This document shows, in pieces, positions 1-42,879 of a DNA stretch of 42,879 bases. The notes beneath the pieces were generated by a model. That model did no database searches. It was not told the origin of the DNA and was given only the letters and a program-made list of their open reading frames with translations. Both the position numbers and the translations under genes were made by a program. This DNA comes from a virus. Positions within the stretch are counted from its first letter, which is position 1; each line of letters opens with the position of its first letter. Where the stretch lies: the UHGV virus genome UHGV-0301147. One strand, given 5' to 3'.

Positions 1-20
1 AAACCACCCGAAGGTGGTTT
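1..20 (-). terminator. Hairpin downstream of the tRNA 3' end (probable tRNA terminator; U-tract reaches the window edge)
   Basis: Perfect inverted repeat aaaccacc / ggtggttt with a 4-nt loop at 1-20, lying 3' of the minus-strand tRNA fragment. Confidence 0.4.
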
Positions 21-64
21 CACGACACTGCTTATTGCTTTGATTTTATTCTTATCTTTCCCAT

Positions 65-119
65 GGTACCCGGAGCGGGACTTGAACCCGCACAGCGCGA
101 ACGCCGAGGGATTTTAAAT
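65..119 (-). tRNA. Partial tRNA-Leu(UAA): anticodon loop through CCA end only; prophage attachment core
   Basis: Reverse complement reads ...ATTTAAAATCCCTCGGCGTTCGCGCTGTGCGGGTTCAAGTCCCGCTCCGGGTACCA: T-arm GCGGG-TTCAAGT-CCCGC, long variable arm, anticodon loop with TAA, CCA end; match to a tRNA stops at ~119 so the 5' half is absent. Confidence 0.7.
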
Positions 120-300
120 TGGTCGCTTTGTGCAATAAATTCAAATAATTATGGCAAATTATCCGGACATAATGGTGTGTATGAATATCAAATAATCATA
201 TAGTTACGACGCGTCTTACTCATCGTCTTCTGAAGGTTTTTGGCAAAAATGGTGATGTTCTGCGCCTTTATGTGACCAAACTGTCAGGAGCAAAGCGAGG

Positions 301-331
301 TAAAGGGGTATGAGAAAAACTCACATACCCC
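301..331 (-). terminator. Rho-independent terminator candidate after the left-end lipoprotein gene
   Basis: ggggtatg / catacccc 8-bp stem at 305-331 directly after the stop at 340-342, followed on the minus strand by TTTA. Confidence 0.45.
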
Positions 332-339
332 AACACAAA

Positions 340-759
340 TTAAAACGCGGTTGGGTGAATTCCATATTCACCGTTTGATCCATACCCTATGCGATACATC
401 AAAGTACGATCTGTTGTCACCTTGCCCGCTTGTTCGCTCATGCCACCACCACATACTCCTTTTGGCCACGCGCTGAAGACATGATCACCAATCGTTGGGT
501 ATACAACGACTTTCTGAGCTGTACCTAAATCTGCCACCTCTTTACCATCAACATAAACACGGGAAAAACACGCGCTTCCAAAGAAACCCGAGTCACGCTT
601 GATGATCACCTCTCCCGTACCGTCTCGTTTTTCGAGTAACGCGGTACTGATAATTTGTTTTTCAGGAACAGGAGTGGCTTGTTCATTTGAGACAGGTTTT
701 GTAGCACAACCGACAAGAGCAAGCATAATCCCACAGGCAAGACCATTTTTAACGACCAT
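340..759 (-). CDS. Putative lipoprotein (cargo gene at prophage left end)
   Basis: 139-aa ORF with signal peptide and lipobox (LVGC); sits between tail gene D and the att core; no family recognised. Confidence 0.55.
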   Translation of the reverse strand: MVVKNGLACGIMLALVGCATKPVSNEQATPVPEKQIISTALLEKRDGTGEVIIKRDSGFFGSACFSRVYVDGKEVADLGTAQKVVVYPTIGDHVFSAWPKGVCGGGMSEQAGKVTTDRTLMYRIGYGSNGEYGIHPTAF

Positions 760-925
760 GTTTGAAAACTCCCAATATTAAAAATATGTCAGCATCTAAC
801 GATAACAACGTTCAGCACCAGAGACTCTTCGTTCTCCGGCTTACGCCTAAAAATATCGCAGGTGCCGTTTGCAGTCGACATCTGTTAATACTAAATTCAT
901 ACCGCCACCGGCTCGCCGAGCCCAT

Positions 926-1969
926 TTACTCCAGAGACAGCCGAACCGAAAAACCGTTTTCAGCGAGCGTCAGACTCAGTGTGTTGATAGTCCAGTCCCG
1001 GTCCTCCTCGGTCCCGAATCCTTGAGTTGTGACTTTGCATTCTGCTGTCAGCGACACTAAATCGAGCGTCGCTGGCGTCGTGTACGTCATAGAGAACTCT
1101 TTTTTAGCTGCACCGCCCTTGAGCCCTGGTGCAGCTTCTTTCGCTGCGTCGAGCGACGGCTCAACTGCCGGCCATTCAATGACAGGATCGCCGCCACTAC
1201 CTGTCCGCAATTCTTTGATCTGCCCAGTTGCTGTGTCGTGATATTTAATCAGATACGTCGGTTCCGGATTTTCGCCACCGCTACCACTATCGCCACTTTG
1301 TCCATTTCTCGAATAGCCCCAGCTGGAGTTATCACGACGAGTTAGCGTGTAGTGCTGGAGCGGAGCACCGCTAACAGATTCGCCCGCGCCGCGCGGCAGG
1401 AATATCCAGTACCCGCCCGCGGGTTTACTCACCGCATCGAATCTCGTTGCGAGCCGCGACATCAGGTGCATATCTGACTCGCCGACCTGATCGAGTTGCG
1501 TGATAACATTGTCTGCAAACCGCTTTGATACGCGTGGTTTTAGCCCATTATCGCTCGCTATTGTCGCAACGATATCGCTGACAGTGACGTCGCTCCAGGA
1601 ACGAGTCTTTTTGCTCTGAACTGTCGGAGATCCTTTTGCTGCGTTCATCGGAGCCGCTTTTGCTGTGAAATCAACTACCCGGGGTTCACCGCCACTGCTA
1701 GCACCGTCAACGATGTATATCCCTTTATCAATTATCTGATTACCGAAACCGAGCCCAATACTGATTTTTACTCCGCGGGCCGGAATTTTCAGAGTTTCAG
1801 AAACTATTGCTACGCGGAGTTCGTCTGTCTGTTTACTGGAGCCGCCGTAATCTGTCAGCGTGATATTGATCAAACCTTTTCTTATTTTATCCGTGATGTT
1901 TTTATTATCAGCAGATATATAAAAATTAGGTTTCCACGCCTCCACGCCAGTATTTACGTAATCACTCAT
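926..1969 (-). CDS. Tail protein, P2 gpD (late control D) family
   Basis: 347-aa ORF at the distal end of the tail operon, in P2 gene D position; sequence consistent with late-control-D family. Confidence 0.8.
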   Translation of the reverse strand: MSDYVNTGVEAWKPNFYISADNKNITDKIRKGLINITLTDYGGSSKQTDELRVAIVSETLKIPARGVKISIGLGFGNQIIDKGIYIVDGASSGGEPRVVDFTAKAAPMNAAKGSPTVQSKKTRSWSDVTVSDIVATIASDNGLKPRVSKRFADNVITQLDQVGESDMHLMSRLATRFDAVSKPAGGYWIFLPRGAGESVSGAPLQHYTLTRRDNSSWGYSRNGQSGDSGSGGENPEPTYLIKYHDTATGQIKELRTGSGGDPVIEWPAVEPSLDAAKEAAPGLKGGAAKKEFSMTYTTPATLDLVSLTAECKVTTQGFGTEEDRDWTINTLSLTLAENGFSVRLSLE

Positions 1970-1972
1970 TCA

Positions 1973-2197
1973 TCAATCCCATAATTGCGTTTCTTTTTTA
2001 ACCGGCTCTGGTTCGATATCTGGTAAAACAATTTTTTCTCCAGCACGAAACACGGCACACATATCCGTTACGCCGTAATTCGAAACCTGATATAAAACAG
2101 TCTCTGTCGTTTTTGACGCTCTCCCGTAGACCGCAAGGCAGATCTGATCGAGACGGTCACCGTCCCGTGTAGTGTATGTAATCATTTGGGGCCCCAT
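1973..2197 (-). CDS. Tail protein X (LysM-like)
   Basis: 74-aa ORF with the phage tail X family signature, immediately upstream of the D-like gene. Confidence 0.8.
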   Translation of the reverse strand: MGPQMITYTTRDGDRLDQICLAVYGRASKTTETVLYQVSNYGVTDMCAVFRAGEKIVLPDIEPEPVKKETQLWD

Positions 2198-2358
2198 TAA
2201 TTAAAAGGATTTCATAATGAGAATTAATTTTAGTAGTCGGAGAGGTATTAGTATTTCGGCGTCAAAAAAAATACCATCAGGTTGTTTTACATTTATGTTC
2301 GTAGTTTTTTTTATTATTTTTATACTTGTTAAGTGCTCTGGTAGCGCTTGATTTTGTA

Positions 2359-2787
2359 TTAATCTAGCGAAGCTCCATAATATTCGAGCGTGAGTGAAAA
2401 GTCCTGCGATTTAGGTGTTCCGCCCATCAAAAAGCTGTTTTGCGTTTCAGTTAGTTCTCGCAGCACCCAGTACCCTTTCACCTCCCCGGTCCCCAGCACT
2501 AGCTGCTGGGGTTCTCCCGTGTTCCCGAGCGCTCGCAAATCTGTCAACAGGCCGACGCCGCACCCGTCAAGAAATAAAGCGTTTATCTTTCCATCGATAG
2601 TAATTGTGGGGTTCGGTCGTCCGGTTATCTGCAACGCGTCGTTTTTCCCGAATCGTGTTTGCTGAGCCCAGCGCCAGGCGTCACTACGTTGCAGTTTGTT
2701 GTACGCTACTGTTGATATAGCAAAAATGAAATCACCCAGGCCGAGCATGATATCCTCAGCACCGTTTATTGCATCACTCATTGTCAC
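2359..2787 (-). CDS. Tail protein, P2 gpU family
   Basis: 142-aa ORF directly downstream of the tape measure gene, matching P2 T-U-D order. Confidence 0.8.
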   Translation of the reverse strand: MTMSDAINGAEDIMLGLGDFIFAISTVAYNKLQRSDAWRWAQQTRFGKNDALQITGRPNPTITIDGKINALFLDGCGVGLLTDLRALGNTGEPQQLVLGTGEVKGYWVLRELTETQNSFLMGGTPKSQDFSLTLEYYGASLD

Positions 2788-4424
2788 CCCGCCGCCGCTG
2801 GTTTATCAAACATCGCGCCACGATTGTACGAACTCGCAGCCTGTCTCAGTCCATCGAGCACCCCCGACGCTGCAGATTGTTGTATTGACTGCGGATCTGT
2901 CGCACCGACAATATTGATTTCGATTTTATTGTTTTGCTCCGGCGCAGGTGTCGAGACTGCCTGCTTCAACGTATCAATATTTAACGTCGACGAATCCAGT
3001 GCTGCAGGCGCGGTATTTTTATTTACCATCCCGGATAATGGATTAACAAACGCGAGCATTGATTCTGCCTGAGATTTTGCCTGTTCTTGCCGTTCTGGAT
3101 GCCGCATATTTTCGACAGCCTCTTCGGCTTTTGCCTTCGCAATATTATCAGCAGTCAATCCAGCGTTCGGTGAATATTTACCTCCCGAATCCATAAACTC
3201 TTGATATGCCCGATTATATTCGTCATTATAAGTTTTCTGTTCTTCATCTGATTTTTCATCCGGAATAAGCCACTCCAGTTTCTTTACGACAGCCCATATA
3301 ATCTTCCCGAATTTGACGCAACCTTCTCCAAAATTGACGATGCCATCCCACATTTTTTTCATATTTTCTGGTTTTACCCACTCAGTAATTGTGCTGACAA
3401 AACCACCCTGATTATCCTTAAACCAGGATGTAAATGTTTCACGTACTGAGTCAAACGTCGGCGCGAGTTCCCCCCCGATTTTACCGAGTGTATCTGCAAG
3501 TCCCGACGTAATAGAGCCCCACAGATTTGTCACTGATACATGCGCACGCGCCGCCCCTTCCGCACCCTCTTTTGTTAACAAATTCGACTTTTGCGCGTCA
3601 GACATTGTCTGTTCCCAGCTTTTACCCGTCGCCTTCATATACGTCATGATCTTATTAGCCTCGCCCCCCATGAGCTGGTCAGCGAGGCTCGCCGCTTGCT
3701 TCTCATCTTTCATTTCAGAGATGCGACGCATAACCTCATTAAACTGTTTTTCCCGATCCCAGCCAGCCATTCGTTTTTTCGTCAGGCCAATTTGAAATAA
3801 CATGGGATTCAGGCTTTTTTCGTTTCCGATTTCGCCGATTTTATTTGTAAGTTCTTCAGACAAATCCCCGATATTTTCGCCGTTCAGGCCCGCGGCTTTA
3901 CCAATATTTTCCCACGCAGCGTATTTTTCGACGCCAACGCCGTAGGACTTCGCCAGACCGAGTTTTTCTGACGTCTCTGCATTCATTGCCAGCGCACCAG
4001 CTGCAGCACCGCCAATGAGCCCTGCCGCGCCAAGTGTCCCCCATTTGATACCCCGCCCCGTAGCCCTCACCGCACCTGCGGCGGCTCGTCCGCCCCATTT
4101 TGCAGCTCCTTTTGCGCGACCCGTCCACTTCTCCAGCTGCTGTTTTTTAGCAAGTTGAGTATTCAGCGCCTCCTGGTCCTGCGTTGTCGCTTTTATCCGA
4201 CGGTCCAGCTTTTGATACTGAGCAGATAAATCAGAAACGTCTTTACCTGCCAGTTTCATTGCTGCGATTTTGTCTTTTAATTTATCCTGACTTTTCGTTA
4301 ATTTCCCGACAGTAGACGACGTCTGCCGAATCGCATCATTGAGTTCTGTTGTACCGCGACGAAACGACGGGTCTATTCGCCCACCGAATACAACCTGCGT
4401 TTTAAAGTTTTGAGAAATAGCCAT
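2784..4424 (-). CDS. Tail tape measure protein
   Basis: 546-aa Ala/Gly/Lys-rich coiled-coil-type protein between the assembly chaperone and gpU. Confidence 0.75.
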   Translation of the reverse strand: MAISQNFKTQVVFGGRIDPSFRRGTTELNDAIRQTSSTVGKLTKSQDKLKDKIAAMKLAGKDVSDLSAQYQKLDRRIKATTQDQEALNTQLAKKQQLEKWTGRAKGAAKWGGRAAAGAVRATGRGIKWGTLGAAGLIGGAAAGALAMNAETSEKLGLAKSYGVGVEKYAAWENIGKAAGLNGENIGDLSEELTNKIGEIGNEKSLNPMLFQIGLTKKRMAGWDREKQFNEVMRRISEMKDEKQAASLADQLMGGEANKIMTYMKATGKSWEQTMSDAQKSNLLTKEGAEGAARAHVSVTNLWGSITSGLADTLGKIGGELAPTFDSVRETFTSWFKDNQGGFVSTITEWVKPENMKKMWDGIVNFGEGCVKFGKIIWAVVKKLEWLIPDEKSDEEQKTYNDEYNRAYQEFMDSGGKYSPNAGLTADNIAKAKAEEAVENMRHPERQEQAKSQAESMLAFVNPLSGMVNKNTAPAALDSSTLNIDTLKQAVSTPAPEQNNKIEINIVGATDPQSIQQSAASGVLDGLRQAASSYNRGAMFDKPAAAG

Positions 4425-4814
4425 CGATTTTCATGACCTCGTTTACATAGAAATTAAAAACCCGGTACGGCAGGTCCATTTGCGTATCGGGCGGGATGGC
4501 AAGTTTTTTCGCAATAAACGGAATCAGAATAACTATATCTGATGTCGGTCTTTCGGGGGCTTTACCAGTTCGTTAAACGCGGCCTCCATTTGATCGTAAT
4601 CGCACACAGGCAGTGCATATAAATCCTCACGCTCCAGATTTGCCAGGCGCGCCAGCATTGTCGCTGTCCGCTCTTCAAGACCACTTTTATCGTTACTGAA
4701 CATAATGCGGTCGCGTAATTTTGGTTCGCGAATAGTAATTGTATCGCGGCTCTCACCCTTAATAATAAACGGGCGAGAGAGCGTAATAGTCATACTGTCT
4801 AATAATGATTCCAT
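4402..4814 (-). CDS. Predicted E+E' fusion produced by programmed -1 frameshift near the 3' end of the chaperone gene
   Basis: The -1 frame opens after a stop at 4573-4575, runs ~55 codons without stops across the 108-bp gap and ends at 4402-4404, overlapping the tape measure start at 4424; G GTA AAG lies in the shift window. Confidence 0.5.
4533..4814 (-). CDS. Tail assembly chaperone (P2 gpE-like)
   Basis: 93-aa ORF between the tube gene and the tape measure gene. Confidence 0.7.
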   Translation of the reverse strand: MESLLDSMTITLSRPFIIKGESRDTITIREPKLRDRIMFSNDKSGLEERTATMLARLANLEREDLYALPVCDYDQMEAAFNELVKPPKDRHQI

Positions 4815-4826
4815 TTTATTTGCCTT

Positions 4827-5339
4827 TTAATATACATGGAGAATACGAGCAACGCCCGCAAGAACGTCAACACCATTAATTACTCGTTTCATTTTTGCAG
4901 GATGAATCTCGTAAATAACTTTTCCATTTTGAACTCGTTTATAATAGCTCGGCGCAATCGTTACTGATTGCCCAACTGCTGATTTTGAATCAGTCCCCTG
5001 CGCGTCATCAGTAATCGCCGTAATAAGCCCCTCATATGTATCAATACGTTCAAAATTGACACCGTAATTGTCAGTATATGCACTTCGAATTTCGAACCTT
5101 GTTTTAGCACCTGGTATTAATCCAAAATACCCCATCACACCAGAATCGGAGCCAGAGACTTTAAAACTGGCTGACATTTTCTCCATTCCTCCGTCCAGAG
5201 TGATAGCTGTATCCATCGCGCCTGTTTTAAACTCGTCTTCGATTATTTTCATATCGACTGGAGTATATTCAGTACAATTTAAAACCCGTTCGCCCTGCAC
5301 GAATAGCGCAAACGCGCGGTAAGCGTTGCTGTCTGACAT
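4827..5339 (-). CDS. Contractile tail tube protein (gpFII-like)
   Basis: 170-aa ORF directly downstream of the sheath gene. Confidence 0.8.
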   Translation of the reverse strand: MSDSNAYRAFALFVQGERVLNCTEYTPVDMKIIEDEFKTGAMDTAITLDGGMEKMSASFKVSGSDSGVMGYFGLIPGAKTRFEIRSAYTDNYGVNFERIDTYEGLITAITDDAQGTDSKSAVGQSVTIAPSYYKRVQNGKVIYEIHPAKMKRVINGVDVLAGVARILHVY

Positions 5340-5356
5340 ATTTAATCTCCGAATTA

Positions 5357-6859
5357 TCAGGCTGCTTCTTTAAAAAGGGAGGCCAGTGCTTCAACTGTAT
5401 AGTCATTATTAATGCGGTACATTAACGTAATTGTTTGTGCCGGAGATTTCGGACCAAAATCAACATTAATATAAAGATTACCCGCAGCCAGGCTTTCTTT
5501 TGTATTCAGCTCACTGTCTAACCACGCACGCCCTCCGTTAATCGCACCCTGCTCCTCTAATTTGTGCAGATATGCGTTTATCGACTCGACAACGTCTGTT
5601 CCGAGGTGCAGGTCTATCGGACGAACAATAAAATCGGTCATCATTGCCCGGGCTATAGAATCCTCAATTACGTCAGCTGTTCGACGAACGCTCTCGAAAG
5701 ACCATTGCGGGCTGAGGCTGCACAAATAGTTACCCCAGTGTCTGAACCCGTCATAGCGAATAATCGTGCTGACCTGGCTGGCATTCAGCAGGTTCGCTGT
5801 GCAGTTTGTCTCACCAATAATAAAATCGTCGACTTGTTCAAGCCCTGTAACTCCGTAGATATTCTGGTTCGATTTACTCCACCAGAATCCTTTTTCATTA
5901 TCAATTCGGGCTCGTAAACCAGCAGCGATAGCTGAATACGGACGAGATAACCCACTGACATCACTCGTAGAATAAACGCGAGGTCGCAACAACTCAGCGC
6001 GTCCGCCGAGTTTTTGCCTGCGATTCACAACGTCTGCAGGGGTAGCAGCGCGCGGAGAGTCGATATAACACACTCCCCGGAGTTTATTTGCAACCACTTC
6101 AAGCTGAGCCGCTATTTCGTCTCGTGCGCTGTAATCCGGCGCTATAATAATTCGCGGGGTAACTTCGTTAATTTGCGCTGACGTCAAAAGCGAATTAATT
6201 CCGGCGATAACATTTTCGCTCATATCAGCGTCGTCGCTACTCTCTACAACGCGAACAACAACGATTAATGCATCAGTCTGATTTAAAATATCAGAAATAG
6301 CGGGGGGCAGAGTCCCGTATTTCCCGAGCAGGGCGGCTTTCTTCTGACTACCTGCAATTAATACAGGAGAATTAATCGGGAATGCGTCATCTGTTCCACC
6401 TGATAAATTTGTTGGTGGAAGACCAAATACTGTACCGGTTCCGGAATGCTCGCCACCAAAAGTTACATTAATCCACTCTCCGTCTGTTTTCCCCTCTCTA
6501 TATTCCTGATTCTGATCATACATTTTGCCGGGGGTCATTCCCGGCTCCGTAATCATCGTTAATTTTTTTGTTCCGTCGGGCAGCGTGCTATATCCTGGAG
6601 TGCAGGTTGCGCCCTCAACTGTCATATCTACAATTTCAACAACCCATTTGTTCCCGTCGCTGCCCGGTGATACAGTTGAAAACTCAACGAGATTATCAGC
6701 CAGCGATGAGCCCCACGTTAATGATGCTCTCGTAGCCTCCGCGACGTTCGTCGCAGTACCAACAATCCCAATCACGGAAATATCTACTGTGTTGATCTCT
6801 TTTGTGCCGTCGTCGTATTCGAGCGTGCGAATACCGTGCAAAAAATTAGTTACGCTCAT
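5357..6859 (-). CDS. Contractile tail sheath protein (gpFI-like)
   Basis: 500-aa ORF with sheath-family character, in sheath-tube-chaperone-tape measure order. Confidence 0.85.
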   Translation of the reverse strand: MSVTNFLHGIRTLEYDDGTKEINTVDISVIGIVGTATNVAEATRASLTWGSSLADNLVEFSTVSPGSDGNKWVVEIVDMTVEGATCTPGYSTLPDGTKKLTMITEPGMTPGKMYDQNQEYREGKTDGEWINVTFGGEHSGTGTVFGLPPTNLSGGTDDAFPINSPVLIAGSQKKAALLGKYGTLPPAISDILNQTDALIVVVRVVESSDDADMSENVIAGINSLLTSAQINEVTPRIIIAPDYSARDEIAAQLEVVANKLRGVCYIDSPRAATPADVVNRRQKLGGRAELLRPRVYSTSDVSGLSRPYSAIAAGLRARIDNEKGFWWSKSNQNIYGVTGLEQVDDFIIGETNCTANLLNASQVSTIIRYDGFRHWGNYLCSLSPQWSFESVRRTADVIEDSIARAMMTDFIVRPIDLHLGTDVVESINAYLHKLEEQGAINGGRAWLDSELNTKESLAAGNLYINVDFGPKSPAQTITLMYRINNDYTVEALASLFKEAA

Positions 6860-7245
6860 TTTATTCCTTCTCTATTTTCACCAATTCGCGTCGCTATTGC
6901 TTCTTTAAGCTCGGCCAAGTTTTCGATTTGCGCGTCAGATGCGGTTCCGGCATCTACTGCACACTGAATTGAGAATGCCTCAATTGACAGATCGCCAACA
7001 GTCCGTAATGTAGTCTGGAGTTTTTGCGTCTGCTCTTTTTTTACAAATTTAGAAATGCTCCCATAATCCCCGCTCAGCGCTCTTTCATATAAAACCCTAC
7101 CGTGTTCCTCGCAATCATTTTTCATTGCGGTGAATGGAATGTCGTTTCCAATCCCGTCAATATCGCAAATAATATTTATAGATAACCCATGCTCGTCATT
7201 AAAAACAGGGTTTGTTATTTTTCTAAATGAATCAACACTTATCAT
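6856..7245 (-). CDS. Tail fiber assembly protein (gpG-like)
   Basis: 129-aa ORF immediately downstream of the tail fiber gene; call is mainly positional. Confidence 0.55.
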   Translation of the reverse strand: MISVDSFRKITNPVFNDEHGLSINIICDIDGIGNDIPFTAMKNDCEEHGRVLYERALSGDYGSISKFVKKEQTQKLQTTLRTVGDLSIEAFSIQCAVDAGTASDAQIENLAELKEAIATRIGENREGIK

Positions 7246-8456
7246 TACGCAATCCTAATAGCTAAAAAACAGGCAGTCCCAATATCACCGACCCCGCCTG
7301 GTGAATACGCCATAGCTCGCCATGAGCCAACAAGGGGTGTGTCATAAAATGGTTTTGTGGCAATATCCGTGTTATATGAACCGGTATTATTTATACTAGC
7401 GTAATATAAATCACCTCCAGCCCATATGGAGCCCGGTAGTATTTGTGGTGCATGATTAATAGCGACAAGCGCATAAGTATTAACCGCGCCAACAACACCT
7501 ATTTCCGGTGATGGGTCCGGTGAAAGACTTATATCTATGTTGCCATTTTCATCCGGCGACTCCCCGTTAATCGTTTTAACCGGTTTAAGATTAGCCTCAT
7601 TCCAGTATTTATACGTCATTCCGCCACACAGTAATACCAGGCCATCATAGTGAACTCCGCGTAATCTATAAAAAACCTTCTGATTGTTTTCTCCACGGGT
7701 CGAAAAATCTAAATAATCGCCCGACACATCTGATAAACCAGCAAGTGAAAACAACGTCAAATCAGTGCCCGGTTTGTTTATATTTATTTGTTTTTTAGAG
7801 GATAAAACGTCTTCAAAAATCACATCATCTTTAAAAGTATTTGGATGAGTAAATGCATTACCCTTATCTCTATATGCAACGTCCCCATCTATACCAATAT
7901 TTTTCCGCGCAGCCTGCTGAGCAGTTTCACCATTTGCGGGAATTTCAGATAAGTTTTTACTTATCTGCAAATATTTTTTGTCAGCTTCCTCGGGAGTTAC
8001 GTAGTTGTCATATACTACAACATTAACCGTAGATGTGCTGGACACCGCGAGTGTGTATTTATACGTGATTGAAATCAGCGCACCGTTGCTGTCCGTAGGT
8101 TTTAAAATGTCCGGCGAGCGCGCCACAGAGTACAGCTCGCCTTTATCTGTTAATATCCCCACCTCACGGATAGTATAGCCCCCAGTGTCTGGCGGTACGT
8201 AAAGTGTAAAGATAACCTGGTTACCGCTATTTTCTGCGGATTTAATATCCCCACGATACGTCTCGTGAATTAATGCAGTTCGTGCCGGGTCCGGTGTTAC
8301 GTCGTCGTTTCCGTTTGCGTCGCCAATAACGAATTTATTCAGCACCACGGGTACACCCGATGCCAGCGCAGCGGCTTCAAGTTGCGCCCCCCGGTCTGTC
8401 AGTACCGCATAAACCTGGCTCGCGCTCGCTTTCAGATTTGATTTTAATTTAGCCAT
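7245..8456 (-). CDS. Tail fiber protein (gpH-like)
   Basis: 403-aa ORF after baseplate gene I with a conserved-looking N-terminus and a variable C-terminus. Confidence 0.75.
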   Translation of the reverse strand: MAKLKSNLKASASQVYAVLTDRGAQLEAAALASGVPVVLNKFVIGDANGNDDVTPDPARTALIHETYRGDIKSAENSGNQVIFTLYVPPDTGGYTIREVGILTDKGELYSVARSPDILKPTDSNGALISITYKYTLAVSSTSTVNVVVYDNYVTPEEADKKYLQISKNLSEIPANGETAQQAARKNIGIDGDVAYRDKGNAFTHPNTFKDDVIFEDVLSSKKQININKPGTDLTLFSLAGLSDVSGDYLDFSTRGENNQKVFYRLRGVHYDGLVLLCGGMTYKYWNEANLKPVKTINGESPDENGNIDISLSPDPSPEIGVVGAVNTYALVAINHAPQILPGSIWAGGDLYYASINNTGSYNTDIATKPFYDTPLVGSWRAMAYSPGGVGDIGTACFLAIRIA

Positions 8457-9075
8457 TAGGTCCTATCTCCACTAACAAACTCACAATTGGCGAGCCTGAT
8501 ATATATAGCCCGCCGTTAATTTTTACACCGCCGTCGCCGTCTGCTGGGATATTTACGCCTATTTTCGCGTAAGGCGCACCAGCTATAAAAAATTCACCAT
8601 CGACACCCGTTTCAAAATTTATTTCTTTTAATAAGGAACGGCAATTTTTTGCATCAAATATTTGTGCAATAAAGGTATTCAATAGTTCTAAATCTAACCC
8701 TATACTTTTTAGCAGATATATTTTAATTGCGAATGTATACGGGTCGTCCCTGGGCGTGGCTTCAAACCACTCTCTCATTTTGCTCTCAAATCCCACCGTT
8801 AATAATGCTCGTTCGACGGCACCACGCGTGCCGCGATGTTTATTTTGCCAGGCTGCGGCCTTAATAATTTCGCGTTTTTGCTGCTCGCTCCAGTCGGGGT
8901 TCCAGTAGGTGACCGCGTACTCCCACGCCAGCCACGGCAACAGATTTGCAGGGCACAAATCGGGATTTTTAATAATTCGAATATCGCCAGGCAGATCGCC
9001 GACGTGAGATAAAACAACCTCAAGCGCCCTCTCAGGGGTTATTGCGTTCGGAGGCAGTACGCTTTGACTTGTCAT
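8449..9075 (-). CDS. Baseplate/tail protein I (P2 gpI family)
   Basis: 208-aa ORF between J-like and H-like genes. Confidence 0.75.
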   Translation of the reverse strand: MTSQSVLPPNAITPERALEVVLSHVGDLPGDIRIIKNPDLCPANLLPWLAWEYAVTYWNPDWSEQQKREIIKAAAWQNKHRGTRGAVERALLTVGFESKMREWFEATPRDDPYTFAIKIYLLKSIGLDLELLNTFIAQIFDAKNCRSLLKEINFETGVDGEFFIAGAPYAKIGVNIPADGDGGVKINGGLYISGSPIVSLLVEIGPNG

Positions 9076-9077
9076 GG

Positions 9078-9998
9078 CTACCCCATTTGCACGCTGAGTT
9101 TGATTTCTGTGCAGTACGGAGCCTGTCCGACGCCAGCAATCACATCCTCTGTTGGCGATATCAGAATCACACGCTCCGTTCCGTCACGATGTATCGCGTC
9201 GTAAATTCCTGACAGGGCTGCTGTCGCCCCGATTTTATGTTGTGTAGCCACGTATATAGCTAAATCGCTTTGAGCACCGTTGAGCAACACGTTCTGATCG
9301 GGACCGAGCCCCGCTACGATAACGGCTTCAACCCGGTAATTCAGGTTCGACGCAGGTTTTACAGTCACGAAATCAGTCAGCGGTCGAGTATCGTCAGGAG
9401 ACAGGGCCGCATTCACTGTATTCAGTAGTGATTGAGGCGGAGTGCCGTCGCCGGTTCGCGACAAAACATACATATCGACGTATCCAGGCTGGGTCACCGG
9501 CGGGCCGTACGCCTGAGCTGACAGAACGTCGGGATCACTCGACAGCGCGAAATAGTTATAGGCGTTCGTACTGCCGGCAGTATTCCGCGCGTACCATGAT
9601 AGCTGTATGCGATGACGATACTCGTCGTCACTCTCGTAAACCGCCTCAGTCGGAGGAATTGCGTCAGGATTAGCTGGCGTTATCAACAGCCGCAGGCAGT
9701 CAAAATTAGCGCCGATCTGGTCGAGGTCACTCCCTTTTGCAAACGCGAGCAATACAGCGAGCATCCCCTGATTTACCCGAGCTGTAATAATGATTTCTCT
9801 GTATGCAACTATTTCCAGCAGTTTAACGGCCGGGTCTGACTCCAGGAGTGCGTTAAATTGTGGATATAATATCTGCAATTCTGACAGTAGACTGGATTTA
9901 ACATCTGAAAATAATGGGGTTTTAACGAATGCTGGCGGCGGCAGCAGACTCATATCAATAGTTTTCACTATCGAATTCTGAACTGTTGATGTTATCAA
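9078..9998 (-). CDS. Baseplate protein J
   Basis: 306-aa ORF with baseplate J character, in W-J-I order. Confidence 0.85.
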   Translation of the reverse strand: MITSTVQNSIVKTIDMSLLPPPAFVKTPLFSDVKSSLLSELQILYPQFNALLESDPAVKLLEIVAYREIIITARVNQGMLAVLLAFAKGSDLDQIGANFDCLRLLITPANPDAIPPTEAVYESDDEYRHRIQLSWYARNTAGSTNAYNYFALSSDPDVLSAQAYGPPVTQPGYVDMYVLSRTGDGTPPQSLLNTVNAALSPDDTRPLTDFVTVKPASNLNYRVEAVIVAGLGPDQNVLLNGAQSDLAIYVATQHKIGATAALSGIYDAIHRDGTERVILISPTEDVIAGVGQAPYCTEIKLSVQMG

Positions 9999-10384
9999 AA
10001 TATCAGTTCCATATTATTAAACTCTAATCGCTGTTGTGTTTCGATATCTGTTGCGATAATTAATATTGTTATTTTCCCGATGTCCACTGCTAACACATTT
10101 ATTCTGTCAATTCTGACGCGTGGTTCCCAGCGTGCTATTGCTCCTGCACTTTCCATTATTATTCTCATAGCAAGCGACGGATCAGTGGGATTATCAACGA
10201 GGTCAAATAATTTGCTGCCGTATTCCGGCAACATTACACGGGTTCCCAGCGGGGTCGTTAAAATATCAACGATAGACTGACAAATGTGATCAGTCCCCGA
10301 TAAAGGCTTACCGGTGTTACGGTCCATTCCAAGCATATTTACGCCATTGGTTGGTTCGGTTGTTGTGTTTCCCCGTCCGGACAT
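9995..10384 (-). CDS. Baseplate wedge protein, GPW/gp25 family
   Basis: 129-aa ORF with the MLPEYGS ... WEPR signature of the gpW/gp25 family. Confidence 0.85.
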   Translation of the reverse strand: MSGRGNTTTEPTNGVNMLGMDRNTGKPLSGTDHICQSIVDILTTPLGTRVMLPEYGSKLFDLVDNPTDPSLAMRIIMESAGAIARWEPRVRIDRINVLAVDIGKITILIIATDIETQQRLEFNNMELIF

Positions 10385-11256
10385 ATATGAGTGTGTCCGT
10401 TGTACGTTGTGCGGACCTCAGTCATTGTGCCTTGTCGGTCCTGCACCTCTTGCCCTGCTAACACACTACCGCGAGTTGTGATATTACCTGTTCCACCGTT
10501 ATCTCCAGTGACAGAAATATCGTTACGGAATGTCGCTAATTTATCTACTACTAATGTCTCGGTAATATGCGTTGGACCAGCTAGTGTTATACCACCCGGA
10601 GCCCACGCGCTGATTGTTTGAGCTGTCAGCGATATTCTGTTCGCAGCAGTAACACTAACAGAACTCGTTGCTATAACGTTCACTAAATCAGCATGTGCGT
10701 TAATTGTATCTGTCGCTGTGACATTAATAATATCAGCGTCTGCGTTAATTAATTTCCCACCATGGATATTAACTACATTTTCGCTATTAATAGTAACATC
10801 TGCGCGTCCAAATATTTCTATTTCAGACTCACCGAGTATTTTTACCACGCCGTCCGGTACGCCCTGCCATGTCAGAGTGTGATTTTTTGTGTTATACGTC
10901 ATCGTAGCCCCGTCACAGTATGCAGTGACATGATCATGGGGGTCATTGCTTGGCGGAGCTTTGTCGTCAATGTGCAGCCCGAGCATAACTACACCGTTCC
11001 GCGTATCCCCACCCTCAGAAACAACAGTAACGGGATCGCCCACTGATGGTGCGCTCCAGTCGACGCGTTCTGAGGTGGCGTGAGTAAACCACTGCAGCCA
11101 GCCTGACTGGTGTTCGCCACCAAATGAGACTCGGCAGCGTGGAGGATTCATTTTAACTGCAGCTATCGTGCCGCGTTTAACTGCGTCACGCAGCCTGCGC
11201 GCGTTCTCCGCTGCAGCATATTCATCGTCCGATTGGGCCATAATAGTCGCCCTCAT
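10339..11256 (-). CDS. Baseplate assembly/spike protein V
   Basis: 305-aa ORF with gpV-type N-terminus and Gly-rich repeat C-terminus; true start may be an internal Met. Confidence 0.8.
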   Translation of the reverse strand: MRATIMAQSDDEYAAAENARRLRDAVKRGTIAAVKMNPPRCRVSFGGEHQSGWLQWFTHATSERVDWSAPSVGDPVTVVSEGGDTRNGVVMLGLHIDDKAPPSNDPHDHVTAYCDGATMTYNTKNHTLTWQGVPDGVVKILGESEIEIFGRADVTINSENVVNIHGGKLINADADIINVTATDTINAHADLVNVIATSSVSVTAANRISLTAQTISAWAPGGITLAGPTHITETLVVDKLATFRNDISVTGDNGGTGNITTRGSVLAGQEVQDRQGTMTEVRTTYNGHTHICPDGETQQPNQPMA

Positions 11257-11758
11257 GTTCTGCGCCGATATCTGGTGCTATTCCGACGTATATATTTTTC
11301 AGGGTCCCCTGTGAGGGATAATCGAAAATATCTGGACCAACGCCTACAACCTGCGTGAACGACACGCACTGAACTGAATGCGAACCGACTGACTGCCCGT
11401 TTTTAATCCAGTCGCACGGTTCCGCGTCGCTGAATTTTGCCGGTTTAGTTCCGGGACCGAACATTCGCCCATTGATCCAGCTCGTCATATAGAGCGCTGC
11501 ATTCTGCGATTTCAGTCCGTACTGATCAGCTGCAAATTCACGCAGCAAATACAAATTACACGACAGCTCGACTGACTGAATTGAGCCTGGAACCGATTCG
11601 TCACTCTGTGACCAGTTGCTGATTTCCAGGAACAGAGCTGGCGTTTCAAATCCAGCCGGAATTTCCGGATAAATTCCGAATGTTTTGATGAACGGTATTT
11701 GTAAAACCGCGCCTTTAACGCGATCAAGATATTCGTCAAATGCATCCAGTCCGCTCAT
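11222..11758 (-). CDS. Putative tail completion protein (P2 S position)
   Basis: 178-aa ORF upstream of V; assignment is positional. Confidence 0.45.
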   Translation of the reverse strand: MSGLDAFDEYLDRVKGAVLQIPFIKTFGIYPEIPAGFETPALFLEISNWSQSDESVPGSIQSVELSCNLYLLREFAADQYGLKSQNAALYMTSWINGRMFGPGTKPAKFSDAEPCDWIKNGQSVGSHSVQCVSFTQVVGVGPDIFDYPSQGTLKNIYVGIAPDIGAEHEGDYYGPIGR

Positions 11759-12435
11759 AATCGTTTACCTGTTTTTGGGTCTACGTGGACATTACCTTTC
11801 ACGCGACCGCGCAAATCTTTCTCAAAAAAGCCCATAAAAACAGGGCCAATGTTTTCAAAAATATAATCATCGATAGCATCCTCCAGCGCGTCGTGCACAG
11901 GTACGCGAGCCTCTTCGATTCCTCCGCGATCCAGTCGAATCCAGACACTTTTCGCACCGTAGCGTTTCGCTACGAATGAATCGGGCCAACTCATCATCGC
12001 CAGCCCTGCACTTTTGGGTGTAAAAGTTGCCCCTCTAGCGCCTTTTTTGGTTTTCAAAAACAGGCCGGTCTCAAGATCGCGAGGCTGTTTTTGCCTCCGT
12101 GGATTTTGTAATCGCCCCTTTAGCTCAGATACCCGGAAATCATTCAGACCGTACCAGAGCTTGGCGCTGCTCAGGTCTCCTGCCCCTTCTTTTGTAAAAT
12201 TACGGCGCTTAATGAACGGCTTGATTCGTTTATCTACGGCCTTATGATTTTTAGCTGCCAGTGCAGTCAAAATCATTCCTGCTGAAATTCGGTGCATATG
12301 TTTTGCAGTTCGGTTCAGCGCCCTGTTGTATACCATTAACATTTGATGTTGCGTCGCGCTGATTTCGACTCTGAGCTGCTCCAGCGCCGAAACATCGATA
12401 TCGAACATCTGCGCGTTACTACGTAAATCGGCCAC
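11755..12435 (-). CDS. Putative virion morphogenesis / tail completion protein (P2 R position)
   Basis: 226-aa ORF, translationally coupled to the next gene. Confidence 0.45.
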   Translation of the reverse strand: MADLRSNAQMFDIDVSALEQLRVEISATQHQMLMVYNRALNRTAKHMHRISAGMILTALAAKNHKAVDKRIKPFIKRRNFTKEGAGDLSSAKLWYGLNDFRVSELKGRLQNPRRQKQPRDLETGLFLKTKKGARGATFTPKSAGLAMMSWPDSFVAKRYGAKSVWIRLDRGGIEEARVPVHDALEDAIDDYIFENIGPVFMGFFEKDLRGRVKGNVHVDPKTGKRL

Positions 12436-12466
12436 GGTTCCCCCTTAAGTGGGACCGAGGTCCCAC

Positions 12467-12847
12467 TTAGTATTTTGAATACTCGCTGTTTTCGCTGGAC
12501 GTGTGAGGCTCTAAAAAAATATTCGTGAGCCCTGTGCCATCAGGTTGAGGCTCTTTAACCACGTAATCGGTCCAGCCAGACCAGGTAACAGAGCCGTCAG
12601 GTTCGATGCTGCGCTGCTTTGGAACCTGGACGACGTCACGCGCAACAACGCCAGCGACGTCGTCCGAGAGCGCCGTCAGGCTCGTTACTGTACCGGTAAT
12701 AAAACCAGCGTGAGGAACGTCAACGCGCGCGTAAGGCTCGTTGAAAATAGCGATAATGGGGTCGGTTTTACCGCGTAATTTAACGGGCCGTCCCCACTCA
12801 CGGATCATCTCCTCGTCGCCGGCCCGGAGGTCATCGTAGTAGCTCAT
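12467..12847 (-). CDS. Putative head-tail adaptor (lambda gpFII position)
   Basis: 126-aa ORF between the FI-like gene and the tail module. Confidence 0.45.
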   Translation of the reverse strand: MSYYDDLRAGDEEMIREWGRPVKLRGKTDPIIAIFNEPYARVDVPHAGFITGTVTSLTALSDDVAGVVARDVVQVPKQRSIEPDGSVTWSGWTDYVVKEPQPDGTGLTNIFLEPHTSSENSEYSKY

Positions 12848-13263
12848 AGAGCGTAAACGTGATCAGCTGCGATAAGGTCTGCGACCTCCGGTGAATCAAC
12901 AACAATTTCACGGCCTGCGGCAACAATCTCGCGAACGCGACGCCCGTTCACGTAGTGATAAACGTCCAGCGTGTTACGCAACTTGACGCGGCGCGTAGCC
13001 GGTGCGAGCTCCTGCTCTTGTGACTGTGAAACGATAGCGCTCGCGATTGATTGAGCGAGTTCATTATCGGTCCCGGACGCAGTATTCACTGTAATCTCGA
13101 TGCCTCCCGCGTCACCGGATTGCTCGTTCAGAATATCGAGCTCTGACTCAGCGCCGGCAACGATTGATTCCAGTTCCGCAATAGTCCCGCTGCGCGGTAA
13201 TTCGCGACCGAGCTGAGCGCTCATATCGTCAATACGCGCCAGCAATTCTGTTTTTGTGCTCAT
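12844..13263 (-). CDS. DNA packaging protein, lambda gpFI-like
   Basis: 139-aa ORF immediately after the major capsid gene; N-terminus resembles lambda FI. Confidence 0.6.
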   Translation of the reverse strand: MSTKTELLARIDDMSAQLGRELPRSGTIAELESIVAGAESELDILNEQSGDAGGIEITVNTASGTDNELAQSIASAIVSQSQEQELAPATRRVKLRNTLDVYHYVNGRRVREIVAAGREIVVDSPEVADLIAADHVYAL

Positions 13264-13297
13264 GTTGATTCCTTAACAAAAAAGAGCCTTTCGACTC

Positions 13298-14332
13298 TTA
13301 CGCGATTTTTACGACAACGAACGCGTCGGCGTCCGTGAGGACCATTGCTGGCGCGGATTGCGTCATTGTTTGCGTCACTGCCGGATCACCGGTAGTGGTC
13401 CAGACTTTTGGATAGCGCGTCGCTTCGGAAATACCCTCTTTCAGCGCGTCTTCGTCCTGAATTGCGCCATAAGTGCGGAGCCCGCGGTTTTTTGTGTTGC
13501 CAAGGATCATCGTGTTATCCGGCATATAACGCGTTTCAGTATCTGTTACCGGGTCGAGGTATTGCCCTTTGTAGACAAACAGCGCAGTGTCGCCGTAGTA
13601 GCCTTTAAAGCTGACAACGTCGCCCAGGTTTTTCAGCGCGACCTCGAGCTGGCTGTTTGAGCCACGGCGCGTATCCAGTGCCGTCCAGAATTTTTTAAAA
13701 CGCTTCAACTGCTTCCAGGCTTTACCATCCATGATGATCACGTTAACCGCACCGGAGGCGAGGTCCGCGTAGGATTCAATATCGTCGCTCGGGTCATACG
13801 TTTCCGCGTCCTGAGTCGACCAGGCTGTCGAACCGGACTGAGTGACGTTATTCGTCGCGCTGCGGCTCATGTCGATCTCATATGTCTCGATATTGCTGCC
13901 GGAAACAGTGTATTTACCGTACAGAACAGCCTGTACCGCCTGGAACTCTTCGAGCTGGCTGATGCTCAGTTCCTCATCAAGCAGGTTCTGCATGATGATT
14001 TTTGCACGACGTTCGACCGGCGTTTCCGGCTGGCCAATCTGCTCACCGGCTGCGCGCTTGATGCTCATATTCGGATTGATCGTGTGCTTGGGTTTCGTGT
14101 AACCCGGTTTGAAATGGTTCGTTGAATAGCCGCGAGTGCGGTCAACTTTGCCGGTGATCATCGGCGCGCAGTACACGGCCATGTTCACTTTTCCCGGGAT
14201 TTTATCCAGAAAAACCTCTTCGCTCGTAAACGTGTAGGTCTCACGGAAAAACAGCTTTAAAAACAACGGATTGAACTTAAATACCTGCTGTGTCGCGGTA
14301 ATCAGTTCTGACGTAGTAAACGAATCGCTCAT
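13298..14332 (-). CDS. Major capsid protein, lambda gpE family
   Basis: 344-aa ORF with long colinear similarity to recalled lambda gpE (FKF-PLFL-LFFRE ... GNT-ARGLRTYG-IQD). Confidence 0.9.
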   Translation of the reverse strand: MSDSFTTSELITATQQVFKFNPLFLKLFFRETYTFTSEEVFLDKIPGKVNMAVYCAPMITGKVDRTRGYSTNHFKPGYTKPKHTINPNMSIKRAAGEQIGQPETPVERRAKIIMQNLLDEELSISQLEEFQAVQAVLYGKYTVSGSNIETYEIDMSRSATNNVTQSGSTAWSTQDAETYDPSDDIESYADLASGAVNVIIMDGKAWKQLKRFKKFWTALDTRRGSNSQLEVALKNLGDVVSFKGYYGDTALFVYKGQYLDPVTDTETRYMPDNTMILGNTKNRGLRTYGAIQDEDALKEGISEATRYPKVWTTTGDPAVTQTMTQSAPAMVLTDADAFVVVKIA

Positions 14333-14348
14333 TTATATATCCTGTTAT

Positions 14349-14377
14349 AAAAAAACCGCCCGGAGGCGGCTTGTTTT
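14349..14377 (-). terminator. Intercistronic stem-loop with flanking T/A runs between decoration and capsid genes
   Basis: ccgcc-cgga-ggcgg hairpin flanked by a 7-nt A run and a T-rich run. Confidence 0.4.
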
Positions 14378-14390
14378 GAGTTTTTTGCTA

Positions 14391-14720
14391 TCAGCCGACG
14401 CTGATCGGCGTACCCACAAATGCTGATTTGCGTTTAGCTACGTCGGTAACCGTACCCCAGTTAATCGCCGTGTAACGGAACGAGCCTGATTTATAGTACG
14501 AGCAGTCTGCAGAACTGGAGCCAGTATTAACTGCGGTGGCAGTGAGGCCAATAGCTTTACCGACTGAGCCGTCCCAAACCTTAAACGTCCCGACAGTAGC
14601 GTCGAGCATAATCGGTGTCAGCCGGGGTACGTTGATCCCGCCCTGAAAATGACCGACGGTCGTGACAACAAGGTCAGGCCCAAGAATAAAATCGTCCGGG
14701 CTATACGTTTCTGTAGTCAT
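14391..14720 (-). CDS. Head decoration protein, lambda gpD family
   Basis: 109-aa ORF similar in length and sequence to recalled lambda gpD (YKSGSFRY ... AFVGT). Confidence 0.85.
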   Translation of the reverse strand: MTTETYSPDDFILGPDLVVTTVGHFQGGINVPRLTPIMLDATVGTFKVWDGSVGKAIGLTATAVNTGSSSADCSYYKSGSFRYTAINWGTVTDVAKRKSAFVGTPISVG

Positions 14721-15829
14721 TATTCATCCCCTAAAATTGAACGCCCTGCAGCAACCAGCATCGAGACGTTTGCGGTTGTTCCTGTTGCCGTAGTACTGCC
14801 AGCATCCTGAATAGTCGCTGGTGATTCAGTGCTCATTAGTGTATCGAGCGCCGTTTCTGTCCGCGCCTGCGCCGTTTTAGGTGCTGCAGCGAGGACTACC
14901 TGCGCCTGCCCGACCGTCATCCCGGGGACGCCAGCGAGCGCTTTTGCCTGCGCCTCGCGCCCAACAGCTTCGGGACAATTGATGATGGCCATCACACGCG
15001 CCAGTTCGCTTGATGCGGCGTCCGCGCCGATAAATACTGCAGCTTCCGTGGCCAGCACCCTGGATTTTTTCAGCCCGGTATAATCCGAGACTTTTTGCGC
15101 GAACTGCTCGCGCGTGCTGTTAATACTCAGCTGGAATTCGTCGCGAACGTCGCCTGGCAGCTGGGAATACGGGTTCCCGTCAACTTTGTGCGCGCCGGCG
15201 TAAATCAGCGTCACGTCGACGCCAGCAATCTCCAGCGCTTTTTCGACGCAGCGGTGAGCCATCAGGACACCGATTGAACCAACTGTGCCTGTCTGCGTTA
15301 TCAGCCGGCGCGAACACGCTGACGCCAGCAAATAGGCAGCGCTGCAGGCCGTATCGCTGGCCAGCGCCCACACAGGTTTTTGCTCTCGCGCCCGGGCGAT
15401 TAAATCAGCAGTATCAAACGCGCCGGCGACTTCACCGCCAGGGGAGTCAATATCAAGCAGGACCCCTCTTACATCGGGATCAGAAATCGCCTGCTGCAGG
15501 CGTTTTGCGATTCCGTCGTAACCGCTCATCCCGCTAACTGGGTTGATATAACCCAATTTATGAACCAGCGTCCCGGTAACCGGCAGAACGGCTATACCAC
15601 GCTCCACGCGATACGATTTCTGGCGTGTTCGCTCGCTGCTGTCCCACCCCATCGCGAGCGCGTTCATTTCGTCGCTGTTCATTACCTCTCCAGACGCTGT
15701 ATCAATCAGTCGCCCGGTACCGAACCGGTCGCTCAGCGCCGAAAAAAATACCCGCGCGTAGGTGGGCTCCAGCAAAAGCGGTTGATTGAACGCCCTGGCG
15801 GCGAGGTGCGGAAAATTGTTCCACGGCAT
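14720..15829 (-). CDS. Prohead protease (S49/SppA family) with C-terminal scaffold region, lambda gpC/Nu3-like
   Basis: 369-aa ORF with an S49 peptidase core and an Ala-rich C-terminal tail. Confidence 0.85.
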   Translation of the reverse strand: MPWNNFPHLAARAFNQPLLLEPTYARVFFSALSDRFGTGRLIDTASGEVMNSDEMNALAMGWDSSERTRQKSYRVERGIAVLPVTGTLVHKLGYINPVSGMSGYDGIAKRLQQAISDPDVRGVLLDIDSPGGEVAGAFDTADLIARAREQKPVWALASDTACSAAYLLASACSRRLITQTGTVGSIGVLMAHRCVEKALEIAGVDVTLIYAGAHKVDGNPYSQLPGDVRDEFQLSINSTREQFAQKVSDYTGLKKSRVLATEAAVFIGADAASSELARVMAIINCPEAVGREAQAKALAGVPGMTVGQAQVVLAAAPKTAQARTETALDTLMSTESPATIQDAGSTTATGTTANVSMLVAAGRSILGDE

Positions 15830-17403
15830 CAGTTACCTCCCCAGCCGTTATCGTTGGTATTTGAGGGGTGAGATACAGACCATGACGGTTCGCTCAGCCC
15901 CATTTCACGCCGGCGCTGAATTTCGTATTCCTGCTGCTCCATAACCTCCTCGTAATCCTGTCCCTGCAGCGCCAGTTCGTTCTGATACGTGCTGAGGCCA
16001 GTTGTGATGCGCATGGCGCTCTCCTGAACCTCTTTCAGCCCATCAATCGCCATGCGACCAGCGCCGATCCAGAGCGCGTTCGTCCAGGAGTTCCGCGCCT
16101 CATAAAACGACCGGACAGCTGAGCGTGGCAGGGTGATAATTCCGCGTGCCAGCGCCTCTTCAAACCAGCAGCAGAACATCAGCGACGCCTGTCGCGCGGC
16201 GATAAAACGTCGACGCCCCATGAAAAATCGCCAGCTGACGTTAGCACTGGCCCGGGCGCTGGAGTAACTGACCTGGCTGTAGTCCCGGCTAAGTTCTTCG
16301 TATGACGCGCCAACGCCAGCTGCAACGTAACGCAGGAGTGATTTTTCCAGTGAACTAAAACCAGCATCAGCATTCTGAGCGGTCTGTAAACTGAGTTTGT
16401 CGCCGGGATGCAGGTGGGGAACTTTCACACCACCGAGCTTGATATTTGCGCCGTTGTAGTACGTCACGTAACTCTGAATAAACGAATTCAGCGGGTTCGA
16501 GTCGATATCAGTACCCGCGCCGGCGATATATTCAAACGCCTGCTGGCTGTCGAGCTCTGATTCGATTGTCGCGGCATACATCGCCTTCACAATGGCGCTC
16601 TGCAGTTGTGTTTGCTGCAGTGTGTCGAGCATTTTCAGGCGCTCCATGACGCTGTAAAAAATATTGTCCCCGCGGGTCTGTCCGTCCTCGAGCGGCTCGA
16701 ATATGTGGATGAATGCGTGTCTGCCGCTGCTGAGCTGTGCTGGGATACGCCGGCATTTACCGACTCCGCCGAGAGGGTAAGTATCCTCGGCTATCCAGTA
16801 CCCGACCGCGGCCCCGTTTTTATCGATATCAACACCGGCGCGGCGAAATTGAGTGTCAGCTGCGTAACCCGGATTTCGAATCCGTTTCGGTGAGACCATT
16901 TTGAATCGCGTCCGAAAAACGCTGCCGGCACTACTCTCCCAGACTGGTTGTACGCAGGTTTCACCGTTGAAAGCGTGAGTAGCCACGCCCTCGCGGATCA
17001 TCATTGTGAACGTCCGTTTCCGCTCGATATCAATCGTGCAGTGAGGGTCCTCGGCGTATTCAGTCCACGCTACCTCGACGTCACGCGCCAGCGCCCTGGC
17101 GTCCTCGCGAGATATGCCGAGGTAACGCCAGTTAGGGCGATAACTCAACTTAAACAGATTGCCGACGATATGATCCTGGTGCAGCTGCACGGCGTTCGAC
17201 GCGACGCCGTTATTGCGAACGAGATCGTCTGCTCGCGCGTTACCGCGATAAAAATTCGGCAACAGTGCTGCGTCGGCGCTCTGCTGTGGTGCGTTCCAGT
17301 CAATCAGCTGGCCACCGAAACCGGGACCGCCGCCGTTATACCCCGCGTAACGGCGTAGTGGCGTTTTACCGTCAGGCCCGAGCAGCTGCTGCGGAGCAGT
17401 CAT
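15829..17403 (-). CDS. Portal protein, lambda gpB family
   Basis: 524-aa ORF between the gpW-like and protease genes. Confidence 0.85.
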   Translation of the reverse strand: MTAPQQLLGPDGKTPLRRYAGYNGGGPGFGGQLIDWNAPQQSADAALLPNFYRGNARADDLVRNNGVASNAVQLHQDHIVGNLFKLSYRPNWRYLGISREDARALARDVEVAWTEYAEDPHCTIDIERKRTFTMMIREGVATHAFNGETCVQPVWESSAGSVFRTRFKMVSPKRIRNPGYAADTQFRRAGVDIDKNGAAVGYWIAEDTYPLGGVGKCRRIPAQLSSGRHAFIHIFEPLEDGQTRGDNIFYSVMERLKMLDTLQQTQLQSAIVKAMYAATIESELDSQQAFEYIAGAGTDIDSNPLNSFIQSYVTYYNGANIKLGGVKVPHLHPGDKLSLQTAQNADAGFSSLEKSLLRYVAAGVGASYEELSRDYSQVSYSSARASANVSWRFFMGRRRFIAARQASLMFCCWFEEALARGIITLPRSAVRSFYEARNSWTNALWIGAGRMAIDGLKEVQESAMRITTGLSTYQNELALQGQDYEEVMEQQEYEIQRRREMGLSEPSWSVSHPSNTNDNGWGGN

Positions 17404-17633
17404 AATCGAACTCCCACGGGCCGACGGCGTCCCGTACTCAGACCGAGCTGTGATTTCAGCTCGATAATGTACGTTCGGAGCTGCTCAATACTCGCCTGCG
17501 AGTATTGATAGCTCCGGTTATTTCCTGCTGAATCGCCGTGAGACAGCGACACGGTCGATTTACCCGTTAATAATTTGTGCAGAGCGATTTCCGCTTCCAG
17601 CAGTCGTTCTGTTAAAACCTCGCGCGACGTCAT
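17400..17633 (-). CDS. Head-tail joining protein, lambda gpW family
   Basis: 77-aa ORF between terminase large subunit and portal. Confidence 0.8.
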   Translation of the reverse strand: MTSREVLTERLLEAEIALHKLLTGKSTVSLSHGDSAGNNRSYQYSQASIEQLRTYIIELKSQLGLSTGRRRPVGVRL

Positions 17634-19594
17634 TAGCTCCCTCCGAGCATTCTGGCCATCTCCTCGAGAGACAGTTTGTTTTGTGATTTTTTCCGTTGCT
17701 CAGCGAGCGTCTCGAGATTGAGCTGGAAACGAATTTTACTGATACGCAGCGCTGCCAGTCCGTACACCCAGCAGTCGAGCGCCTCATTTCGCCGGCCCTG
17801 GTTGTCCCAACGATAAACGACGCGACCGTTAATGAGTTTCGGGATCAGAACCTCGGAGACGAGCTGTTTTGCCTCTGTCGTGCTGAATATTTCGTCGTCG
17901 TTGGGAAAATGAATCGCACCTGGTGTCGCCGATTTGGAGTCGGGTTCCAGCTGCAGGCGCATTGCGAGCAGGTCTTTCGCTGTATCTGTCCCAATCAACG
18001 ACAAATACACTTTATTCGCGTTACGGGTACGAGGCATATTTACGACCGGCTGGCCGTATGAGCTCGCGCCCTTGATTGGAATGACCCACAGCGGACCGAG
18101 TTTCAGCGAGCGGTTATAAACGACCTGCGCATCTATGCCGCCGGTATCCCACGCCCAGCGACTGACGCCGATTGTGGTCCCGTCGCTGCGCCGGTATTGT
18201 TTGCGAATCACGCCGTCGACGCGCTGCAGCGTATCCTCCTCGTCGTAGCGACCGAGGACGATTGTTTTATCAATCAGCCAGCACTCCTCCTCGGCTCCCC
18301 AGCCCCACACGTAACACTCGTAGCGCCCGGACGTCTGAGAGTCGATGCCGCCGGTTATATAAACAACACCGTCAGGAACCTGGCTGGCGTATCTTTCCCG
18401 GCGATTAACGAGAATATCGTGTTCCAGCTGCTCGCTGGCCACTTCGCTCCAGAGTTCGCCGAGCGTAGTGTTATGAAACGTTTTTTCTTTGAGTGGTTCG
18501 CCCTTCGCTTTCAGCCACTCGCTGACAATCTCGCCCCAGCCGTCGAGATTCAGTGAATACAGGGCGTTTATCACGATCGCCGCGTGTTTCGGCGCGCGAA
18601 CGACGCCACCGTCATGATCAAAAAAATGGATTCCGTCTCGGGTCCAGGTGCAGTCCTCGGCTATCCAGCGCCCCCCGAGCTCCATTTTTTCGAGATCGCG
18701 ATAGTAAAAATGCTCCGGGCAGTGGCAGCACTGGTAATACGCGGACGACGATTTCGACTCGTTGGTCTGCAGGCTGTCATCCCACTTGAGACCGTATTCG
18801 ATACCGTCGAAACCAAATACCAGGGTCTGCTCCTCGCTACAATGCGGACACTTCAGGTAAAAACGAAATGTCAGATCAGCAGCGTCTTCCAACATTTCGA
18901 TATGACTTTTACCGGTGACTGTCGGTGTCGAACCGAAAATCGCCTTCGGGTACGCTGCCCCTTTAATTCGAACGAGCGCCAGTTCGATGGGCGAGCCCTC
19001 GCCTTTGCCTTTTTTGGCAACTTCCAGCGGCCAGCCGTCAACTTCGTCACCCTCGACAACCTGTTTCGTTAGTCGCCGGAAATTTCCTGGCGTACTCGCG
19101 CCGCGAAAATCAATAATCGCGCCGTTCATTTCTTTACGCTGGAGATTGTTACGCTCGTTGCTTTTATCCCAGTCGGGGAAAATTTTCTGAATCACCGGCA
19201 TTTCGGCGATAGCGGGGTCAACCTCATCGGCGACAAATCCATCCGATTCGTCATCGATAGGCTGATAGACCACGGCACTACGTTTTTTGTGCTCAGCGAA
19301 ATAGAGCAGCGCCGCGACGAGTATTTTTGTATAACCGAGACGAGCTGATTTGCGAACAGACACGATTTTTATCGCGTCGTTAGTCATCATATTGAGCATC
19401 ACTACCTGGACCGGCTGAGTCGTCCAGTGGCCAGCGATGTGGCTGGAGCCCTCAGGGAGATAAAAATATTTATCAGCCCACTTAACCCCCGTCATCGGTA
19501 TCGTCACGCGCAAGGGATTCAACCCTGTCGAGATCGCGTTCGATATCGCTGACATCGTAATCGCTGAAGTCGACTCGTATGTCTGCCAGTTCAT
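17633..19594 (-). CDS. Terminase large subunit, lambda gpA family
   Basis: 653-aa ORF with gpA-like N-terminus (VKWADKYFYLPEGSS vs lambda VEWADANYYLPKESA); the annotated start overlaps the small subunit, so the true start may be an internal Met. Confidence 0.9.
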   Translation of the reverse strand: MNWQTYESTSAITMSAISNAISTGLNPLRVTIPMTGVKWADKYFYLPEGSSHIAGHWTTQPVQVVMLNMMTNDAIKIVSVRKSARLGYTKILVAALLYFAEHKKRSAVVYQPIDDESDGFVADEVDPAIAEMPVIQKIFPDWDKSNERNNLQRKEMNGAIIDFRGASTPGNFRRLTKQVVEGDEVDGWPLEVAKKGKGEGSPIELALVRIKGAAYPKAIFGSTPTVTGKSHIEMLEDAADLTFRFYLKCPHCSEEQTLVFGFDGIEYGLKWDDSLQTNESKSSSAYYQCCHCPEHFYYRDLEKMELGGRWIAEDCTWTRDGIHFFDHDGGVVRAPKHAAIVINALYSLNLDGWGEIVSEWLKAKGEPLKEKTFHNTTLGELWSEVASEQLEHDILVNRRERYASQVPDGVVYITGGIDSQTSGRYECYVWGWGAEEECWLIDKTIVLGRYDEEDTLQRVDGVIRKQYRRSDGTTIGVSRWAWDTGGIDAQVVYNRSLKLGPLWVIPIKGASSYGQPVVNMPRTRNANKVYLSLIGTDTAKDLLAMRLQLEPDSKSATPGAIHFPNDDEIFSTTEAKQLVSEVLIPKLINGRVVYRWDNQGRRNEALDCWVYGLAALRISKIRFQLNLETLAEQRKKSQNKLSLEEMARMLGGS

Positions 19595-20048
19595 TCAGGG
19601 CTATCGCCAGCTCCTCTCGTAATACACTGCTCGCCTCCTGCGGCATTTCAGGCCACACCTTTTTCAATCGTGGTGGCCACGACTCGACGCGGGTACGTAA
19701 TTCAACGGCGACGCGAGATACAGCAACGCTAATTAATTCAATTGGCGCGTAGCGTTTAGCGAGAATGCGGCGTTTTACTCGTGCCATCAGGATTCGCTCC
19801 TGTCGTTCCTCATTTTTCAGCCACTGCTCGCGATTTTTTTCGGGAGAATTGTCCCCCACTTCCGGTTCGTCAGTACCAATTGTGTCGCGTCTATTACTCC
19901 GGAGATAATGAATATAAAAATGGCGCCAGGCATCAAGGTCCCAATCGCCACGTCCCTGTGGGACTGGAGCTCCCGGAAGTTTTGCGAGATCGCGCAGACG
20001 ACGATCAGATAGCAGTAAATGTGCTGCGACCTCAGCCTGACTTGCCAT
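19482..20048 (-). CDS. Terminase small subunit (Nu1-like, N-terminal HTH)
   Basis: 188-aa ORF immediately upstream of and overlapping the large terminase gene. Confidence 0.6.
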   Translation of the reverse strand: MASQAEVAAHLLLSDRRLRDLAKLPGAPVPQGRGDWDLDAWRHFYIHYLRSNRRDTIGTDEPEVGDNSPEKNREQWLKNEERQERILMARVKRRILAKRYAPIELISVAVSRVAVELRTRVESWPPRLKKVWPEMPQEASSVLREELAIALNELADIRVDFSDYDVSDIERDLDRVESLARDDTDDGG

Positions 20049-20401
20049 TAAAAATCCTCACCGGAACCGGAAATACCCAAAATGAAAAAATACTAAAAAT
20101 GAGTGAGTTTTTGCGCGTCTACCGACCCTCGGTGTTTTGGATTTCGGAAAGGACCCGCGACCAGGGGGCTATCTCCCTTTCAGGACAGGAATTAGGGGCT
20201 CGCATCAGGTTCATCAAACTCAACTGTAGCCTCGCGGCGTACTTGTTTGCATACATCAGCTTTGTGTATCTGATTATCAGCGTAAGCTTTCACTTTGGCA
20301 GCGAGCCATCCTTTTGTGCTGTATCGATAGACTACCGAACAAGTTTTCCATATATGTATATATATTGAAATTATTGATATCATTACAGAAAAACAACAAC
20401 C

Positions 20402-20662
20402 ATGAGAACGCAAAAAATGAACAGAGAAAAAATTGAAGCCTTAATGAGCGTAATATTAAAAGAAGCTGACCCAAAAAAGTTTCCTGAGAAGTTATCAGAG
20501 GACGCCATCGTATCTTTTTATCGTGCGAACTCCTCTTATCTAAATTGTTCAACTTTAAGAGAATGGCTAAGCGGCGAAGCAGAGCCTTCAGATGAGATAC
20601 TTCAGAAGATTATGGTTCAGAACAACTGGCGCGCAACAAAATGGTCAAATCAGTTACCTTAA
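20402..20662 (+). CDS. Hypothetical protein (plus-strand cargo ORF in AT-rich segment)
   Basis: 86-aa ORF on the opposite strand to the flanking modules, in a locally AT-rich stretch; weak ribosome-binding site. Confidence 0.35.
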   Translation: MRTQKMNREKIEALMSVILKEADPKKFPEKLSEDAIVSFYRANSSYLNCSTLREWLSGEAEPSDEILQKIMVQNNWRATKWSNQLP

Positions 20663-20676
20663 TCTGTTGAATGTGT

Positions 20677-20700
20677 GCCGCCTTAAAACAAAAAGGCGGC
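20677..20700. terminator. Stem-loop between convergent genes (possible bidirectional terminator)
   Basis: gccgcctt / aaggcggc 8-bp stem with A-rich loop between the 3' ends of the 20402-20662 and 20722-20916 genes; no clean U-tract. Confidence 0.35.
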
Positions 20701-20721
20701 CTCTCGTTAAAGTAAATTACC

Positions 20722-20916
20722 CTATTTTCCACCAAGGCATGAAGCCTCTGCCCCGGTTGAATCAATACAACCACCGTTCGCAGTAGTAATCTTCGTACCC
20801 GGCGCGATCATCACGTGTTTAATACTGCTGCCGTCAGCGCGAGTCGCTTCGGTGTATGTCGAATGTGTGCAGCCTGCCATCGTGAAGAACGCGACAGCTA
20901 AGAGAAGTTTTTTCAC
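20722..20916 (-). CDS. Small lipoprotein at the end of the lysis cassette (possible spanin-like component)
   Basis: 64-aa ORF with GTG start, lipobox MAGC, 8 bp after the endolysin stop. Confidence 0.5.
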   Translation of the reverse strand: MKKLLLAVAFFTMAGCTHSTYTEATRADGSSIKHVMIAPGTKITTANGGCIDSTGAEASCLGGK

Positions 20917-20923
20917 GTTTTAC

Positions 20924-21403
20924 CTACGCTTCTGAGATAGATTTCTCAGCATTCACCAATGGAAGTGATTGTGGAACATCCGTTTGACCTGCTGGCCAGC
21001 GGTAGCCTGTTACGCGGGAACGAGGAAAAGCTTTGATATTCACTGCGTCTGCCTGGTTGCCACCCAAAATCATTAAATCCCCGGCGGCATTTTTCCCGAC
21101 AACAAAGCCAACGTGACCACCGCCAGACCGAGACAGAATAGCAATGCATCCATAGGCGGGTTCCTTCAGTTCATTACCCCAATCGAGATAAGAATTCGCA
21201 GACTCAAAACGCGTTGAGCGAATACCCGCACGTTCCAGCATTGCCCCGGTGAAAGCAGCGCACCACGGTGTTTCGTCATCCTTAATGCCGCCGCGTTTGA
21301 TATCTTTCCAGTACTGCACAATTTCCGCAGCATGTTGCTTCCCTTTCATTTCCCGAATGCCGAGGTTTTTTCGAGCCTCAATTAGCCATTTAGGATCGGT
21401 CAT
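20924..21403 (-). CDS. Putative endolysin (CHAP/NlpC-P60-like Cys-His peptidase)
   Basis: 159-aa ORF directly after two holin-like genes; conserved Cys (WCAAF) and His (GHVGFVV). Confidence 0.55.
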   Translation of the reverse strand: MTDPKWLIEARKNLGIREMKGKQHAAEIVQYWKDIKRGGIKDDETPWCAAFTGAMLERAGIRSTRFESANSYLDWGNELKEPAYGCIAILSRSGGGHVGFVVGKNAAGDLMILGGNQADAVNIKAFPRSRVTGYRWPAGQTDVPQSLPLVNAEKSISEA

Positions 21404-21675
21404 TACCTGTCTCCTGTTATTTTTGAAATATTCCCTCGTGCCCGCCAGACAGCAATACAGATGGTGAGGTTGAGAAAGAACTCTGCGGGATCAACCTGCG
21501 TATATTTCCCGTAAAAAATTCGTAGGGCTATCCACGCAGCAGACAGAATCGCCAGGTAAGCAGTTAGTGAGATGAAAAAACGATAGCGGCCTGTTTTTTG
21601 AAAAAACATTAACCGCAGTGCCAGCATCAGACAGATAATTGCATTGGCATTGATGAGGACAGAGTGCAGGGTCAT
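21403..21675 (-). CDS. Holin-like membrane protein
   Basis: 90-aa ORF with three predicted transmembrane segments in the lysis cassette. Confidence 0.55.
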   Translation of the reverse strand: MTLHSVLINANAIICLMLALRLMFFQKTGRYRFFISLTAYLAILSAAWIALRIFYGKYTQVDPAEFFLNLTICIAVWRARGNISKITGDR

Positions 21676-22058
21676 TATTTCATCCCCTTATCTGATTTCC
21701 ATAAACGAGCTTGTGACATGATCCGCAACAGTGATGTAACGCTGATTACTGATGCAACCAGTGCACCAATGGCGGGAGAGACTTTTACTGTTACGGGAGG
21801 GTTCAGGTGACTCAGCACCGCGTTCAGAATACCGGTAATGATTGCTGACGCTGTCTCAGCGCAATACACACCGCCAACAAACGAAATGAGTGCGAAAATA
21901 ACCTGCTTCCAGAATCGATGCTGCCCGGATGACAACACATAGAGAGCTGCGCCTGCCAGCGCACAGATCATCACTGCAGGTGTTGCCTCAGGAAATAACG
22001 CAGCAAACGTCACCCCCGCCGAGCCAGCAGCAACGCCAGCGGTTAGAGGTTCAGACAT
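21675..22058 (-). CDS. Holin-like membrane protein
   Basis: 127-aa ORF with multiple hydrophobic helices, first gene after the tR'-like terminator. Confidence 0.6.
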   Translation of the reverse strand: MSEPLTAGVAAGSAGVTFAALFPEATPAVMICALAGAALYVLSSGQHRFWKQVIFALISFVGGVYCAETASAIITGILNAVLSHLNPPVTVKVSPAIGALVASVISVTSLLRIMSQARLWKSDKGMK

Positions 22059-22082
22059 GATTTTTCCTGATTCAGAAACGAC

Positions 22083-22102
22083 AAAACCCCGCCGTGGCGA
22101 GG
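22083..22102 (-). terminator. tR'-like rho-independent terminator upstream of the holin gene
   Basis: Minus strand reads CCTCGCC-ACG-GCGGGG followed by TTTT, ~25 bp upstream of the holin start. Confidence 0.5.
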
Positions 22103-22452
22103 TTCTTAGAAATTTGGCAATATACCAAATTAGCGTTAAATATGGCCTATTTTGTTCGGTTTTGCAAGCATTATACGCAAACGTCGTCTAAATGGTTTTG
22201 ATAATGATGCAAAGTTGCAAGAAGTGCCACTTCATCAAGTGCTCTCACCGCCTCTTTCATTCCTGCCCAGTGCGGGGAGTATGTTTCGCACCAGGTGGAA
22301 CGAGAAACAGACAACATTCCAGCTAGCGCAGATCCGGCCATCTCCTTAAAATCCTCGCGTTTATTTGATGCTGCGACCGCCTGCACGGACAACCACACCA
22401 ACGAAAGCAGGCGCTTAACTACTTTTCTCTGAGTTGACGCGGGGATGTTTCC

Positions 22453-22480
22453 TTTATAGCGACTCCAGACAGCCTAACAA
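22453..22480 (-). promoter_or_regulatory. pR'-like late promoter candidate immediately after the Q-like gene
   Basis: Minus strand TTGTTA - 16 nt - TATAAA overlapping the stop of the 22474-22842 gene. Confidence 0.35.
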
Positions 22481-22842
22481 ATAGCTGTTTGGTGTTTGAA
22501 TGCCAGGTTACCACCGTAGCAATAACGCAACCACGCTTGCTGACTTGCATCCAGCGAGTTCACAGAACGCCGCCAGGATGAATCAGCAAATTCAAAATCA
22601 CTCATCGGCGGCGCGGGGCGACGTCTGCTGAAACTTTCCAGAGCGTAAACTGGCGTAACCAGAGCATCAACGGTCCGGTCCTCCAGCTGCACACGGTGAA
22701 TATGTTTGCGTGGGTATGCGTTTTTGTCTGCCGGTGGGTGCTCACACAATGCTTCCAGTTGCCCCTTAGAACCACCAGACAAATCCCGCAATGCAGCGCG
22801 CAGTTTTATGCGGGTATATTCCAATAAATACTCGTTACTCAT
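22474..22842 (-). CDS. Putative late-gene antiterminator (Q-like); assignment is positional
   Basis: 122-aa ORF between the YbcO-like gene and the promoter/terminator/holin region; lacks the DxD motif of RusA. Confidence 0.4.
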   Translation of the reverse strand: MSNEYLLEYTRIKLRAALRDLSGGSKGQLEALCEHPPADKNAYPRKHIHRVQLEDRTVDALVTPVYALESFSRRRPAPPMSDFEFADSSWRRSVNSLDASQQAWLRYCYGGNLAFKHQTAIC

Positions 22843-23135
22843 CAGATAAACTCCTCATCGCGCCAGATAGCCAGTGTTCTGAAAACTCCCTCAGCGTGCA
22901 TCAACAACAATGAGTCGTGCCCGTAATCCGTTTTTGTACGTCCGTCGATGGCATCGTGACACGCACTACAGGCGATAGCGCCCTGCATATCGTGAGGTTT
23001 GATGGCTGTGCCGCACGTTCCGGCGAGACGATAATGAGCCAGTACGCTGGTTTCAGGATTGTGATTGCACACACCGGGGATACGCACAGTACAAGCGCGA
23101 CCACGTGCAGCTTTTCTCAGGTCGATTTTTTTCAT
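22842..23135 (-). CDS. DUF1364 family protein (YbcO-like putative nuclease)
   Basis: 97-aa ORF with the conserved Cys pattern RGR-C-VRIPGVCN-NPETSVLAH ... ACSACHD recalled for YbcO. Confidence 0.8.
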   Translation of the reverse strand: MKKIDLRKAARGRACTVRIPGVCNHNPETSVLAHYRLAGTCGTAIKPHDMQGAIACSACHDAIDGRTKTDYGHDSLLLMHAEGVFRTLAIWRDEEFI

Positions 23136-23728
23136 GATGTGTAATCCAGCAGCTGCGCGGCAGCATTTTCAGCGGCCTCCTGAGAGGCAAACGTGCGGAA
23201 CAAAATATAATTCCACAGCACATCTAAAACGGCTGAATACAGTTGACCGAACTCAAGATCGTCCATCGCAGCAAACGAGATTGAACGAGGTACGCGCATC
23301 AAACTGCCGTCTGGCATCTGATGAACGTCATAAAACCCAGCTTCCATAATCGCCCATGCGCGAAACGCCTCGAACGACTTCACCGCACTGATATTCCCCG
23401 CGCGCTTTTCCGACTCATCGAGAAGATACTGATCAGCCAGCTCTGCCATGACATCACCGTGTCCACCGTAATACGCCAGTAACTTAACGTAGCCGTGAAC
23501 CAGTTCGCGCTCCGCAGGAGAAATAGCCCCTCCGGACGGATGCCAGTAATCAAAGCCCAGGTTGAGAAGTGAGAAAAATTTACGGTGAAACGCGGGATTG
23601 CGTGCCTGTTTGAAATCTGCATACACAACAGCACCTGGTTTGACTCGTTCAGTCAACCAGCGTTGCGTGTCTGGTGTCGCGGGTATTAGCGAACCGCCGG
23701 ATACCCTGATAAATGAATGCTGCGCCAT
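23132..23728 (-). CDS. DUF1367 family protein (YbcN-like)
   Basis: 198-aa ORF with ADFKQ-RNP-FHRKFF-LL-LGF-YW motif, upstream of and overlapping the YbcO-like gene. Confidence 0.75.
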   Translation of the reverse strand: MAQHSFIRVSGGSLIPATPDTQRWLTERVKPGAVVYADFKQARNPAFHRKFFSLLNLGFDYWHPSGGAISPAERELVHGYVKLLAYYGGHGDVMAELADQYLLDESEKRAGNISAVKSFEAFRAWAIMEAGFYDVHQMPDGSLMRVPRSISFAAMDDLEFGQLYSAVLDVLWNYILFRTFASQEAAENAAAQLLDYTS

Positions 23729-23805
23729 GGTTAACTCCAGGTGGCGCGGCAGTGTTCAGAAAATGGTGCCGGGTGTTCAATCCAGCACCGATATTATACC
23801 GTGTT

Positions 23806-23985
23806 TTACGCGTCAGGGGGTGTAATAGTATATCCAGCTATTTCTGCCAACTCGAGAAACGCCATCAGGCTGGCAATCCGCTCATCATCGGTCAGAACAC
23901 GCACACCAACGATGTGTCCGTCCTTACGCTTGATAACAGCCCGGCATGTTTCCGGTAGTTCGCCTATAGATTCTTGAATATTCAT
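23806..23985 (-). CDS. Small hypothetical protein (~59 aa) preceded by an SOS box; candidate SOS-inducible antirepressor or division inhibitor
   Basis: ORF below the supplied 60-aa cut-off (MNIQESIGELPETCRAVIKRKDGH...), strong SD AGGGGGAAG, CTGT-N8-ACAG box 22 bp upstream; stop coordinate approximate. Confidence 0.45.
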   Translation of the reverse strand: MNIQESIGELPETCRAVIKRKDGHIVGVRVLTDDERIASLMAFLELAEIAGYTITPPDA

Positions 23986-24005
23986 GTCTTCCCCCTAACG
24001 CCATT

Positions 24006-24025
24006 GCCTGTACATTTATACAGTA
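24006..24025. promoter_or_regulatory. LexA (SOS) box candidate overlapping a sigma70-like promoter
   Basis: gcCTGTacatttatACAGta, close to the CTGT-N8-ACAG consensus; overlaps a putative -10 (TATAAA) with ATGACA -35 on the minus strand. Confidence 0.6.
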
Positions 24026-24136
24026 TTTTATGGCATTTGTCATAACGCTAGATACAATGAGGGAATAATGAACAATTATATTCACGTCGTGAATTTTATT
24101 AAACGGTTTTATAGGGGATTAAACCGTTTATGGTCA

Positions 24137-24768
24137 TTATTTATCACTCCTGTAAATTGAAATTAACCATTTTCTAATCGTCGACGCTGCAGGTGGGTCA
24201 GAGTATTTCGCCACAAAAATACCGGATATGTATTGCACACCACGCGATAATGGCGCTGTCGGGTTTTCAGTAAAAAAACGATCAGCCAGTTCAATGGCTT
24301 CGCTTTTTAATCTGTGCTGTGGCCGTCCTCCGCCCTTCGTGCCAAGGTAGCGCGCCAGTTGTTTGAAACGGTAAGCAATGATTAACGGTCGCATCATCAT
24401 ATTGAAAAAATCGCGGGCATCGTTGTCAGCGCCTTGCGCTATCAACAGTGCAAAAAACAGATACGGGATTGTGTACACTTCAGGGGATATACGAACTCGT
24501 TTACAGGTTGGTGGAGCCAAATTAATAAGTAAGTCAGCCAGCGAATTCCCCTTTTCTCCACGTTTGTAATAGCGATACAGCGGCCCGATATCGAGTTTAC
24601 TCACATCGATTTCAGGGTGCTCGGCAACGGCTGTACGTATCTCTTCTGCCAGAGCGTCAAATATTGCTCCGGTCCGCTCAAGATAGAGCCTCCGGGTCGA
24701 ACCGCGATCATCCAACGCCCGTAACATATCTAACCGGCTAACGAAAGTTTCAGGCCAGCCCTCATAGA
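24137..24768 (-). CDS. Hypothetical protein
   Basis: ORF with good SD (GAGGT) before the Met at 24768; the longer annotated start at 24814 lacks a ribosome-binding site; no family recognised. Confidence 0.5.
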
Positions 24769-24845
24769 AGGTTTTCATAATTACCTCGAATAATAAAAAC
24801 TGCACTATTTGCACAATTTATTATTCGTTTTCACATCGCAGGGTT

Positions 24846-24875
24846 CTATAAAAAAGAAAACCCGCCGAAGCGGGT
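24846..24875 (-). terminator. Rho-independent terminator after the 24897-25175 gene
   Basis: Minus strand aacccgc-ttcg-gcgggtt hairpin followed by TTCTTTTTTAT. Confidence 0.6.
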
Positions 24876-24896
24876 TAGTTAATAAGTTACACCTGG

Positions 24897-25175
24897 TTAT
24901 GAGGCCATGCCGTAGGCTTTTTTATGCATCCCATGGTCATATCCCATGTTATATGCTTCAAAAGCATCTTTATGACGTACATGCCCGGCCTGGCTTTCGG
25001 GTAAATCACCTAAAACAGAGTCATCAACCGCACGCGGAACGCCAATTAATGCGTGCCACATACCTTTATCATAGGCACATCCACAACATTTGTGCCGCCC
25101 AACGTTCCCCTGATTTGCGGAAAGAACATCAAACATACTGTCGTGACGATGTGACTTTTTACAGATGTGTTTCAT
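24897..25175 (-). CDS. Small Cys/His-rich hypothetical protein
   Basis: 92-aa ORF followed by its own terminator; start may be the internal Met; no family recognised. Confidence 0.45.
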   Translation of the reverse strand: MKHICKKSHRHDSMFDVLSANQGNVGRHKCCGCAYDKGMWHALIGVPRAVDDSVLGDLPESQAGHVRHKDAFEAYNMGYDHGMHKKAYGMAS

Positions 25176-25203
25176 TCATTGACCTATATCATTTTCGGTA
25201 ATG

Positions 25204-25265
25204 AATGCTTTACACGGGATCCCGGTTGAGGTAATCTCCCAAACCGAGATCTCAACGAAAGCATT
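25204..25265 (+). ncRNA. Candidate structured small RNA (nested stem-loops) ending at the plus-strand terminator
   Basis: Outer stem aatgcttt / aaagcatt (25204-25211 with 25258-25265) enclosing gggatccc and an interrupted helix ggttgag...atctc / gagatctcaac; a terminator follows 9 nt downstream. Confidence 0.3.
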
Positions 25266-25273
25266 AACCGATG

Positions 25274-25308
25274 TTTTTGTATGGCCCTGACAGCTCCAAC
25301 TGTCAGGG
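25274..25308 (+). terminator. Rho-independent terminator (plus strand) with no protein gene upstream on that strand
   Basis: 10-bp stem gccctgacag / ctgtcagggc, 6-nt loop, followed by TTTCCCTTT. Confidence 0.6.
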
Positions 25309-25395
25309 CTTTCCCTTTGATGCGATTCTAAAATCTTCGCAACCTCCAGATCCTATCCAGGACCAAGAAAAACTTCAATGAAAAGATCAAGTTAG

Positions 25396-25415
25396 ATCTG
25401 TATTTTTTTACAGAT
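25396..25415. promoter_or_regulatory. Second LexA-box-like site
   Basis: atCTGTatttttttACAGat fits CTGT-N8-ACAG with an AT-only centre; in the 567-bp intergenic region between the 92-aa gene and the ImmA-like gene. Confidence 0.45.
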
Positions 25416-25651
25416 GTAATAAATCACACATGTAATAGCCTTCCCTTCCTGTGCTCATCCAGGCGCTTGTGGCATCCATTTTTTTCAGAAACATATGGAC
25501 GCCTAAAAAACCACTAATCTCATGATTATCCTGTATGTTTTTACTGGAAACATTGAGACATCCACAATGCAGCGTAAAAAGCAAGCAATTCACAAGATTT
25601 TAAAGTGATTTATCTGGAAGACTTTACTACTAACAGTTAATATCGTACCAG

Positions 25652-25670
25652 AAGTGCAGAATTTGCACTT
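25652..25670. promoter_or_regulatory. 19-bp perfect palindrome (operator candidate) upstream of the ImmA-like operon
   Basis: AAGTGCA-GAATT-TGCACTT, ~75 bp upstream of the start at 25743. Confidence 0.4.
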
Positions 25671-25742
25671 TTACAGGAATGTGGTACGGAACATGTTGTC
25701 TATATTTCGACCAATAATCGTAATGCAGTAACTGGAGGAGCT

Positions 25743-26231
25743 ATGGCTACCAACCCAAGAGAGCACGCCCGGCGAGTGCTGGACACGTTCTGGTGCGGGC
25801 GTGGTTTCCCTGTTGATCCAGCGAAAATTGCTCACGACATGGGATTAGATGTTTTTATTACCGATCTTCCTGGGAAAGTTTCTGGCGCACTGATTAAACA
25901 AAAAGATCAAGATCCAGCGATCTTTCTAAACAGTGATGACAACAAAGTTCGTCAACGTTTTTCATGTGGGCATGAGTTGGGGCATTACATCGCCCGGCAA
26001 GCATCGCATAGCGATGAATATGAGTACGTTGATTTACGTGGCGAAACCGCAAGCGCCGGAACGCATCCTGATGAAATTTTTGCGAACAAGTTCGCAGCAG
26101 AACTTCTGATGCCGGTAGATGAGGTCAGAAAACTGCACGCTGACGGCCAACCAAGTTATATAATGGCGCATCATTTTGGCGTATCTGACGATGCGATGAC
26201 TTATCGTTTAAAGAACTTGAGGTTGGGGTAA
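25743..26231 (+). CDS. ImmA/IrrE family zinc metallopeptidase
   Basis: 162-aa ORF with HEXXH motif (CGHELGHYIARQ) and strong SD GGAGGAG. Confidence 0.85.
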   Translation: MATNPREHARRVLDTFWCGRGFPVDPAKIAHDMGLDVFITDLPGKVSGALIKQKDQDPAIFLNSDDNKVRQRFSCGHELGHYIARQASHSDEYEYVDLRGETASAGTHPDEIFANKFAAELLMPVDEVRKLHADGQPSYIMAHHFGVSDDAMTYRLKNLRLG

Positions 26232-26240
26232 CGCTTTAGA

Positions 26241-26846
26241 ATGCCATCGGATGACGATTTTAACAGCCGTTTCAAACAGGAAGTTGCACGCCGACTGAAG
26301 GATTCCCTCAACCTACACCGTCAGTTAGCAGAAGAGGTTGAGCCGGAGGAGGATGAAACTCCGGTTCAGTCTCCTGACGAAACTTCACCTCAGACAAAGG
26401 TTTCGCACGCTCCAAAAAAACCGTCTGCCCGTATTCACGGAATAGCCAGAAAAAGAGCTGCCGAAGCTCACAAAATGGCTGTAGCTGCGTCAATCAAAAG
26501 AATTCCAATTCCTACCCCCTCTCAACAAGTCACCCGTACTGAGAGTAAAATCTTGACCGAGTTCACATCTGTGAAACAGGTGAGTTCACTTGATACCGAG
26601 CATGAGCGCAAACAACTCAACAACAAAGATTTTGAAGCTGAAATCGCTCTAAAAAAACGCTACGGAAAATGGTTCCTGATAATCCTTGCTTGCCAACTTC
26701 TGATAATGAATGGTGTATTTATTGCCGACGGCGCAGGTAAGCTGGAATTTGAAGATTTAACGCTACAGTTGTACATGGGCGGTACTTTGACAGAGGTATT
26801 CGGCCTCGTGCTGGTCGTGACAAAATACCTTTTTAAACGCAAGTAA
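26241..26846 (+). CDS. Hypothetical membrane protein (acidic N-terminal region, two C-terminal transmembrane helices), co-operonic with the ImmA-like gene
   Basis: 201-aa ORF starting 9 bp after the ImmA-like stop; hydrophobic segments KWFLIILACQLLIMNGVFIA and GGTLTEVFGLVLVVTKYLF. Confidence 0.6.
   Translation: MPSDDDFNSRFKQEVARRLKDSLNLHRQLAEEVEPEEDETPVQSPDETSPQTKVSHAPKKPSARIHGIARKRAAEAHKMAVAASIKRIPIPTPSQQVTRTESKILTEFTSVKQVSSLDTEHERKQLNNKDFEAEIALKKRYGKWFLIILACQLLIMNGVFIADGAGKLEFEDLTLQLYMGGTLTEVFGLVLVVTKYLFKRK
26775..26846 (+). repeat. Direct repeat copy A (last 24 codons of the membrane-protein gene)
   Basis: 72 bp matching 30377-30448 with 6 mismatches. Confidence 0.8.
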
Positions 26847-26955
26847 CTCTCTCTATGGAACAGACTTTAGTCGATTTAATGGAGAAGACCAGCAACCCCA
26901 AATGACCAAGTAACAAGTGCTGGCCTTATAGACGATTACTGAGTGTGTTCGAGTG

Positions 26956-27360
26956 TTATCGTTGTACAATTCGTCCGTTGGGATCCAGCCACATCCCATC
27001 AGAAAGATACACCATTTCCCTGGGTTCATCCGTTACCTGCAGGTCATGGTAAATTGAAGTAAGCTCATTTTTAGGTGAAGGAGTGATATCTTCGCTTCCA
27101 AAGATCATATCTTGGTATTGTGCCCAATTTTGGCGAATTTCGAAATACATATCAACATCATAATCCTGCCCTCTTAGTTCATCATCTGAAGATATATTCA
27201 ATGTCTTTTTGAGACCGATGATGTTAAAGATCCACTTCTTACCACCTTTAATGAAGTATGCCCCAGTATATGCCTCTTCATCTGGTACAGCCTCATAACC
27301 TAAATTTAATGCTAATTGTATCTGTTCTGCTAATGTAAAAGACTCTTTCCATCCACTCAT
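26956..27360 (-). CDS. Hypothetical acidic protein
   Basis: 134-aa ORF in the low-GC cassette; no family recognised. Confidence 0.5.
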   Translation of the reverse strand: MSGWKESFTLAEQIQLALNLGYEAVPDEEAYTGAYFIKGGKKWIFNIIGLKKTLNISSDDELRGQDYDVDMYFEIRQNWAQYQDMIFGSEDITPSPKNELTSIYHDLQVTDEPREMVYLSDGMWLDPNGRIVQR

Positions 27361-27680
27361 AGCTTATTACCTACCTGTGAACCTGTTTGCTGCATGAAAA
27401 ACAATATAATAAAGCGTTATTGAAGACTATGAACCAAGTAAATTTAATCAAAGACGTTTATAACGCATTTGCCTAAACAACTTCCACCGTATGATCCGCT
27501 TCTCGCTCTCAGCAGACCTTTATCTGCAGGTGCTTGTCTGCTGTGTTCCAGAAGCAGATATTATTATATAACTCTTTAACCCATGTATGACAAAATATTC
27601 TTGGAGCTTATTAAAACTTCATACGTCTAAATCACCTCTTCATTAGTGAATCAATAATTGTATAGTTAAAATGTAACACT

Positions 27681-28346
27681 TTATTTTTTATGATTAACTT
27701 GCTTTGCTAAAGAGCTATAAATCATATCAACCAAAACATATTTTTCGCATTCCCAAGGTTCACTAATAGATGGGTTTACTAAGTCTGGCTTCCCCCCCAT
27801 TAGTGTATGAACATGCGAATAAATACCTATTCTTTCTGCGAGTTGCATTATTTTTATTTGATGTTCTGGTGGGAGCATTTTGTTTTTAAACCATGTTGTA
27901 AATATATGCTTGGTAAGTTCCTTAGTACAAACAAACCATTCACCTTGACGTCTTTCGTTGCTAAATTTTTCATGAAGATAATTTTCTTTTTCTGAACCAC
28001 CAGGTTCCAAAGCGTGTAATATTAATTGACCAAATGCACCTGTTTGCAGGTTAGACAACCTTTTTAGCACATTATTGGAACGCCCTATTTTCACATAAAG
28101 TCCCGAGTAAGGGTTATTTTTATCTGAAGAACCGGCCCAAGTATCAGGCACTTGTAAAATATAATAAATACTACTTACTTTCCCACTCGATACATTATTT
28201 GCCCAAATCTGCCATTCTTCCATCCAGCTTTTTGCATCTTCTCTCGTGTCAAAGGCATGACTTGTATAGTAAAATTCACCAGTATCCAAGAACATATCGA
28301 AAACATATTTGCCATTCTCTATAATTCTTAAGTTGTCGGCTTTCAT
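27681..28346 (-). CDS. T5orf172 (MUG113, GIY-YIG-like) domain protein; putative defence-type nuclease
   Basis: 221-aa ORF containing LYVKIGRSNNVLKRLSNLQTG ... ENYLHEKFSNERRQGEWF, matching the T5orf172 signature (YKIG-T ... R ... L ... E ... LH ... F ... R ... GEWF); AT-rich. Confidence 0.75.
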   Translation of the reverse strand: MKADNLRIIENGKYVFDMFLDTGEFYYTSHAFDTREDAKSWMEEWQIWANNVSSGKVSSIYYILQVPDTWAGSSDKNNPYSGLYVKIGRSNNVLKRLSNLQTGAFGQLILHALEPGGSEKENYLHEKFSNERRQGEWFVCTKELTKHIFTTWFKNKMLPPEHQIKIMQLAERIGIYSHVHTLMGGKPDLVNPSISEPWECEKYVLVDMIYSSLAKQVNHKK

Positions 28347-28550
28347 GGAAGTTTCTCACAAAGTTACAGGAATATATAAAAACTTTACTACGCTTAGTAT
28401 ATGTTACCACCTGATTATGTATTATTTGATTTACACAACTTATTGCTAGTAATAACGGTTTTGATGTAATCTTCTCATCCCAAACTAACCTTCAAAATAG
28501 ATTTAATCTAAATTATATCAAAATATGCTCTCAGTTAAGATGGCTTATTT

Positions 28551-28748
28551 TTAATCAGTTAGAGGATCAACCTGATTTTCTCTAATAAGATTTCGTAACG
28601 CAGTACGAGCAGCCGCGACTTCTGTCATTCCATTTAGAACCACGCTGGAATGCCCTCCTCTAACCCCAAAGACTGTGACCATATCCTCTTCACGGAAGTA
28701 TTCTGCTTCATACTGAAGGCCATCTTTCTCTACGCGAATATATGACAT
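28551..28748 (-). CDS. Small hypothetical protein
   Basis: 65-aa ORF with SD GAGG, upstream of the T5orf172 gene. Confidence 0.45.
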   Translation of the reverse strand: MSYIRVEKDGLQYEAEYFREEDMVTVFGVRGGHSSVVLNGMTEVAAARTALRNLIRENQVDPLTD

Positions 28749-29374
28749 AACAACCTCATTTTATTATCTTTTGTTTGAATGATATATCCACAAAATAATT
28801 TAAGCAATCTCGCCCAAGACGGCACGCCAAGCTTGCCTTGTAAGTATAATGTAAATATTCCGATAAAACTAATCATTCGCTTTTAGCGCATGTCCAAAAA
28901 ATGGTTCAGGTATCCTATCGTGCCAATATTCGCTCCTCACTCATAGCGGCTTTCAGGCAAGTTAACTAGTCCGCTCGGTGCCATATAGAGCCATGGTTAT
29001 TAACAGCAGGGAATAATTCCACACTGAAATTAAATGTCTGCCTTTTACAGTAGAAATAGTTTCTCCAGGACACTATCCATTGCCGGGCACAATCACTCGG
29101 GGTATAACGATATAAAATATGTTCATGATAGTGCAGGTTCGTATATTAAGTTCAGCAGCGAAAACATGCCTTACAGGTTTCCGGTTTTGGGAGCGTCGTT
29201 ACAGGATCCTGCGCATACCGTTCCCATCTGTTGAATTAAAGGTTTCACAGCCTTTGCCGATATCGCCTTTTACCTTGCCTGTGATGCGTTCAGTGCTCAG
29301 CGTTGTTTACTGTAGCTCTCGGAACTGATTACAGACCGCGTCTTAAAAACCAATCCTTACTCTAAAGGGAATTC

Positions 29375-30298
29375 ATGAGATTAAAATACTCAGTACTCTT
29401 ACTCGCCATTGCCCTTACAGGCTGTGATAACAAAAAAGATGAGATCGGTTGTTCTTCGGAAATGACCCAATCAGCTCTCATGGATTTATTAAAAAAATCT
29501 GCTTATGAAGGACTCTCTGAACAGGTCGATAAATACCCTGATGTCACTAATCAGACCAAACGAAGCACACTGGACAAGATCAAACTAGCCGTCTCTGAAA
29601 TCTCCACAACATCAAGTGACACGGGCAGCACAATGAAAACTTGTGAAGGGACCGTGACGATGACTCTACCTGCGAACGAGTACGTCCAGCTTTCAGATGC
29701 TTACAGAAAGAATTTTAATCGTAATCTCGACAAGCAAATGGAAAGCCTGTTTTTGGAGAACAACGCAAACGCCTTTTCCAAACGTATCACCTACACCGTG
29801 CAGGCGACCGACGATCAGAAAAACGTTTTTGTAAAAACCTCTTCTGATAATCCGATATCAGTGGGCGCCGCTTTACTGACATCACTTTCTATTATCAACC
29901 CGATCGTTGAGCAGCAGAAAATCCAGCAGGCTAAGGATGCCCAACAGAGCCAAATTGAAGCGGAACAACAGGTGCAACTCAGGGCGCAGGAACAGGCTAA
30001 GTATGAGGCGGAGAAGCAAATAGAGAGACAGGCACAACTTCAGCCACAAAAAGCTGACAGCCTTGATCAGTCCCGAATGGCATTTGCGAATGCCGACTCT
30101 GATTTGAGTACCGTCTGGAGCAAGTTAACCCCGGCGAAGAAAAAAGATTTGCTGCCTTCTCAGCGTCAGTGGATCAAAACTAAGGATGCTATGTGCGGTA
30201 AAGTTTCAATGCAGGGAACAGATGCTGAAGTCAAGAAAATGCTCGACTGCCAGACGCAAATGACCCTTTCAAGAATCGCTTTCCTCAGAAACCAATAA
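29375..30298 (+). CDS. Lipoprotein with Gln-rich coiled-coil region and C-terminal DUF1311 (LprI-like) domain
   Basis: 307-aa ORF with lipobox LTGC and C-terminal DLLPSQRQWIKTKDAMCG ... MLDCQTQMTLSRIAFL typical of DUF1311. Confidence 0.7.
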   Translation: MRLKYSVLLLAIALTGCDNKKDEIGCSSEMTQSALMDLLKKSAYEGLSEQVDKYPDVTNQTKRSTLDKIKLAVSEISTTSSDTGSTMKTCEGTVTMTLPANEYVQLSDAYRKNFNRNLDKQMESLFLENNANAFSKRITYTVQATDDQKNVFVKTSSDNPISVGAALLTSLSIINPIVEQQKIQQAKDAQQSQIEAEQQVQLRAQEQAKYEAEKQIERQAQLQPQKADSLDQSRMAFANADSDLSTVWSKLTPAKKKDLLPSQRQWIKTKDAMCGKVSMQGTDAEVKKMLDCQTQMTLSRIAFLRNQ

Positions 30299-30312
30299 CT
30301 GAAGTTTCCTTC

Positions 30313-30346
30313 AAGCTGGCGCCAGGTGTTAACCTGGTGCCAGCTT
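30313..30346 (+). terminator. Strong stem-loop after the DUF1311 lipoprotein gene (terminator candidate)
   Basis: aagctggcgccagg / cctggtgccagctt 14-bp stem (one G-U) with loop tgttaa, 15 bp after the stop; no clean U-tract. Confidence 0.4.
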
Positions 30347-30376
30347 AGTCATCAAGTGCATATTTAACTGTTTTAT

Positions 30377-30448
30377 ATGGGCGGTACTTTGACAGAGGTA
30401 TTCGGTCTCGTGCTGGTCGTGGTCAAATACCTTTTTAAACGCAAATAG
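30377..30448 (+). repeat. Direct repeat copy B (orphan 24-codon remnant of the membrane-protein gene 3' end)
   Basis: 72 bp matching 26775-26846; retains ATG and a stop but no upstream gene body. Confidence 0.8.
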
Positions 30449-30472
30449 AGTATTTCCACCCCAAACAACCTG

Positions 30473-31309
30473 TCAAAATGCTGAATCAGCAACAGATACA
30501 GCCGACTTTTTCCCCATTACCATCAATTTATCCAGTGTCATACTTCGCAGATTGTCGCTGTGGATCACCAGATACCCTGCCCGCTCAGCGATCTCTTTGA
30601 AAGCGTCAAAGGTCATCAGATGTTCGCCTTTGGCAACATGGCGCATCCTTGTCACTTTTCCATTTTTGATAGTGGTGATAAAAGAAAAATCCGGAATGGT
30701 TGGCTGATTTTCATCGAGTAGCAGGCAGTGGATGTATTCAATCGCCTCTAACATTTGCGTCTGTGACAGTTGTTCTATGTGAGAGACGGCGAAGCGTTGA
30801 TGAATCATGGTGTAGGCATCGGGATACATCATGCCTTTCTTACCGACCAGCATATTAACGGCATCACGTAAGGGAGTACGGTCATCGGTAGTTGTACTCC
30901 GCCTCTCTGGGCGCTGGCTAAAATAACAATCTTCAAGCTTTTCGAAAACTTCCCAAGCCTGTTCTGTTTCCAGCATTTTGGCATGGCGAGCTGCGCCGCG
31001 TTCTGTCCAGAGAATGAGGGATCGGGTATGTTTAGCAACTGACTGACTATCTGTCAGTCTGTTTTTGAAGTCGCGTAATTCATTACCTTCCAGCTTAAAA
31101 AAATGCTTTCCTACGACAAATCTGGCGATGTTGCGCTTGAAGTTTTGCTGGATACCATTTACTTCCGTGCCATACAAACTGGCAAGCAATTCAGTAGTGA
31201 TGACGGGAAGTTGGTTATGATGTAGCGGAGAAAGGGATTCCGCAGATATTTGGATTGTCATCGCAGTGGCCTCACTTAGTGTTTTTTTCATCACCACCAG
31301 CGACGCCAA
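30473..31309 (-). CDS. Phage antirepressor-like regulatory protein (Ant/Rha-type N-terminal domain)
   Basis: 278-aa ORF with antirepressor-like N-terminal region; true start probably an internal Met. Confidence 0.55.
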   Translation of the reverse strand: MASLVVMKKTLSEATAMTIQISAESLSPLHHNQLPVITTELLASLYGTEVNGIQQNFKRNIARFVVGKHFFKLEGNELRDFKNRLTDSQSVAKHTRSLILWTERGAARHAKMLETEQAWEVFEKLEDCYFSQRPERRSTTTDDRTPLRDAVNMLVGKKGMMYPDAYTMIHQRFAVSHIEQLSQTQMLEAIEYIHCLLLDENQPTIPDFSFITTIKNGKVTRMRHVAKGEHLMTFDAFKEIAERAGYLVIHSDNLRSMTLDKLMVMGKKSAVSVADSAF

Positions 31310-31533
31310 TCATCTGGTGGTGAACTGTGCAGGGTTGGCGTAACCGGCTAAGTGAACCCGGCGCTTCCGCAGAAGCCCCCACACAGCCCACCATAATGCG
31401 AATGTGGCCGTGCCTAACACATAAAAAAACCGCTAACGCGGCTATGCGTCACTTAGATATCCGGGACGCCAATCCCGGCAACCGATTTTGCGGCTGCGCG
31501 GAAACTATAGCCCCGGGCTTTTTCTAAGTCAAT

Positions 31534-31755
31534 TCAATCAACTTCAAACCTCCGGTGTTCACATTCCATACACTCAACGGGAACATCATCGCGATGCAAG
31601 TCCACATATCCGACCCGCTTATACAACTCAATAATGTCCGGTAACGTGACCAGATGTTTTTCCGGTTCCAACACCTCAGCCCTGGTTACTTTGTAATCTG
31701 AAATATAGAGCACTATCCGCCCGTTCCGTGGTAACTCCAGTTTATCGCCAAACAT
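31534..31755 (-). CDS. Hypothetical protein (nin-region-like)
   Basis: 73-aa ORF colinear with the minus-strand early-right operon. Confidence 0.4.
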   Translation of the reverse strand: MFGDKLELPRNGRIVLYISDYKVTRAEVLEPEKHLVTLPDIIELYKRVGYVDLHRDDVPVECMECEHRRFEVD

Positions 31756-31941
31756 GTCCTTCCCTCCGGGAAACCAATGATATTGACGATATTACACCCA
31801 CAACGATTCGTTTTACGTCACTCCGCAATCACCATACATACGTACCAATCCGTACATTCCCACCACAAAAATGGCATTCGGCGGGCACTGGTAATGGATT
31901 TTTAACGTGTGCTATTGCCTTGCGACGTATTTTCAACTCAC

Positions 31942-32166
31942 TCATACAGCCTCCCTGCTCTCAAATGGGCGAATATTGGTTGGTTCTCCACACGGAATAG
32001 CCCAACCCAGCCAGGTAAATATTTTCAGGTCACACATCGCGTCATACCGTTCGCCAGGATTCACATCCACCATGCTGCAGGCAATTTCATATTGTTCACC
32101 ATTATCAGTCAGTGCGATCTGGTCATTAATAAACCGGGGCACAAATGCCAGAAAAAGTTCTTTCAT
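31942..32166 (-). CDS. Hypothetical protein
   Basis: 74-aa ORF whose stop abuts the start of the next gene; an overlapping plus-strand ORF was judged less likely. Confidence 0.35.
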   Translation of the reverse strand: MKELFLAFVPRFINDQIALTDNGEQYEIACSMVDVNPGERYDAMCDLKIFTWLGWAIPCGEPTNIRPFESREAV

Positions 32167-32474
32167 GAAATCCTCCGCTCAAAATAAACATACTGATTCA
32201 CCGCACCGATCGACATTTCGAGTTTTTCCGCGATATCCTGGCGATTAATACCCGACTGATGTAATTCCCTTGCCAGCTCGATATCCTCCTGGCGGTATTT
32301 CACTGACTGGTGATAATTACCCCGCAGATACATACAGATTTTCAACTCGCGCGCTTTTGTGCGTACCGCAGCACCGGTTCTTCCAATAAGCTGCCCTATA
32401 CGTTCAACTGTCATGCTGCCCGCACATTGTTTGATGATTACGACTTCCGCACGCACCCACCGTTTGTATTTCAT
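32163..32474 (-). CDS. HTH-motif DNA-binding protein
   Basis: 103-aa ORF with two helix-turn-helix-like segments. Confidence 0.45.
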   Translation of the reverse strand: MKYKRWVRAEVVIIKQCAGSMTVERIGQLIGRTGAAVRTKARELKICMYLRGNYHQSVKYRQEDIELARELHQSGINRQDIAEKLEMSIGAVNQYVYFERRIS

Positions 32475-32707
32475 TGCTCCATCCCCCCTCTCCAGTAGTT
32501 CAGACGCTCTCTGAAAAATTCCCGGTACGTATCCGGCGTCATTCCGATTTGCTCAATCACGCTTCCCCTCGGAATACGTTTCTCAAAGAGTTGGCGGATC
32601 AGCGTCGCCGCTCGCATGTCGTAGTGCTCTTTAAGCAGGTATTCCTGAGGCCATTTGGCGCGGTTGTGTGGTAAGCCGGGCGGCAGGTAATCTGATTGCC
32701 CTGCCAT
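32471..32707 (-). CDS. Hypothetical protein
   Basis: 78-aa ORF translationally coupled to neighbours. Confidence 0.4.
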   Translation of the reverse strand: MAGQSDYLPPGLPHNRAKWPQEYLLKEHYDMRAATLIRQLFEKRIPRGSVIEQIGMTPDTYREFFRERLNYWRGGMEQ

Positions 32708-32708
32708 A

Positions 32709-33119
32709 TCACGTCCCTTTCTTTGCTATCGGAGTGATGGAACTCAGCAGCAGGCGACAGCGACCGGGCGCGCCAATGCGCTGTCCGGTTATCTTGTCGT
32801 AAGTTTCATGCGGTGAGGCACACCAGGTTGTCGCTGTTTCGTGGAGTTTCACTTGCCGCTCACCATTTCTGCGAATCGCGATCCCGATGTGCGTTTTACC
32901 CTTACATTTCACTGCTGGCGCTGCGGCTACGGATGCCTGACGGGCAGGCTGAGCTGGTGTTGAAAAATTGCCTGCTTTGGGTCTTGGTACAAAAACCGCA
33001 CGAGTGCGCGCACGTGGCCCGGCGTTCATATTCCACAAAATGACGTCGAGATAGTTTTTACCGTCGTCTATGTGTCCTTTGTCCGACGGGTACTCTAATT
33101 TGCCTGAAATGGTGGTCAT
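32709..33119 (-). CDS. Hypothetical protein
   Basis: 136-aa ORF directly downstream of the helicase gene. Confidence 0.45.
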   Translation of the reverse strand: MTTISGKLEYPSDKGHIDDGKNYLDVILWNMNAGPRARTRAVFVPRPKAGNFSTPAQPARQASVAAAPAVKCKGKTHIGIAIRRNGERQVKLHETATTWCASPHETYDKITGQRIGAPGRCRLLLSSITPIAKKGT

Positions 33120-33157
33120 TGGTCTTTCCTCGGTTATTTCACGCTGGTCATGCGTGG

Positions 33158-34549
33158 TTAAAATGGGTCCGTATTAAAGTTTTTGTTTGAATACCGTTTT
33201 TCACGTTTTCTCGGTTGCTCTGCCTCCTTCTGGATGCGTAATTTTTCGCGTGCTACGTGTTGATCAACTGGCAGGAAATGCCCATTCCGGAATTCCTGAT
33301 AAATAATTTCACCTGCCCCGCCAGAACGGTTTTTACCGATAATCACCTCGGCGATACCCTTTGCAGGTGAATCAGGTGTGTAAACTTCATCGCGGTACAA
33401 AAACAAAATGCTGTCAGCGTCCTGCTCAACACTGCCGGAATCGCGCAGGTCCGACATCACCGGGCGACGCTGGCCAGCAGGTCGAGAATCCACCTGGCGG
33501 GAAAGCTGGCTAAGAGCAAAAACAGGGGTATGCAGACGCATGGCCATAGTCTTCATGTTGCGGGAGATATGCCCGACAGCGAGATCGTGGCGCTCGGCCT
33601 TCGGTTTTTTGATCAGGCCCATGTAATCAACACCAATCAACTTCAGGTGCGGATAACGGCGTTTATGAGTCTCTGCAATGGCGCGGATCTGCTCAATCGT
33701 CAAATCAGTGGCATCAACAATCCAGATATCGCGATCCTGCATGATTGCAAGCGCGGCGGTTAATCTGGTCAAATCCTCATCGTCCATTTCTTTTGGATTA
33801 CGCAGACGCGACGTGGACATATTCCCAGCCCCGGCAACGGTACGTTCAACAATCTGCTGAGCGCCCATTTCCATGCTGAAAAACAGTGCGCCGCCGCCAT
33901 CTGCGGTAACGCCATCGATAATCTTCAGGGTAAATTCCGTTTTCCCCATGCCTGGACGACCGGCAACCACAACAAGGTCGGTCATGTTGATACCGCCCAG
34001 GGCGACATCCAGATCCTCGACTCCGGTTTTCAGCATCATTTCCTGCGCGTCGCCAGACATCCGTTTATCAACGGTGTCAATGTAGAGCGGTAACAGCTCT
34101 TTGATGTGTACCGGCTGGACTGTGCCGGTAGCGGCGCTCATATCCAGCACCTGAGCAACATGAGATTCAATAACCTCATCACGCTGACTCTGGTTTACAG
34201 CGTTACGGATACCATCCGCGCCAGATTGCAACAATGCCGCCATTTTGCGGCTCCGCCATGCCCGCACCATTTTCCCGGCATAGCCTTTCAGATTCGGTAC
34301 CGTTGCCGGGATCCGGGATATTTGAGACAGATCCGCAAGGCTGGAACCGCCCAGCGCTTCGCTGATAAACAACATGTCGATCATGCCGTTCGCCAGTGCC
34401 TGCTTTTTGATTTCGCTGAAAGCGCGACGGTGAAACACGATGCTGAAGGCTTCCTCCGGAGTAGTGGCAATCACATCAAACGCGTCAGGCGTCGCGCCAC
34501 CGTTAATCAGACCAGCGAGAACGATCGCTTCCAGTTCTTCTGGATTCAT
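33158..34549 (-). CDS. Replicative DNA helicase (DnaB family)
   Basis: 463-aa ORF with Walker A (GRPGMGKT) and DnaB-like C-terminal motifs. Confidence 0.9.
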   Translation of the reverse strand: MNPEELEAIVLAGLINGGATPDAFDVIATTPEEAFSIVFHRRAFSEIKKQALANGMIDMLFISEALGGSSLADLSQISRIPATVPNLKGYAGKMVRAWRSRKMAALLQSGADGIRNAVNQSQRDEVIESHVAQVLDMSAATGTVQPVHIKELLPLYIDTVDKRMSGDAQEMMLKTGVEDLDVALGGINMTDLVVVAGRPGMGKTEFTLKIIDGVTADGGGALFFSMEMGAQQIVERTVAGAGNMSTSRLRNPKEMDDEDLTRLTAALAIMQDRDIWIVDATDLTIEQIRAIAETHKRRYPHLKLIGVDYMGLIKKPKAERHDLAVGHISRNMKTMAMRLHTPVFALSQLSRQVDSRPAGQRRPVMSDLRDSGSVEQDADSILFLYRDEVYTPDSPAKGIAEVIIGKNRSGGAGEIIYQEFRNGHFLPVDQHVAREKLRIQKEAEQPRKREKRYSNKNFNTDPF

Positions 34550-35646
34550 AATGCCCCTTCCCTGGTTTTACGCAGTGTTTCTGGCTTCATCAGGTAATCA
34601 AACCCTGCCCGCCAGCCGGTGCGATATTCGCCGCCGAAATAGAAGTCTGGGGCGTTATCGCGGAATTTTTCGAAGTAGCCGATAAATGCGCCAAGAGTTT
34701 GCGTGCGCATATGTGCCAGCAGGCGCAGGATTGCCCGACGGCGGTCAGTATCAATTTCAGCTATAGGTAGCAGGTCGCCCAGAATCTCGTTGTAGCCCTT
34801 CACAACTTCAGCAGGGTCAACGGCAGCCTCAGCAGTGGCCCACGTCTCAGCGTCAGCCAGGTATCCGTCAAACCGGTTTACGCGGCAAATGTTCGCAGGT
34901 TTCGGAACGCTTCCGCTACGACGGCGCCATGTCGCAATAACCCAACGAATTACTAACTGAATCTCAGCCACGCTGTAACCAGCGCGGGTGGTGGTGGCAG
35001 TTAGCAGCATGACAAACGGTTTAACGTCGCGGCAGCGGGTACCGACTTTCTCGTTGTAGTAGTTCAGAGCTTTTTGAGCGTCAGCGAGAATGATTTCCTC
35101 GCCCTCCCCCTTTTGGGGGTAAGGGGGATCTTTTATCTCTGTAGTACTCTCTGTTGTATTCTCTGTAGGAGATTGGGTCATTTTGACCTTAGCGCATGGG
35201 TCAACTTGACCTGATGCTTGGGTCACATTGACCTCTTCGATTGGGTCAACTTGACCTAATCGATTGGCCACAGGGAATGTTGTCTCTTCAATCTTACATA
35301 ACTGGGCATAATTGATTGAATACCACTTGGTTTTATCCCAGGCATCACTGTTAAAGTTCCCAGTAAGCAACACATTCAATTTTTCCAGATTGGCCAACAC
35401 GCGTTTTATTGTCGACTCGCTCCAGAACGGGAATTGTTCTTGCCAGTCGGTCACACTGTTGTACACCCAGTGGCGATTTTCGAAGAAATTTTGAGACGAA
35501 TTCAGCCAGTAGTGGATTTGCTGTAGAACGATGGCTTCATTCAACCCTATAGTGCATGCCAACGTGGGCAGGACCTGAAGGGGGTTTTCGTTAATCAGCA
35601 AACGACTCATACTCAGATCTCCAGAGCTTCGGCTATCTGACGACAA
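34546..35646 (-). CDS. Replication initiator protein (lambda O-like; iterons inside the gene)
   Basis: 366-aa ORF upstream of and overlapping the helicase gene; contains the iteron array at 35172-35256. Confidence 0.7.
   Translation of the reverse strand: MSSDSRSSGDLSMSRLLINENPLQVLPTLACTIGLNEAIVLQQIHYWLNSSQNFFENRHWVYNSVTDWQEQFPFWSESTIKRVLANLEKLNVLLTGNFNSDAWDKTKWYSINYAQLCKIEETTFPVANRLGQVDPIEEVNVTQASGQVDPCAKVKMTQSPTENTTESTTEIKDPPYPQKGEGEEIILADAQKALNYYNEKVGTRCRDVKPFVMLLTATTTRAGYSVAEIQLVIRWVIATWRRRSGSVPKPANICRVNRFDGYLADAETWATAEAAVDPAEVVKGYNEILGDLLPIAEIDTDRRRAILRLLAHMRTQTLGAFIGYFEKFRDNAPDFYFGGEYRTGWRAGFDYLMKPETLRKTREGAL
35172..35256. repeat. Origin of replication iterons (4 palindromic repeats, ~22-23 bp spacing)
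   Basis: TGGGTCAttTTGACC, TGGGTCAacTTGACC, TGGGTCAcaTTGACC, TGGGTCAacTTGACC at 35174, 35197, 35219, 35242, followed by an AT-richer stretch. Confidence 0.7.
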
Positions 35647-35837
35647 CCGGCTTCATAGTCCGCATTGCTCAGCCCTTTGTCGCGCAACTCGACCTTCCTG
35701 GATTCATACTGCTCCCACACCGAAAGCGCGGCAGCCATACGCCCATCAAAAATAGGTTGGATCTCTGCAACATGTGCCGGGCGCCCATTCAGGTGCCAGC
35801 CGTTACGCCAGGTAATGCGGTCAATATGTCTTAACAT
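35613..35837 (-). CDS. Hypothetical protein
   Basis: 74-aa ORF between the CII-like and initiator genes. Confidence 0.4.
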   Translation of the reverse strand: MLRHIDRITWRNGWHLNGRPAHVAEIQPIFDGRMAAALSVWEQYESRKVELRDKGLSNADYEAGCRQIAEALEI

Positions 35838-35876
35838 CGGTCTTTCCTCGGTATAAGTTAAACGCTGGTCAGGCGC

Positions 35877-36353
35877 TCATGCATGGTGGCCTTGCGCAGT
35901 GCTTATCACTGCTCCTCGCGTCGCTACCAGCGCCGCTATTGCTTCGTCAATTTCCTGAATAGTTAACTCTGGCGCGAAGTGGAGATGTACAGCGTTAATC
36001 GCTTCCACCCCTTCTTTTGCCGCCAGCGTTGCCAGCAAAACGGGATCGCCCGGCGACTCCAGACGCGCCCGCCGTTCTGCGGGTAGCACTGCTTTCATCA
36101 CACTGGCCAGCACCTGAGTTTTTCGGCGCGCCGCCGTTGTCTCGCCACGTAACCAGCGAAAGATTTTCTGCCGGTTGTTGTTGATGGCTCTCCAGTCCAC
36201 GTTGCCGTCCGTGTCCTCAAATTCATGTAGTCTCAACTCATCATTGCGTCCCTGACTGAACCAGGCCCGGCAGATTTCAATCGTGACGAGTTCCTGCCCT
36301 GCCCTTGCCGCCCAGGTCAAAATCTCTTTTTGTAATTCCTCTTGGTTTTCCAT
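35877..36353 (-). CDS. YdaT-like / CII-analogue regulatory protein (tentative)
   Basis: 158-aa ORF immediately downstream of the Cro-like gene, as in YdaS-YdaT arrangements. Confidence 0.45.
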   Translation of the reverse strand: MENQEELQKEILTWAARAGQELVTIEICRAWFSQGRNDELRLHEFEDTDGNVDWRAINNNRQKIFRWLRGETTAARRKTQVLASVMKAVLPAERRARLESPGDPVLLATLAAKEGVEAINAVHLHFAPELTIQEIDEAIAALVATRGAVISTAQGHHA

Positions 36354-36412
36354 AGCGTCTCCTGTCGCTAAAAATTGATTACGCTTAATCAGATGTAATA
36401 AGCCGCCTTTTG

Positions 36413-36610
36413 CTAAGCTTTTTCATGTTTTGGAACATCGTAAAAAGTCGGGTCATATTTCAGTGCTCCATTAGTGATATGGTCGAGTCGAGCTGCTCGC
36501 TTTTCAGGAACTGTTGCCCCCCAACGAGTAACCGCCACTTGTGATATACCCAGCACCTTGGCTGTGGCTGTCTTTGAACCAAAAAAACTAATAACCGTCT
36601 CTGTTTTCAT
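36413..36610 (-). CDS. Cro-like HTH regulator (YdaS/DicC-like)
   Basis: 65-aa ORF divergent from the repressor gene. Confidence 0.7.
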   Translation of the reverse strand: MKTETVISFFGSKTATAKVLGISQVAVTRWGATVPEKRAARLDHITNGALKYDPTFYDVPKHEKA

Positions 36611-36678
36611 AATTCCTCCGCGTAACTTTTGTTAGCAACACAAATACTAACGAAAGTTATGTCAAGTTAACTTATATT
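36611..36678. promoter_or_regulatory. Divergent promoter/operator region of the immunity switch
   Basis: 68-bp AT-rich intergenic region between the Cro-like and repressor genes, containing AAGTTA-N8-TAACTT and a TTAG...CTAA dyad. Confidence 0.5.
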
Positions 36679-37092
36679 ATGAGGATGAAAAATTTGATGC
36701 TTAGCGACCGTTTATCTCAAAGACGCAAACAGCTTGGTCTAACCCAACAACAGCTTGCTGATATGGTTGGAAGATCGAGTGTGAGCGTTTTTAAATGGGA
36801 AAGCGGACAAAATGAACCAAAGGGCCAGAACTTGTTGGCTTTGGCCAATGCACTCAAGTGTTCTGCCACATGGCTGCTTTTTGGTGACGAAGACCAGGCG
36901 CCAACTCCGGTAGACGAATTACCAACAGAGCTGGATTCACGTCAAAAAAGATTGTTAGAGTTATTTGATTCATTACCCGAGTCAGAAAAAGAAAAGCAAC
37001 TAATTGAATTAGAAGATAAAGTTGAAAACTTTAATCGTTTATTTGAAGAGTTACTGGTTACCAGAAAGAAACTAACCCCCACCAAAAAATAA
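36679..37092 (+). CDS. CI-like prophage repressor, XRE-family HTH only (no S24 autopeptidase domain)
   Basis: 137-aa ORF with HTH LTQQQLADMVGRSSVSVFKWESG; too short for a LexA-like cleavage domain; start may be the Met at 36697. Confidence 0.8.
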   Translation: MRMKNLMLSDRLSQRRKQLGLTQQQLADMVGRSSVSVFKWESGQNEPKGQNLLALANALKCSATWLLFGDEDQAPTPVDELPTELDSRQKRLLELFDSLPESEKEKQLIELEDKVENFNRLFEELLVTRKKLTPTKK

Positions 37093-37095
37093 AAT

Positions 37096-37130
37096 AAAGG
37101 CAATGTTTTCAATGCATTGCCTTTATTTTT
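37096..37130 (+). terminator. Rho-independent terminator after the repressor gene
   Basis: Perfect 10-bp stem aaaggcaatg / cattgccttt followed by ATTTTT, starting 4 bp after the stop. Confidence 0.7.
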
Positions 37131-37930
37131 ACCCCAAATACTAACTTTTGTTATAAAACATCTTGCACATAAAATTACCTTTAGTTATATTCATTCCATC
37201 AACAACGCTTACCCAGCGGCAGTTGTTCAGAAACACGTTCTGACAGCCGGAAAGACGGCACCAAATTTTGCGCGTCGGCGCCAACACGGTGACAGAGGGA
37301 AAGACTTCACCGGCATATGGCACATGTGTCGAAGCGGTCTGGATGGAAGCGGAGCCTTAACGCGTTGTCTCCATAGCAGGTAGCCGGAATGTGCAAGCCA
37401 CAGCCAGGTATGAGCGATTGATTCACCATCAAGGCGATACGGTGTGACCACCAGGGAAGAGTCCTGGCTACAACACGAGAGCGCACTTCATCGACTCAAC
37501 TTTGAGCTTTGTCGTTAAATTTTGAAATGGCGGAGTGCGCTCCCGGTTGTGGTGAACAGGTGTTTAACGGGAACTCCCTGCCCGTTACCCGGTTCGATTC
37601 CGGGCGCCCATCATCAATTTGCTGTGTTTAGTCTTTGCCCAGTCCGCACGATGGGCCATTTTTTCACACAGCCAGGTTTTATCGCTGTGCCTGAGTCCCC
37701 AACAGGAGAGGCCAAACCCGCAGCGTGACACCAGGGAAAGACCGGAGGAAGTACCACGCCTGACCAGCGTTGACCATGAGCCTGACCAGCTCAAAACAGG
37801 AAAGACCAGCCCTGTACGGTCGTAATGGAAACATAACGACGCCGGAAACGTAACCGGCACCCTTTAGATAGCAAAAGACCCGCACAAGGCGGGCCAGTTA
37901 CCCCGAACGGCGACCAAACCATTCGGATTT

Positions 37931-37954
37931 ATCACAAGTGACCAAACTTGTGAT
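37931..37954. promoter_or_regulatory. Inverted repeat (operator- or hairpin-like) upstream of the early-left operon
   Basis: ATCACAAG-tgaccaaa-CTTGTGAT, 8-bp arms with 8-bp spacer. Confidence 0.35.
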
Positions 37955-38038
37955 GAGGAAAGACCAACGACACTGACGCTATGGAAGCTGATCAATATTC
38001 GCTGATCGGCTCTGAGTATACATTACCAAGGAGTCGCT

Positions 38039-38359
38039 ATGGAAGCGCGCACCATCCCAGTAACACTCTTTATTCATTATGCAACTTCAACTTTCAGCCA
38101 CGAAAAGCTGCTTGTTGCGACGGTTGATATGTCAAAAAATTTTCCAGACAGGTACATCCTTCTGGAAAGCCGCGAAATTGAAATTACCGTCAACCAGCCC
38201 CAGCCAATCGACATCATCGGTTTACAGGTCGAGCAGCTGCATGAGCAAAAACAGAAAACAGCCGCCGACGCCCAACAGCGTATTGCTGCTATCGATGACG
38301 AAATCCAGCAGTTACTTTGCATCGAATACACGCCAGATACCGATGAAATCCCCTACTAA
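38039..38359 (+). CDS. Hypothetical protein (first gene of the plus-strand early-left operon)
   Basis: 106-aa ORF with SD AAGGAG; no family recognised. Confidence 0.5.
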   Translation: MEARTIPVTLFIHYATSTFSHEKLLVATVDMSKNFPDRYILLESREIEITVNQPQPIDIIGLQVEQLHEQKQKTAADAQQRIAAIDDEIQQLLCIEYTPDTDEIPY

Positions 38360-38389
38360 AGACCACTGACCTGTAATGAGGAAAGACCA

Positions 38390-40606
38390 ATGACCATTTT
38401 TAACGGCTTGTTAGAAGCGAAAAAAGGCGCGCTCAAAAACGGTGCGATCCCGGCGCTGGCCATCGCCATCGACGCCCCTAACAAAAAAGTTGCCGAGAAC
38501 ATCATCATCGGCAAATTGTGGGAAGCCTACCCTGACCACGGCGACAACTATTTCAAACCTAAAATCTGGGAGGATGCCCCAGGCCAACCGCGCCCAGGCG
38601 TCGGTGAGTTTGATGAGACGTTTGCCACAGAACACAGTTTTGATGGCGAAAAATGGGTAGTTAACCCCCCCGCTGATTCAGATAGCGGTTCAGCAGATAT
38701 CGCACAGGTTAACGACCTGATGAAACTGCCTGCTCGTGAACGCTTCGCCGCCGTCCTGCTGTTCAGCCACGACGCCAACGAAGTCGACAGTGAATTGCTT
38801 GCGCAGACGCGTGAATACCTGGAGATGCTCGACAACAGTGATACTAACAGTGAGGATGAGGTTGACGCGTTTAACCGCATCGTCCTCGATGCCATGGTAG
38901 CGTGTAAGCCCATTGAGTACATGCATATTGCTGGATTGAATAATCTGGTACATGCAATTTTGGCAAGTTGCGATACCCAGGAACAAAACCCGACCAGTTG
39001 GACTATCTCCAAATTTATAAAAAAATGGGTAGAGAATCCCGGTAAACGCGATGAAATGCTGCCGGAGGTAAAACCACAAACAGCATCCGCACGTCCTTAC
39101 CAACAGACTCACGCCACACTGGATCGTGAAATTGCCTGCGCCCTGTTACCTGTTGCCCCGGAAAAAATCACCCCCAGCATCCTGAAAGCGGCAGACGAAA
39201 TAATCAGTCAGGACAGGGAAGATTTTAAACGCTGGTCAATGGCCTTGCGCACAACGGATCAGATCCTTGCCTATGACCGCGCATCAGTATTCGGTGTTAT
39301 TCAGAGCGCCCCCGCAAAAGACACGTACCACTTCCCACAATCCCTGCGCAGTCACATCGACAACTGGCTGCAAGCTAACGGGCAGCGTGATGCAAATGCT
39401 GTTGAAGAGAAGCCAAAGGAAGCAGCACCAAAGGATGATGTAAAAGTCACCAACCACGGCGGCGGACGATTCTCAATTGATGGGATGATGTCAGAAACAC
39501 CCTCAAATCAGGGCGAAAAAAGCGAAGCAGCAAATGCTGGAGAACGTAGTTTGCAGCAGTTGCGTGAGCAGTTTGTCACGCCTCGCCATGTGTATGACGT
39601 ACCTGAAAATAACGCCGTATCACAGAGGGAACCTGCAGCTATTACCCCGGCAGAAGAGACTCCTCCACAAGAACAACTTAGCGAGCAGGTAAAGGATCTG
39701 GTGCAGAACGTTGACGCGCTGGTTGAGCGGATCCATACCGAAGAGTACAAGCGGCAGAATGCAATCTCAGCTATCGAAACGGAGTTAAAGGACTCCGACG
39801 ACACGGATAATCTGGCATTGTGGAAGAACGTATTCAAAACCGATGAGCGCTTCACCAGTGCTTTCTCTCAGAATGGCGGCGGCACATCCATCAACGGCAC
39901 TTATATAGCGATGAAAGCGACTCGCGAATTTGGGCCGTTTGGTATTGGCTGGGGTGTAGAGGTGCTGGAGGAGCGCTTTGATAAAGGCGCACCGATAGTT
40001 CGCAAAAAACAGGTTGGTGAAAAAATAGAATGGGATCTGATTCACGACGGTGTTGGCGGGTACCTATGTGAAATGCACCACACCATGAAAGTGAGAGTCT
40101 GGTACATATTGAATGGGGTGCGCGGCGAGTCTGCGGCTTACGGTTGCACTCCGTACATCTACGATACTAGACATGGACCAACAAGCGACGGCGAAGCGCC
40201 GAAGAAATCCTGGACGGATGCTGTTAAGAAAGCGCTATCCCCTCTCGGATTCAGCGCCGATATTTTCATGGGCCTGTACGACAATCCGGAATACCGCCAG
40301 AGGAATAAAGCTGAGTTTGATATCAAGAATGCCAGCGAGAATGCGGAAGATGCTACCCGTCTTCGTAAGGAACTGGATGAGAAGCTGATCAACGTTGCCA
40401 ATACGCTGGCCGCCGCGGTAACCACCAACGAAGTAAACAAGGTATTTGGCCTCATCGCCCGCGAAGTGGATGTACACCGAAAAGCAGCAGAAGCCAAAGG
40501 CGATAAAGAATATTCATCGTATCTGGGATCGCGCCTGCGCCGTATCACCGACATCAAAACTGAACGCCTCGCCACCCTCACCGCTGCACAGGAGCAAACC
40601 GCATGA
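38390..40606 (+). CDS. Rad52-like single-strand annealing protein with a ~450-aa N-terminal extension of unknown function
   Basis: 738-aa ORF; C-terminal third carries Rad52/Sak-type motifs (GPFGIGWG ... KKSWTDAVKKALSPLGFSADIFMGLYD). Confidence 0.65.
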   Translation: MTIFNGLLEAKKGALKNGAIPALAIAIDAPNKKVAENIIIGKLWEAYPDHGDNYFKPKIWEDAPGQPRPGVGEFDETFATEHSFDGEKWVVNPPADSDSGSADIAQVNDLMKLPARERFAAVLLFSHDANEVDSELLAQTREYLEMLDNSDTNSEDEVDAFNRIVLDAMVACKPIEYMHIAGLNNLVHAILASCDTQEQNPTSWTISKFIKKWVENPGKRDEMLPEVKPQTASARPYQQTHATLDREIACALLPVAPEKITPSILKAADEIISQDREDFKRWSMALRTTDQILAYDRASVFGVIQSAPAKDTYHFPQSLRSHIDNWLQANGQRDANAVEEKPKEAAPKDDVKVTNHGGGRFSIDGMMSETPSNQGEKSEAANAGERSLQQLREQFVTPRHVYDVPENNAVSQREPAAITPAEETPPQEQLSEQVKDLVQNVDALVERIHTEEYKRQNAISAIETELKDSDDTDNLALWKNVFKTDERFTSAFSQNGGGTSINGTYIAMKATREFGPFGIGWGVEVLEERFDKGAPIVRKKQVGEKIEWDLIHDGVGGYLCEMHHTMKVRVWYILNGVRGESAAYGCTPYIYDTRHGPTSDGEAPKKSWTDAVKKALSPLGFSADIFMGLYDNPEYRQRNKAEFDIKNASENAEDATRLRKELDEKLINVANTLAAAVTTNEVNKVFGLIAREVDVHRKAAEAKGDKEYSSYLGSRLRRITDIKTERLATLTAAQEQTA

Positions 40607-41172
40607 GCACCGCTATCGCTATTGCAAAAGAATATGCCAGCCTGATTGACCTGCTGGAAACCTCCGACGAACTGACGCCAGAGATGATCGCCGACACGCT
40701 TGAAGGTATGGAAGGAGAACTGGGAGACAAACTGGACGCCATGATGGTCATCTGCCGCAATTTACAGGGCAATGCCAGTACCTGCGCTGAAGAAATGTCT
40801 CGCCTGGCTACCCGTAAGACGTCCTTTGAAGGCAAGGAAAAAGCAATTCGGAAGCATATGCTCGCCTGCCTGCAAGCTGCTGGCCTGGATAAATTGAAAA
40901 CTGCTAAAAACACATTTACTGATGCACAGGGGGCTATCCGGGTAATTATCGATAGCAAAGATAAGATCCCGGACGAGTATGAAGGCGTGTCACTTGTTGA
41001 AGTAGAAACGGTTATTACACCAAACAAGCGAGCCATTAAAGAAGTGATTGAATCTGCGGAGGCGGTTGCCGCAGAAATAATGGCGCGTGGAGAAACACCA
41101 CCTGCCGAATTACTTAACCCGGTACCAGGCGCACATCTGGAACGCGGCGAACGTTCGCTGAGGGTACGCTAA
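40603..41172 (+). CDS. Gp157-family protein (recombination-associated)
   Basis: 189-aa ORF overlapping the upstream stop; N-terminus EYASLIDLLETSDELTPEMIADTLEGMEGE and IPDEYEG match recalled Sipho_Gp157 features. Confidence 0.65.
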   Translation: MSTAIAIAKEYASLIDLLETSDELTPEMIADTLEGMEGELGDKLDAMMVICRNLQGNASTCAEEMSRLATRKTSFEGKEKAIRKHMLACLQAAGLDKLKTAKNTFTDAQGAIRVIIDSKDKIPDEYEGVSLVEVETVITPNKRAIKEVIESAEAVAAEIMARGETPPAELLNPVPGAHLERGERSLRVR

Positions 41173-41354
41173 TGCTTAAACTCACATTAAAGCGTGGTGA
41201 CGCGGTTCACCTGGTACTTGCCGATGGTACCAATGGCATTATTGAAGCACGGAGCCGCTGCGAACTTGGGCTACACCTGCCAGAAAACATTAAGGTCACG
41301 CGGGAGAAATCGGCATTCCCCCCACCAGAACTGATTACGCCTAATCAGAAATAA
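41172..41354 (+). CDS. Hypothetical protein
   Basis: 60-aa ORF whose ATG overlaps the upstream stop (TAATG). Confidence 0.4.
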   Translation: MLKLTLKRGDAVHLVLADGTNGIIEARSRCELGLHLPENIKVTREKSAFPPPELITPNQK

Positions 41355-41403
41355 AAACTCACCATCGCTAGCATTACGATTCACCAGTAACCGGAGGATC
41401 ACA

Positions 41404-41628
41404 ATGCTGCGATGGCAACCGGGAGCAACTCTGCTCTCCGCATTTGATATCAAAATTGGCCGACTCTCGGCCAGCGTCAGGAAACAGACTTTGACCGAGT
41501 CTGATATTGCCCGTGCCTGCAAGGCGGCAGATGACGCAATAAGCTACATAATGAGGAAAGACCATGAGAAGCGATCACGACATAATCACCAGAGAAGAAA
41601 TGGTCGAGCTGACGGGAAGCCCACTTAA
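41404..41628 (+). CDS. Hypothetical protein
   Basis: 74-aa ORF with SD GGAGGA; overlaps the next gene out of frame. Confidence 0.35.
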   Translation: MLRWQPGATLLSAFDIKIGRLSASVRKQTLTESDIARACKAADDAISYIMRKDHEKRSRHNHQRRNGRADGKPT

Positions 41629-41827
41629 ATCAAAGCAATGTGAGGCTCTTCGCCGGGCTGGAATTTTCTTCATGGAAAGGGCTGACGGGCACCCAAAAAC
41701 AACCTGGGGCCATTTCATGAACCCAATAAAATTTCGCAATTTACAGGAGGTGACGACGCGAAAAGATGATGAACCTGATTTTGGAGCAATATTTAATGGC
41801 CGGAAAGAGAAAGAACCCAGCAGATAA
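41564..41827 (+). CDS. Excisionase-like protein (DUF4224 family)
   Basis: 87-aa ORF immediately upstream of and overlapping the integrase gene; MVELTGSPLKSKQCEALRRAGIFFMERADGHPKTTW resembles DUF4224. Confidence 0.6.
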   Translation: MRSDHDIITREEMVELTGSPLKSKQCEALRRAGIFFMERADGHPKTTWGHFMNPIKFRNLQEVTTRKDDEPDFGAIFNGRKEKEPSR

Positions 41828-42812
41828 CTGGATGCCGCCTCGTGTTTACCAGGGCAAAGCGGCCTACGAATTCAGGAATAAAGATAACAAAGCGATACGC
41901 CTGTGCGCATTGGATGCGCCACGATCAGCCGTATGGCTGGCATATGAAAAAGCGGTCGGTGACGAAAAAGAAAGAAATACTTTTCAGGCGCTCGCGGAAC
42001 AATTCATGACCTCCCCTGATTTTATGGATTTGGCAGTCGAAACCAGGAAAGACTACACAAAATATTCCGGAAAAGTTCTGCCTGTCTTCGGGAAGATCGA
42101 CCCGGATAAAATCAAACCTGAACATATTCGGCGCTATATGGATCAACGCGGTTTATCAAGCCGAACTCAGGCAAACAGGGAAAAAAGCTTTATGTCCAGG
42201 GTATTCCGTTGGGGTTATGAACGAGGTTATGTCCAGAGGAATCCTTGTCAGGGAGTTAAGCAGTTTAAAGAGACAGCACGCGAACGTTATATTACGGATG
42301 AAGAATATCAGGCCGTTTATGAAGTATCTCCTGATGTTGTTCGCGTGGCAATGGAGATTGCCTACTTATGCGTGGCCAGACAGAGTGATGTACTTTCATT
42401 GCAGAAAGACCAGCTGTTCGATTCCGGGATCTACATTCGTCAGGGAAAAACCGGCGTTAAGCAAATCAAAGCCTGGTCGCCTCGTCTGCAGAAAGCGATA
42501 GCTCTGGCTCGTTCTCTACCATTAAAACCGGGAATCAGTAGCCTGTTTGTGATTCATCAAACTACCGGAGGCAAGTACACCCGTGATGGTTTTAACTCTC
42601 GTTGGCGTGATGTCAAAGCGGCAGCACAGGAAAAATATCCTCATCTGCAAATAGACTTCACATTTCATGATCTGAAAGCAAAAGGTATCTCTGATCTGGA
42701 AGGCAGCCTGGAAGAGAAGCAAGCAATTTCCGGGCATAAGAACCCACGACAGACAGCAGCATATGACCGAAAAGTTAAAGTAGTGCCCGTAGTTGGTGGC
42801 CAGAGAAAATGA
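41766..42812 (+). CDS. int: Tyrosine integrase (lambda Int family)
   Basis: 348-aa ORF at the prophage end; QGKTGVKQIKAWSP and C-terminal HDLKA ... Y resemble lambda Int; true start probably an internal Met. Confidence 0.9.
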   Translation: MMNLILEQYLMAGKRKNPADNWMPPRVYQGKAAYEFRNKDNKAIRLCALDAPRSAVWLAYEKAVGDEKERNTFQALAEQFMTSPDFMDLAVETRKDYTKYSGKVLPVFGKIDPDKIKPEHIRRYMDQRGLSSRTQANREKSFMSRVFRWGYERGYVQRNPCQGVKQFKETARERYITDEEYQAVYEVSPDVVRVAMEIAYLCVARQSDVLSLQKDQLFDSGIYIRQGKTGVKQIKAWSPRLQKAIALARSLPLKPGISSLFVIHQTTGGKYTRDGFNSRWRDVKAAAQEKYPHLQIDFTFHDLKAKGISDLEGSLEEKQAISGHKNPRQTAAYDRKVKVVPVVGGQRK

Positions 42813-42879
42813 ATGATGATGCGTCCAGAGAAAAATCATCTTCGGACGCATCTTCGGAAATGAAAAAGAAGATACAAAA

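What the first reader, a model, noticed from the sequence alone, without database searches (positions are those of the whole stretch)
25652..26846. Two-gene operon: ImmA/IrrE-type metallopeptidase plus membrane protein, preceded by a 19-bp palindrome
The peptidase ORF (HEXXH in CGHELGHYIARQ) is followed 9 bp later by a 201-aa protein with a long acidic N-terminal region and two C-terminal transmembrane helices. ImmA/IrrE peptidases normally pair with an HTH repressor they cleave, and none is adjacent. The arrangement suggests either a protease-controlled membrane effector or a protease acting in trans on the HTH-only prophage repressor at 36679-37092.
Basis: partly seen in the sequence, partly recalled or inferred. 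Interest (0 to 1): 0.75.

Follow-up and report, generated by a model that had tools for sequence, protein, structure and literature searches.

The report
Peptidase-guarded membrane toxin defence pair
This two-gene prophage cassette, a small zinc peptidase followed by a small membrane protein, is the E. coli relative of a toxin-antitoxin phage-defence pair already tested in Gordonia phage Kita, so it is an uncharacterised member of a known kind, not a new system.

Summary
Both ORFs are real. The peptidase is 25743-26231 (162 aa, M78/ImmA-IrrE, HELGH at residues 77-81). Nine bases later comes a 201-aa protein (26241-26846) with a C-terminal two-helix membrane hairpin. No HTH gene is adjacent.

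The pair is a tightly linked, mobile module. The same peptidase-then-membrane-protein order, with gaps from -23 to +12 nt, occurs in about 21 distinct contexts from Enterobacterales to Firmicutes and actinophages. All sit in accessory slots of prophages, satellites or integrative elements.

The peptidase is 43% identical over its full length to Gordonia phage Kita gp32 (RmrA_D25). The membrane-protein family profile matches Kita gp33 (RmrT_D5) at hhalign probability 93.9%, and at 30.9 bits against 10.1 or less for 4,000 shuffles. Ernits et al. 2023 showed that the Kita pair is a Rosmer-type toxin-antitoxin system: a membrane-depolarising toxin, partly neutralised by the peptidase, that protects E. 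coli from some phages.

The best reading is therefore a prophage-borne abortive-infection cassette. PADLOC models do not detect it. The full pair occurs in 431 of 5,426 complete E. coli genomes, including ST131.

The 19-bp palindrome is real but lineage-specific and is not part of the conserved module. Action in trans on the prophage repressor is not supported, though it is not excluded.

The parts
25743..26231 (+). Minimal M78 (ImmA/IrrE-type) zinc metallopeptidase of 162 aa, the predicted antitoxin or regulator. H77-E78-x-x-H81 is encoded at 25971-25985 and the third ligand E111 at 26073-26075.
   Evidence: Pfam PF06114 E 1.4e-17. PADLOC CapP 1.6e-25; RmrA models match the peptidase part only, best 3e-12. 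43% identity over 157 aa to Kita gp32/RmrA_D25, E 7e-41. AF2 pLDDT 89; best PDB folds are CapP 7t5t (TMq 0.74) and IrrE 3dte, covering only their protease domain. H77, E78, H81 and E111 are invariant in 43 homologues.
26241..26846 (+). Small inner-membrane protein of 201 aa, the predicted pore-forming or depolarising toxin. It has an N-terminal helix (aa 4-32), a disordered linker (aa 33-118, acidic patch 31-47), a juxtamembrane helix (aa 119-143), TM1 (aa 144-164) and TM2 (aa 172-198). Predicted topology is N-in/C-in.
   Evidence: ORF and hydropathy. AF2 model. No Pfam, NCBIfam or PADLOC hit; phrog_5346, unknown function. The family has 692 clusters at 50% identity, all small proteins. Family profile versus Kita gp33/RmrT_D5: hhalign 93.9%, E 1.6e-7; HMM score 30.9 bits against a maximum of 10.1 in 4,000 shuffles. 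E185 is invariant and Q152 and N157 nearly invariant within the TM helices.
26232..26240 (+). 9-nt spacer between the two genes (CGCTTTAGA after the TAA stop). The genes are in the same frame, which suggests operon organisation and translational coupling.
   Evidence: Sequence. The spacing in homologous loci ranges from a 23-nt overlap to a 12-nt gap.
25652..25670 (+). Near-perfect 19-bp palindrome (7+5+7), the inner stem of a two-tier hairpin. It is lineage-specific.
   Evidence: Not conserved outside the E. coli/E. whittamii copies.
25644..25688 (+). Outer inverted repeat CGTACCA / TGGTACG enclosing the palindrome, conserved between E. coli and Salmonella. It lies directly downstream of a conserved block ending in TAATAT (25638-25643), a possible -10 element. 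It may be a stem-loop at the 5' end of the mRNA (inference).
   Evidence: The promoter scan found no strong sigma-70 site here. No Rfam match.
30367..30447 (+). Orphan 81-nt copy (90% identical) of the toxin gene's 3' end, downstream of the LprI-family gene. It is a relic of an earlier copy of the module and marks cargo turnover.
   Evidence: The same relic occurs without the pair in E. coli E24377A.

Best explanation
The two genes form a self-contained toxin-antitoxin-type anti-phage (abortive infection) cassette carried as cargo by a lambdoid prophage. It is the enterobacterial homologue of the Gordonia phage Kita RmrA_D25/RmrT_D5 'minimal Rosmer' system.

The 201-aa protein inserts in the inner membrane through its conserved C-terminal helical hairpin. 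When it is not held in check it oligomerises and dissipates the membrane potential. The 162-aa zinc peptidase, made from the same transcript just upstream, keeps it harmless, most likely by cutting its cytoplasmic N-terminal or juxtamembrane part. An infecting phage disturbs this balance by inhibiting or outcompeting the peptidase, or by shutting off its synthesis. The toxin then depolarises the cell before the phage completes its cycle, which protects the lysogen population.

Shown here: homology to the tested pair, strict gene linkage and order across phyla, location in accessory slots of mobile elements, intact catalytic residues, and conserved polar residues inside the TM helices.

Shown by others, for the Kita homologue only: toxicity, depolarisation, partial neutralisation by the peptidase, and phage protection.

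Inferred: that the E. coli pair behaves the same way, that neutralisation is proteolytic, and what the trigger is.
For: Homology to the tested pair:
- Peptidase is 43% identical over its full length to Kita gp32, E 7e-41.
- Membrane-family profile versus Kita gp33: hhalign probability 93.9%, E 1.6e-7, over the whole TM core.
- The profile scores Kita gp33 at 30.9 bits, against at most 8.3 for full shuffles and 10.1 for block shuffles, and 2.7 for the reversed sequence.
- An actinobacterial intermediate (L017) links the two: BLASTP 4e-10 to gp33, and 45.8 bits against the family profile A3.
- Kita gp32/gp33 have the same order and overlap by 4 nt.

Published function of the Kita pair (PMC10440598):
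- The toxin causes rapid depolarisation and permeabilisation.
- The peptidase partly neutralises it.
- The operon protects E. coli from Bas54 and Bas59.
- Canonical RosmerTA is a Zn-peptidase antitoxin plus a toxin, and the rmrA deletion could not be transformed.

Linkage and mobility:
- The peptidase lies immediately upstream of the membrane protein in 17 of 17 loci.
- The same holds in Pectobacterium, Salmonella, Silvimonas, a Firmicute, a metagenomic contig and a second E. coli prophage type.
- Observed positions are beside integrases, after Q, in the tail-fibre/Lom region, in P4-like elements, and in the window between the replication genes and Q on the opposite strand.

Other support:
- H77/E78/H81/E111 are invariant in 43 homologues down to 44% identity.
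- E185 is invariant and Q152/N157 nearly invariant inside the TM helices, and the E and N are also present in Kita gp33.
- An E. coli type I-E CRISPR spacer matches 26797-26828 perfectly, with an AAG PAM.
Against: - No experiment exists on this E. coli pair.
- The toxin homology to Kita is remote: about 25% identity over 76 columns, and a BLAST search of the phage collection with the E. coli protein found nothing.
- The E. coli protein carries about 100 extra N-terminal residues that Kita gp33 lacks.
- In the Kita study neutralisation was incomplete and no complex could be modelled, so the 'antitoxin' role and its mechanism are not firmly established.
- No PADLOC RmrT model matches the membrane protein, and the RmrA models match only the peptidase domain.
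- The trigger is unknown.
- Plasmid-stabilisation-like addiction or superinfection exclusion would fit the same genomics.
Confidence: 0.68

Rival explanations
1. Protease-activated effector. The full-length membrane protein is held inactive by its N-terminal region. The peptidase, switched on by an infection cue, removes that region and releases a pore-forming hairpin. The logic matches bacterial gasdermins and their proteases (this comparison rests on my own knowledge, not on a tool result).
For: The catalytic residues are invariant. The enterobacterial proteins have a conserved N-terminal helix followed by a long disordered linker that could act as a removable inhibitory arm. Neutralisation by the peptidase in Kita was only partial.
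Against: In the Kita homologue the full-length toxin alone is toxic and depolarising, and co-expressing the peptidase reduces rather than increases toxicity. Most family members have only 20-50 residues before the conserved core. The 162-aa peptidase has no sensor domain.
Confidence: 0.12
2. Trans-acting anti-repressor. The peptidase cleaves the HTH-only prophage repressor (36679-37092), as ImmA cleaves ImmR and CapP cleaves CapH. The membrane protein acts as its tether or sensor, so that membrane or superinfection stress induces the prophage.
For: The repressor is an HTH_3 domain plus a C-terminal helical region (137 aa) with no S24 autoprotease domain, which is the usual architecture of ImmA-type substrates. 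The Serratia prophage carrying the pair has a homologous repressor, 28% identity, E 7e-16. Other E. coli prophages with the pair also have HTH-only/Cro/YdaT immunity regions. CapP is the peptidase's closest solved structure.
Against: The repressor is about 10 kb away, and no HTH gene is adjacent in any of about 21 contexts. The pair is retained in Salmonella next to an integrase remnant beside SPI-5 genes, with no prophage genes in the 6-kb flanks. It also occurs in P4-like and integrative elements. The Kita pair acts in E. coli without its phage's repressor. My impression is that HTH-only/YdaT immunity regions are common in E. coli prophages, so the co-occurrence carries little weight.
Confidence: 0.07
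3. An addiction/stabilisation module or a superinfection-exclusion function with no abortive-infection role. Either the toxin-antitoxin pair only stabilises the element that carries it, or the membrane protein blocks DNA entry of incoming phages.
For: The pair is always on mobile elements, often next to integrases. Small prophage membrane proteins are classic exclusion factors (general knowledge). An orphan toxin 3' fragment shows turnover at the cargo slot.
Against: The Kita homologue gave phage-specific protection from a plasmid and has a depolarising toxin. An invariant catalytic peptidase partner is not expected for a simple entry blocker.
Confidence: 0.1

Closest known systems
Gordonia phage Kita gp32/gp33 = RmrA_D25 / RmrT_D5 (NetFlax D25:D5 pair; Ernits et al. 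2023, PMC10440598)
   Same: Both have an M78-only peptidase of 160-180 aa directly followed by a small protein with a C-terminal two-helix membrane region. The peptidases are 43% identical over their full length and the toxin cores are homologous by profile. Gene order and tight coupling are the same. Both sit in accessory slots of temperate phages.
   Different: The E. coli toxin is 201 aa against 119 aa. It has an enterobacteria-specific N-terminal helix and a roughly 85-residue disordered linker. The toxin cores are only about 25% identical. The host phylum differs. The E. coli pair has not been tested.
Canonical RosmerTA (RmrT/RmrA; Millman et al. 2022)
   Same: A two-gene toxin-antitoxin-type defence with a Zn-peptidase-containing antitoxin and a toxin of otherwise unknown family. 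The PADLOC RmrA models match the peptidase domain.
   Different: The RmrA models are 357-400 aa. The RmrA proteins often carry an N-terminal HTH. The window peptidase is 162 aa and matches only the peptidase part of those models, about positions 145-300. No RmrT model matches the membrane protein, so PADLOC v2.0.0 models give no Rosmer call.
ImmR/ImmA, DdrO/IrrE and CapH/CapP repressor-protease switches
   Same: Same M78 fold and HEXXH...E zinc site. CapP (7t5t) and IrrE (3dte) are the best structural matches.
   Different: Those proteases have an adjacent HTH repressor as substrate and extra C-terminal domains, and they regulate transcription. Here there is no HTH partner in about 21 contexts and no extra domain, and the conserved partner is a membrane protein.
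PanA-PanT membrane toxins (for example B. choladocola PanT_D11)
   Same: A small toxin with a cytoplasmic N-terminal region and a C-terminal TM segment that depolarises the membrane, neutralised by an upstream protein partner.
   Different: The antitoxin is a Panacea (DUF4065) domain that acts by binding, not an M78 peptidase. No sequence relationship was tested here.
PD-lambda-2 (Vassallo et al. 2022)
   Same: An E. coli defence system that contains an ImmA/IrrE-type peptidase domain.
   Different: It has three genes: a HigB-like toxin, an Xre-peptidase fusion and a P4-antitoxin-like protein. It has no membrane component.

Membership tests
M78 (ImmA/IrrE) zinc metallopeptidases | Peptidase_M78 domain with HEXXH and a downstream glutamate ligand | tested here: met
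   Pfam PF06114 at 64 bits against a cutoff of 22. H77, E78, H81 and E111 are invariant in 43 homologues. The fold matches CapP and IrrE.
ImmA/ImmR-, IrrE/DdrO-, CapP/CapH-type regulatory switches | Adjacent HTH (XRE) repressor gene that is the protease's substrate | tested here: not met
   No HTH domain in the neighbouring ORFs. No HTH gene next to the pair in about 21 homologous contexts.
ImmA/ImmR-, IrrE/DdrO-, CapP/CapH-type regulatory switches | Additional C-terminal regulatory or sensor domain on the protease (as in IrrE and CapP) | tested here: not met
   The protein is 162 aa. The structural alignment covers only part of the targets (TMt 0.34-0.45, targets 240-330 aa). The PADLOC CapP match covers profile positions 3-151 of 242.
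NetFlax D25:D5 pair (Kita RmrA_D25/RmrT_D5) | Peptidase homologous over its full length to RmrA_D25 | tested here: met
   43% identity over 157 aa, E 7e-41.
NetFlax D25:D5 pair (Kita RmrA_D25/RmrT_D5) | Downstream small protein homologous to RmrT_D5 with a C-terminal TM region | tested here: met
   hhalign probability 93.9%, E 1.6e-7. 30.9 bits against at most 10.1 in 4,000 shuffles. Bridging sequence L017. This is remote homology, not close similarity.
NetFlax D25:D5 pair (Kita RmrA_D25/RmrT_D5) | Toxicity of the membrane protein, neutralisation by the peptidase, and phage protection | not testable with these tools
   Reported only for the Kita pair. Requires experiments on the E. coli genes.
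Canonical RosmerTA as modelled in PADLOC v2.0.0 | Full-length match to an RmrA model plus a match to an RmrT model | tested here: not met
   The RmrA models match only the peptidase domain (best 3e-12, on models of 357-400 aa). The membrane protein has no PADLOC hit at E 0.1 or better.
Type II-like toxin-antitoxin operon | Two small adjacent co-directional genes, tightly spaced, conserved as a pair on mobile elements | tested here: met
   Spacing from -23 to +12 nt in about 21 contexts. Only one peptidase homologue, at 45% identity, lacks the partner.

The most novel reading that the evidence does not exclude
The peptidase is a true enzymatic antitoxin that continuously clips the cytoplasmic arm of its own membrane toxin. 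The enterobacteria-specific N-terminal helix and linker of the toxin act as a bait that a phage factor can occupy, or that competes with a second substrate. That second substrate could be the HTH-only, YdaT-type prophage repressor, so that one protease would couple abortive infection to prophage escape. This would be a proteolytic mode of toxin control with a dual output, not described for Rosmer-type systems in the papers I could read.
Probability: 0.1. Interest if true: 0.7.

Novelty: new member of a known kind. Interest (0 to 1): 0.33.

Why it matters
The cassette is common. The full pair is present in 431 of 5,426 complete E. coli genomes, including ST131 blood isolates. The membrane-protein family spans about 700 clusters at 50% identity across several phyla.

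It is nonetheless annotated only as 'ImmA/IrrE peptidase + hypothetical protein', and PADLOC models do not recognise it. Linking it to the tested Kita RmrTA pair gives these genes a testable function: prophage-encoded abortive infection through membrane depolarisation.

It also offers an E. coli-native model for an open question about Rosmer-type systems, namely how a bare M78 peptidase keeps a membrane toxin silent and what releases it. This bears on defence-system annotation and on predicting phage-therapy host range in clinical E. coli lineages.

Tried and rejected
- Pfam, NCBIfam and PADLOC on the membrane protein gave no hit. PHROGs gave only an unknown-function family.
- tblastn of the membrane protein found nothing in INPHARED phages. 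In PLSDB it found one weak hit in a mislabelled chromosome.
- Foldseek of the membrane-protein model against the PDB gave nothing meaningful (the model has pLDDT 63).
No complex model could therefore be made.
- The palindrome as a repeated operator was rejected: no second copy in the window within 2 mismatches, and the 3-mismatch hits are at chance level.
- No Rfam family matches 24800-27500.
- The promoter scan found no strong sigma-70 site upstream of the peptidase.
- No E. coli LexA box (CTGT-N8-ACAG) was seen by eye in the upstream region. The nearest is CTGT-N8-ACTG at about 25531, which is not a match.
- PD-lambda-2 was considered and rejected because its architecture differs.
- Literature searches found nothing for the E. 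coli protein accessions or for other studies of an M78 plus TM pair.
- The guess that the '2 places per genome' were a second intact pair was wrong. The second place is an orphan 81-nt 3' fragment.
Full report
**Observation**

The first runs 25743-26231 (+) and encodes 162 aa behind a GGAGGA ribosome-binding site. The second runs 26241-26846 (+), encodes 201 aa, and starts 9 nt after the first stop codon in the same frame.

The first protein is a Peptidase_M78 (ImmA/IrrE) domain (Pfam E 1.4e-17). HELGH lies at residues 77-81 and the third ligand glutamate at residue 111. All four catalytic residues are invariant in 43 homologues down to 44% identity. The AlphaFold model is confident (pLDDT 89). 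It resembles only the protease domain of CapP (7t5t) and IrrE (3dte), so this is a 'minimal' M78 enzyme without a sensor or HTH domain.

The second protein matches nothing in Pfam, NCBIfam or PADLOC. Its model shows:
- an N-terminal helix (residues 4-32);
- a disordered stretch (residues 33-118);
- a long helix (119-164) that ends in TM1;
- a second TM helix (172-198).

Positive charges flank both ends of the hairpin, which predicts an N-in/C-in topology.

The 'acidic N-terminus' is only a patch at about residues 31-47. Residues 1-118 are roughly neutral overall. No neighbouring ORF has an HTH domain.

**The palindrome**

AAGTGCA-GAATT-TGCACTT (25652-25670) is real. It sits inside a second inverted repeat, CGTACCA/TGGTACG (25644-25688). 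The intergenic region is enriched in such hairpins, with 4 against 0.24 expected. The 48-nt element is unusually stable, at z -4.4.

It occurs once in the window and matches no Rfam family.

It is conserved only in near-identical E. coli and E. whittamii copies, including ST131. In Salmonella the outer arms and an upstream block ending in TAATAT are conserved, but the inner arms are replaced by a different inverted repeat. In Klebsiella, Serratia, Buttiauxella, Leclercia and Pectobacterium the upstream region is unrelated.

This pattern fits a lineage-specific structured 5' leader better than a sequence-specific operator, but that is an inference. The palindrome is not a defining part of the module.

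**Context**

The window is an E. coli prophage with lambdoid early genes, integrated beside tRNA-Leu, pgsA and uvrC.

The pair lies on the opposite strand to the phage genes, in a variable cargo slot between the replication genes and DUF1367/DUF1364/Q. That slot also holds a T5orf172/GIY-YIG protein, an LprI-family lipoprotein and an ORF6N protein. Only the pair, not its flanks, is shared widely. The full pair is present in 431 of 5,426 complete E. coli genomes, whereas only 21 of them also share the flanking sequence.

**A conserved, mobile two-gene unit**

The membrane protein belongs to a family of small proteins: 692 clusters at E 1e-3 or better, with the listed members 49-236 aa long. The conserved part is the C-terminal 95 or so residues (LKKxYG...QLxxMNxxF...LYMGGTLxEVFGxVLVxTKYLF). 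The N-terminal regions are variable and often acidic. None of the listed members is long enough to carry a fused enzymatic or DNA-binding domain.

In every locus recovered through the membrane protein, an M78 peptidase of 160-190 aa lies immediately upstream. This held in 17 of 17 loci. It also held for a Firmicute, a metagenomic contig and a second E. coli prophage type.

Starting instead from peptidase homologues at about 55% identity, the downstream gene is again a member of this membrane family in Pectobacterium, Salmonella and Silvimonas. Only one peptidase, at 45% identity, lacks the partner.

Intergenic distances run from a 23-nt overlap to a 12-nt gap. The contexts are accessory positions of mobile elements:
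- beside integrases in Klebsiella, E. coli and Silvimonas;
- after Q and before the holin genes in Serratia;
- in the tail-fibre/Lom region in Salmonella;
- in a P4-like element in Pectobacterium;
- in Salmonella, next to an integrase remnant beside pipA/pipB/sopB, with no prophage genes in the 6-kb flanks.

**Link to a tested system**

A literature search led to Ernits et al. 2023 (PMC10440598). Its NetFlax network contains an ImmA-protease 'antitoxin' hub (D25). The authors validated the pair from Gordonia phage Kita: RmrA_D25 (YP_009301393.1, annotated Peptidase_M78 only) and RmrT_D5 (YP_009301394.1, annotated 'Transmembrane'). They reported that:
- the toxin rapidly depolarises and permeabilises E. 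coli;
- the peptidase neutralises it partly;
- the operon protects against BASEL phages Bas54 and Bas59;
- AlphaFold could not model the complex.

I retrieved the Kita locus. gp32 (178 aa) and gp33 (119 aa) overlap by 4 nt and sit between the tail genes and the integrase cassette.

The window peptidase is 43% identical to gp32 over 157 residues, E 7e-41. A profile of 24 diverse non-actinobacterial members of the membrane family aligns with gp33 over the whole TM core, at hhalign probability 93.9% and E 1.6e-7. As an HMM it scores gp33 at 30.9 bits. By comparison:
- 2,000 full shuffles reached at most 8.3 bits;
- 2,000 block shuffles that keep the hydrophobic segments in place reached at most 10.1 bits;
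- the reversed sequence scored 2.7 bits.

A family member from a Rhodococcus MAG bridges the two groups. The window pair is therefore a homologue of the Kita pair. In the wider sense used by Millman et al. 2022 (Zn-peptidase antitoxin plus toxin), it is a Rosmer-type system.

**Mechanism**

The most likely mechanism is a toxin-antitoxin-type abortive-infection cassette. The membrane protein is a depolarising toxin. The co-translated peptidase keeps it silent, and infection releases it.

Two observations made here add to the published picture:
- The catalytic residues of the peptidase are invariant across the family. This argues that neutralisation needs proteolysis rather than mere binding.
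- The TM hairpin carries an invariant glutamate (E185) and nearly invariant Q152 and N157. The glutamate and the asparagine are also present in Kita gp33. This fits an oligomeric ion-conducting assembly.

Both points are inferences. The substrate of the peptidase, the cleavage site and the trigger are unknown.

**Rivals**

- Activator model: the peptidase removes an inhibitory arm. The Kita data argue against it, but the longer E. coli N-terminus keeps it possible (confidence 0.12).
- Trans-acting anti-repressor model: this draws some colour from the repressor's architecture, an HTH_3 domain plus a C-terminal helical region, and from a homologous repressor in the Serratia prophage. The module's independence from any particular repressor, and its retention beside an integrase remnant with no prophage genes in the flanks, argue against it (confidence 0.07).
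- Addiction or superinfection exclusion only (confidence 0.10).

**Comparison and novelty**

As a kind, this is known: the NetFlax D25:D5 pair, Rosmer-type. As a member it is uncharacterised and differs in three ways:
- it has an enterobacteria-specific N-terminal helix and a disordered linker;
- it is only remotely similar to the tested toxin;
- the PADLOC RmrA models (357-400 aa) match only the peptidase domain and no RmrT model matches the toxin, so current PADLOC models miss it.

It is not a member of the ImmA/ImmR, IrrE/DdrO or CapP/CapH regulatory switches. Their defining HTH partner and extra protease domains were tested for and are absent.

I found no paper mentioning the E. coli proteins. 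The library I could search is incomplete.

**Verdict**

The second interpretation is unsupported. Interest is moderate to low (0.33). The value lies in annotating a frequent E. coli prophage cargo and in offering a native model for how a bare M78 peptidase controls a membrane toxin.

Noticed in passing
window 26797-26828; L033 601-632 (E. coli 23CRST031, NZ_AP045800.1, CRISPR array 569968-570484): A type I-E CRISPR spacer in another E. coli strain matches the TM2-coding part of the toxin gene perfectly (32/32). The flanking CTT reads as AAG on the protospacer strand, which I recognise as the canonical I-E PAM. The module or its carrier has therefore been a target of CRISPR adaptation.
   Followed up: partly
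window 26765-26845 and 30367-30447; L034 4001-4085 (E. coli E24377A): An 81-nt direct repeat. The 3' end of the toxin gene recurs at 90% identity as an orphan fragment just downstream of the LprI-family gene. E24377A keeps only the fragment and has no intact pair. This suggests recombination-driven turnover of cargo over an older copy of the module. It also explains the '2 places per genome' seen in the E. coli searches.
   Followed up: partly
window 27681-28346 (-): A 221-aa protein with MUG113/T5orf172 (GIY-YIG-like) domains (Pfam 6.4e-10 and 4.3e-7; phrog_8130). PADLOC PDC-S57 hits are weak (0.0036). It may be a further single-gene defence candidate or a homing-type nuclease in the same cargo slot.
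   Followed up: no
window 29375-30298 (+): A 307-aa LprI-family protein (PF07007, 3.2e-7). Its N-terminus (LLLAIALTGC) looks like a lipoprotein signal. It is encoded on the same strand as the pair, opposite to the phage genes, so it is another moron in the slot.
   Followed up: no
window 36679-37092 (+), 36413-36610 (-), 35877-36353 (-); L005 313-711 (-): The immunity region consists of an HTH_3-only repressor (137 aa, helical C-terminus), a P22_Cro-like protein and a YdaT-family protein. The repressor is homologous over both domains (28% identity, E 7e-16) to the repressor of the Serratia prophage that also carries the peptidase-toxin pair. Other E. coli prophages with the pair also have YdaT-type immunity regions (L029-L032). 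Whether this is a coincidence or a functional link is unresolved.
   Followed up: partly
window 25283-25310 and the whole 25176-25742 intergenic region: A terminator-like hairpin with a perfect 10-bp stem (GCCCTGACAG/CTGTCAGGGC, followed by a T-rich tail) and further inverted repeats (25392-25419, 25204-25265) lie in the 567-bp divergent intergenic region. No gene or Rfam family accounts for them.
   Followed up: no
L006/L007 (Salmonella enterica), pair at 5503-6468: In Salmonella the pair sits between a Bax1-I-family gene and a truncated integrase, directly beside pipA, pipB and sopB (SPI-5 effector genes). No prophage genes appear in the 6-kb flanks. The arrangement is conserved in many assemblies.
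   Followed up: no
L001 (E. coli Z0117EC0036, NZ_CP098214.1) 16872-17543 and 21657-22670: In the strain with a 100% identical pair, the Q antiterminator is annotated as a pseudogene with an internal stop. In addition, an IS1A element interrupts the counterpart of the window's 134-aa ORF (26956-27360). That prophage copy is probably defective, yet the pair stays intact.
   Followed up: no
L029-L032 8304-9101 (-): In the second E. coli prophage type, the pair lies between the prophage integrase and a Peptidase_M90 (MtfA-like) gene, next to another integrase. This looks like a tandem-element junction.
   Followed up: no

What the first reader, a model, noticed from the sequence alone, without database searches (positions are those of the whole stretch)
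26775..30448. 72-bp duplication of a gene end brackets a 3.5-kb cassette
The last 24 codons of the membrane-protein gene (26775-26846) recur at 30377-30448 (6 mismatches) as an orphan ATG-to-stop remnant just before the antirepressor gene. The intervening 3.5 kb carries the T5orf172 cluster and the DUF1311 lipoprotein. This looks like a recombination or insertion scar.
Basis: seen in the sequence. Interest (0 to 1): 0.6.

Follow-up and report, generated by a model that had tools for sequence, protein, structure and literature searches.

The report
Gene-end remnant in a prophage hotspot
The duplicated 72 bases are real: they are a dead leftover of an older copy of a membrane-protein gene, left when related E. 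coli prophages recombined out of register at a spot where accessory and anti-phage genes are swapped, and the leftover still recombines occasionally; it is an ordinary kind of scar.

Summary
Observation confirmed. 26775-26846 and 30377-30448 match at 66 of 72 bases; with relatives included, homology runs 26759-26846 / 30361-30448.

The window is a complete E. coli prophage. Copy A ends an intact 201-aa membrane-protein gene that is always paired with an IrrE-like peptidase gene. Copy B is a non-coding remnant fixed between the LprI terminator hairpin and the ORF6N antirepressor gene.

- In many relatives the remnant carries a 1-bp frameshift.
- 6 of 7 substitutions against copy A are synonymous, so it came from a different functional allele, not from an in-place duplication.
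- The 3.6-kb interval is composite. A low-GC 2.1-kb part (T5orf172 cluster) is replaced in relatives by other cassettes, several of them known or candidate defence systems. A 1.4-kb LprI block is constant.

The one "empty" configuration (1 of 452 genomes, GPEC172) is a recent A×B recombination deletion. In E. whittamii a crossover inside the remnant sits in front of a second cassette.

Verdict: an inter-phage recombination scar in a prophage accessory-gene hotspot, still active as a short recombination substrate. It is a new example of a known kind and of low-to-moderate interest.

One oddity is unexplained. Two remnant classes with different left neighbours start at the same nucleotide.

The parts
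25743..26231 (+). IrrE/ImmA-like Zn-metallopeptidase gene (162 aa), the constant partner of the membrane-protein gene
   Evidence: Pfam Peptidase_M78 1.4e-17. PADLOC capP 1.6e-25, N-terminal half of the profile only. A Peptidase_M78 gene sits immediately upstream of every membrane-protein homologue examined.
26241..26846 (+). Membrane-protein gene ('Memb', 201 aa): variable N-terminal part, two C-terminal TM helices, last 29 aa nearly invariant across Enterobacterales
   Evidence: ORF. 48 homologues and their alignment. phrog_5346, unknown function. No Pfam or PADLOC hit.
26759..26846 (+). Copy A: the 3' block of the intact gene (strict repeat 26775-26846). No nucleotide polymorphism from 26766 to the stop among five full-length E. 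coli alleles.
26847..26877 (+). Short conserved post-stop flank. It is shared with relatives and marks the left edge of the variable segment.
   Evidence: BLAST breakpoints at 26868-26877.
26878..28973 (.). Variable low-GC cassette: 134-aa gene (26956-27360, minus), T5orf172/GIY-YIG-like gene (27681-28346, minus) and 65-aa gene (28551-28748, minus). The sub-unit 27495-28844 also occurs elsewhere on its own.
   Evidence: GC 32-36% against 43-50% in the flanks. Pfam MUG113/T5orf172. Replaced by unrelated DNA in L002, L005, L010, L014 and L019. 86% nt match in a different defence-island-like context, L048.
28974..30360 (+). Constant LprI block: upstream region, lipoprotein LprI/DUF1311 gene (29375-30298) and a 14-bp-stem hairpin (30316-30349)
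   Evidence: About 98% identical in relatives with different cassettes. Pfam LprI. Hairpin MFE of the 82-nt stretch -34 kcal/mol, z = -5.6. In E. coli complete genomes this block is followed by the remnant and antirepressor in 438 of 450 genomes.
30361..30448 (+). Copy B: non-coding remnant of the 3' end of a second Memb allele (class B1). Strict repeat 30377-30448.
   Evidence: Class B2 relatives carry a 1-bp deletion. B2 against A shows 6 of 7 substitutions synonymous or stop-preserving, p about 0.001. B1 has Val at the family-invariant Thr194.
30473..31309 (-). ORF6N-domain antirepressor gene, convergent with the remnant; right-hand conserved flank of the hotspot
   Evidence: Pfam ORF6N 9e-22. 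phrog_4792 anti-repressor 2.5e-163.
31313..31510 (-). C4 antisense RNA, isrK and a1/b1 target elements upstream of the antirepressor gene (context, not part of the repeat)
   Evidence: Rfam RF01695 74.5 bits, RF01394 80.4 bits, RF03163 52.9 bits, all above gathering score.

Best explanation
The second copy is a pseudogene fragment: the last ~88 nt of a different allele of the membrane-protein gene. It was left behind when two related prophages recombined out of register. One partner contributed IrrE-Memb, a downstream accessory cassette, LprI and its terminator hairpin. The other contributed everything from position -88 of its own Memb gene onward, that is the gene end followed by the antirepressor gene. 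Shown: the join is one old event, because the hairpin/remnant junction is identical in every sequence sampled, and it has been inherited by a whole family of E. coli and E. whittamii prophages. Shown: the DNA between Memb and LprI is a hotspot where accessory or defence cassettes are exchanged through the conserved flanks. Shown: the remnant is not maintained as a gene but remains a short direct repeat that recombines. A×B recombination deleted 3.4 kb in GPEC172 and produced a chimeric Memb gene. A crossover inside the remnant joins it to the native downstream flank of a full-length gene and a second defence cassette in E. whittamii. Inferred: the nature of the original join (illegitimate or microhomology-mediated), the identity of the two parents, and the enzymes involved (RecA or a phage recombinase).
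For: 1. The repeat is real and widespread.
2. The remnant decays. Class B2 has a 1-bp deletion that frameshifts it in E. coli, E. whittamii, IMG/VR and metagenome contigs. Class B1, the window's class, has Val at the family-invariant Thr194 and a stop and other non-synonymous changes just upstream of the ATG.
3. It came from a different functional allele. B2 against A shows 6 of 7 substitutions synonymous or stop-preserving, against 25% synonymous sites (p about 0.001).
4. Single origin. The LprI-hairpin/remnant junction is the same in all about 30 sampled loci, and LprI's 3' end is followed by the remnant and antirepressor in 438 of 450 E. coli genomes.
5. Hotspot. The left block 25481-26868 and right block 28974-32000 are conserved at 96-98%, while the middle is replaced by at least five unrelated cassettes. 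These include PD-T4-3 (1.7e-137), PDC-M25A/B (8.5e-157 and 4e-96), a GmrSD_N/NsnA-like gene and a SMEK gene.
6. Deletion by repeat recombination. GPEC172 has A-type sequence up to the ATG and ST131 B1-type sequence at every diagnostic site after base 29. Its flanks are 99.88% and 99.93% identical to the occupied ST131-type prophage.
7. Crossover inside the remnant. The E. whittamii remnant has the B2 body (deletion, GTT GTG ACT) but the A-type tail (AAG TAA) followed by about 270 bp of the native post-Memb flank and a PDC-M25 cassette.
8. No recombinase, transposase or integrase is encoded between the copies in the window.
Against: - No parent carrying a full-length 'type-2' allele (tail AAA TAG next to the antirepressor) was found. 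The only such arrangement is the secondary GPEC172 deletion. An exact-pattern scan for it gave 0 hits in metagenome and viral contigs, and homologues in other genera sit in other contexts.
- No LprI block without the remnant was found either.
- A second remnant class (C) with an unrelated left neighbour starts at the same nucleotide (26759-equivalent). The upstream similarity between B and C is not significant. Purely random illegitimate joins do not predict this.
- Most of the ~450 genomes belong to one clone (ST131), so the number of independent lineages is small.
Confidence: 0.75

Rival explanations
1. e14/phage-21-in-icd type event. A small integrative element carrying its own copy of the Memb 3' end inserted site-specifically into the gene. 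The element-borne copy (A) now completes the gene and the displaced original end (B) sits at the far side. GPEC172 would then be a precise excision.
For: The geometry is that of icd / icdC around e14, where excision also makes a chimeric gene (PMC13626634). The differences are mostly synonymous. A 29-nt identical stretch could serve as a core. The deletion in GPEC172 is precise. One alternative cassette (L014) contains a 200-aa 'site-specific integrase' annotation.
Against: No integrase or recombinase lies between the copies in the window. The bracketed DNA does not behave as a unit: the left 2.1 kb is swapped independently while the LprI block stays. The T5orf172 sub-unit occurs elsewhere without any Memb fragment. 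The LprI block is never found apart from the remnant and antirepressor. Copy A and its downstream flank stay the same whatever cassette follows. Empty sites are essentially absent (1 of 452 genomes; 0 in two collection scans).
Confidence: 0.07
2. The conserved 88-nt block is a preferred break or docking site, for example the target of a cassette-encoded GIY-YIG or HNH nuclease, or the edge of a homology block where recombination intermediates are cut. Junctions would then recur at the same nucleotide, and cassettes would be gained and lost there in a semi-directed way.
For: Two remnant classes with unrelated left neighbours start at the same codon, with no significant shared upstream sequence. 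Allelic polymorphism among full-length genes is densest at 26721-26765 and zero from 26766 to the stop. Nuclease genes are frequent in the cassettes: T5orf172 in the window, LEM-3 GIY-YIG plus HNH in L004, and a GIY-YIG protein in L010.
Against: The GIY-YIG protein of L010 is PD-T4-3, listed as a defence protein rather than a homing enzyme. Copy A is identical whatever the cassette, so there is no sign of target-site immunity changes. No genome holds more than two copies. Only two junction events are known, so coincidence (about 0.5-1%) or common descent cannot be excluded. At about 70% nt identity in other genera, conservation of the block is protein-level, not DNA-level.
Confidence: 0.08
3. 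The remnant is functional in its own right: a 23-aa hydrophobic peptide (type-I-toxin-like) or an RNA element in the 3' region of the antirepressor transcript. It would be retained by selection.
For: The window's copy B is an intact ATG-to-stop ORF encoding MGGTLTEVFGLVLVVVKYLFKRK. It lies antisense within the 3' region downstream of the antirepressor ORF.
Against: The B2 class carries a 1-bp deletion that truncates the ORF to 14 codons in many lineages. In the L005/L015 type the remnant is reduced to about 12 nt with the antirepressor intact. The sequence read shows no Shine-Dalgarno-like motif upstream. No Rfam hit falls on it. It is lost without trace in GPEC172.
Confidence: 0.03
4. In-place duplication of copy A: a target-site-like duplication, replication slippage or a tandem duplication later filled in by insertions.
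For: Direct orientation and high identity.
Against: The substitution pattern shows divergence under coding constraint before truncation. Copy B has its own stop codon (TAG) and its own downstream flank. An 88-nt duplication is far longer than transposon target duplications, and no transposase is present.
Confidence: 0.02

Closest known systems
icd / icdC (pseudo-icd) around the e14 element and phage 21 in E. coli K-12
   Same: An intact gene lies at one end of the inserted DNA and a C-terminal fragment pseudogene of the same gene at the other. The two copies differ mainly at synonymous sites. Loss of the intervening DNA recombines them into a chimeric but full-length gene (PMC13626634, read; compare GPEC172).
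   Different: e14 carries its own integrase and excises as a unit on SOS induction. Here no recombinase lies between the copies, the bracketed DNA is composite, and its parts vary independently.
Mosaic joints in lambdoid phages made by illegitimate or homeologous recombination (Martinsohn et al. 2008, PMC2327257; De Paepe et al. 2014, PMC3945230)
   Same: The setting is related temperate phages and defective prophages exchanging segments. Short, partly diverged homologies act as crossover sites, and mosaic boundaries are flanked by residual homology. The 88-nt block here sits to the right of three alternative left-hand modules and to the left of several right-hand contexts.
   Different: De Paepe et al. 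state that phage genomes usually lack internal repeats. Here an internal direct repeat persists in hundreds of genomes and has demonstrably caused a deletion. The enzymes involved were not tested here.
Prophage and satellite hotspots of anti-phage systems (Rousset et al. 2022, PMC9122126)
   Same: Conserved flanking genes enclose highly variable content that includes recognised defence systems: PD-T4-3, PDC-M25, a GmrSD_N/NsnA-like gene and a SMEK gene in relatives.
   Different: That work describes P2-like phages and P4-like satellites (abstract). This hotspot lies in the early, nin-like region of a prophage with lambda-like early and head genes and a contractile tail. The window's own cassette matches no known system.
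Integron cassette arrays (attC-bounded cassettes)
   Same: A repeated boundary sequence separates successive accessory cassettes. In E. whittamii two cassettes are each preceded by a copy of the block.
   Different: There is no IntI integrase and no attC-type imperfect palindrome. The repeat is a gene fragment, at most two copies occur per genome, and the exchange pattern fits general homologous recombination.

Membership tests
Recombination scar (gene-fragment pseudogene at a mosaic joint between related temperate phages) | The fragment is homologous to a gene that exists full-length in the same genome or in relatives | tested here: met
   66/72 identity to the end of the 201-aa gene. The homology spans 88 nt in better-preserved copies.
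Recombination scar (gene-fragment pseudogene at a mosaic joint between related temperate phages) | The fragment is not maintained as coding sequence | tested here: met
   A 1-bp deletion in class B2, stop and non-synonymous changes in B1 and C, and reduction to about 12 nt in L005/L015.
Recombination scar (gene-fragment pseudogene at a mosaic joint between related temperate phages) | The fragment stems from another allele or genome rather than from copying the neighbouring gene | tested here: met
   6 of 7 B2-versus-A substitutions are synonymous or stop-preserving (p about 0.001). The fragment has its own stop codon and downstream flank.
Recombination scar (gene-fragment pseudogene at a mosaic joint between related temperate phages) | Parental arrangements can be identified | tested here: not met
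   No full-length type-2 allele next to the antirepressor was found except the secondary GPEC172 deletion. No LprI block without the remnant was found.
Site-specific integrative element duplicating a gene 3' end (e14/phage 21 in icd; tRNA-type att) | Intact gene at one end and a C-terminal fragment at the other, with loss of the insert giving a chimeric gene | tested here: met
   Window layout; GPEC172 chimera.
Site-specific integrative element duplicating a gene 3' end (e14/phage 21 in icd; tRNA-type att) | An integrase or recombinase is encoded inside the bracketed DNA | tested here: not met
   Pfam, PADLOC and PHROGs scans of all ORFs between the copies give T5orf172/MUG113, LprI and nothing recombinase-like.
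Site-specific integrative element duplicating a gene 3' end (e14/phage 21 in icd; tRNA-type att) | The bracketed DNA is gained, lost and found elsewhere as one unit | tested here: not met
   The left 2.1 kb varies independently of the LprI block. The T5orf172 sub-unit occurs elsewhere without the repeat. The empty state is seen once and is derived.
Prophage hotspot of accessory / anti-phage genes | Conserved flanks with unrelated alternative contents at the same position | tested here: met
   At least six alternative contents lie between the Memb flank and the LprI or antirepressor flank.
Prophage hotspot of accessory / anti-phage genes | The contents include recognised defence systems | tested here: met
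   PD-T4-3 1.7e-137; PDC-M25A/B 8.5e-157 and 4e-96; NsnA-like/GmrSD_N 4.6e-41; SMEK. The window's own cassette has only weak PADLOC hits.
Prophage hotspot of accessory / anti-phage genes | The cassettes confer phage resistance | not testable with these tools
   Requires plaque assays.
Integron-type cassette array | IntI integrase and attC recombination sites at the cassette boundaries | tested here: not met
   No integrase is present. The repeat is a direct gene fragment, not an imperfect palindrome. There are at most two copies per genome.
Free-standing homing endonuclease insertion | The presence/absence polymorphism consists of the nuclease ORF itself next to a conserved target gene | tested here: not met
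   The variable segment holds three genes and is replaced by unrelated multi-gene cassettes rather than simply being absent.
Free-standing homing endonuclease insertion | The nuclease cleaves the nuclease-less allele near the insertion point | not testable with these tools
   Needs an in vitro cleavage assay. Only the recurrent -88 limit hints at a preferred break.

The most novel reading that the evidence does not exclude
The nucleotide-invariant 88-nt end of the IrrE-partner membrane-protein gene may act as a portable docking or linker sequence for this prophage family. Copies of it would mark the left edge of successive accessory or defence cassettes, so that cassettes can be stacked (E. 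whittamii) or dropped (GPEC172) by short-homology recombination. Breaks may occur preferentially at its upstream edge, because two unrelated joins fall at the same nucleotide. They might be made by a cassette-encoded nuclease or by processing at the homology boundary. This would be an integrase-free, gene-embedded analogue of cassette recombination sites.
Probability: 0.1. Interest if true: 0.55.

Novelty: new member of a known kind. Interest (0 to 1): 0.3.

Why it matters
- It gives a clean, datable example of how temperate-phage mosaics form and then keep evolving. One out-of-register join left an 88-nt gene fragment. That fragment has since caused a 3.4-kb deletion with a chimeric gene in one lineage, and in another lineage sits at a crossover that brings in a second defence cassette.
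- It pins down a hotspot in a prophage family carried by the pandemic ST131 clone, between the IrrE-Memb pair and the C4/isrK-controlled antirepressor. Known and candidate anti-phage systems are exchanged there, which is useful for mining new systems.
- It does not reveal a new mechanism. Its value is descriptive unless the recurrent -88 limit turns out to reflect a directed process.

Tried and rejected
- **Chance or artefact:** rejected.
- **Ancestral empty site:** a chimeric Memb-end plus antirepressor query found one genome out of 452. Its flanks and diagnostic bases show it is a derived deletion. An exact pattern for that configuration found nothing in metagenome or viral contigs.
- **Parent of the LprI side:** in E. 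coli genomes LprI's 3' end is always followed by the remnant, so no parent was found.
- **Sequenced phages:** the INPHARED collection has no Memb homologue (tblastn) and only marginal DNA matches.
- **GTDB species representatives:** only 3 loci were returned. The 22 unconfirmed pattern hits are about what chance predicts for 9-residue patterns (my own estimate), so I did not interpret them.
- **Context of distant Memb homologues** (Klebsiella, Salmonella, E. coli, Cronobacter, Enterobacter, Leclercia): none is convergent with an antirepressor. The pair sits next to int, in nin regions, before lysis genes, or in islands.
- **DNA-level conservation of the block across genera:** rejected, at about 70% nt identity in Buttiauxella and Leclercia.
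- **Shared upstream homology between remnant classes B and C:** not significant, as 480 of 2000 shuffles reach the observed score.
- **Functional small ORF or RNA:** rejected.
- **Terminator role for the remnant:** no terminator-like site on it. The strong hairpin lies upstream of it and belongs to the LprI block.
- **First attempts to BLAST L002 in Python** failed because several loci are stored in one file. This was solved. One regex scan timed out.

Full report
**Observation.** Window 26775-26846 and 30377-30448 are 66/72 identical in direct orientation. The repeat finder extends the pair to 81 nt at 90% (26765-26845 / 30367-30447). The next-best direct repeat in 25000-32000 is 23 nt at 74%. 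Copy A is the last 24 codons of a 201-aa ORF (26241-26846, plus strand). Copy B sits 24 nt from the stop of a convergent ORF6N-domain gene (30473-31309, minus strand). The mismatches are GGC>GGT, ACA>GTC, AAG>AAA and TAA>TAG.

**Setting.** The window is 100% identical to E. coli 22KM0354. It is a whole prophage between a tRNA-Leu gene and yecA, with lambda-like early and head genes and a contractile tail. Around the finding the order is as follows.
- Q (a pseudogene in that record), DUF1364 and DUF1367 genes.
- An IrrE/ImmA-like peptidase gene (25743-26231; Peptidase_M78, capP-like) and the membrane-protein gene ("Memb").
- Three minus-strand genes in low-GC DNA (32-36% GC): a 134-aa gene, a T5orf172/MUG113 gene and a 65-aa gene.
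- A lipoprotein of the LprI/DUF1311 family (29375-30298), then a strong hairpin (30316-30349; z = -5.6), then copy B.
- The ORF6N antirepressor gene (phrog_4792), preceded on its own strand by C4 antisense RNA, isrK and a1/b1 elements.
- The DnaB-type helicase gene.

**What the full-length gene is.** Memb has 48 detectable homologues across Enterobacterales. The N-terminal part is highly variable. The last 29 residues (LTLQLYMGGTLTEVFGLVLVVTKYLFKRK, the second of two TM helices) are nearly invariant, including M179 and T194. The ATG that opens copy B is therefore an internal Met codon. Conservation in other genera is at protein level: Buttiauxella and Leclercia are about 70% identical in DNA. 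A 162-aa Peptidase_M78 gene immediately precedes every homologue examined, but the pair occupies different places.
- Between the tRNA/att end and the integrase gene in K. oxytoca, E. coli and Salmonella.
- In a nin-like region in Cronobacter.
- Before the lysis genes in Enterobacter kobei.
- In an island in Leclercia.

So IrrE-Memb is itself a mobile two-gene module whose right edge is essentially its stop codon.

**Comparison with relatives.** Against ST131-type prophages, other E. coli, E. whittamii, IMG/VR and metagenome contigs, two blocks are conserved at 96-98%: 25481-26868 (IrrE, Memb and about 22-31 nt beyond the stop) and 28974-32000 (LprI block, remnant, antirepressor). The DNA between them is replaced wholesale.
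- ST131 type (about 420 genomes): a 232-aa gene.
- Br_54_kylling: 4.2 kb with an integrase fragment and an ETEC_3214 gene.
- L010: 4.3 kb with PD-T4-3 (1.7e-137); its right join lies inside LprI.
- L005/ECO20: 5.4 kb with a SMEK gene and a methyltransferase; its right join leaves only about 12 nt of the remnant.
- L019: a GmrSD_N/NsnA-like gene.
- CFSAN061769: LEM-3 GIY-YIG and HNH genes, with no IrrE-Memb.

Four different cassettes start at the same point, about 270 nt after the Memb stop.

The window's T5orf172 plus 65-aa unit (27495-28844) recurs at 86% identity, without Memb or LprI, between TerB, BrxC/D-like ATPase, DEAD-helicase and SF1-helicase genes in another viral contig. The interval between the repeats is therefore composite: a swappable cassette plus a fixed LprI block. 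It is not one inserted element.

**The remnant.** Every sampled LprI block ends with the same hairpin, about 15 nt of spacer, and the Memb fragment. In E. coli complete genomes this arrangement holds in 438 of 450 genomes. That indicates a single origin. There are two alleles.
- B1 (window, ST131 type): no indel, but Val (GTC) at invariant Thr194, and a stop and other replacements just upstream of the ATG.
- B2 (many other lineages): a 1-bp deletion (GAG-TATTC) that frameshifts it.

In B2 the homology to the gene clearly starts at ACG, equivalent to window 26759. B2 differs from copy A by seven substitutions, six of them synonymous or stop-to-stop, where 25% would be expected (p about 0.001). 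The fragment therefore diverged from copy A while it was still the end of a working gene. It comes from another allele, with its own stop codon (TAG) and its own downstream flank leading into the antirepressor gene. This excludes an in-place duplication and fits recombination between two related phages out of register. No Rfam family, terminator-like site or conserved ORF is associated with it.

**The repeat is recombinationally active.**
1. A synthetic "empty-site" query (the last 500 nt of Memb joined to the 500 nt after copy B) matched in one piece in 1 of 452 genomes, GPEC172. There Memb is followed after 24 nt by the antirepressor gene. The sequence is A-type up to the ATG and identical to the ST131 B1 remnant at every diagnostic position. 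The flanks are 99.88% and 99.93% identical to the occupied ST131-type prophage. This is a 3,423-bp deletion with the crossover in the first 29 identical bases. It yields a chimeric protein (WP_134241516.1) with Val at T194. The same configuration was not found in metagenome or viral contigs.
2. In E. whittamii the remnant has the B2 body but the A-type tail (AAG TAA). It continues into about 270 nt of the native post-Memb flank (96% to ST131 type) and a PDC-M25A/B cassette, before a truncated antirepressor gene. Whichever state is ancestral, a crossover occurred within the last ~20 nt of the remnant. The result is two cassettes, each preceded by a copy of the block.
3. B1 bodies occur with B2-type downstream flanks (L049).

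**Unexplained.** A third class, C (L019, L027, L051; partly deleted in L015), lies next to the promoter side of an unrelated 182-aa gene. In those prophages that gene and a neighbour replace IrrE and the 5' part of Memb. Its homology also begins at the 26759-equivalent ACG. Sequence upstream of the limit shows no significant similarity between B and C. Among five full-length E. coli alleles, polymorphism is densest at 26721-26765 and absent from 26766 to the stop. Three boundaries therefore coincide within a few nucleotides. Possible causes are coincidence (about 0.5-1%), descent of B and C from one older remnant, use of the block as a homology "linker" between alternative modules, or a preferred break. 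I could not discriminate between them.

**Mechanism.** The best-supported reading (confidence about 0.75) has three parts.
- One old out-of-register join between related prophages produced the LprI-hairpin/Memb(-88) junction.
- Later cassette turnover took place by recombination in the conserved flanks.
- Occasional homologous recombination occurs between the two copies or between the remnant and full-length genes.

This matches what is known for lambdoid phages. Phage Rad52-like recombinases and RecA recombine short and diverged homologies and create mosaics with residual flanking homology (PMC3945230; PMC2327257). Which enzymes act here is inference.

The closest named analogue in geometry is icd / icdC around e14, where excision also produces a chimeric gene (PMC13626634). 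Membership in that class fails on two defining features. No recombinase lies between the copies, and the bracketed DNA is not a unit. Integron-type and homing-endonuclease readings also fail defining tests; see the membership table.

**Novelty and interest.** This is a new example of a known kind: a recombination scar inside a prophage accessory/defence hotspot of the general type described for P2 and P4 (PMC9122126). A specialist would not be surprised. The documented after-life of the scar and the recurrent limit at 26759 are the only unusual points. Interest 0.3.

Noticed in passing
window 25743-26846; L028, L054-L070: The IrrE-like peptidase (162 aa) and the two-TM membrane protein always occur as an adjacent pair but at different sites. 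In K. oxytoca, E. coli and Salmonella the pair lies between the tRNA/att end and the integrase gene, 23-40 bp from the int stop. In Cronobacter it is in a nin region near ORF6N and Hok, in E. kobei before the holin gene, and in Leclercia in an island. The membrane partner has no Pfam or PADLOC model (phrog_5346, unknown function). The pair looks like an uncharacterised mobile two-gene accessory, possibly defence, module.
   Followed up: partly
window 26797-26828 (inside copy A); also 29367-29410 and 25949-25983: A spacer in the type I-E CRISPR array between ygcE and queE of E. coli 23CRST031 matches 26797-26828 at 32/32, with a canonical AAG PAM on the minus strand. Remnant B1 differs from this spacer at 4 positions, including seed positions 7-9. 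Two further BLAST hits to annotated E. coli CRISPR arrays fall at the LprI start and inside the IrrE gene; these were not inspected.
   Followed up: partly
window 31313-31510 (minus strand): Rfam hits above gathering score for C4 antisense RNA, isrK and the a1/b1 target elements lie directly upstream of the ORF6N antirepressor gene. This is a P1 immI-like / Salmonella isrK-type control module for the antirepressor.
   Followed up: no
window 27495-28844; L048 4456-5852: The T5orf172 gene plus the 65-aa gene form a 1.35-kb unit. It recurs at 86% nt identity in an unrelated viral contig between TerB, BrxC/D-like ATPase, DEAD-helicase and SF1-helicase genes. The 134-aa gene (26956-27360) is not part of that unit.
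   Followed up: partly
window 30316-30349: A perfect 14-bp GC-rich stem with a GTTAAC-containing loop sits right after the LprI stop (z = -5.6) and has no U-tract. It lies 15 nt from the old recombination join. It may terminate or stabilise both convergent transcripts, or it may have been the fragile site on the LprI side of the join.
   Followed up: partly
L027 (E. coli JNE151685) 5980-8800: This is a minimal version of the locus: two unrelated minus-strand genes (681 and 549 bp), remnant C, an intact 85-aa minus-strand gene and then the backbone. IrrE-Memb, LprI and the antirepressor are all absent. The ~270-nt 'post-Memb flank' conserved in other prophages appears to be the 3' part of that 85-aa gene.
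   Followed up: partly
window ~22040-22710 (Q gene; L001 1-243, L030 22038-22709): The antitermination protein Q gene is annotated as a pseudogene with an internal stop in the identical RefSeq record, so this prophage copy may be defective. Strain Z0117EC0036 carries an IS1A insertion inside the cassette region.
   Followed up: no
L003 (E. coli GPEC172) 4895-5500: The chimeric membrane protein produced by the deletion (WP_134241516.1) carries Val at Thr194, which is invariant in all 23 aligned family members. It may be a natural loss- or change-of-function allele.
   Followed up: no

What the first reader, a model, noticed from the sequence alone, without database searches (positions are those of the whole stretch)
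26956..28748. T5orf172 (GIY-YIG-like) protein with two unknown neighbours inside the AT-rich cassette
The 221-aa protein has a clear T5orf172/MUG113 signature fused to an uncharacterised ~75-aa N-terminal region and a ~70-aa C-terminal tail. It is flanked by an acidic 134-aa protein and a 65-aa protein, all on the minus strand with 200-320 bp gaps. T5orf172 domains recur in anti-phage systems; this domain combination and neighbourhood are not ones I can assign to a named system.
Basis: partly seen in the sequence, partly recalled or inferred. Interest (0 to 1): 0.7.

Follow-up and report, generated by a model that had tools for sequence, protein, structure and literature searches.

The report
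Stand-alone T5orf172 nuclease in prophage cargo slot
The three genes are real but are not one system: they are separately acquired cargo in a swap-prone slot of an E. coli prophage, and the middle gene encodes a rare, self-sufficient GIY-YIG nuclease that usually sits beside known anti-phage genes, so it is a plausible but untested one-gene defence.

Summary
Three minus-strand ORFs (134, 221 and 65 aa) lie at the stated coordinates, separated by 320- and 204-bp gaps, in a 36.5% GC patch. The 221-aa protein passes the Pfam T5orf172 and MUG113 thresholds.

Window 26869-28973 is a swap slot in a lambdoid prophage: 18 E. coli genomes carry this cargo and about 413 carry another. The cargo is a mosaic. 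The 134-aa gene occurs alone elsewhere, and IS1 disrupts it in one strain without loss of the nuclease gene. The 65-aa gene travels with the nuclease only among relatives at least 88% identical, and it occurs without the nuclease in 92 E. coli genomes. The nuclease gene is a single-ORF integron cassette in two Vibrio species.

The 221-aa protein folds confidently (pLDDT 90) as a YegP-like N-terminal domain, an intact GIY-YIG core and a basic helical tail. It is under purifying selection. Only about 12 clusters among 1.84 billion representatives belong to the family. It matches no named defence model, yet 9 of 17 contexts have defence genes nearby.

Best reading: an autonomous defence nuclease (confidence 0.5). 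Main rival: a selfish homing endonuclease.

The parts
26869..28973 (.). Variable cargo slot of the prophage, 2,105 bp at GC 0.365, holding the three ORFs
   Evidence: Homology to the common prophage variant (L031) stops at 26868 and resumes at 28974. The cargo is present in 18 of 5,426 E. coli genomes; about 413 related prophages carry a different 232-aa gene here, and L030 carries a GmrSD_N/DUF262 gene.
27681..28346 (-). Gene for the 221-aa T5orf172-clade GIY-YIG nuclease, which is the functional core of the finding
28176..28346 (-). Codons 1-57: acidic N-terminal beta-beta-beta-alpha domain with a YegP/UPF0339 (DUF1508)-like fold; the fastest-evolving part
27924..28175 (-). Codons 58-141: GIY-YIG catalytic core
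   Evidence: Invariant Y61, Y62, K86-I87-G88, R96, E121, H125 and G135-E136-W137-F138 in 26 sequences ranging from 39 to 90% identity to the window protein. Strand/helix order beta59-66, beta84-90, alpha93-101, beta107-115, alpha118-127, beta137-139. dN/dS 0.03-0.12.
27684..27923 (-). Codons 142-221: basic helical C-terminal region specific to this family
   Evidence: Helices at 142-155, 160-183 and 212-219. pI 9.1 and mean pairwise identity 0.49. Invariant L158, P159, H162, N191, P192, W198, D207. No Pfam hit.
28551..28748 (-). Gene for a 65-aa protein of unknown function; a co-travelling neighbour, not an obligate partner
27495..28844 (.). 1.35-kb DNA block (65-aa gene, spacer, nuclease gene) shared with other mobile elements
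   Evidence: 85-87% nucleotide identity to an E. ludwigii island (L011) and a Morganella prophage edge (L012). Only 27669-28313 (the ORF alone) is shared with E. cloacae at 81%.
28347..28550 (-). 204-bp AT-rich spacer (GC 0.279) upstream of the nuclease gene, with a promoter-like extended -10 (TGATATAAT at 28520-28512)
   Evidence: Read directly from the sequence. The spacer is 89% conserved in six loci, but the -10 is perfect only here, and the window copy has a 46-bp deletion. The promoter scan is not above chance. No Rfam match.
26956..27360 (-). Gene for an acidic 134-aa protein (pI 4.37); independently acquired cargo, unrelated in distribution to the nuclease

Best explanation
Window 26869-28973 is a cargo slot in the early-right region of a lambdoid E. 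coli prophage, between the replication genes and Q. The prophage itself is probably defective. The slot is filled by a mosaic of at least two separately acquired pieces. The functional unit is the 221-aa protein alone. It is a soluble, compact GIY-YIG (T5orf172-clade) endonuclease with three parts: a fast-evolving YegP/DUF1508-like N-terminal domain, an intact catalytic core, and a basic helical C-terminal region. I propose that it is a single-gene anti-phage or anti-mobile-element nuclease expressed from its own promoter in the lysogen. In this model the N-terminal domain acts as a specificity or sensor module, and possibly as a dimerisation module. DUF1508 domains dimerise into a Whirly-like fold that resembles single-stranded nucleic-acid binders. 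Dimerisation would bring two one-strand-nicking GIY-YIG cores together on invading DNA or on replication intermediates, with the basic tail adding DNA affinity. Host DNA would be spared by substrate specificity or autoinhibition rather than by a partner protein. Shown here: the slot and its mosaic structure, the autonomy of the gene, the fold, conservation of the catalytic residues, purifying selection, and neighbourhoods rich in defence genes. Inferred: expression in the lysogen, nuclease activity, dimerisation, the target, and the defence phenotype.
Against: There are no experimental data for this family. It matches no PADLOC model except a weak, domain-level hit to the candidate PDC-S57. 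The defence association is guilt by association over 17 contexts, with no computed background rate. An untethered GIY-YIG nuclease can be toxic, as SNIPE lacking its membrane anchor is, and I have no evidence for how self DNA is spared. The YegP similarity is structural only, at modest Z (6.2), and dimerisation was not modelled. The promoter call is not above chance. The family is very rare, which is unusual for a broadly useful defence gene.
Confidence: 0.5

Rival explanations
1. The 221-aa gene is a selfish free-standing homing endonuclease gene, like the T5orf172 homing genes of ICP1 and T5-like phages. It spreads by cutting alleles that lack it and confers no benefit on the host.
For: T5orf172 genes are abundant, experimentally supported homing endonuclease genes in phages. 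The gene sits in a prophage, has a patchy distribution, and its ORF alone is shared with E. cloacae at 81% nucleotide identity while the flanks differ. One IS-disrupted copy exists (P0110).
Against: No full-length relative is found in 50,697 phage genomes, and only three are found on IMG/VR viral contigs, all resembling enterobacterial prophages. The protein has none of the Zn-finger DNA-binding modules (CapR, DUF723, DUF4397) typical of T5orf172 homing genes; it has only two Cys. It is a compact globule (pTM 0.85), not a nuclease tethered to a DNA-binding domain by a linker. In this prophage the polymorphism is a 2.1-kb cargo swap, not an ORF-sized insertion beside an essential gene. In Vibrio the gene moves as an integron cassette. 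Purifying selection is strong in every context examined.
Confidence: 0.2
2. In Enterobacterales the functional unit is a two-gene module. The 65-aa protein acts as regulator, immunity factor or adaptor for the nuclease, and other lineages use a different solution.
For: The 65-aa gene lies directly upstream in all six loci where the nuclease is at least 88% identical, within four different element types. The 1.35-kb block, including its spacer, is conserved at 85-89%. Both genes are under purifying selection. The 65-aa gene also precedes other conflict-type genes: an FRG-domain gene with a CTD1/MComp1/AAA_15 set in Providencia, and an ABC-three-component system in Nissle.
Against: The nuclease occurs without it in E. 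cloacae (76% identity), in all marine and cyanobacterial members, and as single-gene integron cassettes. The 65-aa gene occurs without any T5orf172 gene in 92 of the 110 E. coli genomes that have it. A 204-252-bp spacer separates the two genes, rather than an operon-like junction. The 65-aa fold is not HTH or RHH. Adjacency at 85-87% nucleotide identity can be explained by recent transfer of a single DNA block.
Confidence: 0.12
3. The 221-aa protein serves the prophage or the host in a role other than defence. Examples are a domesticated DNA-binding regulator like PLE CapR, or a structure-specific repair or recombination nuclease like SLX1.
For: CapR shows that T5orf172 homing-gene relatives can be domesticated as repressors. 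The best solved-structure matches for the core are SLX1-type structure-specific nucleases. The gene lies on the early-operon strand between the replication and Q modules.
Against: Invariance of the catalytic residues argues against a purely DNA-binding role. The gene is absent from about 413 otherwise near-identical prophages, so it is not needed for the phage life cycle. Its presence in integron arrays, next to restriction-modification, PARIS, AbiV and Shango genes, and on chromosomal islands does not fit a phage-specific regulator.
Confidence: 0.1
4. All three genes form one defence system: nuclease effector plus two accessory proteins.
For: The three genes share a strand and lie together in one AT-rich insert. 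Within E. coli all 18 carriers have all three.
Against: The 18 carriers are one prophage lineage at 99% identity or more, so they give no independent support. The 134-aa gene lies outside the block shared with other elements, never neighbours another family member, occurs alone in Salmonella, Proteus and Citrobacter, and is IS1-disrupted in one carrier.
Confidence: 0.03

Closest known systems
SNIPE / PD-lambda-1 (single-gene membrane-anchored GIY-YIG defence nuclease; bioRxiv 10.1101/2025.11.03.685801)
   Same: One gene. It has a GIY-YIG-type nuclease domain whose catalytic Glu is required for defence, a variable N-terminal adaptor region, and it was found in E. coli accessory DNA.
   Different: SNIPE has an N-terminal transmembrane anchor and a DUF4041 DNA-binding domain, with the nuclease at the C-terminus of a protein of more than 414 residues. 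The window protein has no hydrophobic segment (maximum Kyte-Doolittle score 0.49), no DUF4041 and no match to any PADLOC model other than PDC-S57. It is cytoplasmic and compact, so SNIPE's way of avoiding self-cleavage, by membrane tethering, cannot apply.
T5orf172 free-standing homing endonucleases of ICP1, T5-like and VpaJT-like phages; Odn; CapR (PMC10448857, PMC8263062)
   Same: The same Pfam nuclease clade (T5orf172/MUG113) with the same core motifs (KIG, R, E..LH, GEWF).
   Different: Those proteins carry CapR, DUF723 or DUF4397 zinc-finger or RepA-N DNA-binding modules, and their genes sit beside essential genes of lytic phages. This family has a YegP-like N-terminal domain and a unique helical tail. 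It is absent from sequenced lytic phages and lives in cargo slots, defence islands and integron arrays.
PADLOC candidate PDC-S57 (unvalidated single-gene candidate)
   Same: A single protein of similar length (models of 212 and 221 positions) containing a T5orf172-like domain. Fifteen of 26 family members match it weakly (best E 2.5e-5).
   Different: Only the nuclease core aligns, and it sits at positions 18-98 of the PDC-S57 model against residues 83-157 here. The architecture therefore differs, and the score (14.9 bits for the window protein) is far below a family-level match.
DUF1508/YegP (UPF0339) domains used as N-terminal sensor domains in Menshen NsnA and other defence proteins (PMC12065111)
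   Different: There is no sequence-level match to Pfam DUF1508 even at E<=10. The domain is present as a single copy rather than in tandem. Its function here is inferred only.

Membership tests
GIY-YIG superfamily, T5orf172/MUG113 clade | Sequence match to Pfam PF10544 or PF13455 above the gathering threshold | tested here: met
   MUG113 39.9 bits (cut-off 22.3); T5orf172 30.8 bits (cut-off 20).
GIY-YIG superfamily, T5orf172/MUG113 clade | GIY-YIG alpha/beta fold: a three-stranded sheet flanked by helices | tested here: met
   [not shown]
GIY-YIG superfamily, T5orf172/MUG113 clade | Conserved catalytic set: Tyr in strand 1, Arg in helix 1, Glu after strand 3 | tested here: met
   Y61/Y62, R96, E121 and E136 are invariant in 26 sequences. 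Assigning them to the I-TevI residues Y6, R27, E75 and N90 is my inference from spacing and secondary structure.
GIY-YIG superfamily, T5orf172/MUG113 clade | Endonuclease activity | not testable with these tools
   This needs purified protein and an E121A control.
SNIPE / PD-lambda-1 | N-terminal membrane anchor or other membrane-targeting domain | tested here: not met
   The maximum 19-residue Kyte-Doolittle hydropathy is 0.49, against 2.25 for the neighbouring 201-aa membrane protein. The N-terminus folds as a soluble beta-beta-beta-alpha domain.
SNIPE / PD-lambda-1 | DUF4041 domain and a match to a PADLOC model of a named GIY-YIG system | tested here: not met
   No DUF4041 in Pfam. No match to any PADLOC model other than PDC-S57, for any of 26 members.
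Free-standing T5orf172 homing endonuclease gene | Modular DNA-binding domain (CapR, DUF723 or DUF4397 zinc finger, or similar) joined to the nuclease | tested here: not met
   No such Pfam hit, including for the isolated N- and C-terminal segments at E<=10. The protein has only two Cys. It is a compact single globule with pTM 0.85.
Free-standing T5orf172 homing endonuclease gene | Located in phage genomes beside conserved essential genes, with ORF-sized presence/absence polymorphism | tested here: not met
   No full-length hits in 50,697 phage records. The polymorphism here is a 2.1-kb swap of three genes for a different 1.9-kb segment.
Free-standing T5orf172 homing endonuclease gene | Homing: cleavage of the allele lacking the gene, followed by gene conversion | not testable with these tools
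   This needs co-infection or cleavage-site mapping experiments.
Multi-gene defence system or toxin-antitoxin module (the three ORFs together) | Conserved co-occurrence of the component genes across unrelated genomes | tested here: not met
   phmmer of p65 and p134 against all six-frame ORFs of the loci. All-vs-all comparison of neighbours across 17 loci. Independent contexts of each neighbour family. E. coli counts of 18, 18 and 110 genomes.
Multi-gene defence system or toxin-antitoxin module (the three ORFs together) | Operon-like organisation with short or overlapping junctions | tested here: not met
   The gaps are 320 and 204 bp of AT-rich DNA, each with promoter-like hexamers.
Integron gene cassette (Vibrio members of the family) | A single ORF bounded by attC recombination sites within a cassette array | tested here: met
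   L008: attC-like repeats at 5995-6033 and 6793-6831, among 16 copies in the array. L037: repeats at 5861-5982 and 6658-6779, among 10 copies. The cassettes are 797-798 nt. This applies to the homologs, not to the window copy.

The most novel reading that the evidence does not exclude
This rare family would be a previously unrecognised single-protein anti-phage system. It is defined by a YegP-like N-terminal domain, a T5orf172 core and a unique basic helical tail, and comprises about 12 clusters among 1.84 billion representatives. It would be a soluble GIY-YIG nuclease that avoids self-cleavage without membrane tethering, DNA modification or a partner, through substrate sensing or dimerisation by its N-terminal domain. 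It spreads as prophage cargo, island cargo and integron cassettes from Enterobacterales to cyanobacteria.
Probability: 0.4. Interest if true: 0.55.

Novelty: new variant of a known kind. Interest (0 to 1): 0.4.

Why it matters
If the 221-aa protein defends alone, it would be among the smallest self-contained nuclease defences known. It would also raise a clear mechanistic question that SNIPE answers by membrane tethering: how does a free cytoplasmic GIY-YIG nuclease tell invader DNA from self DNA? The family's presence as 0.8-kb integron cassettes makes it easy to test. The analysis also gives a practical caution. Same-strand neighbours inside an AT-rich prophage insert are not a system. Here the insert is a mosaic in a recombination-prone cargo slot of a prophage lineage carried by hundreds of E. 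coli genomes, about 430 of 5,426. That slot could itself be mined for other cargo, such as the GmrSD-like gene or the 232-aa alternative allele.

Tried and rejected
- **Near-identical DNA in phages:** a megablast against phage records found nothing.
- **Proteins against phages:** tblastn of the three proteins found only core-domain hits for the nuclease, one Salmonella chromosomal hit for the 134-aa protein, and none for the 65-aa protein.
- **Plasmids:** no match for the nuclease.
- **NCBIfam:** no hit for any of the three proteins.
- **RNA elements:** an Rfam scan of 26500-29500 at E<=1 found nothing, so the long spacers hold no known RNA element.
- **Promoters and terminators:** counts were at or below the shuffled expectation, so I do not rely on them.
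- **Solved structures by sequence:** only noise.
- **Foldseek afdb50:** not installed, so whole-architecture neighbours in the AlphaFold database could not be checked.
- **BFVD:** only the core domain aligned.
- **Fold of the 65-aa protein:** a confident model but no informative match. I therefore reject an HTH or RHH antitoxin or repressor reading, but I cannot assign a function.
- **P0110:** it looked like an independent occurrence of the C-terminal region, but it is an IS transposase fragment fused to a disrupted copy of the gene.
- **AriA-like ATPases:** they lie near the gene in three loci. I considered a specific T5orf172-PARIS link and rejected it as a system, because orientation, distance and ATPase subfamily differ (PARIS, PDC-M25, HEC-01A-like). 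I treat this as a defence-island signal only.
- **ImmA/201-aa pair next door:** I considered it as part of the unit and rejected that, because it is present in 431 genomes, about 413 of which lack the cassette.
Full report
**1. The observation.** The three ORFs exist as described. A 134-aa ORF lies at 26956-27360, a 221-aa ORF at 27681-28346 and a 65-aa ORF at 28551-28748. All are on the minus strand, separated by 320 bp and 204 bp. The region is AT-rich (GC 0.365 for 26869-28973 against 0.484 for the window). The 134-aa protein is acidic (pI 4.37). The 221-aa protein passes Pfam gathering thresholds for MUG113 (6.4e-10) and T5orf172 (4.4e-7). It matches phrog_8130 over its whole length (3.6e-78). 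Neither neighbour hits Pfam, PHROGs, PADLOC or NCBIfam. All three are real genes. Each has a conserved family in Enterobacterales. dN/dS is 0.13-0.19 for the nuclease gene and 0.09-0.20 for the 65-aa gene.

**2. Where it sits.** The window is a lambdoid prophage of E. coli, with a lambda-like head and a P2-like baseplate. It is integrated beside the tRNA-Leu/Cys/Gly and pgsA-uvrC locus. The three genes lie on the strand of the early-right operon. On one side are the replication genes, an ORF6N antirepressor and a plus-strand LprI lipoprotein gene. On the other are a plus-strand ImmA/IrrE gene with a 201-aa membrane-protein gene, then DUF1367, DUF1364, Q and the lysis genes. Q carries an internal stop in the window, as it does in the annotated twin, so the prophage is probably defective.

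**3. The three genes fill a cargo slot.** Only 18 of 5,426 complete E. coli genomes hold the cassette. All copies are at least 99% identical and lie in the same prophage. The adjacent ImmA/201-aa pair is present in 431 genomes. A BLAST comparison against the common variant shows homology ending at window 26868 and resuming at 28974. The variable segment is therefore exactly the three genes. The common variant carries a different 1.9-kb segment with a 232-aa gene. A third variant carries a GmrSD_N/DUF262 gene and an IS3 element. A direct repeat of about 81-119 bp (26765-26871 and 30367-30447) brackets the slot together with the LprI gene in all variants.

**4. The cassette is a mosaic, not a module.**
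- *Nested DNA blocks.* The block shared with an E. ludwigii CP4-57-like island (L011) and a Morganella prophage edge (L012) is window 27495-28844. It covers the 65-aa gene, the spacer and the nuclease gene at 85-87% nucleotide identity. Only the nuclease ORF (27669-28313, 81%) is shared with E. cloacae. The 134-aa gene lies outside both blocks.
- *The 65-aa gene is the only recurrent neighbour.* An all-vs-all comparison of neighbour ORFs across 17 loci finds it in only the six loci where the nuclease is at least 88% identical. phmmer finds no relative of it in the other loci.
- *The 65-aa gene also lives without the nuclease.* It is present in 110 E. coli genomes, and 92 of them have no T5orf172 gene at all. 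In Nissle 1917 it follows an ABC-three-component system on the selC island. In Providencia it precedes an FRG-domain gene and a CTD1/MComp1/AAA_15 set. In Citrobacter it sits in a CP4-44-like island.
- *The nuclease gene moves alone in Vibrio.* In V. vulnificus and V. pacinii it is a single-ORF cassette of 797-798 nt between attC-like repeats, inside long cassette arrays that also hold toxin-antitoxin genes. Integron cassettes are mobilised one at a time, so this is strong evidence that the protein works alone.

**5. The protein.** Twenty-six full-length relatives (39-90% identity to the window protein) align end to end. The invariant positions are:
- N-terminal domain: W45, W48.
- Core and the loop between its first two strands: Y61, Y62, P67, W70, G72, G82, L83, K86-I87-G88, R96, L100, T102, G103, E121, H125, F128, R132, R133, G135-E136-W137-F138, H147.
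- C-terminal region: L158, P159, H162, N191, P192, W198, D207.

AlphaFold2 on this alignment gives a confident, compact model (pLDDT 90.4, pTM 0.85) with three parts:
- *Residues 1-57:* three strands and a helix.
- *Residues 58-141:* a beta-beta-alpha-beta-alpha-beta core.
- *Residues 142-221:* helices and an extended segment.

The core is the most conserved part (mean pairwise identity 0.66, dN/dS 0.03-0.12). The N-terminal domain is the least conserved (0.32, dN/dS 0.18-0.39). The tail is intermediate (0.49) and basic (pI 9.1). There is no hydrophobic segment.

**6. How rare it is.** An exhaustive HMMER search of 1.84 billion cluster representatives finds 29,644 proteins that share the T5orf172 core. 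Only 12 reach E<=1e-30, about five full-length clusters plus fragments. After that the score drops sharply to core-only matches. The pattern-based scan of about 100,000 species genomes finds 12 full-length loci: Escherichia, Citrobacter, Enterobacter, Thiohalophilus, three Vibrio species, Pseudoalteromonas, Colwellia, Moritella, Cylindrospermum and Trichormus. IMG/VR holds three. The phage and plasmid collections hold none.

**7. Neighbourhoods.** Nine of 17 distinct contexts have a PADLOC-recognised defence or candidate gene nearby. In eight it lies within about two genes, and in L033 it lies about 3 kb away.

| Locus | Source | Neighbouring gene(s) |
|---|---|---|
| L003 | E. cloacae | PARIS AriA/AriB |
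| L035 | Enterobacter genomosp. O | AbiV |
| L053 | viral contig | Mokosh-like helicase |
| L034 | Citrobacter | Shango SngC (1e-188) |
| L040 | Vibrio sp. | Eco29kI-type endonuclease plus C5 methyltransferase |
| L042 | Trichormus | AAA_15/21 ATPase pair |
| L014 | metagenome scaffold | DUF3800/PDC-M04A plus a BrxHI-like helicase |
| L036 | Thiohalophilus | DUF3800-like |
| L033 | E. whittamii twin of this prophage | PDC-M25A/B, 3 kb away |

Two further contexts are integron cassettes, and one is the end of a CTX-like filamentous prophage. This is the classic guilt-by-association signal, but I could not compute a background rate.

**8. Comparison with what is known.** T5orf172 is a GIY-YIG subfamily best known from free-standing homing endonuclease genes of ICP1, T5-like and other phages, and from Odn and the domesticated CapR. 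Those proteins carry zinc-finger or RepA-N DNA-binding modules and sit beside essential phage genes. This family does neither.

Among defence systems, PD-T4-3, PD-lambda-1 and Uzume are listed as single-gene GIY-YIG systems. PD-lambda-1, now called SNIPE, is a transmembrane-DUF4041-GIY-YIG protein that cuts phage DNA at injection, and it is toxic when untethered from the membrane. PADLOC gives no match for any of the 26 members to any model other than PDC-S57, and that match is weak and limited to the core domain (15 of 26 members, best E 2.5e-5).

DUF1508 domains dimerise. They have been proposed as Whirly-like sensors of single-stranded nucleic acid at the N-termini of defence effectors.

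**9. Most likely mechanism.** I judge it most likely, at about 0.5, that the 221-aa protein is an autonomous defence nuclease carried as prophage, island or integron cargo. Its variable N-terminal domain would confer target specificity, and perhaps dimerisation, pairing two single-strand-nicking cores. The basic tail would add DNA affinity. Self DNA would be spared by substrate selectivity or autoinhibition. Expression from its own promoter is plausible: a perfect extended -10 (TGATATAAT) lies at 28520-28512. It is unproven, because that motif is weaker in the sister loci and the scan is not above chance.

The main rival, at about 0.2, is a selfish homing endonuclease. Smaller possibilities are a two-gene module specific to Enterobacterales with the 65-aa protein (0.12), a non-defence nuclease or regulator (0.1), and the original three-gene system (0.03).

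**10. Verdict.** The interesting object is narrower than proposed. It is one gene: a rare, distinct architecture within a very large and well-known nuclease clade, in a context rich in defence genes, with no experimental evidence. I rate it a new variant of a known kind, with interest 0.4.

Noticed in passing
window 25743-26846 (+): An ImmA/IrrE metalloprotease (162 aa; PADLOC capP 1.6e-25) is followed after 9 nt by a 201-aa protein with a C-terminal hydrophobic segment (Kyte-Doolittle 2.25; phrog_5346). No HTH partner is visible. The pair is present at about 97% identity in 431 of 5,426 E. coli genomes, independently of the cassette. It is an unusual protease plus membrane-protein pairing and may be a module in its own right.
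   Followed up: partly
window 26765-26871 and 30367-30447: A direct repeat of about 81-119 bp. One copy is the 3' end of the 201-aa gene; the other lies between the LprI stop and the ORF6N stop. The repeat brackets the cargo slot together with the LprI gene. The same repeat pair brackets the alternative cargo in L030 and L031, so it may be the recombination substrate that makes the slot swappable.
   Followed up: partly
window 22171-22842 (-): The Q antiterminator gene has an in-frame stop at codon 123, and it is annotated as a pseudogene in the identical prophage. The prophage is probably defective for late gene expression.
   Followed up: partly
[not shown]
   Followed up: yes
L066 (E. coli Nissle 1917) 6001-9641; L021 (Providencia) 5001-10186: The 65-aa family repeatedly sits beside predicted conflict systems. 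In Nissle it lies 39 bp downstream of a 608-aa gene that follows ABC-three-component system genes on the selC island. In Providencia it lies upstream of an FRG-domain gene and a CTD1/MComp1/AAA_15 set. It might be a generic accessory or boundary gene of island cargo regions.
   Followed up: partly
L002 (Salmonella SPI-3, STM3752); L024 and L025 (Proteus); L027-L029 (Citrobacter braakii): The acidic 134-aa family is itself a stand-alone gene at prophage and island edges. In Proteus it is followed by a 371-aa gene and ApeA (HEPN). In Citrobacter it lies beside ogr/gpD of a P2-like prophage. Its acidity and location would fit a DNA mimic or anti-defence protein, which I did not test.
   Followed up: partly
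L031 8170-10095 (E. coli AR_0089): The common alternative cargo in the same slot is a 232-aa protein with no Pfam domain and a weak PADLOC match to the DRT-associated RTasTM model (1.8e-5). About 1.2 kb of unannotated DNA lies next to it.
   Followed up: no
L011 3176-4892 (-) (Enterobacter ludwigii): A second, unrelated T5orf172 protein (268 aa, with the domain at the C-terminus, residues 176-244) lies 2 kb from the family member. It overlaps by operon-like spacing with a 302-aa protein of unknown function, which makes the pair a possible two-gene T5orf172 system.
   Followed up: no
L040 6836-8619 (Vibrio sp. Of7-15): The family member is followed directly by an Eco29kI-family restriction endonuclease, which is itself a GIY-YIG enzyme, and a C5 cytosine methyltransferase. 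Two different GIY-YIG nucleases therefore sit side by side.
   Followed up: no
L041 and L042 (Cylindrospermum, Trichormus): The cyanobacterial copies lie a few kb from nitrogenase component-1 genes and share two other neighbours. They may sit inside a DNA element that interrupts or flanks the nif cluster.
   Followed up: no
window 28347-28550 compared with L011, L012, L034, L035 and L053: The window's spacer upstream of the nuclease gene has a 46-bp deletion relative to the five sister loci. It is also the only copy with a perfect extended -10 (TGATATAAT), which may mean that expression differs in this lineage.
   Followed up: partly

What the first reader, a model, noticed from the sequence alone, without database searches (positions are those of the whole stretch)
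29375..30346. Self-contained lipoprotein cargo gene with DUF1311 domain and strong downstream hairpin
This is a plus-strand gene with its own upstream AT-rich region and a 14-bp hairpin after the stop, inside a minus-strand neighbourhood. DUF1311/LprI-like domains are linked to lysozyme inhibition and envelope functions, so it may be a lysogenic-conversion or exclusion factor.
Basis: partly seen in the sequence, partly recalled or inferred. Interest (0 to 1): 0.4.

Follow-up and report, generated by a model that had tools for sequence, protein, structure and literature searches.

The report
Prophage-carried ScwA-like DUF1311 envelope lipoprotein gene
A real but fairly ordinary prophage "passenger" gene: a cassette also found on enterobacterial chromosomes, encoding a membrane-anchored periplasmic protein that probably binds cell-wall-cutting enzymes, with no evidence that it inhibits lysozyme as its database name says.

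Summary
ORF 29375-30298 (+) encodes a 307-aa lipoprotein (lipobox LTG|C17, Asp at +2) with a Pfam LprI/DUF1311 domain at residues 226-304. A 14-bp G+C-rich hairpin follows at 30314-30345. Only the "AT-rich upstream region" is not distinctive, and no consensus promoter was found.

The window is a lambdoid E. coli prophage integrated beside the tRNA genes next to pgsA-uvrC; a close relative is in ST131 strain EC958. The gene lies antisense in the variable cargo block between the replication genes and Q.

The unit 29146-30344 (229 bp upstream, CDS, hairpin) is about 88% identical to stand-alone chromosomal loci in Citrobacter and Yersinia. Relatives sit antisense in Enterobacter lambdoid prophages, a P2-like prophage and a third phage backbone, so it is a recurrent moron.

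The architecture is lipid anchor, two-Cys alpha/beta N-domain (no Pfam family), a Q-rich helical spacer of 45-80 residues, then a two-Cys DUF1311 bundle. At least 220 clusters at 50% identity share the N-domain. The closest studied relative is Salmonella ScwA, which changes MltD levels and has no role in lysozyme resistance.

The MliC domain, to which lysozyme inhibition by M. tuberculosis LprI is attributed, is absent here. Most likely this is a tethered periplasmic binder or modulator of peptidoglycan glycosidases. That function is inferred, not shown. I class it as a new member of a known kind, of modest interest.

The parts
29146..29374 (+). Conserved non-coding upstream region of the cassette (presumed promoter/5' UTR), including the SD AAGGG at 29365-29369
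   Evidence: DNA homology to the Citrobacter and Yersinia chromosomal loci starts at 29146/29144, and to Enterobacter prophages at 29220. No conserved ORF lies in it. No consensus sigma-70 site was found.
29375..30298 (+). CDS, 307-aa lipoprotein of the LprI/DUF1311 (ScwA-like) family
   Evidence: (phrog_5094, E=4e-186).
29375..29425 (+). Signal peptide and lipobox (L14-T15-G16-C17); the mature N-terminus is C-D-N-K-K (Asp at +2)
   Evidence: Read from the sequence. C17 is invariant. The +2 Asp rule for inner-membrane retention in Enterobacteriaceae is described in PMC6469965.
29426..29908 (+). N-terminal alpha/beta domain (residues 18-178) with conserved Cys26/Cys90 and a Q143-x-T145-D146 motif; no Pfam family
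   Evidence: AF2 pLDDT is about 90. Only weak NTF2-like fold matches. A profile of this domain finds 220 clusters at 50% identity. No Pfam hit in 74 members.
29909..30049 (+). Gln/Glu/Ala-rich helical spacer (residues 179-225), variable in length among homologues
   Evidence: Continuous helix 160-221 in the model. Spacer length is 45-80 residues among 29 homologues and has 17 Gln in 51 residues. One allele has an 8-residue tandem duplication (P0002).
30050..30286 (+). DUF1311 / LprI N-terminal-type helical domain (residues 226-304) with Cys274/Cys292
30300..30345 (+). 3' stem-loops: a small 5-bp hairpin (30300-30313) and a 14-bp G+C-rich hairpin (30314-30345), with no U-tract; the 3' end of the cassette
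   Evidence: Homology to Citrobacter and Yersinia ends at 30344/30347.
29375..29409 (-). Protospacer 1 (29375-29406) plus PAM (29407-29409, ATG on the - strand), matched 32/32 by an E. coli type I-E CRISPR spacer
29848..29882 (-). Protospacer 2 (29848-29879) plus PAM ATG, matched 32/32 by a spacer in the ygcE-queE array
30367..30447 (+). Stranded copy of the 3' end of a gene like ORF 26241-26846 (81-nt direct repeat with 26765-26845); marks the right joint of the 3.6-kb cargo block that holds the cassette

Best explanation
This is a moron: an autonomous gene cassette (upstream control region, CDS, 3' stem-loop) riding antisense in the accessory region of a lambdoid E. coli prophage. The same cassette also exists as a stand-alone chromosomal gene in other Enterobacterales. 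It encodes a periplasm-facing lipoprotein, probably retained in the inner membrane by Asp at +2. The protein is built as lipid anchor, disulfide-bonded alpha/beta N-domain, Q-rich helical stalk of roughly 7-9 nm (my estimate from residue number), then a disulfide-bonded DUF1311 helical bundle. It has the same two-domain plan as Salmonella ScwA but with a membrane tether. Most likely mechanism (inferred): expressed in the lysogen independently of the lytic programme, it holds the DUF1311 domain near the peptidoglycan layer. There it binds glycan-strand-cleaving enzymes (lytic transglycosylases or muramidases) and changes their stability or activity, as ScwA does for MltD. This alters cell-wall hydrolase balance or tolerance to incoming muramidases. 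It is not a MliC-type lysozyme inhibitor. Shown: gene, lipobox, domains, cassette boundaries, distribution. Inferred: expression, location, binding partner, phenotype.
For: Anatomy. Prophage context between the DnaB-type replication genes and Q, with neighbours that vary between related prophages. Cassette identity to non-phage chromosomal loci, with homology ending exactly at the hairpin. The same slot and antisense orientation in Enterobacter lambdoid prophages. 38 IMG/VR viral contigs carry a relative, including a P2-like prophage (between the gpS and gpV homologues) and a third backbone. Two E. coli CRISPR I-E spacers match the gene exactly with a correct PAM. Family architecture is conserved in at least 220 clusters, nearly all lipoproteins with the same four-Cys pattern, and 57 of 74 carry Pfam LprI. 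ScwA relation: C-domain 33% identity, E=2e-11; Cys30 aligns with Cys26; the peptide around ScwA Cys100, derived from a published primer, matches the motif around Cys90. ScwA raises MltD levels, its overproduction lyses cells, and it has no lysozyme phenotype (PMC7933661). DUF1311 proteins act as, or are predicted to be, immunity against periplasm-acting and lysozyme-like T6SS effectors. There is a fold match to TsiV3.
Confidence: 0.45

Rival explanations
1. Orphan immunity or shield against incoming muramidases. The DUF1311 domain would neutralise lysozyme-like T6SS effectors of competitors, or peptidoglycan-degrading virion proteins of superinfecting phages, so the prophage protects its host.
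Against: No T6SS or effector gene lies within about 7-8 kb in any context examined. The two-domain, roughly 300-aa lipoprotein architecture matches ScwA, a stand-alone gene, rather than any described effector-adjacent immunity protein. PADLOC has no match.
Confidence: 0.2
2. Direct inhibitor of host (c-type or g-type) lysozyme, as the database name 'lysozyme inhibitor LprI family protein' and the first reader suggest.
For: The Pfam/RefSeq name. It is a lipoprotein, like MliC/PliC-type inhibitors (discussion). An Enterobacter prophage that carries a homologue also carries an Ivy gene, so lysozyme inhibitors can be phage cargo.
Against: The ScwA paper attributes lysozyme resistance in M. tuberculosis LprI to its MliC domain (PMC7933661). 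No MliC match was found here at E<=1. A scwA deletion shows no change in lysozyme/EDTA sensitivity. Predicted inner-membrane anchoring places the protein away from the first point of lysozyme entry.
Confidence: 0.08
3. Superinfection-exclusion lipoprotein that blocks adsorption or DNA entry of other phages, in the manner of Llp/Cor or SieA.
For: It is a prophage-encoded envelope lipoprotein on the opposite strand, in a block that also holds defence-like genes: ImmA/IrrE CapP-like, GIY-YIG, and DUF262 in a relative.
Against: There is no homology to known exclusion proteins; the only TrbK/VirB7 hits are signal-peptide matches at E about 0.09. PHROG 5094 has no assigned function. Close orthologues are stable chromosomal genes in Citrobacter, Pantoea, Proteus and Morganella, outside any phage.
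Confidence: 0.1
4. Functionally neutral hitch-hiker: a chromosomal gene picked up by illegitimate recombination and now drifting in a defective prophage.
For: A truncated allele lacks both C-domain cysteines and has 166 member sequences. Other alleles are fused to IS sequences. IS1 and ISEc52 lie at or next to the gene in some genomes. The Q antiterminator is a pseudogene in this prophage. A stranded gene fragment sits right after the cassette.
Against: The ORF is intact in 439 E. coli genomes at 95-100% DNA identity. It is kept while neighbouring cargo changes. It has been captured independently by at least three phage backbones. Both domains are strongly conserved across genera, with mean column identity of 70%.
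Confidence: 0.1

Closest known systems
ScwA (SL1344_0490) of Salmonella Typhimurium, a periplasmic cell-wall-related regulator (PMC7933661)
   Same: Enterobacterial stand-alone gene of about 275-310 aa. An N-terminal domain with two conserved Cys and a C-terminal LprI/DUF1311 domain with two conserved Cys. C-domain 33% identical, E=2e-11. The motifs around both N-domain cysteines align. No MliC domain.
   Different: ScwA has an ordinary signal peptide (..SYA|G) and is soluble in the periplasm, whereas this protein has a lipobox and Asp at +2. ScwA lacks the long Q-rich spacer, judging from its length. ScwA is chromosomal in Salmonella, whereas this gene is prophage-borne. Full-length homology could not be tested because the whole ScwA sequence was not retrievable.
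M. tuberculosis LprI (Rv1541c), lysozyme-inhibitor lipoprotein
   Same: A lipoprotein that shares the PF07007 domain, which gives the family its name.
   Different: LprI carries a C-terminal MliC domain, to which the ScwA paper attributes lysozyme resistance. That domain is absent here. The PF07007 domain is N-terminal in LprI and C-terminal here. LprI has no counterpart of the alpha/beta N-domain or the spacer.
[not shown]
   Different: Those proteins are encoded next to effectors or inside T6SS clusters. This one is a 307-aa two-domain lipoprotein with no T6SS neighbourhood in any of the contexts examined.
Classical lambdoid and P2 morons encoding envelope lipoproteins (lambda bor; phi80/N15 cor; T5 llp); comparison from general knowledge
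   Same: Prophage-carried, self-contained envelope lipoprotein genes placed between phage modules and thought to be expressed in the lysogen.
   Different: No sequence or fold relation. Those are short outer-membrane lipoproteins with defined targets (FhuA, serum resistance). This one is larger, is predicted to stay in the inner membrane, and has chromosomal orthologues.
PHROG 5094
   Same: Full-length match (residues 36-307, E=4e-186); this gene is a member.
   Different: The PHROG has no functional annotation. Its model starts at Met36, so the lipoprotein signal was missed by the gene calls it was built from.

Membership tests
Pfam PF07007 (LprI / DUF1311) domain family | HMM match above the gathering score | tested here: met
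   31.1 bits against a cut-off of 22, E=3.2e-7, residues 226-304; 57 of 74 wider family members also match.
Pfam PF07007 (LprI / DUF1311) domain family | Helical-bundle fold like PDB 3GI7, with a conserved cysteine pair | tested here: met
   [not shown]
MliC/PliC-type lysozyme inhibitors (including LprI in the strict functional sense) | Presence of a MliC (PF09864) or other known inhibitor domain (Ivy, PliG) | tested here: not met
   A Pfam scan at E<=1 returns only LprI plus two insignificant hits.
MliC/PliC-type lysozyme inhibitors (including LprI in the strict functional sense) | Binds and inhibits lysozyme | not testable with these tools
   Needs an enzyme assay. The nearest studied relative, ScwA, gave no lysozyme phenotype.
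ScwA-like two-domain periplasmic proteins | N-domain with 2 Cys plus C-terminal LprI domain with 2 Cys, about 275-330 aa | tested here: met
   C26, C90, C274, C292. The same pattern is seen in the wider family. ScwA has C30, C100, C237, C259.
ScwA-like two-domain periplasmic proteins | Sequence homology to ScwA over both domains | tested here: inconclusive
   C-domain E=2e-11. For the N-domain only a 38-column hhalign match (E=1e-3, probability 18%) and primer-derived peptide motifs. Full-length ScwA was not obtained.
ScwA-like two-domain periplasmic proteins | Soluble periplasmic protein that controls MltD levels | tested here: not met
   Solubility: this protein has a lipobox, whereas the ScwA N-terminus has none (P0268). 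The effect on MltD is not testable here.
T6SS immunity proteins with DUF1311 | Encoded adjacent to a cognate effector or within a T6SS island | tested here: not met
   No effector, VgrG, Hcp or PAAR genes within 7-20 kb in E. coli, Enterobacter, Citrobacter, Yersinia, Pantoea, Proteus, Morganella or Kluyvera contexts.
T6SS immunity proteins with DUF1311 | Exported DUF1311 protein | tested here: met
   Signal peptide with lipobox plus DUF1311.
Phage moron (autonomous cargo gene) | Lies between phage functional modules, in the opposite orientation, with the same unit present elsewhere without the phage | tested here: met
Phage moron (autonomous cargo gene) | Own promoter and own terminator | tested here: inconclusive
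   A conserved 3' hairpin travels with the gene. The conserved 155-229 bp upstream contains no recognisable sigma-70 promoter.
Rho-independent (intrinsic) terminator | G+C-rich stem-loop followed by a U-tract | tested here: not met
   The stem is present. The tail is AGUCAUCAAGUG with no U-run, and the terminator scan did not report it. The Morganella orthologue does have a canonical terminator.
Superinfection-exclusion lipoproteins (Llp, Cor, TrbK-like) | Homology to a known exclusion family | tested here: not met
   NCBIfam TrbK E=0.087, over the signal peptide only. No annotated PHROG match. No PADLOC match. No viral fold match at E<=1e-3.

The most novel reading that the evidence does not exclude
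Temperate phages of several unrelated backbones (lambdoid, P2-like, others) repeatedly capture a membrane-tethered ScwA-like protein. Its stalk-mounted DUF1311 domain would act as a general periplasmic shield against incoming peptidoglycan glycosidases, such as T6SS lysozyme-like effectors, virion lysins of superinfecting phages, or host lysozyme after outer-membrane damage. That would make it a prophage-supplied 'orphan immunity' envelope defence. The uncharacterised N-domain, with its invariant Asp146 and conserved Q-x-T-D motif, would sense or bind a peptidoglycan or membrane ligand.
Probability: 0.15. Interest if true: 0.6.

Novelty: new member of a known kind. Interest (0 to 1): 0.3.

Why it matters
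If the protein really modulates or neutralises peptidoglycan-cleaving enzymes, it would be a lysogenic-conversion factor carried by a prophage that is common in E. coli. In the collection searched, 439 of 5,426 complete genomes hold an intact-length copy, including ST131 strain EC958. It would also give a function to an uncharacterised two-domain lipoprotein family (at least 220 clusters at 50% identity) that databases currently label "lysozyme inhibitor". The practical message for annotation is that the label is transferred from a protein whose inhibitory activity is attributed to a different domain. As it stands, the finding is a correctly spotted but ordinary moron.

Tried and rejected
1. 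Promoter search. The consensus sigma-70 scan and inspection of the four-way upstream alignment gave no convincing -35/-10 pair. By eye, sigma-E-like (GGAACT..TCTTA) and PhoP/CpxR/RcsB-like half-sites were either wrongly spaced or not conserved, so they were dropped.

2. A coding function for the conserved upstream 229 bp. No ORF is conserved between the window and Citrobacter.

3. Rfam search of 27000-32500. Nothing overlaps the gene or the hairpin; only the isrK/C4 RNAs next to the ant-like gene were found.

4. Deposited phage genomes (INPHARED). No DNA or tblastn match. The gene is known only from integrated prophages and IMG/VR contigs.

5. Retrieving full-length ScwA. Two exact-pattern scans of genome contigs with primer-derived sequences found nothing. 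A family-profile search with a chimeric row did not pull it in. A fragment query recovered only partial proteins.

7. The 81-nt repeat after the hairpin as a second terminator or sRNA. Its folding is no better than shuffles. It is instead a stranded gene 3' end.

8. The Morganella yfhM-pbpC adjacency as a conserved functional link. It is not conserved in Proteus or elsewhere.

9. Literature search for 'LprI' plus 'prophage'. Nothing specific to this gene.

Full report
THE OBSERVATION

The + strand ORF 29375-30298 is real and encodes 307 aa. A Shine-Dalgarno AAGGG lies 5 nt before the ATG. The N-terminus, MRLKYSVLLLAIALTG|CDNKK, is a textbook lipoprotein signal. Cys17 is invariant in 29 homologues that range from 46% to 92% identity to it.

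Pfam places an LprI/DUF1311 domain at residues 226-304, at E=3.2e-7 and 31.1 bits against a gathering score of 22. PHROG 5094, of unknown function, matches residues 36-307 at E=4e-186. That model starts at an internal Met, so the lipoprotein signal is missing from it.

After the stop codon there is a small 5-bp hairpin, then a 14-bp G+C-rich stem with a 4-nt loop at 30314-30345. Its z-score is -5.6 to -6.4, and none of 200 shuffles folds as well. All neighbouring genes are on the - strand.

One element of the description fails. The upstream region is not unusually AT-rich: GC is 0.46 and 0.42, against 0.43 for the surrounding 7 kb. No + strand sigma-70-like site was found upstream. The hairpin lacks a U-tract, so it is not a canonical intrinsic terminator.

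WHERE IT SITS

The gene lies between the replication genes (DnaB-type helicase) and the DUF1367-DUF1364-Q antiterminator block. Its neighbours are an ORF6N antirepressor-like gene, a GIY-YIG/T5orf172 nuclease, an ImmA/IrrE peptidase pair and, in relatives, IS elements or a DUF262 gene.

Related prophages, including one in ST131 strain EC958, keep this gene while the surrounding cargo differs. In the complete-genome collection 576 of 5,426 genomes have a match, and 439 of them carry at least 80% of the cassette at 95-100% identity. No deposited phage genome has it, by DNA or by tblastn.

IT IS A TRANSFERABLE CASSETTE

In Citrobacter freundii-group genomes an 88%-identical protein is encoded at a fixed chromosomal site, between a fec-like iron-uptake operon and an MFS transporter/amn region. 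No phage genes lie within 8 kb.

DNA similarity between the window and that locus, and a Yersinia rohdei locus, runs from 29146/29144 to 30344/30347 at about 88-90% identity. That span is 229 bp upstream, the CDS and the hairpin, and it stops precisely at the hairpin's end. The upstream stretch contains no conserved ORF. A hairpin after the stop is retained in every orthologous locus, and the Morganella orthologue has a canonical terminator instead.

In the Enterobacter cloacae complex the gene (84% identity) sits antisense in lambdoid prophages, between O/P and DinI-DUF1367-RusA-Q. That is the same slot as here.

A scan of IMG/VR found 38 viral contigs with a relative. A 47%-identical homologue lies antisense between the gpS and gpV homologues of a P2-like prophage. 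From memory, this is the orf30 cargo site of P2. A 45%-identical one sits beside the terminase of a third backbone.

Pantoea, Proteus, Morganella and Kluyvera carry chromosomal copies with unrelated neighbours, and a 356-aa paralogue lies in an integrase island. The gene is always monocistronic and has no conserved partner.

Two E. coli type I-E CRISPR spacers match the gene 32/32 (29375-29406 and 29848-29879). Both have an ATG PAM on the protospacer strand. By identity band, about 119 genomes appear to carry the first spacer. This is independent evidence that E. coli has met this gene on invading DNA.

THE PROTEIN

AlphaFold2 with 29 homologues gives mean pLDDT 84. The model has three parts:

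- an alpha/beta N-domain (residues about 29-160);
- one continuous helix, 160-221;
- a three-helix C-terminal bundle.

The N-domain has no Pfam family and only weak NTF2-like fold matches.

A profile of the N-domain alone, searched against 1.84 billion representatives, found 220 clusters at E<=1e-3. Nearly all are lipoproteins of about 300 aa with the same cysteine pattern: the lipid Cys, Cys at about +9, Cys at about +66, then a pair 18-22 apart near the C-terminus. Of 74 aligned members, 57 carry Pfam LprI. Invariant positions are C90, D146, C274 and C292. Near-invariant are C17, C26, T78, D82, S85, Q143, T145, W248, Q263 and R300.

The spacer is Gln/Glu/Ala-rich and varies from 45 to 80 residues among close homologues. 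One allele has an 8-residue tandem duplication. This behaviour fits a ruler or stalk rather than a specific binding surface (inference). As a helix it would span roughly 7-9 nm (my estimate).

Asp at +2, with Asn at +3, is the enterobacterial inner-membrane retention signal (PMC6469965). The +2 residue is not conserved in Proteus, Morganella or the wider family.

WHAT IS KNOWN ABOUT RELATIVES

The name "lysozyme inhibitor LprI" comes from M. tuberculosis LprI. According to the ScwA paper, LprI also carries a MliC domain that suffices for lysozyme resistance, and there is no experimental evidence that PF07007 itself inhibits lysozyme (PMC7933661). The protein here has no MliC match.

The same paper characterises Salmonella ScwA. 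It is 275 aa, periplasmic, with a C-terminal LprI domain and four conserved Cys (30, 100, 237, 259). It is a DsbA substrate and positively controls MltD levels. Its overproduction lyses cells, and its deletion does not change lysozyme/EDTA sensitivity.

I could not retrieve full-length ScwA, only fragments. Its C-terminal 85 residues are 33% identical to this protein, E=2e-11. Its Cys30 region aligns in register with Cys26. The peptide around Cys100, deduced from a published mutagenesis primer (NANLRTCSATVAM), matches GSTMKTCEGTVTM around Cys90.

ScwA therefore very probably shares the two-domain plan. It is not lipidated, however (..SYA|G).

Separately, DUF1311 proteins are linked to T6SS immunity. 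Etsi4 rescues the toxicity of the periplasm-acting effector Etse4 in EHEC. LprI-domain genes follow lysozyme-like effectors in Pantoea, and some WHIX effector neighbours carry the domain.

MOST LIKELY MECHANISM

Shown:

- a self-contained cassette encoding an exported, lipobox-bearing two-domain protein;
- repeated capture of that cassette by temperate phages.

Inferred:

- it is transcribed in the lysogen independently of the - strand phage operons;
- it is anchored in the inner membrane;
- it presents its DUF1311 bundle at peptidoglycan height;
- there it binds glycan-cleaving enzymes, either endogenous lytic transglycosylases (as ScwA affects MltD) or incoming muramidases.

I put about 0.45 on this tethered, ScwA-like binder of peptidoglycan glycosidases. 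For the rivals I put 0.2 on a dedicated shield against exogenous muramidases (orphan immunity), 0.1 on superinfection exclusion, about 0.08 on true lysozyme inhibition and 0.1 on a drifting passenger.

The prophage's own endolysin is a CHAP-domain enzyme. Self-protection against a phage muramidase is therefore not the obvious role here.

Several points argue against strong selection. A truncated allele lacks both C-domain cysteines (166 member sequences). Other alleles are IS-fused. IS elements lie at or next to the gene in some genomes. The Q gene of this prophage has an in-frame stop.

VERDICT

The lysozyme-inhibitor rationale is mostly a naming artefact. The gene is already annotated in RefSeq and belongs to a PHROG, and it belongs to a large family whose only studied member known to me is ScwA. 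I therefore class it as a new member of a known kind, with modest interest (0.3).

The more interesting, unexcluded reading is a prophage-supplied general periplasmic shield against muramidases. I give it about 0.15 probability.

Noticed in passing
window 31313-31510 (-) and 30473-31309 (-): Rfam finds isrK (80 bits), C4 antisense RNA (74.5 bits) and the c4 a1/b1 target element directly upstream of an ORF6N-domain antirepressor-like gene. This looks like a P1/P7 immI-type or Gifsy-1 isrK-type RNA-controlled antirepressor module inside a lambdoid prophage.
   Followed up: partly
window 26765-26845 and 30367-30447: An 81-nt direct repeat (90% identical). The second copy is a stranded 3' end (..YMGGTLTEVFGLVLVVVKYLFKRK*) of a gene like ORF 26241-26846. 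A 3.6-kb cargo block (small ORFs, GIY-YIG nuclease, the lipoprotein cassette) is therefore bracketed by a duplicated gene end. The same bracket, with different contents, occurs in EC958 and in strain LCP30S3_I5.
   Followed up: partly
window 29375-29409 and 29848-29882; L012 2678-3252; L013 2667-3122: Two E. coli type I-E CRISPR spacers (iap-cas array and ygcE-queE array) match the lipoprotein gene 32/32, both with an ATG PAM. By identity band, about 119 complete genomes appear to carry the first spacer. The spacer-bearing records listed had only that one match and so lack the gene.
   Followed up: partly
window 22171-22842 (-): The Q antiterminator gene has an in-frame TAG at codon 123; RefSeq also flags it as a pseudogene in the identical strain. 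This copy of the prophage is probably defective for late gene expression. The EC958 copy is intact.
   Followed up: partly
window 25743-26846 (+): A second + strand unit in the cargo region: an ImmA/IrrE (Peptidase_M78) protein that matches PADLOC capP at 1.6e-25, followed by a 201-aa protein of unknown family with a hydrophobic C-terminal segment. It may be a defence or regulatory pair.
   Followed up: no
window 27681-28346 (-): A GIY-YIG/T5orf172 (MUG113) domain protein in the cargo block. In related prophages it is replaced by other genes: a hypothetical protein in EC958, and DUF262 plus a partner in LCP30S3_I5.
   Followed up: no
L017 5178-5591 (-): An Enterobacter prophage remnant that carries the homologous lipoprotein gene also carries an Ivy (PF08816, inhibitor of vertebrate lysozyme) gene next to Q. 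Bona fide lysozyme inhibitors can therefore be cargo in the same phage group.
   Followed up: no
L056 6001-6933; L055 5992-6894: Distant homologues (47% and 45% identity) lie antisense between the gpS and gpV homologues of a P2-like prophage, and next to the large terminase of another phage. These are independent captures of the family by unrelated backbones.
   Followed up: partly
L006-L009 5332-9002: In Morganella morganii the orthologue lies directly downstream of the alpha-2-macroglobulin (yfhM-like) and PBP1C (pbpC-like) genes, a periplasmic defence/repair pair. The adjacency is not kept in Proteus.
   Followed up: partly
proteins P0071, P0122, P0137, P0002 (E. coli alleles of window 29375-30298): A C-terminally truncated allele (259 aa, missing Cys274/Cys292; 166 member sequences), two alleles fused to IS-derived sequence, and an allele with an 8-residue tandem duplication (EQQVQLRA) in the spacer.
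   Followed up: partly
L062-L065 7001-8071: A 356-aa paralogue (Citrobacter braakii, Yersinia enterocolitica, Klebsiella) sits in an integrase-bearing island beside TerD/TerY-VWA, PP2C phosphatase and Ser/Thr kinase genes.
   Followed up: no

What the first reader, a model, noticed from the sequence alone, without database searches (positions are those of the whole stretch)
38390..41172. Rad52-like annealing protein fused to a large unknown N-terminal domain, with a Gp157-like partner
Recombination annealases of this type are usually ~200-300 aa. Here the Rad52-like motifs sit in the C-terminal third of a 738-aa protein whose first ~450 residues are unassigned, and the next gene is a Gp157-family protein. 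No exonuclease partner is visible.
Basis: partly seen in the sequence, partly recalled or inferred. Interest (0 to 1): 0.5.

Follow-up and report, generated by a model that had tools for sequence, protein, structure and literature searches.

The report
Rad52-type annealase on RecE-like N-terminus
A prophage gene of E. coli encodes a real single protein that joins the function-unknown N-terminal module of the RecE exonuclease to a Rad52-type DNA-annealing domain, always followed by a Gp157 gene; databases label it "exonuclease" or "hypothetical", so an annealase seems to have been overlooked in many enterobacterial prophages.

Summary
ORF 38390-40606 (+) encodes 738 aa. It overlaps by ATGA the start of a 189-aa Sipho_Gp157 gene (40603-41172).

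The fusion is not an artefact. The locus is 95-100% identical in 458 of 5426 complete E. coli genomes. Long forms occur in 76 of 80 viral contigs and 47 species genomes across Enterobacterales. Both halves are under purifying selection.

Residues 474-632 have the Rad52 fold. The AF2 model has pLDDT 95, and the eight best PDB matches are all human RAD52 (E about 1e-6). The basic pair K613/K614 aligns with RAD52 K152/R153.

The N-terminus is not an orphan. Residues 18-331 are homologous to the N-terminal module of RecE-type proteins (new Pfam PF27430). That module also carries a PD-(D/E)XK exonuclease in Rac RecE and a DEDD exonuclease in phage Tritos. It models as three small domains with no PDB fold match and no invariant polar residue, so its function remains unknown.

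No nuclease domain is present. The labels "exonuclease" (PHROG 2489, RefSeq) are probably wrong.

Most likely this is a nuclease-less recombination module: annealase plus a MuGam-type end-binding partner. I rate it a new variant of a known kind, of moderate interest.

The parts
38039..38359 (+). 106-aa ORF of unknown function (PHROG 2479), a conserved upstream neighbour of the module
   Evidence: A homologue lies upstream in 68 of 80 viral contigs and in 36 of 47 long-form genomic loci. It has no Pfam or NCBIfam match.
38390..40606 (+). 738-aa fusion protein: RecE-type N-terminal module, linker, Rad52-type annealase core and helical tail
38390..38674 (+). Domain D1 (aa 1-95), a small alpha/beta domain
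38702..39073 (+). Domain D2 (aa 105-228), a helical domain
   Evidence: The AF2 model has pLDDT 80-97 here. This stretch aligns with the Tritos N-terminus.
39095..39394 (+). Domain D3 (aa 236-335), a helical domain and the stretch most conserved with RecE
   Evidence: NCBIfam NF007259 (exodeoxyribonuclease VIII) positions 260-370 match at E 8.7e-13. phrog_607 matches at E 1.3e-25. BLASTP against K-12 RecE aligns aa 243-308 with RecE 263-332. pLDDT is about 95.
39407..39679 (+). Predicted disordered linker (aa 340-430). It contains the conserved short motif GGGRFSIDG (aa 357-365, window 39458-39484).
   Evidence: pLDDT is below 50. The motif column 'NLGxGxFSxDGL' is conserved among long forms.
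39683..39793 (+). Long helix (aa 432-468) just before the annealase core, found only in long forms
   Evidence: helix 432-468. The consensus 'DEFQxRA...E..I' appears.
39809..40285 (+). Rad52-type single-strand annealing core (aa 474-632) with the conserved basic pair K613/K614
   Evidence: The AF2 model has pLDDT 95. Foldseek gives RAD52 structures 1h2i, 1kn0, 5jrb, 8bjm and 8rjw at E 1e-6 to 4e-6 and probability 1.0, and the next hit is at E 0.08. Pfam Rad52_Rad22 matches 23 of 97 homologues. phmmer of homologue P0346 against the PDB finds only RAD52 and aligns 'KK' with K152/R153. K614 is invariant and K613 nearly invariant.
40286..40603 (+). C-terminal tail of three long helices (aa 633-738), a candidate partner-binding region
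   Evidence: One search shows helices at model positions 173-214, 219-242 and 246-277. The tail is conserved in long forms and has no significant fold match. The partner-binding role is an inference from the Red-beta C-terminal domain (PMC11611040).
40603..41172 (+). Gp157-family protein (189 aa), translationally coupled partner and candidate MuGam-type DNA-end-binding / anti-RecBCD protein
   Evidence: Pfam PF05565 matches at E 3.5e-28. PHROG 253 is labelled 'Mu Gam-like end protection'. The start overlaps the preceding stop as ATGA. A Gp157 gene is adjacent in 78 of 80 viral contigs, 47 of 47 long genomic loci and 23 of 26 short ones. HK639 homologue gp38 also hits Phage_Mu_Gam weakly, E 0.0038.
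41172..41354 (+). 60-aa ORF of unknown function (PHROG 2482), a conserved downstream neighbour
   Evidence: It is present in 66 of 80 viral contigs.
41564..42812 (+). Excisionase (DUF4224) and tyrosine integrase at the end of the prophage's early-left operon

Best explanation
The gene encodes a single-strand annealing protein of the Rad52/Sak type whose core (aa 474-632) is carried on the N-terminal module of RecE-type proteins. It works with the downstream Gp157 protein as a nuclease-less phage recombination module, expressed from the early-left operon after induction.

Shown here:
- The fusion is real and under selection.
- The core has the Rad52 fold and keeps the basic pair that lines RAD52's inner ssDNA groove.
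- No nuclease domain is present.
- The Rad52-like gene and the Gp157 gene are paired almost without exception.
- The N-terminal module is shared with PD-(D/E)XK and DEDD exonucleases found at the same genomic position.

Inferred:
- The core forms rings that bind ssDNA and anneal complementary strands without ATP.
- The ssDNA comes from host nucleases or from replication forks.
- Gp157 binds DNA ends or blocks RecBCD, as Mu Gam does.
- The three-helix tail binds a partner (Gp157 or host SSB).
- The N-terminal module is not catalytic. It has no invariant polar residue. It probably acts as an adaptor that targets or tethers whichever DNA enzyme is attached. This is by analogy with full-length RecE, which improves linear-linear recombination.
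For: Rad52 fold. Family-level Pfam Rad52_Rad22 hits and source names 'Rad52/Rad22 family DNA repair protein' on stand-alone homologues. Alignment of K613/K614 to RAD52 K152/R153, and their invariance. Intact long ORF across Enterobacterales with dN/dS below 0.25. Gp157 adjacency (78/80, 47/47, 23/26) and ATGA overlap. The same pairing occurs with the stand-alone form in Pseudomonas phage MPK9. Gp157 genes also sit next to RecT and Erf annealases (PMC8093625). N-terminal homology to RecE and Tritos proteins and the shared PF27430. P0121 and P0123 combine the Pfam Exonuc_VIII N-terminus with the Rad52-like C-terminus. Gp157-family proteins are treated as the 'MuGam' anti-RecBCD type in lambdoid phages (PMC12315714, HK639; checked). 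Many lambdoid modules lack a nuclease (PMC12315714).
Against: There is no biochemical or genetic test of any member. The query itself does not reach any Pfam Rad52_Rad22 hit at E 0.1 or better, and a profile of the family does not find RAD52 in the PDB by sequence. TM-scores to RAD52 are moderate (0.5-0.6 on the target). The link from Gp157 to Mu Gam is weak: my hhalign of shallow alignments found nothing, and the only sequence link is a sub-threshold Pfam hit in one homologue. The N-terminal module gave no informative fold match, so its role is conjecture. This particular prophage has a Q antiterminator gene with an internal stop, so this copy may never act in a productive lytic cycle.
Confidence: 0.65

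Rival explanations
1. The protein is an exonuclease, as labelled by PHROG 2489/7838, by RefSeq ('exonuclease family protein', 'phage-associated endonuclease') and by the ZF40 gp07 annotation.
For: The database labels appear. The protein shares N-terminal homology with RecE and with the Tritos DEDD exonuclease.
Against: The similarity to real exonucleases is confined to the non-catalytic N-terminal module. RecE's DUF3799 PD-(D/E)XK domain and Tritos's Rv2179c-like DEDD domain are both absent. The C-terminal part has the Rad52 fold. The only invariant or near-invariant N-terminal residues are alanines. [quoted passage not shown]
Confidence: 0.04
2. The long ORF is an artefact: a frameshift, a sequencing error or a recent accidental fusion of two genes.
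For: A few enterobacterial genomes carry split or shortened versions (L181, L189, L202, L208, L228). Stand-alone Rad52-like genes of 240-290 aa are the majority of the family.
Against: Intact long ORFs occur in 449 or more complete E. coli genomes, in 76 of 80 viral contigs and in 47 species genomes at identities down to 31%. Purifying selection acts on both halves. The N-terminal domains model confidently from co-variation.
Confidence: 0.01
3. The Rad52-like domain has been recruited for a job other than homologous recombination. Examples are replication initiation or restart, protection of ssDNA, or counter-defence. In this reading the RecE-type N-terminal module is the main effector and Gp157 is a regulator.
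For: Sak-type annealases are required for phage replication in Staphylococcus (title of PMC5499656). The N-terminal module is as conserved as an independent functional unit and is combined with three unrelated DNA enzymes. The function of the module is unknown for RecE too (PMC11611040).
Against: The gene sits where lambdoid recombination modules sit, between immunity and xis/int. It is paired with a gene type that accompanies RecT, Erf and Rad52 annealases. The ssDNA-groove residues are conserved.
Confidence: 0.15
4. This copy is a silent relic in a defective prophage and has no present function, whatever the family does.
For: The Q antiterminator gene has an in-frame stop and is annotated as a pseudogene in an E. 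coli strain that is 100% identical over window 38000-41400.
Against: The gene is intact. It is 97-100% identical to copies in many strains and shows dN/dS of 0.08-0.2. Early-left genes do not need Q for expression (established lambda biology).
Confidence: 0.1

Closest known systems
Rad52/Rad22-family phage annealases (Sak of lactococcal phage ul36; Pfam PF04098; human RAD52 N-terminal domain)
   Same: It has the same core fold, with RAD52 as its eight best PDB matches. It keeps the 'KKS-TDA-KKAL' helix, which aligns with RAD52 residues 142-155 including K152/R153. Stand-alone relatives of 240-290 aa are annotated 'Rad52/Rad22 family DNA repair protein' and some carry PF04098.
   Different: The query scores below any Pfam threshold. 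It has long beta-hairpin insertions, about 470 extra N-terminal residues and a 105-residue helical tail. Known Sak and Rad52-like phage proteins are single-domain. Ring formation and annealing activity are untested.
RecE (exonuclease VIII) of the Rac prophage
   Same: It has a homologous N-terminal module: NF007259 positions 260-370 at E 8.7e-13, plus phrog_607. It occupies the same place in the early-left operon upstream of xis/int. Relatives P0121 and P0123 carry the true Exonuc_VIII Pfam domain fused to the Rad52-like core.
   Different: It has no PD-(D/E)XK (DUF3799) nuclease domain and no RecT partner. Its NCBIfam score of 47 bits is far below the equivalog cut-off of 1269. The protein is an annealase where RecE is a nuclease.
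Tritos-type 'exonuclease' (DnaQ-like 3'-5' nuclease class of lambdoid recombination modules, PMC12315714)
   Same: The N-terminal 330 residues are homologous (25% identity, E 1e-18). Both carry the precomputed Pfam family PF27430. The genomic position is the same.
   Different: The C-terminal head of Tritos is an Rv2179c-like DEDD exonuclease. No Gp157 gene follows it.
Pectobacterium phage ZF40 gp07/gp06, and the 'RecE-2' proteins of PMC12315714
   Same: ZF40 gp07 (721 aa) is a full-length homologue: 34.6% identity over 98% of the query. The gene order is the same: small ORF, fusion, Gp157, small ORF, xis, int.
   Different: In the literature ZF40 is listed as having an anti-RecBCD gene only, with no annealase and no nuclease. 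'RecE-2' proteins are described there as lacking a nuclease domain and having an unknown role (PMC12315714). The Rad52-type domain found here is not reported. That RecE-2 is this family is my inference, because the paper's supplement could not be read.
Nuclease-less recombination modules such as P22 erf/abc, and RecT+Gp157 in HK639 or Erf+Gp157 in Firmicutes phages
   Same: It is an annealase plus an end-protection or anti-RecBCD type gene with no phage exonuclease (PMC12315714; PMC8093625).
   Different: The annealase family differs, and this annealase carries the RecE-type N-terminal module.

Membership tests
Rad52/Rad22 annealase family (PF04098; Rad52-like SSAP superfamily) | Beta-beta-beta-alpha core fold of the RAD52 N-terminal domain | tested here: met
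   The AF2 model has pLDDT 95.2. The eight best Foldseek PDB hits are all human RAD52, at E 1.1e-6 to 4.4e-6, probability 1.0 and about 170 aligned columns. The next hit is at E 0.08.
Rad52/Rad22 annealase family (PF04098; Rad52-like SSAP superfamily) | Sequence match to the Pfam Rad52_Rad22 model at its gathering score | tested here: inconclusive
   The query has no hit at E 0.1 or better. 23 of 97 homologues hit at E 0.01 or better, best 3.1e-6. P0160 scores 18.2 bits against a cut-off of 20.3. Several stand-alone homologues carry a precomputed PF04098.22.
Rad52/Rad22 annealase family (PF04098; Rad52-like SSAP superfamily) | Conserved basic residues of the inner ssDNA-binding groove (RAD52 K152/R153) | tested here: met
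   The phmmer alignment of homologue P0346 to RAD52 pairs 'KKAL' with K152-R153-A-L. The matching query residues are K613 (conserved in at least 90% of sequences) and K614 (invariant) in 33 long forms. The assignment of K152/R153 as groove residues comes from my knowledge of the RAD52 literature.
Rad52/Rad22 annealase family (PF04098; Rad52-like SSAP superfamily) | Ring oligomer and ATP-independent annealing of complementary ssDNA | not testable with these tools
   This needs electron microscopy and annealing assays. No multimer prediction was available.
RecE / exodeoxyribonuclease VIII (NCBIfam NF007259; Pfam PF06630 + PF12684) | C-terminal PD-(D/E)XK nuclease domain (DUF3799) | tested here: not met
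   K-12 RecE hits DUF3799 at E 4e-28. The query has no such hit, and its C-terminal part has the Rad52 fold.
RecE / exodeoxyribonuclease VIII (NCBIfam NF007259; Pfam PF06630 + PF12684) | Full-length match at the equivalog cut-off | tested here: not met
   The score is 47.3 bits against a cut-off of 1269. Only aa 231-336 match.
RecE-type N-terminal module (precomputed Pfam PF27430; PHROGs 2489/2082/607 N-terminal parts) | Homology of the N-terminal region of about 340 residues | tested here: met
   BLASTP to the Tritos protein aligns aa 18-331 at E 1e-18. The Tritos protein hits phrog_2489 positions 2-342 at E 1.9e-38, and RecE hits it at 2.7e-5. PF27430 is listed for the query's family and for Tritos-type proteins but for none of the 120 stand-alone Rad52-like proteins listed. 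The name and boundaries of PF27430 could not be looked up.
Sipho_Gp157 (PF05565), the partner gene | Match above the gathering score | tested here: met
   99.1 bits against 28.6, covering profile positions 4-149 of 162.
Mu Gam / Ku-like end-binding proteins (PF07352), the partner gene | Detectable homology to Mu Gam | tested here: inconclusive
   The query Gp157 has no Phage_Mu_Gam hit. Mu Gam maps to PHROGs 491 and 2205, not 253. hhalign of shallow family alignments gave a probability of 0.1%. HK639 gp38 hits both Sipho_Gp157 (1e-41) and Phage_Mu_Gam (0.0038, nearly full length). PMC12315714 reports a MuGam-type protein in HK639, which I take to be gp38.
Two-gene exonuclease plus annealase modules (lambda Red, RecET) | An adjacent phage exonuclease gene | tested here: not met
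   No nuclease domain is present in any ORF from 38039 to 42812. The only nuclease-like gene in the window is a GIY-YIG ORF at 27681-28346, about 10 kb away on the other strand.

The most novel reading that the evidence does not exclude
The RecE-type N-terminal module is a portable recombination adaptor. Prophages attach it interchangeably to a 5'-3' exonuclease, a 3'-5' exonuclease or a Rad52-type annealase. It would supply one common function, such as DNA-end tethering or synapsis, or recruitment to a host factor. With Gp157, the annealase version would then be a self-sufficient recombination system that needs no exonuclease. It would also be the 'missing' annealase of many enterobacterial prophages now scored as lacking one (ZF40, 'RecE-2', and part of the Rec-minus class).
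Probability: 0.3. Interest if true: 0.7.

Novelty: new variant of a known kind. Interest (0 to 1): 0.5.

Why it matters
1. It corrects a widespread annotation. A protein family present in about 8% of complete E. coli genomes, and across Enterobacterales, is labelled exonuclease or hypothetical but carries a Rad52-type annealing domain. Surveys of prophage recombination functions may therefore undercount annealases.

2. It gives a handle on an old small puzzle, namely what the N-terminal 560-590 residues of RecE do. The same module serves three unrelated DNA enzymes. Domain-swap and deletion experiments can therefore ask for the function they have in common.

3. It offers a natural E. coli Rad52-type annealase with its Gp157 partner as a candidate recombineering tool.

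4. The near-invariant pairing with Gp157 gives that uncharacterised family a testable role.

Tried and rejected
- Sequence searches of the PDB with the full protein and with a 97-sequence profile found nothing meaningful. Only a single stand-alone homologue reached RAD52.
- Megablast against phage genomes found no near relative.
- Pfam (local copy) and NCBIfam gave no family for the whole protein.
- The afdb50 library was unavailable.
- hhalign of the Gp157 family against the Mu Gam family was negative, but both alignments were shallow, with Neff about 2.
- Chi sites: one in the window against 1.09 expected, so no inference about RecBCD dependence is possible.
- Regular-expression searches for clamp-binding-like or SSB-tail-like motifs found nothing.
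- A literature search for PF27430 found nothing.
- A first Gifsy/recE search was swamped by 'receptor' hits.
- The supplement of PMC12315714, which would say what 'RecE-2' is, is not held.
- I considered that the Salmonella 746-757-aa relatives might be the classical Gifsy recE. I dropped this because Gifsy prophages have separate recE and recT genes (PMC3121763).
Full report
**1. What is there**

On the + strand, after the repressor/Cro switch (36413-37092), the early-left operon holds these genes:
- a 106-aa ORF (38039-38359)
- the 738-aa ORF (38390-40606)
- a 189-aa ORF (40603-41172)
- a 60-aa ORF (41172-41354)
- an excisionase and an integrase

The 738-aa ORF has a GAGGA ribosome-binding site. 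Its stop overlaps the next start as ATGA, and that start has its own AGGAG. The 189-aa protein is a clear Sipho_Gp157 member (E 3.5e-28).

**2. Is the long ORF real?**

Yes. Four lines of evidence agree.
- The locus is present at 90-100% identity (95% or more in 450) in 458 of 5426 complete E. coli genomes, and 449 of them cover at least 80% of it.
- Of 80 viral contigs whose C-terminal domain is 48-99% identical, 76 have an ORF of at least 650 aa. The remaining four are shorter; L016's ORF starts 61 bases from the start of its contig.
- A scan of one genome per species found 47 long forms (600-794 aa). They come from Escherichia, Raoultella, Serratia, Yersinia, Pectobacterium, Providencia, Proteus, Xenorhabdus, Pantoea, Rahnella and others. 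Photorhabdus has 584-586-aa forms. Identity goes down to 31%.
- Against two 97%-identical variants, dN/dS is about 0.2 for aa 1-340 and 0.08 for aa 471-738.

A frameshift or a recent accidental fusion is excluded.

**3. The C-terminal part is a Rad52-type annealase**

An exhaustive HMMER search with aa 461-738 found 2655 cluster representatives. Most are stand-alone proteins of 240-290 aa, and about 30 are long fusions.
- 23 of 97 aligned members hit Pfam Rad52_Rad22, best E 3e-6.
- Several close relatives of the Pseudomonas phage MPK9 stand-alone protein carry a precomputed PF04098, and two are named 'Rad52/Rad22 family DNA repair protein'.
- An AlphaFold2 model built on the 97-sequence alignment has mean pLDDT 95.2.
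- Its eight best Foldseek matches in the PDB are all human RAD52 N-terminal domain structures (E 1e-6 to 4e-6, probability 1.0). The next match is at E 0.08. Neither Red-beta nor RecT structures appear among the 50 matches listed.
- A plain phmmer search of the stand-alone member P0346 against the PDB returns only RAD52 (E 0.05). The alignment spans RAD52 residues 47-172 and pairs the family's 'APKKSLTDAVKKAL' with RAD52 'ARKEAVTDGLKRAL'.

In the query this places K613/K614 opposite RAD52 K152/R153. K614 is invariant and K613 nearly so among 33 long forms.

After the core comes a tail of three long helices (aa 633-738). It is conserved in long forms and has no significant fold match.

**4. The N-terminal part is the RecE-type module, not an orphan**
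- PHROG 2489 ('exonuclease', 728 positions) matches the whole protein. RecE PHROGs and the NCBIfam RecE equivalog match only aa 231-336 (E 1.3e-25 and 8.7e-13).
- BLASTP aligns aa 18-331 with the N-terminus of the 823-aa 'exonuclease VIII' of phage Tritos (25% identity, E 1e-18). That protein's C-terminus is an Rv2179c-like DEDD 3'-5' exonuclease.
- K-12 RecE has Pfam Exonuc_VIII at its N-terminus and a DUF3799 PD-(D/E)XK nuclease at its C-terminus.
- Two long relatives of the query, P0121 and P0123, have the Exonuc_VIII N-terminus joined to the Rad52-like core.
- The precomputed Pfam family PF27430 is listed for the query's family and for Tritos-type proteins, but for none of the 120 stand-alone Rad52-like proteins listed. 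PF27430 is newer than the local Pfam copy.

One N-terminal module is therefore combined with three unrelated DNA-processing heads. In all three cases the gene sits in the same place, upstream of xis/int.

The AF2 model of aa 1-470 (31 sequences, mean pLDDT 79, pTM 0.36) shows:
- three confidently folded small domains (aa 1-95, 105-228 and 236-335)
- a disordered stretch (aa 340-430) that holds the conserved motif GGGRFSIDG
- a long helix (aa 432-468)

**5. The partner**

A Gp157 gene directly follows the Rad52-like gene:
- in 78 of 80 viral contigs, where the two exceptions end at the contig edge
- in 47 of 47 long genomic loci
- in 23 of 26 short genomic loci

This includes the stand-alone form in Pseudomonas phage MPK9.

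Gp157 genes also sit beside RecT (HK639, Kapi1), Erf (staphylococcal phages) and other Rad52-like genes (PMC8093625). PHROG 253 and many phage annotations call them 'Mu Gam-like end protection'.

I could not confirm that link independently.
- hhalign of shallow alignments found nothing.
- Mu Gam maps to other PHROGs.
- The HK639 homologue does hit both Sipho_Gp157 (1e-41) and, weakly but over nearly its full length, Phage_Mu_Gam (E 0.0038).
- A 2025 survey reports a MuGam-type anti-RecBCD protein in HK639 (PMC12315714), which I take to be this gp38.

**6. Mechanism proposed**

After induction the operon makes a Rad52-type annealase and a Gp157 protein. The annealase probably forms rings, binds ssDNA in a basic groove and anneals complementary strands. 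No phage exonuclease is encoded, so ssDNA would come from host nucleases or from replication forks. Gp157 would hold or protect DNA ends. The tail is a candidate partner-binding region, by analogy with the Red-beta C-terminal domain. The N-terminal module would be a non-catalytic adaptor common to all three enzyme heads.

Of these steps, only the fold, the residue conservation, the domain architecture and the gene pairing are shown here. All activities are inferred.

**7. Comparison with the literature**

Rad52-like phage annealases and nuclease-less recombination modules are well known (PMC2896510, PMC12315714). I found no paper that describes a Rad52-type domain on a RecE-type N-terminus.

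Phage ZF40 carries the same module: gp08, gp07 'exonuclease' (721 aa), gp06 Gp157, gp05, xis and int. The 2025 survey lists ZF40 as having an anti-RecBCD gene only, with no annealase and no nuclease. It also mentions 'RecE-2' proteins that lack a nuclease domain and have an unknown role (PMC12315714). These are probably this family, although I could not check the supplement.

The finding is therefore a new variant of a known kind, and it corrects a common annotation.

**8. Verdict**

It overstated how unassigned the N-terminus is and how unusual the missing exonuclease is. Interest is 0.5.

Noticed in passing
window 31313-31510 (-), with ORF 30473-31309 (-): Rfam finds isrK (80 bits), C4 antisense RNA (74 bits) and the c4 a1/b1 target element. 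They lie just upstream of an ORF6N-domain (antirepressor-like) gene. This looks like a P1/P7-type C4-ant immunity cassette inside a lambdoid prophage. The window's only Chi site (31294-31301) lies inside that ORF.
   Followed up: partly
window 22171-22842 (-): The Q antiterminator gene has an in-frame stop at codon 122. It is annotated as a pseudogene in a strain that is 100% identical over window 38000-41400. The prophage may be unable to switch on its late genes.
   Followed up: partly
window 37100-38039: About 0.9 kb between the repressor gene and the 106-aa ORF has no convincing ORF and no Rfam match. It has several terminator-like hairpins, mostly on the minus strand. In phage Tritos the equivalent stretch holds the DicF sRNA.
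   Followed up: partly
window 38039-38359 and 41172-41354: Two small genes of unknown function (PHROGs 2479 and 2482) flank the annealase-Gp157 pair. They are present in 68 and 66 of 80 viral contigs. ZF40 has matching ORFs gp08 and gp05 in the same positions (homology not tested). They may belong to the module.
   Followed up: partly
window 39458-39484 (aa 357-365): The short motif GGGRFSIDG sits in a predicted disordered linker. It is conserved among long forms, including P0121, one of the two RecE-type N-terminus variants (GNGMFSVDN). It is absent from K-12 RecE and Tritos. It may be a docking motif.
   Followed up: partly
L005 (K-12 recE) and L007 (Tritos), linker regions: RecE and the Tritos exonuclease share a nearly identical linker segment. 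It holds 'GISDPNDPKWVKGIQTRD' and a CxxC...CxxC zinc-ribbon-like stretch ahead of their different nuclease domains. Some Rad52-type long forms share the 'ISDPNDPKWV' piece. These proteins look like mosaics of short modules.
   Followed up: no
[not shown]
   Followed up: no
L181, L189, L202, L208, L228 (genome-contig loci): A few enterobacterial genomes have the Rad52-like part in a short ORF of 194-463 aa, although tblastn matches extend further upstream. These may be split or decayed copies of the long form.
   Followed up: no
L187 (Martelella alba contig NZ_SZPQ01000070.1): A full-length long form at 37% identity sits on a 12-kb contig of an alphaproteobacterial assembly, while every other long form is from Enterobacterales. 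Contamination or horizontal transfer could explain it.
   Followed up: no
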